Assembly (NCBI GenBank): GCA_964636085.1
Contig: CAZWPQ010000019.1
Span: 1-39,340 of the forward strand
From: an uncultured Nitrososphaerota archaeon
GTDB taxonomy: Archaea; Asgardarchaeota; Njordarchaeia; Njordarchaeales; Panguiarchaeaceae
Reading direction: 5' to 3'
DNA length: 39,340 bases
Below the pieces are notes generated by a model. That model did not search any database, was not told where the DNA came from, and worked only from the letters and a program-made list of their open reading frames with translations. The position numbers and the translations under genes are program-made. Numbering within the stretch: position 1 is the first letter of the stretch; each line of letters begins with the position of its first letter. Shown piece after piece: positions 1-39,340 of the stretch.

Positions 1-1640
1 ATGTCACAGTAATAGTAGAATTGTTTTACAGTGCTTGTGCCTGATATTATTTCGAGTCTAAATGTGTATTCTCCGATACCATCTATTTGGAGATTTACCG
101 TTGTTGTATCGCCGCTTGTTGCACCATTTATTGTGAAGGCATCTGTCTCACCCATTGGTTTTTCGGTGCCATCAACCATGGCATATAGCTTTACCTGTAT
201 TGTCTGTGTAGTATCTGAGTCTAGGTCTATTTTTAGTGCTAGGTTAGAGTCATAATATCCATCGCTATCCGAGTCATAGCCTTGGAATAGTATATCATAT
301 AGCCATATTCCTACAGTGTTCCCAGTTCTCTTCCTTAGAAATTCGTCCCATTGATGATGCTGGGACATTAGGACATTGTCATAGCTCGTATAGTATGATG
401 ATGGTATATTTATGCTTAATCCATGTGCATTTGGATGGGATGATAGGTGCCCGCCATATAGTATTGCTTGGTCTATAGCATTGATTGTTTGGTCTATCAT
501 GTTTATCAATGTTGAACTACTTACCTGACTCTTTATTAGCTCTAGAAAATGGATGAGATCCTTCTCGTTGGAGTAATAGAAGTCTTCGGCATTGTTAACT
601 GCATAGTCGATAGCGTCTTTGTATGTATCATAGTTCCTTATTAGTTCTCCCACTAGCCTATTTAGATATGGAACTGCTGTCTCGACAAGTTCTTCTATAT
701 CTATAGCGGATTGGGTTGCCTCTCTGTCTGTACCTTGGCTTCCACCATTGTATGATTGGACATACTTCTCCGCTATTAACTCTGCAAATTGTGCGGGGGA
801 CATATCTGGGTTTGAGATTAGCGGGTTTAGTATATCATCATATGGCCATCCGTCACCAGCTTCTGTTTCTTGGGAGAATACAACATAGTTAACGTAATCT
901 CTTAGTTGATATGCAACCTCGATCATTCCCATTAGACATGCATCAAATCCAACTATGTCGATCTTTCTCCCTATAGAATTGTATATCGCCTCAAACGCGT
1001 CCCTCAGCTCCACCAAGTTCAGGTTATCGTTTCCATTGTCGCCATCCCAACATACTCCGGAAAGCCCACCACCATGGTCCCATAGAATAACAGCATAATG
1101 CTCAGCTGGATAATTTTGGACGCCCCAAGATACAAAATCTACAAGTGTTTGGGGATCACCCATATTTTTCTCTCCCCAGTCCTCGAGAGCATTGTCTGGG
1201 TTCGGATCAAGGCCACTAGTTATATAGAATAATTTTGTGTCCTTCCAATCCCCGTAGGATGTGGAATAGTAATCTGTTCTATCTAACAAAACAATTATTG
1301 CTACATCATTTGTTGAGCCAACGCTCGACATTTCAAGGAAATCCTCCAACCCCGCGCTCTCTAGGTTATTATCCGCGTCTAAGTAGACCATAAATGTCCA
1401 TTTTCTCCCTGTTTGCATTGGACGTATTGTCTTCCATGAAATCCTATCCCTTGTCTTTACTACTTGGAATATTCCTGGAATTATCTCTCTTTCCTGGTCA
1501 AAACTATTAGTTGAGCCAAATTTTATCGTATAGACAATTCTTTTTTGATTTTTCCTAATATTTGTACCAACAATATAGGCTAATGTGGATAGAGTCAACA
1601 TTACGATAAGAATATATGTTCCTTTTCTCATCCTGATCAT
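1..1640 (-). CDS. Secreted clostripain-family (C11) cysteine peptidase, 3' end beyond the window; absent from the ORF track
   Basis: Hand translation from ATG 1640 (GGGG RBS upstream) gives MIRMRKGTYILIVMLTLSTLAY (signal peptide), then KWTFMVYLDADNNLE, EKNMGDPQTLVDFVSWG, YPAEHYAVILWDHGGG (catalytic His), IDIVGFDACLMGMIEVAYQL (catalytic Cys) and SQETEAGDGWPY. The frame is still open at position 3. Confidence 0.93.
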   Translation of the reverse strand, partial: MIRMRKGTYILIVMLTLSTLAYIVGTNIRKNQKRIVYTIKFGSTNSFDQEREIIPGIFQVVKTRDRISWKTIRPMQTGRKWTFMVYLDADNNLESAGLEDFLEMSSVGSTNDVAIIVLLDRTDYYSTSYGDWKDTKLFYITSGLDPNPDNALEDWGEKNMGDPQTLVDFVSWGVQNYPAEHYAVILWDHGGGLSGVCWDGDNGNDNLNLVELRDAFEAIYNSIGRKIDIVGFDACLMGMIEVAYQLRDYVNYVVFSQETEAGDGWPYDDILNPLISNPDMSPAQFAELIAEKYVQSYNGGSQGTDREATQSAIDIEELVETAVPYLNRLVGELIRNYDTYKDAIDYAVNNAEDFYYSNEKDLIHFLELIKSQVSSSTLINMIDQTINAIDQAILYGGHLSSHPNAHGLSINIPSSYYTSYDNVLMSQHHQWDEFLRKRTGNTVGIWLYDILFQGYDSDSDGYYDSNLALKIDLDSDTTQTIQVKLYAMVDGTEKPMGETDAFTINGATSGDTTTVNLQIDGIGEYTFRLEIISGTSTVKQFYYYCD

Positions 1641-1800
1641 TTCTAATCCCCCAAAAGTTCAAAATATTCCTAGGTATTATTATATAGAATTCCTTTTAAA
1701 AAGACGAATAGCGAAAACACATATCTATTCGCTGAATTTGATGACTGTTATTATCTTGCCCAAGAGGCCGTTATTTTTCCTCGTGTTCCGCCTATTGTAA

Positions 1801-2161
1801 TTATTTTGTAGTCCACAAAATTACATATTGTTCCAAGTATTCCCAGATTTGAGGCGAGGATTTTTTTCTTTTTCCTTCCATCCAGCTCCCAATCTTTGCC
1901 CCCAAATTTTTCTCCACTAGCCCGTCCACAAACCTTAGGACATATCTTACTTCTCCTCCCCTACCTAGTATCTCTGTCTTTATTGGATATACCCTCTATC
2001 TCTCTTATGACTGGTTTCTTGTTTGGCCTCAGCCTAGATATTCTTTCCTTCATCAGTACTTTCCTGAAATGGGTTTTACCAGAACCTATCGGGCCTATAA
2101 GGGCCACTCTAAGTCTATATGCAATGCTTTTCAATGCAAAGCTGGACAAAGATAACACCAA
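1801..2161 (-). pseudogene. Frameshifted P-loop NTPase / small-GTPase-like remnant
   Basis: Walker A RVALIGPIGSGKT lies in ORF 1961-2161. The adjacent frame (1995-1801) continues VYPIKTEILGRGGEVRYVLRFVDG... to a stop at 1801. Confidence 0.5.
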
Positions 2162-2257
2162 TAATTAACGACACTCTTGATTAATGTTTAAAATTAGAAA
2201 AAATAGCAACCATATCTTCACATCATTGTTTTCTAGTAAAAATATCCTCTAAAGGAG

Positions 2258-4771
2258 CTATTTCTTAGGAGTTTTTTCTCGATATATATATGCTATAATG
2301 ATTAGGGCGATTAGTGACAGTATAAACGATATCCAGAATATTGGGTATCTCTTGGGTACACCGGGGTCATTTGGATCCCAACCATTGAGAATCTCCATTC
2401 GATCATCAAAACCATCGCCATCTGTATCCTTCAAATATGGATTCGTCCCATATAGAACCATTTCCTCGTAATCCGTGAGAAGATCACCATCCCTATCATA
2501 ATTGAGTGTATTGAATACCATGAGTTTGTTAACCCCATAACACTTCGATGACCCCAAGGCTTCCGTGGTAGCTTCATAATAAATAATGCCGGACGACACG
2601 ACGACTATTTCCATCAACTCATCCCCATCAAAGTCTCCTGCAAATATCTCTGCATACTCACCTATTAGATTTGAAGCCACTGACATAATCTCATCTCCAG
2701 TTACCAGATTTCTGATGTATAGTTTTCCTGGGGTCGCAACCACTATGTCTTGGATCCAGTCTGAATCCATATCAATCACTGCGAATCCAGATACATCATC
2801 ATCAAAACTAAGGGTTTTTACTTCTTCACCACAATGATCAAATATAGTTATATTGTTATCAAAGGCCACTATCTCCTCTAGGTACCCATCAGAGTCGAAA
2901 TCTGTTACTAGCGGATAAGGGTAGTATTCAAGTAGCTCCTTAGACACGATAAATTCTATGGATCCATCAAGACCTATACATTTTAGCGCCCCACTATGGA
3001 CTGTGAGGAACTCCGCGCCCCTATCCATATCTATGTCCCCAACTATCAGGGGATTCGTAGGGATTATCGGTATGTCAAACCTTCCTTCTATCTCTCCATC
3101 CATGGACAGTATATACATACTTCCCCCTTGCGAAACAGCAACTATCTCTAACTCTAAATCATTATCAACATCAAACACTGGTAGTGGTATCTCTACCAAC
3201 GCTTCGCCGATATTCAGATTCCATGAGGTAGACCCATAAACAATGACTTTGTCTCCACAATTCATTATTATTTCATCAGTACCATCCCTATCTAAATCAG
3301 CTAGAGACACACCATAAACCGCCCCACTAACATTGGTTATAATATAGAACATATTCGCATCCACCACATATATTCTTGTCTCACCAATTTGGTAGTCCGT
3401 GATTATGCCCTCCTCATAGCCATCGCCATCCACATCACCATATACTGGCTGGGATAATAGGTTAAAGGGCCCATAATAGGTTAGGTCGCCATCTTGATCT
3501 CCTAACAATATCTTGCCGTTGGGTAACGGAATCAATACGCTTCCATTCCCATAGATCGTTGGGTGGAATCCTCCCCGGAGCCCCCCAATCAACCCAAAGT
3601 CCGTCACTTTATTCCATGTTAAAATGCCTACTATTTCAACATGTCCCGATAGGGTCACAACTATTGCTTCCTCTGAGGAGGACGAAAAACTTCCCGCTTC
3701 AAACGTGTAGATATACTCATTGGAGATTCCATATATTTTCTCTATTCCTGTGATGTTTGCGAGTACTAGGGATCCCTTACTATCTATATATAGGAATTCT
3801 ATCCCGCCATCCGCATCGAAGTCATCTATCCTTACGTATCCATAGAAACCTTCGGCTATGCCTTCCGTTGATACATTCATTATGGTTTCATTGTCGGCAT
3901 AGTCTAGCGCAAAATACCCAAGATCATACCCCACAAAAATATCTAGACGACCATCATTATCTATATCATAAAGATCAATAGCCTGCATTCTAACACTATA
4001 ATTTAGCCTTTCAACGACCCCACTATCATCAACAATCACTAGACTTGAGACATAGCCCTGGCGTCTCAAAGGAGTAACCGGGATTATTATTTCATCCTTA
4101 TTATCGCCATCTACATCACCAACCTTTGGATCAATATCGACATTTTCACCATGAGGCAATGATAATGAAACGTTCACTAGGAGCGATCCAGATAAATCGT
4201 ATGATTCGACCCTACCAAATTTTGAGCATAGAACAATATCTATGTCACCGTCGCCATTGATATCCCCATCAATAATATATCCAGCCACAAAGTTAAGATT
4301 GAATTCTGTCACAATATTCAGAGCGCTATCAAAGACAATAATATGACTCTTGTCCCCCACAAGCATTGAGACAGTAATATTGCTTGCCCAGGAACCAATA
4401 TTGTTTATGCCAGATATACCAAGGCTTGAACCTACACCATCCCTGTTGAAAATATATAGTTTATCGGAGACAGCCACATATATAGAATCTCCCAACACCA
4501 CTGGATTTATCACCACTCTACCTATATGAGCTACCCAGCCTATACCACTGGCATCCATATAGACAAGCCCTAGCGATGTGCCTACAACAGCTCCATCTGG
4601 AGCCCCTGAAATTTTCACTATATCCGTTGTTGGTTCGCCATGGAACTCTAGCTCCCATAGCTTTGTTAGCAATACTTCATCCTGACCAGAAACCGTAGTT
4701 ATGGTCATGCCTCTATAGTTCCAGCAAAGCAGGATAGTAGTAAGCAAGAAGAAAACCAAATATCTCCTCAT
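2258..4771 (-). CDS. Secreted, C-terminally anchored FG-GAP/VCBS (integrin-alpha-like beta-propeller) repeat protein
   Basis: Signal peptide MRRYLVFFLLTTILL; likely start is ATG 4771 after GGGTG. About 11 GD(I/V/F)DGDGxxEI-type Ca-binding repeats, two DxDGD TSP3-like motifs, then a TM helix and basic tail. Confidence 0.88.
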   Translation of the reverse strand: MRRYLVFFLLTTILLCWNYRGMTITTVSGQDEVLLTKLWELEFHGEPTTDIVKISGAPDGAVVGTSLGLVYMDASGIGWVAHIGRVVINPVVLGDSIYVAVSDKLYIFNRDGVGSSLGISGINNIGSWASNITVSMLVGDKSHIIVFDSALNIVTEFNLNFVAGYIIDGDINGDGDIDIVLCSKFGRVESYDLSGSLLVNVSLSLPHGENVDIDPKVGDVDGDNKDEIIIPVTPLRRQGYVSSLVIVDDSGVVERLNYSVRMQAIDLYDIDNDGRLDIFVGYDLGYFALDYADNETIMNVSTEGIAEGFYGYVRIDDFDADGGIEFLYIDSKGSLVLANITGIEKIYGISNEYIYTFEAGSFSSSSEEAIVVTLSGHVEIVGILTWNKVTDFGLIGGLRGGFHPTIYGNGSVLIPLPNGKILLGDQDGDLTYYGPFNLLSQPVYGDVDGDGYEEGIITDYQIGETRIYVVDANMFYIITNVSGAVYGVSLADLDRDGTDEIIMNCGDKVIVYGSTSWNLNIGEALVEIPLPVFDVDNDLELEIVAVSQGGSMYILSMDGEIEGRFDIPIIPTNPLIVGDIDMDRGAEFLTVHSGALKCIGLDGSIEFIVSKELLEYYPYPLVTDFDSDGYLEEIVAFDNNITIFDHCGEEVKTLSFDDDVSGFAVIDMDSDWIQDIVVATPGKLYIRNLVTGDEIMSVASNLIGEYAEIFAGDFDGDELMEIVVVSSGIIYYEATTEALGSSKCYGVNKLMVFNTLNYDRDGDLLTDYEEMVLYGTNPYLKDTDGDGFDDRMEILNGWDPNDPGVPKRYPIFWISFILSLIALIIIAYIYREKTPKK

Positions 4772-4883
4772 ACAGACACCCAATAAATTCATTTAACAAC
4801 AAAAAAATAAGATTAAAACCGTGAACCCTTATGTGCTAAAGAATATGATAATCCTAGTGGAGAAAAAAATAGAAAAGATGAAA

Positions 4884-8603
<3,720 letters not shown>

Positions 8604-8906
8604 CGAAAAACACCATTGTATTCAAAATTTATTATAGTATTTCGCTAAAAATTAAAAATATTTCAACGCTTGGTTAGAATTTTTTATTTTGTGATAAACA
8701 TAGTAAGGAACTTGAAGGGCTTAGGAAGTTCACGTTGTTCAATAATGTTCATTTTGAGTTATTATTATATCATAAAAGACCTATCGTTTTTATTTTTGTC
8801 CACGAAGACGGGGCCCCTTTTGATCATTCACTTGTTGGTATTCTGGCTATATGATGTCGATACTCTCCATCAGATCGAGTATCTAGTATAATTGATATGT
8901 TGTGTG

Positions 8907-9755
8907 TTAGTATGTTGCGAGGTATCCTTTTTTCTTTGCGTCCTTTATGACTCTCATTAGGTATAGATATCCCACAAGTAGGATTAGTATTGAGAGTGTT
9001 GAGACCAGTATCCATTCGAATTGGCTGGCCGAGAGTTTTGTATCCAGTATCGTGATTGTTGTTGGTACAAGCTCTGGTTCTATTCCCATTATTGATGTTC
9101 TCAATAGATCTATGGCATATGATAGGGGGATCATCCTTGATATCATCAATATTCTATGTGGTGCTGTCCTGAATGAATAGAAAACACCGCAAAAGAGTAT
9201 TACTATCATTTCTATGGCGTTTATCAGTGCCCACCCACTCCTCTTCGCTTTGATGGCCCAACCCGCATATATTAGGGCGAGCCCATAAGCCATTATAAAG
9301 AATAAAAATCCCGCCAGCAGTCCTAGAAGTGGTTCTTTGATTATTATTGGTACTTTCATGAGTGTGGAAAACATAAGTATGGCAATCATGACAAGTAGCA
9401 TATTTATTATCATCGTAAATCCAGCTAGCCCCAGCGGTAGAATCCAGGGGGATATTGGTGTTAGCATTATCTGTTCTAATGTTCCCCTCCTCTGGAGTCT
9501 AATTAGTCCAAAAGCAACCTCTCCGAAGAGCCCTTGAAATACTATGTATGCCGCAAAGCCCCACATTATTATATTCCCAATAACCTCCCCACCACTTGGA
9601 TCTCTGCTAAGCATAAGGACGAGAATAGAAAATGAAAACAACCAGAAAAACATGTTAAAGAAAGCAGCCATATAGCTTATTGGGTATCGGGTCTCTATCT
9701 TTAGATTAAACTTCACTATTGCTTTTAGATGATCTATATGTTTTCGTATCCCCAT
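8907..9755 (-). CDS. ABC-2 type exporter permease
   Basis: Six hydrophobic segments, RRGTLEQIMLTP, and PLSYAIDLLR. Confidence 0.9.
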   Translation of the reverse strand: MGIRKHIDHLKAIVKFNLKIETRYPISYMAAFFNMFFWLFSFSILVLMLSRDPSGGEVIGNIIMWGFAAYIVFQGLFGEVAFGLIRLQRRGTLEQIMLTPISPWILPLGLAGFTMIINMLLVMIAILMFSTLMKVPIIIKEPLLGLLAGFLFFIMAYGLALIYAGWAIKAKRSGWALINAIEMIVILFCGVFYSFRTAPHRILMISRMIPLSYAIDLLRTSIMGIEPELVPTTITILDTKLSASQFEWILVSTLSILILLVGYLYLMRVIKDAKKKGYLATY

Positions 9756-10591
9756 TAGTGAGCACCTATAGAGCCCTTAGATTTTAGTTCAGATCTCACT
9801 CTCCTAAACATTAGCCCTCCAAATACAGGCCAGAAGATGGCATATGAAGCTAGAATGAGAATATCTATGGTTGAGTCAAAAATATAGTCTATATGCAATA
9901 TTACTGCTCTGGAATCACATATCTGGATCGTGGCTGGAAAAGTCACGGCTACATATCTAGCCAATGGAGGCAGTACTGTGACTGGGTAAAATACCCCCGC
10001 TATGAATACCAGAAGGGCTGAGAGAAAATTAAAAAGCGCCCAAGGCTCCTTTATTTTGAGAACTATAGCTCCAAAAAACACAGCCATTCCCATGAGAGGT
10101 ATAAATCCAAGGACTATTATGCCTATCGCAATAATAAATTCTACAGATAACAAATAATGGATATACCCGAATAGTGCGCTGGCCAATATGAGCCCCACAA
10201 ATGATGTTATGAGGGAAATTACTAGTGTATACATGACTGCTCCCAATAGCAACTCTGATACCAACACTGGTGTTAATAATAGTTGCTCCAGTGTCCCAGC
10301 CTCCATTTCCTCATATAGCCACATACCGAAATCCCATAGAATGTTCACCGATATTGACCAAACGGTTGACCCGACGAGTATATAGAATATAAATTCAGGG
10401 GTGCCAGCATAAGTGTTAAATGCTTCACTAGCTGTTTGGATAGACCCCCCGACACTTACTGCTAGAAAAACAGGCATTAGCGTCATAAATATTGGGTATG
10501 CAAAGCTAAGAACAAACCAGCTTGGATATCTAGTATAGACCTTAAATCGTGCCTTAAATACCGAATATATCGCCTGAAATGATGGCCTCAT
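9755..10591 (-). CDS. ABC-2 type exporter permease
   Basis: EMEAGTLEQLLLTP, GVFYPVTVLP, multiple TM helices; coupled to the next gene by a TAATG overlap. Confidence 0.9.
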   Translation of the reverse strand: MRPSFQAIYSVFKARFKVYTRYPSWFVLSFAYPIFMTLMPVFLAVSVGGSIQTASEAFNTYAGTPEFIFYILVGSTVWSISVNILWDFGMWLYEEMEAGTLEQLLLTPVLVSELLLGAVMYTLVISLITSFVGLILASALFGYIHYLLSVEFIIAIGIIVLGFIPLMGMAVFFGAIVLKIKEPWALFNFLSALLVFIAGVFYPVTVLPPLARYVAVTFPATIQICDSRAVILHIDYIFDSTIDILILASYAIFWPVFGGLMFRRVRSELKSKGSIGAH

Positions 10592-10602
10592 CTCATTATT
10601 CC

Positions 10603-11619
10603 CTACTGGAGCAGTCTGCCAGTATAGTAAAGGAACACATCCTCCAGTGTTGGTTCTTCAGGCTTTATATAGTGTAACTTTGCACCATTTTCTAGTACTA
10701 TATCTACAACTCTGGGTAAAACTTGCCGGGGGGAATCACAAAGCGCCCTAATTCTTGTTACATGCCCCCTCTCCGAACCGACAACCTTCCATGCCACTTT
10801 ATGCACTCCATCTATGTTCCCAACTTTTTCTACCAAATTTTCTATGTCCTCAGATAGTACATCGACTTCTATCGCGCTTCTCCCTTTTAATGTAGCTTTT
10901 AGCTCTCCTGGAGTACCTATGGCAACAATTTTTCCATCATCAATTATGGCTACTCTATCACATAGTTCCTCCGCTTCTTGCATTATATGAGTCGTCAGAA
11001 AAATCGTTTTTCCCTCCTTCTTAAGCTCTAAGATTTTTCGCCTAATATCTAATGCCCTCCCCGGATCTAGTGCCACAGTTGGTTCATCGAGAAATATTAT
11101 AGGAGCATCATTTATAAGTGCCTTTGCAAATGCCAACAATACCTTTTGACCACTACTATATGTTTCTACCAATCGATCAACAAACTCGCCTATGTCTAAA
11201 AAATCTATTATTTCCATTATCCGCGTTCTAAGTATATCTTTAGGCACTCTATATAATGCTCCAAAAAACTCTAGGTTCTCTCTCCCAGTTAATTTCCAGT
11301 ATAATGCTCGCTCCCCCATTAGCATTACCCCCACCCTTTTCTTCACCTCATTTGGCCTCTTTACGACATCAAAGCCCATGACATAGGCCCGCCCAGCATC
11401 GGGCAATAGCAGGGTTGTCAAGATTTTTATCAAAGTGGTTTTGCCTGCCCCATTTGGCCCCAATAGTCCAAATATTTCAGAGTCCTCCACGCTGAAAGAT
11501 ACTCCCTTTAGGGCATATACCACCTTCTTCTTTTTCCTGAAAAGCCCACTTGGAATCTTTGTCTCATACTTCTTAACTATGTTTTTTGCAACTATGGCCT
11601 TGCTATATGTGTCCTCCAA
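10603..11619 (-). CDS. ABC transporter ATP-binding protein (DrrA/multidrug-like)
   Basis: Walker A GPNGAGKTT, signature YSSGQ, Walker B IIFLDEPT, H-loop LTTH, C-terminal EPTLEDVF. Confidence 0.95.
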   Translation of the reverse strand: MEDTYSKAIVAKNIVKKYETKIPSGLFRKKKKVVYALKGVSFSVEDSEIFGLLGPNGAGKTTLIKILTTLLLPDAGRAYVMGFDVVKRPNEVKKRVGVMLMGERALYWKLTGRENLEFFGALYRVPKDILRTRIMEIIDFLDIGEFVDRLVETYSSGQKVLLAFAKALINDAPIIFLDEPTVALDPGRALDIRRKILELKKEGKTIFLTTHIMQEAEELCDRVAIIDDGKIVAIGTPGELKATLKGRSAIEVDVLSEDIENLVEKVGNIDGVHKVAWKVVGSERGHVTRIRALCDSPRQVLPRVVDIVLENGAKLHYIKPEEPTLEDVFLYYTGRLLQ

Positions 11620-11683
11620 TTTAGGCCCCTCATACTCAGGAATTATTTATACATATACTCATTTACATCCATATAGTAGGGCT

Positions 11684-12706
11684 CTATATATATTCTATGT
11701 GTCCAAATACCCGAAGTTTGTCCCCCAGCGCTTTCAGAAATTCTTTTGGCCCTTCGGCATAACCGTACACTTTTATTGATTCAACCACGTCTGCATACTC
11801 TGGACTCACATCCTCATCTATTTCAAGATATCCAAATATGTATGCCTTTATTTTTTTCCCTACTTTTCTGGCATACTCGAAGTCTCCTTTTGTTAGCTTA
11901 TGTTCGGAGTATATTCTGTATATTATTTTGTCACGTGTCTCCACTATACTCTTACCCCTTGTTATACCGCCTGTCTCAAATTTGAACCCAGATTCAAAGC
12001 CTCTGGGTTTAGCTATCTCTATCTTTGGGGACTTTGGATGCCTTGGGGGCCATATAAAGAAGAATCCATGGCTCATTTTTTCGATATTTTTGCCGTATTC
12101 CTCAATATATTCTCCTATCCTATTGATTGTCTCTCCAATAGCATTGAATGTCTTACTTAGGATTTTAGATATAACTTCAGGAGTTATCTTTACCCCCTTC
12201 TCAGCTAGCTCATTAATGCTTCTCATAACATCTTCCTTGGCCTTATCAATGGCCCTTCTTAGTTCGGAAGTTGTGTATCTGATCACACCAGCCCTTTCTT
12301 CGCTCCACTCTCCAAATTCTACCCCGCCCGCAATGTCGGCTATATCCTCCAGTACTCTACGTATTCTAGGCAACAGTATTTCCCTTATACAACCGGAGAG
12401 ATCCTCCCGCGTGAGATGATATTCCCTACCAATATAATCTACCAGTCCCAATGAATGCAACTGTTCAAGGTATTTCCTAGCAGTTGTAGGGCTTATATTA
12501 AACTTCTCCGCAATCTCAGTCGTTGTGGATCTCTTGACCTTCTTTAAATATAAATAAATGTCTATTCCTAGATCCTTCACACCAAGCGAATATAGTACCC
12601 ACCTAATTATCTTCTCCCTATCCGCCCTATCGAGGTCTATGTCTCTGAGCTTTCTAATTGTCCATTCAGCCAATACCTCAAAATCCTCACTCATTCTTCT
12701 CACCAT
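11684..12706 (-). CDS. Winged-HTH transcriptional regulator with central helical region and C-terminal domain of unknown function
   Basis: STTTEIAEKFNISPTTARKYLEQLHSLGLVDY is an HTH plus wing; the start may be ATG 12694. Confidence 0.75.
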   Translation of the reverse strand: MVRRMSEDFEVLAEWTIRKLRDIDLDRADREKIIRWVLYSLGVKDLGIDIYLYLKKVKRSTTTEIAEKFNISPTTARKYLEQLHSLGLVDYIGREYHLTREDLSGCIREILLPRIRRVLEDIADIAGGVEFGEWSEERAGVIRYTTSELRRAIDKAKEDVMRSINELAEKGVKITPEVISKILSKTFNAIGETINRIGEYIEEYGKNIEKMSHGFFFIWPPRHPKSPKIEIAKPRGFESGFKFETGGITRGKSIVETRDKIIYRIYSEHKLTKGDFEYARKVGKKIKAYIFGYLEIDEDVSPEYADVVESIKVYGYAEGPKEFLKALGDKLRVFGHIEYI

Positions 12707-13061
12707 TTAGAATACTAGCCAGATGCTCCAAAATCTCCACAACTCTTTGCGATGTTCTCTTTCTAATCGCTTTCGATAGAGGCATATTCACTATATATGC
12801 CTTACCCAGTTTATCTATGAGCCCTAAGCTGTACATATAATCTAATCTATCCAATACAGCCTCTATGTCTATCCCCATTGCATTCGAGAGTTCTTCTGGT
12901 GTAACCAGTTTCTTATTACACATATACTTGTATATTCTCACTCCCACATCATCCACAGCCAGCGAGGACAAAACTAGGCTAACTTTATCGACATTTTCCG
13001 ACTTTGGCCTCAAATACCTTATCCTAGTTTCGAAAATAACCTCGAAGTCCCCTTCAGTCAA
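12687..13061 (-). CDS. Small winged-HTH (TrmB/ArsR-like) regulator
   Basis: VTPEELSNAMGIDIEAVLDRLDYMYSLGLIDK; TTG start preceded by a GGTGA RBS. Confidence 0.75.
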   Translation of the reverse strand: MTEGDFEVIFETRIRYLRPKSENVDKVSLVLSSLAVDDVGVRIYKYMCNKKLVTPEELSNAMGIDIEAVLDRLDYMYSLGLIDKLGKAYIVNMPLSKAIRKRTSQRVVEILEHLASILNGEKNE

Positions 13062-13312
13062 TTATTATCACCTAATTTCAAATCAAAAAATTTTTACTCT
13101 GAGATAGAAAAATTTGTTAAGAGATATATAAAGATTTGTATATAAACAACCACATGGGTATCAACAAGACCACTAAAAAATTTCTATGCTAAAGAGATAT
13201 CCCAGTATGCCGATACAGGTCATAATTAAACAAATTTTTAAAATTGTAATTTTGTGCTTTTTAAATGTAGTTTTTAGGATTAAGATGTTATGCGTACACT
13301 AATGTGATCCTT

Positions 13313-13402
13313 ATGCAAGATAAGAAAAAGGACGAAAGTAAGAAAGATGAGGACATCGCGGAATGGGATGAGGCCTCAGACCTATGGGCCGATGAGATCT
13401 AG
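13313..13402 (+). CDS. Putative 29-aa acidic microprotein MQDKKKDESKKDEDIAEWDEASDLWADEI
   Basis: ATG preceded by a GTGAT RBS-like motif, purine-rich coding-like composition, and a stop 12 nt before the Nudix ATG. Confidence 0.55.
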   Translation: MQDKKKDESKKDEDIAEWDEASDLWADEI

Positions 13403-13414
13403 AGATGATACCAA

Positions 13415-13840
13415 ATGAGAACAGAAAGGAGCGCCGGTGTAATAGTATTCCGGCGCCCCAACGATAGTGTCGTCTATCTTCTATTGAAGTATGGATGGGG
13501 GCATTGGGGGTTTATAAAGGGACACATAGAGCCCGGGGAGAGTGAGATTGAAACAGTGAAAAGAGAGGCCTTCGAGGAGGCAGGTATTTCTGACCTGAGA
13601 TTTGTATTTGGTTTTCGTGAAAGAATTGAATATGACTATTTTCTCAAGGGTAGGAAAATTCATAAGGTTGTGCATTATTACCTTGCTGAGACTACACAGG
13701 TTGATGTAAGACTGTCTTATGAGCATAAAGCATTTGCTTGGCTCGATTTTGAGTCGGCACTTAGAAGGATAACATATGAAAATGATAGAGAGGTTCTAAG
13801 AAAAGCCCACTTGTACTTAATGAAGATGAAGATTATCTAG
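13415..13840 (+). CDS. Nudix hydrolase, Ap4A hydrolase (bis(5'-nucleosyl)-tetraphosphatase)-like
   Basis: SAGVIVFR, YLLL, HWGFIKGHIEPGESEIETVKREAFEEAG (Nudix box), and LSYEH. Confidence 0.9.
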   Translation: MRTERSAGVIVFRRPNDSVVYLLLKYGWGHWGFIKGHIEPGESEIETVKREAFEEAGISDLRFVFGFRERIEYDYFLKGRKIHKVVHYYLAETTQVDVRLSYEHKAFAWLDFESALRRITYENDREVLRKAHLYLMKMKII

Positions 13841-14751
13841 TCATCAATATGAGCTAGACCTACTAACCGATTTATGTGACTTAGGTTATTTTCTTTAAGA
13901 TATCTCTCAATCCCCTGTAGAATCTCCCTAAAGACATTTAGCCCCTTTTCTCCAATTATACTTCCTATCTGCACGGCCCTCGCTCCCGCCAATATAAACT
14001 CTATAACATCTTCCCAAGACCAAGCCCCCCCAGAGGCTATTATGGGTATATCCAGTACTTCATATGCTTCGTATACACACGATACTGCAATTGGATGTAT
14101 CGCTGGTCCCGATAATCCTCCATATTTATTGGATAGCACTGGCTTATGTATCCACACATCTATCCTCATGCTTCTTATCGTATTAATGATTACAACCCCA
14201 TCAGCTCCAGCAATTTCGGCGAGCTTTAATAGATTCGTGAGACGTGGGCTATATCCAAATTTTGGGAATATTGGTATATCAACCTCCTCTTTTATGCTCC
14301 TGATCAATTTAACTACGAATGTTCCATCATGCCCCAGCTCCATACCCATTCCTCTTACATGCGGACATGATAGATTCAGCTCTATTGCATCAGCACCGCA
14401 ATCTCTACTTTTCAAGGCCAATCTTAAAAATTCATCTATAGTCCTGCCCGCGATACTCACTATCGTCGCTATATTATTGCTCTTCAAGAATCTGACGACC
14501 TTCTCTATATATTCGATCCCGGGATTTTCAAGACCTACAGCATTGATGTATCCACAGGGAACACCAATAATAATCGGGGATATATTCCCCTCTCTCTTTT
14601 CAACAGTAAATGTTTTTGTTACTATAGCCCCCGCTCCTTCCTCCCAAGCCCTCCTATACAGAAGTGGATTCGACCCAACCACACCCGAGGCCAGCATAAG
14701 AGGATTCCTTAGCTTTATTCCCGCTATTTCTACATCTAACACTTTAGTCAC
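13837..14751 (-). CDS. pyrD: Dihydroorotate dehydrogenase, class 1 catalytic subunit
   Basis: LRNPLMLASG, NAVGLENPG, ELNLSCPH, INT, GGLSGPAIHPIA, and AGARAVQIG. Confidence 0.93.
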   Translation of the reverse strand: MTKVLDVEIAGIKLRNPLMLASGVVGSNPLLYRRAWEEGAGAIVTKTFTVEKREGNISPIIIGVPCGYINAVGLENPGIEYIEKVVRFLKSNNIATIVSIAGRTIDEFLRLALKSRDCGADAIELNLSCPHVRGMGMELGHDGTFVVKLIRSIKEEVDIPIFPKFGYSPRLTNLLKLAEIAGADGVVIINTIRSMRIDVWIHKPVLSNKYGGLSGPAIHPIAVSCVYEAYEVLDIPIIASGGAWSWEDVIEFILAGARAVQIGSIIGEKGLNVFREILQGIERYLKENNLSHINRLVGLAHIDD

Positions 14752-15887
14752 CCAATATATTTACTCTTAATTATCTCGTGGCCTCCATACTTATACCATA
14801 TTGCGCATGCGCCCTCTGAAGATACCATACATGGACCTATGGGTCTCTGTGGCGTACATGCCTTCCCGAAATATGGGCAATCTGTAGGCTTAGCAAGACC
14901 TAGAGTAATATCAGCACATTTGCATCCTGGTTTTGTGTCTATTGATTCTCCTATCTTCACATCGTATCTCTTTAATGCGTCCATATGGGCATATTCTTCT
15001 CTTAGTTCCCATACACTGTTGGGAACAATACCAATGCCTCTCCAGGGACCATCCACTACACAAAACGCTTTTCTCAAAAACTTTTGCGCTACGACATTTC
15101 CTTCCCAAGTCACAACCCTACTATATTCATTCACCAACTTTGGAGAATTATCACGTATTTGCTTGAGTATCTCGTAGATCGCGATCATTACATCCAATGG
15201 TTCAAATCCAGCAACGACTATGGGGACACCAAAGTCCTCAGCTACGAACCTCCATGCCTTAGCTCCAGTTATTGTTGATACATGACCAGGGGCGATAATG
15301 CCACCAATATCTCTTCTACCGGACTCTAGAATATACCTCATTATTGGTACTGTTATCCTATAACTCATCAACAATTTTAAGTTATCTGGAACCATCCTCC
15401 TGACTACATGTGAAGCAACAGTTGGAGCAGTTGTTTCGAACCCTACAGCAAAAAAGACAAAATCCCTATCCTTCTCCTTCCTTGAAATCTTTAATGCATC
15501 ATAGAAACCATATACTACCCTAACATCGCCACCACTACTTCTAGCCTCTGCCAAGGAAATTTTTGTTCCAGGTACCTTATACATATCTCCATATGTCAGT
15601 ATAGTGGCCATCCTTGAGATCTCCACTGCTATGTCTATGTTCCTAGCAGGAGTAACACATACTGGACATCCCGGCCCAGGGATTAATTCCAGTCCATCTG
15701 GCATTAGTGATCTTAGCCCATAATACGTTATTGTAAACTCATGCGTACCACAGAAATTCATTACTTTTAGTCCTCTTGGATGATTATTCCTTATTCTGCC
15801 CCACAGACGCTGTATTTTTTTGGCAATGCTTATTACTAGTCCCCTATCCCTGAGTCTCCCCAACATTTTCCCGATATCCATATCCAC
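14748..15887 (-). CDS. hypD: Hydrogenase maturation protein HypD
   Basis: CGTHE, GPGCPVCVTP, GFETT, PGHVS, GFEP, and the C-terminal Cys cluster PIGPCMVSSEGAC. Confidence 0.97.
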   Translation of the reverse strand: MDMDIGKMLGRLRDRGLVISIAKKIQRLWGRIRNNHPRGLKVMNFCGTHEFTITYYGLRSLMPDGLELIPGPGCPVCVTPARNIDIAVEISRMATILTYGDMYKVPGTKISLAEARSSGGDVRVVYGFYDALKISRKEKDRDFVFFAVGFETTAPTVASHVVRRMVPDNLKLLMSYRITVPIMRYILESGRRDIGGIIAPGHVSTITGAKAWRFVAEDFGVPIVVAGFEPLDVMIAIYEILKQIRDNSPKLVNEYSRVVTWEGNVVAQKFLRKAFCVVDGPWRGIGIVPNSVWELREEYAHMDALKRYDVKIGESIDTKPGCKCADITLGLAKPTDCPYFGKACTPQRPIGPCMVSSEGACAIWYKYGGHEIIKSKYIG

Positions 15888-16012
15888 ACCAACGATACAT
15901 CACTTACTCCTACCGAATTCCATGAAATTGTATCCATAAATACATCATATAGCATTCCTCCACCAAGTACAAAACGCACTACTACTCAATAGAAACAATA
16001 CTATATCAAAAG

Positions 16013-16086
16013 TGGGGCCGGCGGGATTTGAACCCACGACCACGGGAGCCCGAGTCCCGCATGCTGCCAAGCTACACTACGGCCCC
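16013..16086 (-). tRNA. tRNA-Pro (anticodon CGG), intronless, CCA not encoded
   Basis: Acceptor stem GGGGCCG/CGGCCCC-A, anticodon arm CGGGA-CTCGGGC-TCCCG, T-loop GGTTCAAATCC. Confidence 0.96.
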
Positions 16087-16317
16087 AACTGACGCCCTAG
16101 CCATTAATTTGCTATCCTACCATATAACCCAATAAAATCTCCATTCTTAAAAAAGGTTATGTTTGACCTTAATAACTACTATTAGTCCCGTTCACGACGT
16201 TTTCCCTACATTAATAGTAGTTGGGTGAGCCATCAGGTCATTCTAATTAGTACTGCTATTAAAATAGCTCAAGATTTGGGTTATGGGCATAATCATGGAC
16301 ATTCGCTTTATCTGTGG

Positions 16318-17385
16318 CTAATATGTATACACGTGTATTTTCCTAAACATTTTTATTGCTTCTCCCCTTGCTTTTTTATACCACCTGTCTGACTTTATTT
16401 TCTTGGACAGAATATACTCTGCAAGGCGGTAGAGATTTTTCTTGATTATTTTATCGGCCCTTTCCTTGGCGATTTCTCCTTTGTCCATAGCGGCTAAGGC
16501 TTCTTGTATCTGTTCACGTATTTTATATGTTTCTTCTTCGGCATGGTTAATCGTTATTGGTGGGTCTAGGTATCCCTCAAATATGAACTTTCTTAGGGCC
16601 TCGTAGATTCTCCATGATACTGGATCTCTTATTGTTCTCCTAAAAATTTTTATCGCATATTCTCTCGTTTCATCCATTCTCCACTTAAGAGTTCTCTGCT
16701 CAACATCCTTGTAGCTTCCCCTTTTAGGATCTTTGAAGACAAAACCTTCCCATGCCTCTCCATGACATGTATGGAGAAAACCCTCCATTCTTTTAGCCAA
16801 CAAATCTGGCTCTACCTCCCATTCGGTAGGAGAAAACATTATTCCATACTCATCCGCAATTCTTTGTACATGTCTTATGTCTAGAAACAACTGATGTTCG
16901 ATGTCAAAAACGTCAAACAGGAGATATCCAATATCCCCACCAAGATATTTTCTCCAGTATTCCACACACAGATGGACAAGGCTTTTAGGGCCCACGAGCT
17001 CCCCAAATAGGACATATCTTCCTCCTCGAGTAGCTTCCAATAGCCTTTCCTTGAGCTTAGAATCGATTAGATAGGCATACGGTTTCCAATCTAACAAAAA
17101 CCCTCCACGGCTAACCGCGATTAACACATCATTAATGCTATATATTCGTATGTTGCTCCCATTCGCTTTCCACTGAGCTATCCAATCCCTTGGGACATCT
17201 GGTTTTATTGTTTCCTCCCTGATAAGTTTGACGGGTTTTATCTCTGGGTATGGCGGAATCCTCACTTCTCTGTCATCGATCCTAATAATTAGCGTTCTTC
17301 CCATTCTCCCAATACTTATTTGCTCGATTCTTTGCTCAATATATTTCCACGTGTTCATATTCGAGGGGGTTATTGGAGAGCCCAT
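16318..17385 (-). CDS. ATP-dependent RNA ligase, Pab1020/Rnl3-like
   Basis: Nucleotidyltransferase motifs I (KANG), Ia (SRGG), III (FGELVG), IIIa (LFDVFD), IV (EGFVFK) and V (LKW); upstream YPEIK. Confidence 0.82.
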   Translation of the reverse strand: MGSPITPSNMNTWKYIEQRIEQISIGRMGRTLIIRIDDREVRIPPYPEIKPVKLIREETIKPDVPRDWIAQWKANGSNIRIYSINDVLIAVSRGGFLLDWKPYAYLIDSKLKERLLEATRGGRYVLFGELVGPKSLVHLCVEYWRKYLGGDIGYLLFDVFDIEHQLFLDIRHVQRIADEYGIMFSPTEWEVEPDLLAKRMEGFLHTCHGEAWEGFVFKDPKRGSYKDVEQRTLKWRMDETREYAIKIFRRTIRDPVSWRIYEALRKFIFEGYLDPPITINHAEEETYKIREQIQEALAAMDKGEIAKERADKIIKKNLYRLAEYILSKKIKSDRWYKKARGEAIKMFRKIHVYTY

Positions 17386-17489
17386 ATTGGGTCACTTTTC
17401 CTTACTACACAATTCGTTTCACAAAAAATAAAAACCAGCATGTATTGGATAAAAAGAGTTTTTTACTCTAATTTTCTATTACAAATACG

Positions 17490-18035
17490 GTGATATTGTT
17501 GGATCTCTTCGAGGCTATTAAGAATAGAAGAAGTATTCGGGCCTATAGGCCAGACACCATTCCTGAGGAAGACCTTAAAAAAATTTTGGAGGCCGCCACA
17601 TTGGCACCATCTGCAGGGAACCTTCAACCATGGGAATTCATAATAATACGCAATTCAGACCGTAGGAGAAGGATAGCCAAAGCGGCATATGGACAGACAT
17701 TTATCGCGGAGGCCCCAGTGGTTATTGTAGTATGTGCTAATTTGGATCGAACAGCATGGAGATATGGGAGGAGAGGGGAGACTCTATACTGCATTCAGGA
17801 CACTGCTGCCGCCATTATGAATATGATGCTTGCAGCCTATGCACTTGGTTATGGTACATGTTGGGTTGGAGCATTTGATGAGGAGAAAGTAAGCAGAATA
17901 ATTGAAGCTCCGGATCGTGTAAGGCCTGTTGCTATAATCCCCCTTGGGGTCCCGGCTGAGAGTCCTAGAATGCCTAGCAGGTTACCACTCAGTGAGGTCG
18001 TACATTTGGAGAAGTATGGTGCTAAATGGAAATAA
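17490..18035 (+). CDS. Nitroreductase family flavoprotein
   Basis: RRSIRAY, APSAGNLQPWEF, QDTAAA, and LGYGTCWVG. Confidence 0.95.
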   Translation: MILLDLFEAIKNRRSIRAYRPDTIPEEDLKKILEAATLAPSAGNLQPWEFIIIRNSDRRRRIAKAAYGQTFIAEAPVVIVVCANLDRTAWRYGRRGETLYCIQDTAAAIMNMMLAAYALGYGTCWVGAFDEEKVSRIIEAPDRVRPVAIIPLGVPAESPRMPSRLPLSEVVHLEKYGAKWK

Positions 18036-18056
18036 TGCTGAAGTTTTGTTGGGTAT

Positions 18057-18836
18057 TTGTACTTGGGGTCTCTAGACGATTTTATAGATGCAAAACCAAC
18101 TGATAAGTACCTTATTTTTGAGACGCCAGATAATGGAGAGATCGCAGAGTTTATCAGAACAAATTGGAGGAGATATGTCATCATCATTTTTGCGCATTCT
18201 AGGGTGCAATATGAGGGGCGGGCTAGATCAAAGCTTTCTTGGGATGACCACCTCATCATTCTTAAGCCTGATGGAACACTTCTCATCCATGGGCCTTCGA
18301 AGAGGGAGCCGATAAATTGGCAGCCGCCCGGATGTGTATTGACTAGCTATGTTAAGGATGAATATTTGATTATCAGAAGTAGAAGAGAAAGACCTAGAGA
18401 GATCGTTATAATCGAGTGCGATTGTGTATATGTGCTCCTAGCTGTCAATACAAAGAAGGGACTATTCCATATGTTTAAAACGGAGTCACAAATGGTAGAT
18501 TATGTTATCAGGAATCCCGAATTCATAGAGGAGGGGTTTATACCTGTTGCCCGTGAATACCAAGCACGATTCGGATTGATTGATTTATTGGGCAGGGATA
18601 AGGATGGAAACATTGTTATCTGCGAATTTAAGAGAAGAACCGCGGAAGTACAACACGTTGCACAACTCGCATTGTATAGGGAGACATTCCCTAGAGCCAA
18701 GAATGTTAAGGTTAGGGGGATACTTATAGCTCCCGACATAACCGATAACGCTCTCATCGCATTAAGAGAGAAAGGATTGGAATTCAGAAGACTTGACCCC
18801 AACATGCTACGTGACTTCAAACCTAGAAAAAAATAG
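18057..18836 (+). CDS. nucS: Endonuclease NucS/EndoMS
   Basis: YEGRARS, KPDGTLLIH, PINWQPPG, REY, IDLLGRD, EFKRR, QLALY, and RGILIAP. Confidence 0.95.
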   Translation: MYLGSLDDFIDAKPTDKYLIFETPDNGEIAEFIRTNWRRYVIIIFAHSRVQYEGRARSKLSWDDHLIILKPDGTLLIHGPSKREPINWQPPGCVLTSYVKDEYLIIRSRRERPREIVIIECDCVYVLLAVNTKKGLFHMFKTESQMVDYVIRNPEFIEEGFIPVAREYQARFGLIDLLGRDKDGNIVICEFKRRTAEVQHVAQLALYRETFPRAKNVKVRGILIAPDITDNALIALREKGLEFRRLDPNMLRDFKPRKK

Positions 18837-19062
18837 GTTTTTTGACCCCTAAAACAATCTTTAACTCTCTAAAATAGTTAGTTGATTAGGGGAATTTTAC
18901 TGAAAGACTATGTCCAACATAAAATCAACTGGATGCTCGTATTATTACTTAATTATGAGTTTAAGCTACATGAAATTTGTTCTCCTTCTGCTGTTGTATT
19001 ACTTTTTTTTGTCATACATTTTTTATATTACAAACATATATAGTATAAAGGGGTGATTACGT

Positions 19063-19317
19063 ATGTCGATGGTGGTTGTGTCAGTTAGAATACCTAGAGA
19101 GCTGAAGATGAAAGCGAAGAGTTATGGTATTAAGATATCGGAGGTTCTACGTAGGGCTCTAGAAGAGGAGATTAGAAGATTGGAAATGGAAGAGATTAGG
19201 ACTTTATTGAACAGGTTTAAGGAAGGAATGAAAGAAATTAGCAGGGAGGATATTGTTAGTGTTATTAGAGAATCTAGGGAGGAAAGAAGAAGTATCTGCT
19301 TGATGCAAGTGCGTTAG
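19063..19317 (+). CDS. RHH antitoxin (VapB/CcdA-like)
   Basis: VVVSVRIPRELK...ISEVLRRALEEEIRR...IVSVIRESREER. GGGGTGA RBS. The C-terminus appears to be read-through past a lost stop. Confidence 0.85.
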   Translation: MSMVVVSVRIPRELKMKAKSYGIKISEVLRRALEEEIRRLEMEEIRTLLNRFKEGMKEISREDIVSVIRESREERRSICLMQVR

Positions 19318-19436
19318 TGGAACTTTTTTTAAGTCTAGAAGCGAGGGAGTTGATTTATATATTGCGTGAATGTTGCATTTTGGACTTAACAATTTACGAG
19401 TTTTGTAATATCTTATGCTTAGACAAGTTATTCTAA
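19287..19436 (+). pseudogene. VapC/PIN toxin N-terminal remnant with no start codon
   Basis: Translates as (K)KYLLDASALVELF...ILDLTIYEFCNILCLDKLF*, which contains the PIN motifs LDAS and YExxN. Confidence 0.8.
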
Positions 19437-19512
19437 AAAACCATAATTTGTGATTTCGGAAAAGGAATACACTGTAGAGCCAGTATATATCCTTTCATAA
19501 AGGATTTTGATT

Positions 19513-19842
19513 CTATGATTCATTCGAGCCTTTGGGTCGTGAGGCTATACTCAAGAATTCATCTACATGGAGGACATCAATCCCAAATACACTCTTGGCA
19601 TTAGTATACATTCCCGGGTCTTCCGTCACCAGAACTAGATTTTTGCTCTCGGCTACATAGATATATGCAACATCATAAGCGTTCATGTAATGTTCTAGCG
19701 ATTTCTTCATTCTGACTTCGAGACAGGTCCACTGGCCTATAATTCTGATTATGTTTCTAGAGATCATCTTCTCAAGAAGTTTTGCTCCAATAATAGCTGT
19801 CTCTTCGCTTATCTGTTTCCTTATCTTCACAAGTTTCCACAA
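19513..19842 (-). pseudogene. VapC/PIN toxin C-terminal remnant
   Basis: LWKLVK...MNAYDVAYIYVAESKNLVLVTED; the N-terminal catalytic Asp strand is missing. Confidence 0.8.
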
Positions 19843-19898
19843 GGATTTAGTATCCCTCTATAATCGCATAGATTACCCTCAATAGTAGTCACGTCTCA

Positions 19899-20735
19899 CT
19901 ATTTTTGTCCCCTGATACGCTCCATTTTCTGCTTTATCACATTCATCCTTCTCCTAATCTCATTCATTAGGCTTTTCGGTTTATATAGGGCTGCCACATC
20001 CCTAGCAATTCTCCCCTCCACAAAAAGAGATGTAACGGCACTTGCATAGATTACTGATTCTACTATATCTTGGCATTCTTGATACTTCACAAAAGTGATC
20101 GTTGTGAAGAAATCTCCCGCACCAGTTGGATCGCCCATAGCTGGATATGTAGGTACAAATATGTCATTCCCCCAGTACAGGATTCTGCTTCCCTCCGAAC
20201 CATATGTTATTATTACTAGTGTATTAGGTATTTCTTTCATTACGCCGAGTTCTTCGGCGGACACATGTACTAGCCTTGCCTTGTCTAGGATTTTTATCAA
20301 TCTATCCTCTGGTTCCCTTAAAAAGACCCTGTAATTCTCATCAGTCGACCTAATGAAGCCCTGTATATCCACGACGCACGGTATTTTTCTCAGTATTTTA
20401 TCTACGACACAAAGGTCAAACTCATTAAATACTGGGCTTATTATACACGCAGTTATATCACTTGGAATTGCAATATCCACGATCTTGGTTGGTTTGGCCA
20501 ATAGTTTCGATATTCTCCTATCCCCTATATACTCATGAGCAAATACTGGGCCATCTGCAATTATGAACTCCCCTCTTGGTTTATCCCACTCATACTCTCT
20601 GGGCATAACTCCATAGCAATAGTATTCTATGTCGAGAAACCTAGAGGCTATCGAACAATAAAGCGCAGGGCCGCCTGGTTTTTTTGTATGGTCTATATAA
20701 TCGATTGTTAAGGAGCCCAGAATAAGTATCTTCAT
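19899..20735 (-). CDS. PfkB/ribokinase family carbohydrate kinase
   Basis: GSLTID...PGGPALY, VVDIQG, ITYGSEGS, and DPTGAGDFF. Confidence 0.9.
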   Translation of the reverse strand: MKILILGSLTIDYIDHTKKPGGPALYCSIASRFLDIEYYCYGVMPREYEWDKPRGEFIIADGPVFAHEYIGDRRISKLLAKPTKIVDIAIPSDITACIISPVFNEFDLCVVDKILRKIPCVVDIQGFIRSTDENYRVFLREPEDRLIKILDKARLVHVSAEELGVMKEIPNTLVIITYGSEGSRILYWGNDIFVPTYPAMGDPTGAGDFFTTITFVKYQECQDIVESVIYASAVTSLFVEGRIARDVAALYKPKSLMNEIRRRMNVIKQKMERIRGQK

Positions 20736-23035
20736 TTATCCGCCCCCTCCATAGCTAATGCCATATAGATTTGTCCTAGGGATAATCCCCCATCACCCGC
20801 AGGCACCATCCTATTTATTCTTACTTCTGCACCACTGCCCTCCCTTATCCCCCTCACGATATAATCATTAACACTGGCACCCCCTGATATAAAGACTACC
20901 TGATGATCGGTATATCCCAAATACTTTGATGCAATCTCCCCCAATTTTAGTCCCAAGTAGTATTGTATTGTCTTTGCAATTGAGCACCCATCAGCCTCCT
21001 TCTGGATAATCCACTCAAATATATCCCTAGTTTCTATGACCCAAGAACCATTGACCTTGCGTATTCCAATATCCAAGTCATCTAATATTTTTCCGCCCCT
21101 GCCATATGCCTCCAACTTTATGGCTGGTTCGCCTTCATATGTTCTCTCAAAACACACCCCAAGATAGGCCGACACACTGTCCAAAACCCTCCCAATGCTG
21201 GAGGTACGTACGCATCTATCATGTTTCGATAGCTTTATCACAATGTCGAGTTCTCTTGTATCTCTAAGTCCCCTAGTCAAATTGTTATTCAATATTATCC
21301 TCCTGATTTCGCCATCACTTAGAAATGTGCTTAGGATCCCTATAAGCATCCTGACGGGATACTTTGTGGCTTTATCACCACCAGGCATTGGTTGATATTC
21401 CAGATGGGCAACCCTCTCTAGTTCATGTGGTCTACCGAAAAATATTTCCCCTCCCCAAATATTGCCATCTTCCCCATAGCCAACGCCATCTATGGCTATA
21501 CCAACAATTTTTTCTTCTGGCTTTACTCCGTTTTCGGCTATGACACTACCAATATGGGCCTTGTGATGCTGCACTAGTATTAGTTTCTGGCCATATCTCT
21601 TGCTCCATTCCTCCGCTATTCTTCTCGTTGTATATGTTGGATGAAGATCAGCCACAAATATTGTTTCCTCAAGTCTAATTCTGTAGGAACGTAGGAGAAA
21701 TCCCAATGCCTCCTCGAGAAAGATGATATTGTCTAGATTATCCATGTCTCCTAGAAATTGCGTCAAAATAACCTTATCCTTGAATCCTAGCGCTGCCGTA
21801 TTTTGTAGTTCAGCCCCAAACGCCACAATACTCTTACCAGTATTCAATGGGATTCTTATCCATTCTGGAGCGTATCCCCTGGCCCTTCTTATCATAGTTA
21901 TTTTTCCATCTGTAAATCTAACAACACTGTCGTCCACACGGTTGATTATTTTTCTATTGTGAACAAGAAAATAGTCCACAAAATCTCCAATCTCTCTCAT
22001 TGCACTCTCAATGGTGGTACATATGGGTTTATTTTTCCTATTCCCGCTCGTCATTATTAAAAACTTATCGTGAGTCGAATTCAACAACAAGTAGTGTATT
22101 CCTGAGTAGGCAATCATTACTCCTTGCTTGTCTAAGCCCGGTGCGACATACCCCGATATGCCACTATTCTCCTTCTCTGGAAGCAAAACTATCGGCCTTC
22201 GGGGAGATGTTAGTATTGATGCTGCATGGCTATTTATATATACGAGCTTATCAGCTATCTCTAAATTTAGAGCCATTATCGCAAAGGGTTTCTGGGGCCT
22301 TTTTTTCCTTTTTCTCAGCTTTAGCACTACCTCGTCATCGGTTGCGAGACTAGCGATATGAAAACCCCCTATACCCTTTATAGCGACTATATATCCCTCG
22401 TCTATTAGTTTGGCGGCTTCCACTATGGGGTTATTAGTATGTATAGACTCCCCATCGCTCGTAATCAGCCACATCTTTGGGCCACAGATTGGGCATGAAA
22501 TTCCTTGTGCATGAAATCTTCTAATATTCTTTGGATCCCTATACTCATTAAGACAAAGCTCACAGAGGGGGAATTCATGCATCGACGTATTTTCTCTGTC
22601 ATATGGTATCCTCTTCATTATTGAGAATCTTGGGCCGCACCAAGCACATGAATGGAAAGGATAGCTAAAAAATCGAGATTTTGTGTCCAAGATTTCCCTA
22701 AGACAATGATCACATATGGCAAAATCTGGAGGTATCTGGGAGTGTATTTTTGCCTCATAAGTACTAGGAAGTATATTAAACTTGTCGAAGTTTTTTATAT
22801 CTGCGTCTTCTACGAACATATAGTCTATTCTAGCAGGTGGTGGTGCTTCCAAACGTATTTTTGATACAAACTCCTTAATAGCCTCATGTTTACCCTCAAC
22901 ATGAATTTCTACTTCTGAACCACCAAGATTTATAACGTATCCCTTCAGTCCGTATCTTTTCGCTAGCCTATATATGAAGGGTCTAAAACCCACGCCCTGT
23001 GTTATTCCAGCCACAATTATTCTCTTGGCATACAT
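20732..23035 (-). CDS. hypF: Carbamoyltransferase HypF
   Basis: Acylphosphatase motif GITQGVGFRPF, two Zn fingers (CDHC...CAWCGPR; CELC...CPICGP), KGIGGFH, QHHKAH, DGVGYG, and PAGDGGLSLGQ. Confidence 0.97.
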   Translation of the reverse strand: MYAKRIIVAGITQGVGFRPFIYRLAKRYGLKGYVINLGGSEVEIHVEGKHEAIKEFVSKIRLEAPPPARIDYMFVEDADIKNFDKFNILPSTYEAKIHSQIPPDFAICDHCLREILDTKSRFFSYPFHSCAWCGPRFSIMKRIPYDRENTSMHEFPLCELCLNEYRDPKNIRRFHAQGISCPICGPKMWLITSDGESIHTNNPIVEAAKLIDEGYIVAIKGIGGFHIASLATDDEVVLKLRKRKKRPQKPFAIMALNLEIADKLVYINSHAASILTSPRRPIVLLPEKENSGISGYVAPGLDKQGVMIAYSGIHYLLLNSTHDKFLIMTSGNRKNKPICTTIESAMREIGDFVDYFLVHNRKIINRVDDSVVRFTDGKITMIRRARGYAPEWIRIPLNTGKSIVAFGAELQNTAALGFKDKVILTQFLGDMDNLDNIIFLEEALGFLLRSYRIRLEETIFVADLHPTYTTRRIAEEWSKRYGQKLILVQHHKAHIGSVIAENGVKPEEKIVGIAIDGVGYGEDGNIWGGEIFFGRPHELERVAHLEYQPMPGGDKATKYPVRMLIGILSTFLSDGEIRRIILNNNLTRGLRDTRELDIVIKLSKHDRCVRTSSIGRVLDSVSAYLGVCFERTYEGEPAIKLEAYGRGGKILDDLDIGIRKVNGSWVIETRDIFEWIIQKEADGCSIAKTIQYYLGLKLGEIASKYLGYTDHQVVFISGGASVNDYIVRGIREGSGAEVRINRMVPAGDGGLSLGQIYMALAMEGADK

Positions 23036-23046
23036 ATTCTAAGCAC

Positions 23047-24054
23047 TTAGCATATTCGGGGAGTCAGCTCCCCCGTCAACTTTTCCACAATCCTATATCC
23101 ACCAACTAAAGTCTCCATTATAACATAGCCAGGTCTCTCCTTCTTAACTTCCCCTATTATAGTAGCGTCCTTATACCCTGCGTCTCTCAGAGCATTAACC
23201 ATTTCCTCCGACTTATCAGGATCCACCACTAATACTACCCTCCCCTCACATGCCAGATAAATTGGATCCATACCCAACATCTCCATGAGAACCCTAACAT
23301 TTTCGCGCACGGGAATATTGGACTCCCTAATCCATATAGACACCCCACTTTTCTCAGATATCTCATTCAGCGCCATAGCAAGCCCTCCTCTTGTAGGATC
23401 CTTGGCTGCATGTATACCACCTATTCTCTTAGCTATTCTCATTATTGGAAGGACTGATGCACAATCAGATATAAGCCCCTCTGAGTGTGGATCAAGCCCA
23501 TATTGAAACGCTGTAATGACAGCACCATGATCCCCCACAGTACCACTAACTATAACATGATCACCTGGTTTTGCACCGCTATCAAGGATTGGGGGGCCGT
23601 CTAGAACTCCGAAAACAGTGGTGGTTATTACTACTCCATCAAGATGATCCTTCGGCATTACCTTGAAGTCCCCAGACACTATCCTTATATTCTCTGACTC
23701 AAATGTTTCGATCATTGACTTAACGATTCGCTTTAGATCCGTTATTGGAAAACCCTCTTCTACTATAATACTGTCCAATGCAAATTGGGGCATTCCCCCC
23801 ATTACGGCAACATCGTTGATTGATCCTGCTGCTGCGAGTTTTCCTATGTCTCCTCCGGGGAAAAATATTGGTTTTACCGTATATGTGTCTGTTGAAATAA
23901 CTATCGCATTATAGTTGCGCCTAATTATTGCCCCATCATCGAATTCCTTCAAACCTATTACGTCCTTATCATCAAACTTTGCATGAGAGAAAAGAGTATG
24001 TATGATTTCCAGCATTTCCTTTCCTCCCGACCCATGTGCAAGCGTTATCCTCAT
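23047..24054 (-). CDS. hypE: Hydrogenase maturation protein HypE
   Basis: HGSGG, FFPGGDIGKLA, DPTRGG, and the C-terminal PRIC. Confidence 0.97.
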   Translation of the reverse strand: MRITLAHGSGGKEMLEIIHTLFSHAKFDDKDVIGLKEFDDGAIIRRNYNAIVISTDTYTVKPIFFPGGDIGKLAAAGSINDVAVMGGMPQFALDSIIVEEGFPITDLKRIVKSMIETFESENIRIVSGDFKVMPKDHLDGVVITTTVFGVLDGPPILDSGAKPGDHVIVSGTVGDHGAVITAFQYGLDPHSEGLISDCASVLPIMRIAKRIGGIHAAKDPTRGGLAMALNEISEKSGVSIWIRESNIPVRENVRVLMEMLGMDPIYLACEGRVVLVVDPDKSEEMVNALRDAGYKDATIIGEVKKERPGYVIMETLVGGYRIVEKLTGELTPRIC

Positions 24055-24287
24055 TCCTTATCCCCCTCTATTACGGCGGCCATCTCCTTATATACGGCTA
24101 TCATCTCGTTAAATGTTTCTTCATCTATTTTTCCAATTATTGCCCCCGCATGTACAATTACAAGATCCCCTTCCCTAATATCTGGTGCCAAAAGTGCATC
24201 TACAATCCTAGTTACCCCACCAAAGTCCACTAGGGCCTCCATCTCTGATAATTTCTTCACCACCCTACCAGGTACACCAAGACACAA
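24051..24287 (-). CDS. hypC: Hydrogenase assembly chaperone HypC
   Basis: MCLGVPG...VDFGG...VIVHAG; TTG start with a GGTGA RBS. Confidence 0.97.
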   Translation of the reverse strand: MCLGVPGRVVKKLSEMEALVDFGGVTRIVDALLAPDIREGDLVIVHAGAIIGKIDEETFNEMIAVYKEMAAVIEGDKE

Positions 24288-24351
24288 AAAGTATCACCAA
24301 TAAGAAGTTGCTAATGGGGGCTAATAAATCTGGAATAAATATGATGAAAAA

Positions 24352-27300
24352 TTATTGATCCAGTATTCTTTCTACCCCTATCTCTATACTATATTTTTCG
24401 ATCCTCCACTTCTTCTTGTATCCTTTTGTCTCACCAAATATCATTTTCTTGGCCCTTGTCTCTCCCGCGATATAGTCTAGATGTGGCTTTATATAGGCTA
24501 AGAAGTCATCTGCAGCCGAAATATATACGTTTATGTATTCCTCTATGTGGAGATCCATCTCTTTCCTCATTTGCTGGATTCTACGCACGATGTCTCTAGC
24601 CAATCCCTCACCAATTAATTCTTCGTCAAGTGCTGTTTTTATCGCCACATAGCCATATTTGAATTCTGATCCCTCATATCCCTCCCCAAAGTGCACGATA
24701 ATCTCGATGTCTTCTGGATAGATGTCTATTTTTTGGCCATCGATCTCGATTGCATATCTTCCCTCTTTCTCTAGAGTGGCCTTCACAGATTCTCCATCTA
24801 TGCTTGCTAGTACATCAATTATCTTCTTGGCCAAAGACTTATACTTGGGCCCGATCTTATCTTTTTTAGGCTTAACTATATACATTCTTTCTATTTTTCC
24901 AATTCGGATATTCTTCGTGTTTGCAACACGTAGTAATAGATCCCTAAATGTCTCTACAGCATCCATCACTGTCCTGTCTTCACACTCAATTACTACTTCT
25001 CTTATAGGCCACCTAGCCTTTATCTTTGCCTTTGACCTAGCGGCGCCTACGGCACTAATAATTTCCTTCACTATATCCATCTTATGCTCCAAGTCTTCAT
25101 CAATATACTCTGTTTCGGGCCAATCTAAATAAAATACGCTTTCTGAGAGCTTGGGGTCGAGTTCTCTGAGGAGTCCCTGATATATTTTCTCACTAACAAA
25201 TGGGGCAAATAGCGCCATAACTGGTAAAATCTTCTTGAATACATTAAAAAGTGTGCAGTATGCAACAATCTTTACTGGATCTTCCTTCTCAATCCATAAC
25301 CTCCACCTAATTATTTTTCCATACCACCTACTGAGGTCCTCTACAATAAAATCTATCAATTCACGCCCAGCCTTGGCAAAGTGACATTGCTCAAGGTAAT
25401 TATCTATCTTCCTGACCACACTATTAACTCTAGATATTATCCATTTATCCTCAAGTAGGGAGTACTTCTCGAAGTAGTCTGGGCCATATTTAGATGGATC
25501 AAATTTATCGAGTTCCATATATGTTTTGGCCATTAGGTAGACATTCCACATAATGTTTAGTGCACTATATACCTCTTTTACATCATCCCAATTAAACCTA
25601 ATGTCTTCCCACGGGGATACAACAGTCACCAAGTAAAGTCTCAGTGTATCTGCACCATATTTCTCAATCACATCCTCGGGCATAACTATGTTGCCCAATG
25701 ATTTGGACATCTTCGATCCCGCAGCGTCTAGAACAAATCCATGCATTACAACTCTCTTATAGGGCACCCTCTCAAACATCACGACGCCTAAGACCTGTTG
25801 GGCATAAAACCATTTTAATACTTGATCTTGACCCTCTATTATTAGATCTGCTGGAAATAGCTTCTCCATTTCTTCTTTATTGTTTGGATATCCTAGGCTG
25901 GCCCATGAGCATATAGCCGAGTCAAACCATACATCCAGTACATCACGTATCCTTCGCATATCCCCCCCGCATTTTGGACACTTCAAAAAGATACTATCCA
26001 CGAAAGGCCTATGCAGATCTATCTTATCTGGAAGCTTTGTCTTAGACTTCCTTCTTAATTCATCTATTGTCCCAACTACCTCCATAGTACCACATTTATC
26101 GCAAACCCATATCGGTATTGGTGTGTTCCAGAATCTCTGCCTTGATATTACCCAATCACCAACATTTGCGACTCCATCATGATATCTCTTCCTCACCCAA
26201 GATGGTATCCATTCGACGTCTCTCTTATCGCAGTTAATTATGAGATCCTTTATTTTCGATACCGCTAAAAACCACTGTTTTGTCGCCCTGAATAATAGGG
26301 GCGACTTGCATCTCCAACATGTAGGATACCTATGTAGTATTTTTCCAGAATAGACCAAAAGCCCCTTATCTTTTAGCCTTTCGATAATTAGTTTATCGGC
26401 TTCTTTTACATATATGCCTTCCCATTCTCCCTCAGTAAATTTGCCATCCTCCCCCACAGGACAATATATCGGTAGGCCATACTCTTTGCCTATTTGCCAG
26501 TCTTCCTGCCCGTGTCCAGGAGCGATATGAACAAACCCAGTACCCTCGGTTGTCCTAACAAATGGTCCTAGGACAATAGTATGTGCATTTTTGTAATCTT
26601 TATCAAATTCTTTCTGCCTAGGATACTCATCAAGTAGTGGATGTACATATTTTATTCCCAATAACTCCTCGCCCTTTTTCCTATCTACAATCCTATAATC
26701 AGAAATCCCTATTTCCTTCATCACCTCTTCTATTCTCTCATCCATTATCCAGTAAAACTCACTCTTTCCGTCAGCATCGACCTCGACTTTAACGTATATA
26801 TACTCTGGATGAGCCAATACAGCCAAGTTTGCGGGGAGAGTCCAGGGGGTTGTTGTCCATATTAATATGTATGTGCTATCCTCCCCCACCACTCTAAACT
26901 TCACATATATTGATGGATCCTCTAGTTCTACATATTCAATTTCATGTTCAGCTAGAGCCGTTTCGCATCTCCTGCACCAGTGTACGACTCTAACATCTCG
27001 ATATATCAGATTTTTCTCCCATGCGACCTTAAATGTGTACCACTCGCTCTCCATATAATGGGGGTCTATTGTCCTATACGGATTAGACCAATCCATAAAT
27101 ACGCCTAGACGCTTGAATTGTCTCTCCATAATCTCCAAATTCTTTAATGCGAGACTTTTACACTCCTCAATAAACTTGTCAACACCATACTTCTCTATAT
27201 CCTTCTTCGTCCTAAAACCCAACTTTTTCTCCGTGAGAACCTCTATCGGAAGACCATGCATGTCCCACCCAGGCTGTGCACGTACGCTAAATCCCTTCAA

Positions 27301-27513
27301 AGTGAGATGCTTAATGGCTATATCCTTTAATACCTTATTCCATGCGGTTCCTAGATGTATGTAGCCACTGGTGTATGGGGGGCCGTCCAAGAAATAAAAT
27401 GGCTTCCCGCGTTTTTTCTTTAGAAACATTTTCTCGGGTACTTTGTTTTCCCTCCAAAATTCCAAGATTTCCTCCTCCAGCCATGGCCCGTATATTTTCT
27501 GTTTCTGATTCAT
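24352..27513 (-). CDS. ileS: Isoleucine--tRNA ligase (archaeal type)
   Basis: DGPPY, HLGT (HIGH variant), GWDMHGLP, WTTTPWTLP, GTGFVH, WVISRQR, EGQDQ, and KMSKS. Confidence 0.98.
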   Translation of the reverse strand: MNQKQKIYGPWLEEEILEFWRENKVPEKMFLKKKRGKPFYFLDGPPYTSGYIHLGTAWNKVLKDIAIKHLTLKGFSVRAQPGWDMHGLPIEVLTEKKLGFRTKKDIEKYGVDKFIEECKSLALKNLEIMERQFKRLGVFMDWSNPYRTIDPHYMESEWYTFKVAWEKNLIYRDVRVVHWCRRCETALAEHEIEYVELEDPSIYVKFRVVGEDSTYILIWTTTPWTLPANLAVLAHPEYIYVKVEVDADGKSEFYWIMDERIEEVMKEIGISDYRIVDRKKGEELLGIKYVHPLLDEYPRQKEFDKDYKNAHTIVLGPFVRTTEGTGFVHIAPGHGQEDWQIGKEYGLPIYCPVGEDGKFTEGEWEGIYVKEADKLIIERLKDKGLLVYSGKILHRYPTCWRCKSPLLFRATKQWFLAVSKIKDLIINCDKRDVEWIPSWVRKRYHDGVANVGDWVISRQRFWNTPIPIWVCDKCGTMEVVGTIDELRRKSKTKLPDKIDLHRPFVDSIFLKCPKCGGDMRRIRDVLDVWFDSAICSWASLGYPNNKEEMEKLFPADLIIEGQDQVLKWFYAQQVLGVVMFERVPYKRVVMHGFVLDAAGSKMSKSLGNIVMPEDVIEKYGADTLRLYLVTVVSPWEDIRFNWDDVKEVYSALNIMWNVYLMAKTYMELDKFDPSKYGPDYFEKYSLLEDKWIISRVNSVVRKIDNYLEQCHFAKAGRELIDFIVEDLSRWYGKIIRWRLWIEKEDPVKIVAYCTLFNVFKKILPVMALFAPFVSEKIYQGLLRELDPKLSESVFYLDWPETEYIDEDLEHKMDIVKEIISAVGAARSKAKIKARWPIREVVIECEDRTVMDAVETFRDLLLRVANTKNIRIGKIERMYIVKPKKDKIGPKYKSLAKKIIDVLASIDGESVKATLEKEGRYAIEIDGQKIDIYPEDIEIIVHFGEGYEGSEFKYGYVAIKTALDEELIGEGLARDIVRRIQQMRKEMDLHIEEYINVYISAADDFLAYIKPHLDYIAGETRAKKMIFGETKGYKKKWRIEKYSIEIGVERILDQ

Positions 27514-27718
27514 GCTCGTTCACCCCTAAAGGGTCGACCATATATGTTTCGCCAAATGAATTTATTAAAGTTTTTTTCAAAACTTTACATATAGCTAGCA
27601 TTGTAGGGATCTAGCTTTTCCATATAACCCATATCCCCATAGTAGAGGAGGATAGCTACGTAATTATTATCGAACCGAACACTATTATGCAACATAATAA
27701 GTTATTGTCCTTGGGGGT

Positions 27719-28636
27719 GTGGTTGCATTGGTTTATGATGGTGCTATTCTGGAACATGCGGAGAGGCTAGAAATCGAAGATCAGGCGTTAGCTGAGATAA
27801 GCAATAATATCGTTGATTTTTTGATAAAAAACAAACTCCACTCGATCTCCCGTAGAAAAGGAATCAGCTCTACTCTAGCTATGGTTAAGGATCTAGCATT
27901 CTATGCTCCCCGTATCTCTATGTTGACTGCACATACGAATTTTGCAGTATACCTCCTAGATAAACTTTTCGAAATAAATGACGTTGAATCTATCGTTTCG
28001 TTAGGTTTGTTGGAACCTACATCTAGGTCTGTATCGTTATCATTCAATATTGATGATCTGGGTGATTGTTTATCCCTAACTGGCACTAAAATGTTTGCTT
28101 ACCATGGGCTATCCGACTTAGCTATTATTATTGGACGCCGCAAAGAAAGATGCTACCTAGTATTGGTCAGGTTGGAAGATATACCAAAGCCGACGTATCA
28201 TCTTGCCCTAAAAAGATTGGGGCTAGGACTCTCAATTATAAACTTTAAAGAGTCTAGAATATTTGGAAACTACAGGGTTGTCGAAATCAGCTCTAGCGTT
28301 GTTGAATTGATAAGAGTATTCTTGGATCTACTAGAACACCACATTCGAGGAATTAAAGAGCGATTATTGGAGGAAACAAGGCTTTACTCAGAAGAGGATA
28401 GAGATGGAGATATAATATCTTCTAAAAATAAGCATATAGAACGCTACTTAACTGACAATCAATTCGATGCCACAGAGATCCTCAACATTATGTATAAAAC
28501 ATTAAACAATTTTGGAGTCCTCTCCATTGTCGAGGGAACCTTAGTGAACCATTTTTTGATGTGCCTTGTGGAGGGGCTGGCCTATTATTATGATGTCAAA
28601 AAAATGGCCTTGGATCTCTATAATCTATTCGCTTAG
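27719..28636 (+). CDS. Highly diverged acyl-CoA dehydrogenase-like protein
   Basis: Residual motifs LGLLEP, LTGTKMF, KRLGL...INF, and NNFGVLSI, in the order expected for ACADs. Confidence 0.5.
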   Translation: MVALVYDGAILEHAERLEIEDQALAEISNNIVDFLIKNKLHSISRRKGISSTLAMVKDLAFYAPRISMLTAHTNFAVYLLDKLFEINDVESIVSLGLLEPTSRSVSLSFNIDDLGDCLSLTGTKMFAYHGLSDLAIIIGRRKERCYLVLVRLEDIPKPTYHLALKRLGLGLSIINFKESRIFGNYRVVEISSSVVELIRVFLDLLEHHIRGIKERLLEETRLYSEEDRDGDIISSKNKHIERYLTDNQFDATEILNIMYKTLNNFGVLSIVEGTLVNHFLMCLVEGLAYYYDVKKMALDLYNLFA

Positions 28637-29266
28637 TGTAGATATTAATCTACTAACAAAATCCTTAAGGTTCCTAACAAATATTATGCCTTTTTCTGAA
28701 TCCATTCCATGGTAATTTATTCGTATTTTCAGCCTAGCTGTTTTGCCGAAGGGGAGGACTACTGGGGACAAATTTATCGTCACGAATTCATGGGGAGCTT
28801 GGGGTATACCATATGCATATGTCACTCCGAAAGGTCTAAAATCATTGATTTTTATTCCCTCTCTAATCCTAAACAATTTCGCCTTATCATGAAGGGAAAA
28901 AATCACCTCCTCCGCATTTTTAGTTAGAACTATAAGATCATATATACCCACTATTTCAGTCTGTATATACTCCACATAATCCATCATTGTCTCCTCATAG
29001 ATCTCATAGGCCAAATTTATCAGGTCGAGAACATAGGACATGTCCCTCGAATCAACAACAAATCCTTTGCGAGATACTATTATTAAATCCCTAAGATATT
29101 TAGGTTCTGTCATAACATACTCCTTTAATGGCCCCTCAGGCGTAGTAATTATCCTCTCATTAGGCTTAAATTTCCTTTCAATAAGTTTTGTCTTGAAAAG
29201 CTCAAAGTTCAATTCGGGGCCCATTCTGATTAGATTCTTATATACCAATCTAGCATTCTCTATCAT
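28625..29266 (-). CDS. Hypothetical protein
   Basis: 213-aa ORF translationally coupled to the GT4 gene; no motif recognised. Confidence 0.8.
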   Translation of the reverse strand: MIENARLVYKNLIRMGPELNFELFKTKLIERKFKPNERIITTPEGPLKEYVMTEPKYLRDLIIVSRKGFVVDSRDMSYVLDLINLAYEIYEETMMDYVEYIQTEIVGIYDLIVLTKNAEEVIFSLHDKAKLFRIREGIKINDFRPFGVTYAYGIPQAPHEFVTINLSPVVLPFGKTARLKIRINYHGMDSEKGIIFVRNLKDFVSRLISTLSE

Positions 29267-30405
29267 CTAAGCATCACCAATTCATATATCCTTAATATTT
29301 TGCTAAATAATCTGTCCCATGAAAATATTCTCGCAAAACGCCTTCCCCTCTCCCCCATCTCTCTACGCAGTTCTGGATTTCTTAATAATTTGAGTACTGC
29401 TGCGGCGAACTTTACTGTATCAAATCCTGTAATATATCCCAACTTATACTTCTCTATATATCTTCTTAGAGCCCCGCCAGAGGTAGCAACTACTGGCTTT
29501 CCCGACGCCATCCCCTCTAGCACGACGATCCCGAAGGATTCCCCTCCATATGATGGAAATATTAGAACATCACTAGCTGCAAAATACTTTCTTAATTTCT
29601 CTCTTGGAACAGGGCCGACAATTATAACGTTATTTTTTAGGCCCCACTTTTTTAAGAGATTATTTATGTGCCACATATAGGCCCTGTCGTATGGACCCAC
29701 AATATATAGCTTCACGTCGGGCTCGGCAAGAATTATTAGTCTGAACGCATAAAGTGCAAACTCGAGGCCTTTTTTTGGAGCAAGCCTTCCCACAAACAAT
29801 ACAGTCTTGTCATCATCGCTTAAGCCTACATCCCTCTTTGTTGCTTGTATCGTAAAGAGGCTATTTTCGACTGGTGGGGGAATTACAAATATCCTACCCC
29901 TTGGATAATACACCCTAATGTACTCGGCAGCAAGTGTTGAAACCGCAATAATGGCATCATATTTGCGGATATTATATATGTCCTGATATAATAGGAATAT
30001 TCTTGAGAAATAATTCCATAAAGCCTTAAATGATTCATACCCTATTGGTATGGAGTGATTTGTTAGAACTGAGGGAATCCCAAGCTTCTTAGCTACATGA
30101 CTAGATGCTAGGCCCATCGGAGAAAATGCGTGGTGGGCATGAATAATGTCTGGCCTTATTTTTCTAAAAACCTTTTTCAGTCTGTTCTTTAAGCCCGACA
30201 GCGCAAACAATCCAGCATATCTGGGATATCTTATACGGATAACCCTTATTCCATCAATGTATTCGATCTTTCCGTGCTCTCCCACACTTGTGATGACGGT
30301 TACCTCGAAGCCCTTTTTTATGCTCATCCTTGCTAACTCATACACATGTGTCTGAATTCCCCCATATTCTGGCAAGAAGAAGTCTGTAGTGTAGCATATA
30401 TGCAT
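29263..30405 (-). CDS. GT4 glycosyltransferase, PIG-A/GPI3-like
   Basis: DFFLPEYGGIQTHVYEL, IIHAHHAFSPM, TNHS, FVGRLAPKKG, and ESFGIVVLEGMASG. Confidence 0.92.
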   Translation of the reverse strand: MHICYTTDFFLPEYGGIQTHVYELARMSIKKGFEVTVITSVGEHGKIEYIDGIRVIRIRYPRYAGLFALSGLKNRLKKVFRKIRPDIIHAHHAFSPMGLASSHVAKKLGIPSVLTNHSIPIGYESFKALWNYFSRIFLLYQDIYNIRKYDAIIAVSTLAAEYIRVYYPRGRIFVIPPPVENSLFTIQATKRDVGLSDDDKTVLFVGRLAPKKGLEFALYAFRLIILAEPDVKLYIVGPYDRAYMWHINNLLKKWGLKNNVIIVGPVPREKLRKYFAASDVLIFPSYGGESFGIVVLEGMASGKPVVATSGGALRRYIEKYKLGYITGFDTVKFAAAVLKLLRNPELRREMGERGRRFARIFSWDRLFSKILRIYELVMLR

Positions 30406-31437
30406 CTATCGCCCCCAACTTTCCAACAATTCTTCTGTTACCTTTAAAAACATTACAAATCTTCCTATAGAACTTAGTTCCCTCAACATCATAGTTATGA
30501 ACTCTGCAAGCAATCCTCTTTGAATCCTGGCTCCAGCCGCAACTTTGTGCCCACCTCCTCCAAACATCTCCAGAATCTTTCTGGCATCAAAATTTGGGTC
30601 ACTGGATCTTATAGAAACCCTAAAAAATCTATTGCTCATATTGCTGGTCAAAGACGGACAGTATTTATCCTGACCCTCCATCGTATTTATCAAAACTATA
30701 ACTTTTCCACCTTCCTCAATGTATCTATGCATTATGTCACCCACACAAATCCTTGGAACACCAGACACCACCTGAAATATGAGATAGTAGATACCACACC
30801 TCTTTAATACGTAATCCGTAATCTCCTCAGCCATTCTCTTGCATATAGCAAATACCCCCCGTATTCTGTCTATCTCCTTCTGCAACCACTCATCCTTGTC
30901 AAAATTATCCGCATACATCGCGATGGCTGTAGCTATCTTATACATACTCTCTTTATCCCTAGAGTTACACTTAATAACCTTGTCGATAGTATATATTTTG
31001 TCATCAAACTGTCCTAGATCTGCTCTGTTTGCCATATCAACTATTTTCATTACATAGGGATCAGTATCAATCCCAAAATACTTGGCTACCAACATCGCCG
31101 CCGATGGAGCATTTGGATCTACCAAATCTTCTTTATTCAGCCTGCCCTCCGAGATTAGCTTCTCATAGTTCGTTTTGTGATGGTCTATATTAATGGCATT
31201 ACCTATCTTTGGCAAATCAACAACTAAATCATACGACGCATGGGGATTAAGAGCCTCAGAAACTGTGAGGAAATCTATCTTCAATGAGGGCTTCAAAAGC
31301 AATAGAATAGCTGCAGAAGCAATCCCATCTAAGTCGCTACCATGTACAGCTACTCTAGAAATTTTTTCTAGGATAGCTCTCACTTCGGGCCTTATCTCAA
31401 CTCTTAGTCTTGGAAAATTATCCATCTTAGACATCAA
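30406..31437 (-). CDS. DHH/DHHA1 family phosphoesterase
   Basis: HGSDLDG, VVD, IDHH, RVSIRS, and GGGHKVAAG. Confidence 0.9.
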   Translation of the reverse strand: MMSKMDNFPRLRVEIRPEVRAILEKISRVAVHGSDLDGIASAAILLLLKPSLKIDFLTVSEALNPHASYDLVVDLPKIGNAINIDHHKTNYEKLISEGRLNKEDLVDPNAPSAAMLVAKYFGIDTDPYVMKIVDMANRADLGQFDDKIYTIDKVIKCNSRDKESMYKIATAIAMYADNFDKDEWLQKEIDRIRGVFAICKRMAEEITDYVLKRCGIYYLIFQVVSGVPRICVGDIMHRYIEEGGKVIVLINTMEGQDKYCPSLTSNMSNRFFRVSIRSSDPNFDARKILEMFGGGGHKVAAGARIQRGLLAEFITMMLRELSSIGRFVMFLKVTEELLESWGR

Positions 31438-31449
31438 AAAAATGAAGTG

Positions 31450-32118
31450 TTAAAAATTATAGACCTCGCCAGGTTTGAGAACAACCAGTTGTGTGTCGAC
31501 CTTCATTTCCTTCAAATAGCTCTTCAACTCTTCCGGGGATCCAGATATTACTGGGAATGTTTGATAATGCATTGGTATAACCACATCGGGTTTAAGCATC
31601 TTTATTGCCCATGCAGCCTCGTAGGGGCCCATGGTAAAGTGGCCACCAATCGGTAGTAACGCTATGTTTATTTTATACATCTCTCCAAAGAGTTCCATCT
31701 CACTGAATATGCCTGTGTCGCCAGCATGATATATCGTTTTCTCTTTACCCCTAATGATAACACCAGTAGGGGCACCAAGAGTCGAAGAATGCGTTGCTTG
31801 AACCAGAATGAACAATATGTCGCCTGCCTTGATAGGCCCACCAATATTGGCCCCTATTGTTTTTGCTCCCTTCCTAGATAGGTCATTAGCCAGCTCAAAG
31901 GTTGCTATTATTGGTGCCCCAAATTTCTTGGATATGTCTACAGCCTCGCCAAGATGATCCCCATGATCATGCGTAACGACAATATAATCAACTTTCTTCA
32001 ACTCATCAATACTCTTGAGTGGGGATCTTGGGTTCGATATCCATGGGTCCACAAGAATTATTTTTCCATCTAGATCAATTTCAAATGCCGCATGACCGAG
32101 ATACTTTATATGGCCCAT
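31450..32118 (-). CDS. Metallo-beta-lactamase fold hydrolase (UPF0173-like)
   Basis: LGHA, VDPW, THDHGDH, ATHSS, YHAGDT, LPIGGHFTM, and IPMHY. The likely start is ATG 32118 rather than 32220. Confidence 0.92.
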   Translation of the reverse strand: MGHIKYLGHAAFEIDLDGKIILVDPWISNPRSPLKSIDELKKVDYIVVTHDHGDHLGEAVDISKKFGAPIIATFELANDLSRKGAKTIGANIGGPIKAGDILFILVQATHSSTLGAPTGVIIRGKEKTIYHAGDTGIFSEMELFGEMYKINIALLPIGGHFTMGPYEAAWAIKMLKPDVVIPMHYQTFPVISGSPEELKSYLKEMKVDTQLVVLKPGEVYNF

Positions 32119-32489
32119 GAGTCTCACCCAAGATTGCTGTGCTAAAATAAATACCATAAAAACCATAAAAACTATGATAGATATATAAAACACCAATGGA
32201 TACAATAATAGAAAATGCACGGGGACAATGAATTATTAATCTCCTTTTGTCGTCTCGGTTTTCTATTTGGGCAAGAAATGGTTCTAAGTGAGACACTACG
32301 GGCCATAACGCAGGATAGATATTTGGTGGTATTGGTTGAGCCCATGAGGCTCTCCACACTATTATTGGAAATAGTTATGTTAATATATGAGGATTATTGT
32401 ATTGCTTGATGTCTAGTAAGTGGCTGTGTTTTTTTGTAGCAGTGATATTGAAAACTCTTATTGGAGGGATATATCCCAAATTATGATCC

Positions 32490-33161
32490 ATGGTGTTTGG
32501 AATGGGGCTTAATAGTGTCTGGGCTAAGAATGTCTGGAACGCATTATATCGCTACTTTCATGATATTCTAGATAAATTTGTGGTTGATTTTGCGAAAAAT
32601 AATTTTGAGTTGCTTGTAGCCATAATTTTGAGCCAAAATACTACCGAGAGAAACGCCATAAGTGCTTTTATTAACCTTAAGGAAAAGGTTGGGTTAGATC
32701 CTAATGTTATCGCTGGTGCCCCCTTATCCGAGATTGAAAGAGCAATAAGGGTTGCTGGCCTATACAAACAAAAGGCTAGGACAATAAAAAGTCTCGCAAT
32801 GAATGTACTAAAGGGCCTGGACTTAGACAAACTATTGTGCCTAGATTTAGAGGTCGCCAGAAAAAAACTCCTTAGTATTAAGGGGATAGGGAAGAAAACA
32901 GTGGATGTATTTTTGGCGATACATGGCAAAAAAATAATGGGTCTAGATACTCACGCTATAAGGATAGCTAGGAGATGGGGAATAGCATATTCGAATTCGT
33001 ATGATGAAATCCAAAGAGCATATATCAGACTATTTGGCTTTCTAGACAACCTAGATAGGTTGCATAAGTTACTAATACTATTAGGAAAAAATATATGTAC
33101 CGCAAAGAAGCCAAGATGCGAGATATGTCCAATAGAACAATATTGTCCTAAGAAACTTTAA
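32490..33161 (+). CDS. nth: Endonuclease III (HhH-GPD glycosylase with 4Fe-4S cluster)
   Basis: LVAIILSQNT, HhH LLSIKGIGKKT, DTH, and CTAKKPRCEICPIEQYC. Confidence 0.9.
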   Translation: MVFGMGLNSVWAKNVWNALYRYFHDILDKFVVDFAKNNFELLVAIILSQNTTERNAISAFINLKEKVGLDPNVIAGAPLSEIERAIRVAGLYKQKARTIKSLAMNVLKGLDLDKLLCLDLEVARKKLLSIKGIGKKTVDVFLAIHGKKIMGLDTHAIRIARRWGIAYSNSYDEIQRAYIRLFGFLDNLDRLHKLLILLGKNICTAKKPRCEICPIEQYCPKKL

Positions 33162-33167
33162 ATATAT

Positions 33168-33938
33168 CTAGATGAGCCTATTAGAGAATGTTGCTAATGT
33201 CTTTAGGCTTGCTAGTGCGACAATTTTTTCGCCCCTAACTGCACGCTCTGACCCCCATGTATATGTCCAAGAGTCTTCCTTAAGTTCATCAGTAATTATG
33301 TGTACTATTGCCAATGAAACCTTTCTGTAATGGGCCACAGTCATGAGTGCTGTCGATTCCATATCAACTCCAATCACTTTCTGTTCTCTATATTTCCTAA
33401 TTTTGTCGATTGTCTCTCTAAAGACCGCGTCGATGCTCCATATGCCTCCCTCCACAACATTGATATCCTCTAAATCTGTTTCAAGTATCATGTCCCTGAG
33501 TTTATCGGCGAGTTTTTTGTCAGGTTTTGGTATGTAATCTGGTGGCATATAGTGATAGCTTGTGCCCTCCTCTCTTATGCCCCATGTTGGAATAAATATA
33601 TCTCCAATTCTTACATCTGGACGAATTGAGCCCGCAGCACCAATAACTATAATTTGTTTTGCTCCAGAGGCTATGAGTAACTCTAGTGCAAGAGTACTAG
33701 CTGGGGCTCCAATATTTAATGTGGCCACAAAAATTTTTCTTCCATGAAATTCGCCTAGGGTGGGATCATAGAGCGGAATTTTCATTGGAAATTGTTTATG
33801 GTTCTCCAAGTATGAGATTACTGTTTTTGTTGTCCTACTACCAAAGGTAAGAACACATTGGCTACATGGTAGCATAATCTCTTCCCGATAAGCAAAGTCT
33901 TGAGGATCAACTATGGATCTGCTATCCGAGTAAAACAT
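33168..33938 (-). CDS. Purine/uridine nucleoside phosphorylase family protein
   Basis: IGAP, GAAGS, IREEGTSYHY, DAVFRET, and GVDMES. The likely start is ATG 33938. Confidence 0.9.
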   Translation of the reverse strand: MFYSDSRSIVDPQDFAYREEIMLPCSQCVLTFGSRTTKTVISYLENHKQFPMKIPLYDPTLGEFHGRKIFVATLNIGAPASTLALELLIASGAKQIIVIGAAGSIRPDVRIGDIFIPTWGIREEGTSYHYMPPDYIPKPDKKLADKLRDMILETDLEDINVVEGGIWSIDAVFRETIDKIRKYREQKVIGVDMESTALMTVAHYRKVSLAIVHIITDELKEDSWTYTWGSERAVRGEKIVALASLKTLATFSNRLI

Positions 33939-34511
33939 AAGCCTACACCCCCATGACATGGCCTAAAAATCCCTCGCTAATTGTATTTTTACATAATCGT
34001 AAAAAATAATATTGTTACAATGTTAAAAAGGAAGAAAAATACTCTATGCTATGGAACAGCGTCCCTGATAATAAGGGAAATCAAACAAACTGCTCTATAT
34101 CGCTTCGCGATATGGATACACCCCGTAAAAAATATTGCGTGGGTTATGGCTAGTTGTGTGGGTTGTTATTTTGACTGCTTTCTTTCGCTCGATGCCGTCT
34201 CTGTTTCCTTGGTGAGCGCGACATTTATGCTCCAAAATTCACCTAGCAAATTGGGCTGAGGCCACTATCAACGCTTCTTCTATCACTTCTAATTTGGGTG
34301 TTTCTGATTGTTGTATGCAAGGCTTACGGCGATAGCCTTGATGGTGGAATTATCAAATCTAGCTTGGTCTGAATGGACGTATTTTTTAGGGGAATACCAA
34401 CAAAGATAGGCTCTATACCTATGGCCCTATTCCAGCTAAGGCCAGGTCAAGCAGCCCTGAAGAACAACCATCAAACAAACCTTATTCTTAAAACTTTTTT
34501 TTGAATGAATA

Positions 34512-34730
34512 ATGTTGGTGATATCCTTGGAGGTCTCTGTAAGCTACGACAAGAATAACGATATTCTATTCATTAGGTTCATAACCAATAAGAAACAGGC
34601 AGATATAGATGAGCCTGTAGAGGGCGTAATTGTTTATCTAGCCCAAGATGGTACTGTTCTTGGATTTGAAATATGGGACGCCAAGAAGAGAGGAATAATA
34701 GATGCATTAAAGGAGGCTATTTCCGAATAA
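34512..34730 (+). CDS. DUF2283-like putative antitoxin
   Basis: YDKNNDILFIRF...EGVIV...DGTVLGFEIWDAKK. Confidence 0.85.
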   Translation: MLVISLEVSVSYDKNNDILFIRFITNKKQADIDEPVEGVIVYLAQDGTVLGFEIWDAKKRGIIDALKEAISE

Positions 34731-34742
34731 GGGGGATACACT

Positions 34743-35048
34743 ATGGGCATTAGTGTGTCTGCTTGTCTTAGAAAAATTCATCATGACATCAACCCTAGGG
34801 ATCTACAGAACGCTGTTACAAAGCCCGATGATACATATATGGATCCTAAATGCGAAAGATATTTCTACGTAAAGAAGCTTCTGGACAAGTGGATTGTTGT
34901 GGTTGCAAGGGGAGATAAAAAAATTGAGATAATCACAGCGTTTTATATATCAGACAGGAAAAAGAAGCGGTATATCGGTAGCAAACTGATCTCCAGAAAA
35001 TGGAAAAAAGTTGGGCCCCGATTGCCTGTTTATACCGCAACTTTGTAA
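34743..35048 (+). CDS. DUF4258/RelE-BECR-like putative toxin
   Basis: AVTKPD...YVKK...WIVVV...IEIITAF pattern; GGGGG RBS; adjacent to DUF2283. Confidence 0.6.
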   Translation: MGISVSACLRKIHHDINPRDLQNAVTKPDDTYMDPKCERYFYVKKLLDKWIVVVARGDKKIEIITAFYISDRKKKRYIGSKLISRKWKKVGPRLPVYTATL

Positions 35049-35054
35049 GTGTGA

Positions 35055-35440
35055 ATCTGCAAGTCTGATGCTGTGAGCTTTATTCTATTTATGCGTTGTT
35101 GATTATTCATCTATCTTGGCCTTTTACAAGCATTAGATTCGGTAAAAGTCTAATCGGCATATGAATTATTCCATATGGTTCGCGTCGGTTTTTAGCTTAG
35201 GAGGAATATCCCGCCTCTAGATGAGGCTTGAAGTCTCTGAAGTCTTAGGTGTCATGAAACCTTCGTTGTTTGCTTCTAGGTAAAACCATCTGAGGAATCC
35301 ATATAACTGTTTTTCTGAAGTTATTCTACAGAACAAAACACCTTTTGTAGTGGATTAGACATAATCTGCACAGAGTTGTTTCTTGTCTTGGAATATCGGT
35401 GATTCTGAAGTTAGTAAAGTTTCTGAAGATACTGAAGTTT
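35055..35440 (+). repeat. Left arm of long inverted repeat; perfect core 35141-35242
   Basis: 35141-35242 is the exact reverse complement of 36441-36542. The flanks align at roughly two-thirds identity by eye. Confidence 0.95.
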
Positions 35441-35558
35441 TTGCTAGAGTTATACGATGTGTGATAAGCATTATTCTAGAAAGAACCTAAACCAATAAGC
35501 AAATTTGTGATTGCTCTATCTGAGGAATGAAGACACATTTAGTCTCCCCTTTTAAAGC

Positions 35559-35568
35559 GTGAATTCAC
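35559..35568. promoter_or_regulatory. Palindromic putative operator GTGAATTCAC just downstream of TATA-like TTTTAAA
   Basis: Perfect 10-bp palindrome between a TATA-like box (35550-35556) and the DUF433 start. Confidence 0.45.
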
Positions 35569-35581
35569 AATTTTAATTCTA

Positions 35582-35854
35582 GTGATCAAGGCCATGGATA
35601 AAATGACTACCACAGATTTGAGGAGTCTATCGGAGAACTATCTCAAAAGAATAGTACAAGACCCAGAGATACTTGGTGGAAAACCAGTAATCGCGGGCAC
35701 AAGAATCTCTGTCGAGCTCATATTAGAGAAACTAGCCGCTGGCTGGTCCATAAGCGAAATCCTCGAGAACTATCCAGAACTAACCATTGAGGACATCAGA
35801 GCTGCACTATATTTTGCAAAGAAAATTTTGGAAAAACTCTATGAGGTTGAGTAA
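35582..35854 (+). CDS. DUF433 family antitoxin
   Basis: RIVQDPEILGGKPVIAGTRISVELILE...EILENYPELTIEDIRAAL. Confidence 0.95.
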   Translation: MIKAMDKMTTTDLRSLSENYLKRIVQDPEILGGKPVIAGTRISVELILEKLAAGWSISEILENYPELTIEDIRAALYFAKKILEKLYEVE

Positions 35855-36228
35855 TAATTGCCACTAAGCTTCTTGCTGATGCAAATATTCCACAGAAAGC
35901 TGTCGATATTCTCCGCAGAAAAGGCATCGATATAGTGTCCATCCGTGAGATAAACCCTAGATTGAAGAACAGAGAGGTGGCTATCATAGCTTCTTCGCAG
36001 AATAGAATAATCGTCACAGCTGATAAAAATTTTCCTCGAGTTGTTTTTAAGGAAGGTATTAAGGTGCCTGGAATCTTGCTCTTGGTCGATATAGAGTTCC
36101 TTAAAGCCGCAGAAATTACTGAGACCATAATTATGGCTATTAGTAGTGGAGCTATTAAGTATGGTCATTTAGTGGTGTATTCACCATATGGTGTAAAGAA
36201 AAAACGCGAATTACTGGGGTACATTTAG
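35851..36228 (+). CDS. DUF5615 (VapC45-like PIN) toxin, probably attenuated; no canonical start codon
   Basis: The frame extends upstream of GTG 35935 as (V)IIATKLLADANIPQKAVDILRRKGIDIVSI...RIIVTADKNF. Confidence 0.8.
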   Translation, partial: VIIATKLLADANIPQKAVDILRRKGIDIVSIREINPRLKNREVAIIASSQNRIIVTADKNFPRVVFKEGIKVPGILLLVDIEFLKAAEITETIIMAISSGAIKYGHLVVYSPYGVKKKRELLGYI

Positions 36229-36335
36229 AACACTAACTAGCATCTCTTTTATCTTTGATGTTGATATAACTTCGAAGCTTTGATATATATTATCTCCTTT
36301 AGGTATCAAATATTCTTTGTTTAGTTTTCGCGAGG

Positions 36336-36628
36336 AAACTTCAGTAGCTTCAGAATCACCGACATTTGAGAACTAGGCATTACCATGCACAGTTTAAGTC
36401 TAATTCACGACAAAAAAAGGTGCTTAGTTTCACAGAAAAGCTTCAGAGACTTCAAGCCTCATCTAGAGGCGGGATATTCCTCCTAAGCTAAAAACCGACG
36501 CGAACCATATGGAATAATTCATATGCCGATTAGACTTTTACCAAATCTAATGCCTGTAAGGCCCAAAAATAGAAGATTAATTAATAACACTTAGATAAAA
36601 TAAAACTTATGACATTGAACTTACAAGT
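36336..36628 (-). repeat. Right arm of long inverted repeat; perfect core 36441-36542
   Basis: Reverse complement of the left arm, lacking the ~78-bp segment 35243-35320. Confidence 0.95.
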
Positions 36629-36736
36629 CTCTCATAGTCGGCATTCCTTTGTAGGAAATCTACTGTCCCGTTACTATGATTTGGTTTGATAATAGTGTTA
36701 ATTCTAATCTGGCATATCCTTGGAGCTCACACACTA

Positions 36737-37794
36737 CTACACTTTTATCATGAATATTTTATACATCATTTCTATTAGTTGTTGTTCTGTCATCATATCC
36801 ACCACTTTTAGTGTTCCAGGTATTGTTTCCTCCATGGCATATAGAAATACCTGAAGCATCTCCGGTGACGCATTGAATATTGTCTGGAAGTGTTTATATA
36901 CGAAATCAACCCTTCTAAGCTCGTCAAATAGTTTTCTGAATTTGTTGAAGACTTTCTCCTTTCCCTTATCTATCGCCAGTTTTATTAATCCTGCAACTAG
37001 GATAAATATCGATGTTGATATATCATCCACATTCTCCTCGGGCATAGCGCCCAAAATTCGCCGTATGTCTGTGGCCTCAAAGTCTTCTATCGCGAATCCA
37101 AATTCTCCTAGTTTCTCCAAATCAATCACTCCAGCGGAATATAATATACTGGCGACTGCCTTCCTCAGTTTATTCTCCATATGTATGAGTATCCTAATAA
37201 GATTAATGTTATCCCTAGCGATCTCCTCTATATCCCCCTCCGATATTCCATGTTTATATAATGCATACGAAATTATTCTTGGGGCTAGGATATTTGTCAG
37301 ATGATACCCAGCACCCCCCCCTCTACAATGTATGTCTCCAGAAGACGAACTAACTCCTCCACATGTTCCACAAATTTTTCATCACATCTAAACTTGAAGA
37401 CAAAATAGTTAGCAATGGACTCGTCAACAATTTTGTATAGTATCAACTCATCACCTAGGGGTTCTTCCACCACCCTATGCTTCTGCTCGAAATATATGTG
37501 CCCGACCTCATGCACAAAAGTCCTCAGGAATACATCCTCGAAATCCTCAACGTAGTAGAGGAGAACCATAGAGAGATTTTTGTCATATTTCCCCATTAGG
37601 GCGTGTGATGCCAAATAGACATGCGTGGGGCTTGTCGGTAGCCTAACCATAACATTGATATCCCCCCTCATAAGGGTCGATTTTAGAAAATCAGATATCT
37701 CTCTCGGGATCCCATCTAGATATTCCATACACTGCTTCTCTTGATACATATACATCTTATTTATCGGCGGATCAATCACGATGTTGAAAGGCAA
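36737..37794 (-). pseudogene. HExxH zinc-metallopeptidase-like gene split by a frameshift in a G8 tract (or phase-variable gene)
   Basis: The 5' ORF has FVHEVGH...DESIANYF. One extra G at 37314-37321 joins it in frame, through GAGYHLTNILAPRIISYALYKHG...LIH, to the 147-aa ORF, giving 352 aa. Confidence 0.8.
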
Positions 37795-37884
37795 AATTCA
37801 ACACCCACCACTATTTTTTCCTGGTATCTACCGCATTATACCTATCCCCCTCCATTTGGTAGTTGGACAGAATAACTATTGTTC

Positions 37885-38505
37885 TCACCCGGGATATACA
37901 ATATATGTGGCTATCCCTACCAATATCTCTACAAATAAAAACATTAGCCAGAAAACCATCTTTTTTACAGCACCTATGTCCTTATCTCCCCTCGGTCTTT
38001 TAGGTATTAAAACCAAGAGACCATATAATACGAATGGTGTTCCACCAAAAATCATCAAGAGCAATGGGCTAAGTATAATCCCCGACAATATTATCTCAAA
38101 GAAGAAGCCATGAAGGCCCGCCATAACAAGTATTTCATAATCCCGATAGTTATATTTCCGCATGTATTTTAACCATAGATACGCCATCGTTATAAATATA
38201 GGTATCGCTCTTACATAGTCCTCTACCAGGGACGTTGCTTCACCATGTAGCCCCCCACCTATATAGTATACTATTGTTTCCTCAATAATCACCAAAAATA
38301 ATATTGTGGGCAGATATGGCCTCGGCTCCAATAGGTATAGATAAACATAAATAATAGGAATCACGACCACATAAAACGACAATCCATAATTCCCTTCGGT
38401 AACACCCAACAAAAAGAGAATCACAAAATCTGCCATTCCCCAGATGAATAGAATCTTACCAATATTAGAACCAAATATACCAAATTCTCTCATCCCGCTC
38501 CCCAA
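37885..38505 (-). CDS. Multi-pass membrane protein of unknown function
   Basis: About 6-7 hydrophobic segments with intramembrane polar motifs IIEET and GLHGFFFE. Confidence 0.8.
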   Translation of the reverse strand: MGSGMREFGIFGSNIGKILFIWGMADFVILFLLGVTEGNYGLSFYVVVIPIIYVYLYLLEPRPYLPTILFLVIIEETIVYYIGGGLHGEATSLVEDYVRAIPIFITMAYLWLKYMRKYNYRDYEILVMAGLHGFFFEIILSGIILSPLLLMIFGGTPFVLYGLLVLIPKRPRGDKDIGAVKKMVFWLMFLFVEILVGIATYIVYPG

Positions 38506-38603
38506 AAACTTATCAAGCCACCCATAACAAATTATCCCAAGAATTTGACAGAAATATCACGCCAACAATTCAAAAGCTGCTTTCAAAATCTGGAATATTG
38601 TAG

Positions 38604-39044
38604 CTAGATCTCAATCTTGTCAAATTTGGAGGCTATATTATCTATCACATCCCCCAGATCTACAATTCTATCATGTACTATTTTTCTCAAAATCCGGAAT
38701 ATTCTCCTCACACATATTAGCCCTCTTCGAATGGTATTTTCATCAGCCAAAAACCACTTATGATCTACCTCATTTCTAAGTGTGTATAGTGTTGATGCAA
38801 CACTTAGTTCCCTCGCCTCTCTATCCCCCAGTCCCAAATCTCGCATAAAGTTTATTGTTTTCGCTATCACGGCCCCACTTCTGGATGGTATAGATTGCTT
38901 ATAATAGTTTAGTATCGCTCTAAAGACGGCCTCTATCACAAACCAGAGAGCAGATATAGCTTTATTATAGCATGCATTATCGACATCAATCACTACCTCC
39001 CGTGCAAGGGTCTCCGCTTTTCTTAGATACTCTCTATACTTCAT
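38604..39044 (-). CDS. HEPN domain protein
   Basis: YLRKAE...YNKAISALWFVIEAVFRA...LYTLRNEVDH (Rx4H). The likely start is ATG 39044, overlapping the upstream gene. Confidence 0.8.
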   Translation of the reverse strand: MKYREYLRKAETLAREVVIDVDNACYNKAISALWFVIEAVFRAILNYYKQSIPSRSGAVIAKTINFMRDLGLGDREARELSVASTLYTLRNEVDHKWFLADENTIRRGLICVRRIFRILRKIVHDRIVDLGDVIDNIASKFDKIEI

Positions 39045-39340
39045 CGACCTCATCTACATGCACAATTATTGGCGCCTTTAGGTTGTTTTCTCTCTCGAAG
39101 CACCTAACGGCCTCTACAATCCTCTCCACAACATCCCAGTTCTTCTCCCTAACCACAACACGCACAGCTGGGCCATCATCAAGACTATCAACACGAACAA
39201 TAATCTCTCCAAACAGATCCCTTAGATAGTTTGAGAGTTTAGTGAGTAGTCTAGGCTCCAAAAAGTAGTACTCATTACTAGAATATTCATCGACCTCATC
39301 TACATGCACAATTATTGGCGCCTTTAGGTTGTTTTCTCTC
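39034..39340 (-). CDS. Tandem-repeat MNT-fold-like protein, 5' end beyond the window
   Basis: The frame is open to the window edge. It carries an 82-aa repeat unit ending RENNLKAPIIVHVDEVDE and is coupled to the HEPN gene. Confidence 0.65.
   Translation of the reverse strand, partial: RENNLKAPIIVHVDEVDEYSSNEYYFLEPRLLTKLSNYLRDLFGEIIVRVDSLDDGPAVRVVVREKNWDVVERIVEAVRCFERENNLKAPIIVHVDEVDEV
39040..39340. repeat. Perfect direct repeat: 39040-39094 = 39286-39340, period 246 bp
   Basis: 55 identical nt, running to the window edge; the period equals 82 codons. Confidence 0.95.

Follow-up and report, generated by a model that had tools for sequence, protein, structure and literature searches.

Non-autonomous dispersed repeats are represented by the SM elements of Sulfolobus, the Correia elements of Neisseria and the enterobacterial ERIC sequences. 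The repeat units that flank the toxin–antitoxin (TA) pair described here share a number of properties with such MITE-like sequences: they are short, non-coding and multi-copy, they lie between genes or at gene ends, where they may provide a stop codon, they have a sharp boundary beyond which the flanks are unrelated, they are restricted to a narrow clade, and their copies are more alike across species than are the nearby genes. They differ, however, in having neither terminal inverted repeats (TIRs) nor target-site duplications (TSDs), in being sharply bounded at the outer end alone, the inner end being variable, and in carrying a modular tail composed of ~85-nt modules and CTGAAGTTTCTGAAG clusters. 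Moreover, their copy number is low (about 9 in a genome that is 83% complete), and no parent IS was found there.

Three further kinds of system invite comparison. Gene conversion between inverted paralogues is known for tufA and tufB in Salmonella and for the inverted repeats of plastids; as in those cases, the present locus has a sharp tract of full identity within otherwise diverged inverted copies, and the tract ends at a break in homology, whereas the partners here are non-coding and ~66–78% identical outside the tract. Transposons that carry TA cargo include those of the Tn3 family with their TA modules, and in them, too, inverted repeats enclose a type II TA pair within a variable region that resembles an island; here, by contrast, a transposase or resolvase is lacking, both arms are dispersed repeats that have diverged, and the TA block is found elsewhere on its own. 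Lastly, invertons of the Hin/Gin and FimB/E types resemble the locus in that inverted repeats surround a promoter-bearing segment, which is ~1.2 kb here, but no recombinase is adjacent, typical crossover sites are far shorter than these repeats, a whole operon lies inside the segment, and one orientation was found (with one other assembly available for comparison). A search of the literature on DUF433 with DUF5615, on Asgard MITEs and on archaeal TA pairs flanked by inverted repeats yielded nothing directly relevant.

The locus lies within what we refer to as the window, namely, the whole stretch of DNA that was analysed (39,340 nt), which is contig C19 of a 2.4-Mb metagenome-assembled genome (MAG) in 102 contigs, designated G000. 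A preliminary description of the locus, made from the sequence alone, had reported a DUF433/DUF5615 pair enclosed by two facing arms with a perfect core, and had proposed an invertible cassette or a mobile unit devoid of its own recombinase. The features that we now recognize are collected in Table 1. The only RNA gene reported by ARAGORN is a tRNA-Pro elsewhere in the window.

Table 1. Features of the TA locus and its flanks; positions are those of the window
Feature	Position	Strand	Basis
DUF2283 gene of the left-flank TA-like pair	34512–34730	+	Pfam PF10049, E 1.8e-11
101-aa RelE/barnase-like ORF of the left-flank TA-like pair	34743–35048	+	PF18810, E 0.0016 (below cut-off)
14-nt partial duplicate of the outer terminus of the head (GCAACTTTGTAAGT)	35037–35050	+	2 mismatches to GTGACTTTGTAAGT
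Left head, one copy of the ~195-nt dispersed repeat	35051–35242	+	nhmmer E 1.7e-63; sequence-only model R1 E 2.7e-47; alignments
Perfect core, left arm	35141–35242	+	repeat search, alignment; identical in contig L056
Left body, modules 2 and 3 of the repeat unit	35243–35402	+	alignment with full units L013:1805-2160 and L035:675-1030; BLAST, 72.5% to L013
Terminal CTGAAG cluster (TTCTGAAGTTAG...ACTGAAGTTT)	35403–35440	+	tandem repeat; start of homology in L072-L076 and L082; contig L054 end at 35402
Promoter/leader segment of the TA operon	35441–35581	+	75% identity to G004:C225 684-827
DUF433 antitoxin gene	35582–35854	+	PF04255, E 8.4e-27
DUF5615 (PIN-like) toxin gene	35857–36228	+	PF18480, E 1.1e-17, residues 6–107 of the 35851 frame
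3' non-coding end of the TA block	36229–36312	+	homology to L082 up to 36312 (contig end of L082) and to L083 up to 36309
Right body: tail, inverted CTGAAG cluster (36336–36355) and module 3	36313–36440	−	repeat search, BLAST, alignment
Right head	36441–36635	−	nhmmer E 1.1e-61; R1 E 1.2e-45; identical in L054
Right-flank 147-aa gene without a Pfam match	36737–37180	−	G002:C255 orthologue, without head or TA downstream

The inverted arms and their perfect core

A repeat search of the window pairs 35058–35242 with 36441–36625 over 185 nt (86% complementary, with a spacing of 1198 nt), and additionally finds a weaker inner pair, 35343–35423 with 36335–36415 (81 nt, 74%), and a 20-nt pair, 35421–35440 with 36336–36355 (95%). 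Each arm is headed by a copy of the dispersed repeat; the outer end of the left head is sharp, and that of the right head falls at about 36635. Within these arms, the alignment reproduces the perfect core given in the preliminary description, with the left copy and the reverse complement of 36441–36542 being identical at 102 of 102 positions, and it returns the same figure that had been counted by hand for the outer 90 nt, namely, 59 identities (65.6%). In every other pair of family members with 66–77% identity, the longest identical run is 10–19 nt, such that a run of 102 nt is far beyond chance, and the identity of the core is therefore a secondary event. The inner edge of the core coincides exactly with the CTGAAG cluster beyond which the two arms carry different modules.

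The arms had previously been attributed to an old duplication, a view that does not survive comparison with the remainder of the family. In its outer part, the left arm shares 80% identity with the copy on contig C74 of the same genome, as against 65.6% with the right arm; the arms are, therefore, separate members of the dispersed family and did not arise through duplication in situ. Indeed, the outer parts are no closer to one another than are any two family members. The core itself is about equally similar to the C74 copy (77.5%) and to the copy on contig C1 (78.4%), a comparison that does not single out either arm as the donor.

A perfect core could also be produced by the collapse or chimeric joining of similar repeats during assembly. 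In favour of such an artefact, the MAG is both incomplete (83%) and fragmented (102 contigs), strain variants are present (C73 versus C74), and heads are frequent at contig ends. The core is nonetheless real. In the ENA assembly ERZ27248328 (MEGAHIT, k=141), contig L056 is 100% identical to 32678–35250, which comprises the left flank, head and core, and contig L054 is 99.8% identical to 35402–39180, which comprises the TA genes, the right arm and the right flank; both cores thus recur base for base with their distinct flanks. Between these two contigs, 151 nt (35251–35401) are missing, and this gap could hide structural heterogeneity. The seven differences between L054 and the window all lie inside the TA genes, which indicates that ERZ27248328 samples another population in which both cores are the same. 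Moreover, the Logan contig L055 (SRR7051321) matches 36513–39069 and thus includes 30 nt of the right core. If the core is common to two flanks, a graph with k=31, as in Logan, must branch 30 nt in, and this is exactly where L055 breaks. The occurrence of both cores in a second assembly, together with the position of this break, makes the collapse envisaged in the preliminary description unlikely, and we regard an assembly artefact, which is already largely refuted, as extremely improbable.

The same contigs bear on the proposed invertible cassette, in which recombination between the perfect cores would flip the ~1.2-kb interior, and repeated flipping together with mismatch correction would keep the core identical. 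An inverted repeat with 102 nt of perfect identity can serve as a substrate for inversion, other contigs of the genome encode a tyrosine recombinase and two serine recombinases, and the contigs of the second assembly do break in the left arm. The break at 35250 is, however, 8 nt beyond 35243, the position at which the flipped arrangement would make a k=141 graph diverge, and in L054, from the sole other assembly to resolve the right junction, the TA genes and the right flank have the same relative orientation as in the window. The related contig L083 illustrates that inversions do arise in this TA block, but its breakpoints (about 35926 and 36309) are different and have only 7 nt of microhomology. 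The surroundings of the recombinase genes are also unlike the arms in sequence. Furthermore, the inverted repeats enclose the promoter together with the antitoxin and toxin genes, which would therefore remain coupled to it after a flip; inversion would not constitute an on/off switch. We judge an invertible cassette to be very unlikely. What stands from the preliminary description is the sharp homogenization of one block within diverged arms and its attribution to recombination or gene conversion; the flipping of the interior, for which a single orientation was found, is not supported.

A dispersed, modular repeat family

Using BLAST, nhmmer and the sequence-only model, about nine copies of the head, 4 strong and about 5 partial, were located in G000: two on C19, and the others on C74, C1, C23, C73, C62, C22 and C4. 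Heads are also present in three of four congeneric genomes (G002, G003 and G004), with 2–4 copies in each, and in the metagenome contigs L013, L015 and L021. Beyond the genus, a search of 12 other genomes of the order gave two borderline matches only; these aside, the family appears, on the sequences searched, to be found only in one genus of Njordarchaeota. Common to all copies is a head of ~195 nt with a sharp outer end, for which the consensus is GTGACTTTGTAAGT. The DNA outside this terminus is unrelated between copies, with no conserved base preceding it, and the positions at which the similarity stops on the inner side vary. Heads are strikingly frequent at the ends of MAG contigs, with the inner side outward (five MAG contigs), and such positions, too, could conceal structural heterogeneity.

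The full unit is seen in L013 and in L035 (equivalent to G004:C48), where three ~85-nt modules, with CTGAAGTTTCTGAAG clusters between them, come after the head, and the unit closes with a longer CTGAAGTTTCTGAAG cluster. Alignment to these units reveals that the left arm lacks module 1 and the right arm lacks both modules 1 and 2, and every module indel in the arms is flanked by CTGAAG clusters. In the window, the terminal cluster of the left arm contains CTGAAGTTT 9-mers, and it comprises the end of the repeat unit plus the opening bases of the TA block as seen elsewhere. At the opposite end of this arm, the 14-nt duplicate immediately precedes the true terminus; near-matches to the terminus (two or three mismatches) that adjoin the arms are limited to two tandem ones, at 35037–35064. 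The last codons and the stop codon of the 101-aa ORF in the left flank fall within the 14-nt copy. An inverted copy of the 14-nt terminus is absent from the full-unit contigs L013 and L035, and L013 has no inverted partner.

Between species, copies from different loci share 85–92% identity, whereas coding DNA compared between the same genomes is only 66–70% identical, from which it follows that the family spreads. The units are small (about 200–500 nt), non-coding and multi-copy. Inspection of the translations found no conserved reading frame through the head; the forward frames are rich in stop codons and the ORFs on the reverse strand lie in frames that differ between copies, and so a coding head is ruled out.

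The genes beside the heads have nothing in common between copies. About half of the heads directly follow the 3' end of a gene in the same orientation, the stop codon of which is provided by the head in three cases; this arrangement would suit a structured RNA, or a 3'-UTR or terminator element, that is transcribed inwards, in which case the two convergent copies might regulate the TA operon by an antisense mechanism or through a long duplex that closes the transcript. In keeping with an RNA, the consensus folds better in the forward than in the reverse direction (−21.7 versus −9.3 kcal/mol), many of the substitutions are transitions by which G-U or A-U pairing is preserved on the forward strand only, and a T5 tract is conserved at about position 140 of the head. 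The consensus structure from RNAalifold, however, shifts as sequences are added, and its covariation term is about −0.4 kcal/mol; 90.6% of cells are pairing, compared with 89.3% in shuffles, and the covariation score of 0.240 versus 0.217 is reached by 29 of 500 shuffles, placing it within the false-positive range for related sequences. Rfam has no match in the arms, either at the gathering threshold or at E≤5, and the remaining heads are divergent from, or convergent with, the neighbouring genes in no pattern. A functional RNA or regulatory element is, in our view, unlikely. A group II intron, an omega RNA (the TnpB guide) and an IS200/605 end were also considered, and were rejected on the grounds that there is no Rfam match, that the reverse strand folds poorly and that TnpB is not nearby.

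The toxin–antitoxin block

The matches of PF04255 and PF18480 to adjacent small genes bear out the enclosed DUF433/DUF5615 pair. The TA block is present at 90–93% identity in contigs L072-L076 and L082, in other contexts and with unrelated DNA upstream; in all of these, the homology to the window begins exactly at 35403, and no head lies directly beside the block. A more distant version (83%; L077-L080) resides within a TA island without heads, and DUF433 proteins that are 95–97% identical occur in other metagenomes. A search for sequences exactly equal to the 82-aa DUF433 product returned none. Within G000, none of the seven other DUF433 loci coincides with a head. The TA block thus occurs independently of the repeat, and, given its presence elsewhere without heads and with its boundary at 35403, the block and the repeat units are separate modules that are joined at the CTGAAG cluster. 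In L082, a head is located 2.4 kb from the same TA block, in a different geometry.

The promoter segment has a relative of its own, in that a ~135-nt homologue precedes an operon for an AAA_21 ATPase in the congener G004; 35436–35578 is 75% identical to this upstream region and includes a putative TATA-like box (TTTTAAAG, 35551–35558). A crude genome-wide profile of promoter motifs gave no usable positional signal for TATA, and a scan for bacterial promoters and terminators was uninformative. With regard to the toxin, the DUF5615 domain starts at ~35866, and the first canonical start is a GTG at 35935, from which translation would cut 26 N-terminal residues off the domain. Comparison of the junctions indicates that the ATG of the related toxin in L077 is ATA here. 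The toxin gene appears to have been damaged repeatedly and independently in this TA cassette, by loss of the start codon, by an insertion and by an inversion.

The boundary of the TA block is pertinent to the other proposal made previously, that of a mobile unit bounded by the arms, in which a non-autonomous transposon of ~1.6 kb, mobilized in trans, would have the repeat units as its long terminal inverted repeats and the TA pair as its cargo. Both heads have their sharp ends facing outwards; the consensus terminus includes TGAC, and so a 5'-TG, TG...CA ends being the rule for many DDE transposons; and the repeat units evidently spread. Additionally, the 165-aa and 147-aa genes of the right flank have adjacent orthologues in G002, and neither a head nor a TA pair follows these, leaving a right flank without the element. 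Nevertheless, the boundary of the block in other contigs is at 35403 and not at the head ends, and the arms are old, diverged paralogues, unlike the matching ends expected of a recent mover. The paired arrangement is a single instance: the other copies that can be resolved, in C1, C23, L013 and L035, have no inverted partner. Inspection of the flanks of C19L/R, C1 and L021 showed no target-site duplication, and no empty site was found.

Nor do the genomic data offer a source of mobilization. As originally noted, the window encodes no transposase or recombinase, and our profile search finds none there; in G000, the matches to PF00589, PF00239 and PF07282, which represent one tyrosine recombinase, two serine recombinases and one TnpB, are on C1, C35, C26 and C40. 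The regions around these genes, and around an IS-like end on C17, have no sequence in common with the arms. A fuzzy search with the 22-nt terminus, aimed at an autonomous element, recovered known copies only, no transposase ends match, and an arm had no match in collections of viral contigs, plasmids and phages. The point inside the head at which C73 and C74, which are strain variants, diverge was considered as a recombination site, and proved to be an insertion ending in the IS-like terminus shared with C17. On this evidence, we consider a composite mobile unit to be quite unlikely. The dispersed and unpaired copies and the single orientation, which in combination the preliminary description would have counted against its proposals, are largely what is found, with one other assembly resolving the right junction.

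Origin of the arrangement

The explanation that we favour, and which we hold to be probable on balance, is that the core is a gene-conversion patch between two copies of the dispersed repeat, with a TA cassette of independent mobility between them. Two independently diverged copies lie tail-to-tail on either side of the DUF433/DUF5615 block, which is itself exchanged between genomes without heads. Modules have been lost through deletion between CTGAAG clusters, with a different set being removed from each arm, and non-reciprocal homologous recombination would have overwritten ~102 nt of one arm with the sequence of the other. The tract stops on the inner side where the arms, having lost different modules, are no longer collinear. 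We infer that gene conversion was the homogenizing event, and that the repeat family has spread through some mechanism of mobility or transfer. The inverted geometry would then not be a switch, but would simply follow from the tendency of a variable TA/defence island to attract elements of this kind.

Three observations sit less comfortably with gene conversion between dispersed copies. First, two heads lie within 1.6 kb, yet there are only about nine in 2.4 Mb, for which ~0.05 such pairs would be expected by chance. Taken together with the head close to the same block in L082, this makes the association of heads with the island non-random, and the model can accommodate such clustering only by invoking a 'hot spot'. 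Second, conversion at ~75% identity requires mismatch-tolerant recombination, which is putative in this organism. Third, the family spreads with no TIR, TSD or transposase. A different view would make the CTGAAGTTTCTGAAG clusters the recombination sites of an undescribed process of cassette exchange in Njordarchaeales; the repeat units, that is, head plus modules, would serve as landing pads, and the clusters would be the places where portable blocks, each a promoter with its TA or defence operon, are attached to the pads, removed or exchanged. Cassette exchange would account for the start of the TA homology at a cluster, for the indels bounded by clusters, for the assembly breaks there and for the recurrence of heads nearby; nonetheless, we attach only a small probability to it.

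If the favoured explanation is correct, what had been put forward as a new archaeal switch or as a recombinase-less mobile TA unit becomes something more ordinary, namely, a conversion patch between copies of a clade-specific repeat. The repeat is a practical source of contig breaks in MAGs of Njordarchaeota, and it represents an undescribed non-coding family in an Asgard genus that crosses between species with no recognizable transposase. Moreover, the core provides direct evidence of short-tract recombination, presumably in the form of conversion, between sequences that are ~70–78% identical in these uncultured archaea.

Lesions of the DUF5615 toxin gene

The start codon of the DUF5615 toxin gene has been lost in the window. 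At the antitoxin/toxin junction, the relative L077 carries TAATGGCC, in which the ATG overlaps the antitoxin stop, and the window, the independent contig L054 and the metagenome contig L082 carry TAATAATTGCC. The first canonical toxin start in the window is the GTG at 35935; as judged from the sequence, translation from this codon would give a predicted 97-residue toxin without the domain's N-terminal LLADAN strand. All seven differences between the window and L054 lie within the TA genes, six of them packed into 82 nt of the toxin gene, and 3 kb of flanking DNA and both arms are identical.

Two further forms of disruption are seen in other contigs. In L083 (JGI Ga0180302_10079089), the gene has been disrupted independently: the toxin body, corresponding to window 35920-36309, lies in reverse orientation to the antitoxin and the first 26 toxin codons, with a 7-nt microhomology (ATACCAA) at the inversion junction. 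In L073, L074, L075 and L076, the toxin gene is interrupted at the equivalent of window position 35956 by a stretch of ~350 nt that does not align with the window, is GC-rich in L075 and has no copy in the window's own genome, G000.

Insertions in, and neighbours of, the dispersed heads

Contigs C73 and C74 of G000 are 99.76% identical across 5 kb; the C73 copy of the head, the ~195-nt dispersed repeat, is broken by foreign DNA at about position 70, and the difference between the two is a strain-level insertion polymorphism inside the head. The foreign DNA terminates in a 62-nt sequence that is also present on C17 and is probably an IS end.

Putative retropepsin-like small ORFs, judged by sequence motifs, adjoin two degenerate heads in G000, and another lies at the expected head/TA place in contig C255 of the congener G002; these placements may be coincidence. 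In L082, a head and a weak match to DUF3800 (E 1.7e-4) lie back-to-back.

The contigs of ENA assembly ERZ27248328, the source of L054, stop at 35250 and resume at 35402, leaving two left-arm modules (35251-35401) unassembled between them; beside this contig start, at exactly 35403, TA-block homology begins in other metagenomes.

Coordinates of the features
Feature	Record	Position
Lost toxin start	window	35851-35937
Window/L054 differences, all seven	window	35677-36060
Window/L054 differences, six	window	35979-36060
Toxin inversion	L083	125-912
Toxin interruption	L075	697-1045
Region with broken head	G000 C73	1-200
Region compared with it	G000 C74	1-230
62-nt sequence	G000 C17	1205-1266
Retropepsin-like ORF	G000 C62	3226-3588
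Retropepsin-like ORF	G000 C4	37071-37520
Retropepsin-like ORF	G002 C255 (L058)	about 2290 onward
Head and DUF3800 match	L082	1-124 and 503-1243
GC-richer element	window	34083-34394
Element, two tandem copies	G002 C4	
Element, one copy	G002 C97	
Element, fragments	G002	
Element copies	G004 C8, C163	
Element fragment	G000 C40	9455-9530
Promoter/leader segment	G004 C225 (L034)	684-827
AAA_21 ATPase and 163-aa gene pair	G004 C225 (L034)	937-2371

Further shared non-coding segments

A non-coding element of 312 nt in the window, with a GC content above that of its surroundings, matches several sites in the congeners G002 and G004 at 87-93% identity, and metagenome contig L075 ends in the beginning of this element, which follows a truncated toxin gene there. 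The element has the look of a further non-coding family, either mobile or strongly conserved.

A promoter/leader segment of ~135 nt, within which two boxes are near-perfectly conserved, is common to the window's TA operon and to a gene pair of the congener G004, comprising an AAA_21 ATPase and a 163-aa gene; the segment may be a portable module that regulates defence/TA operons.
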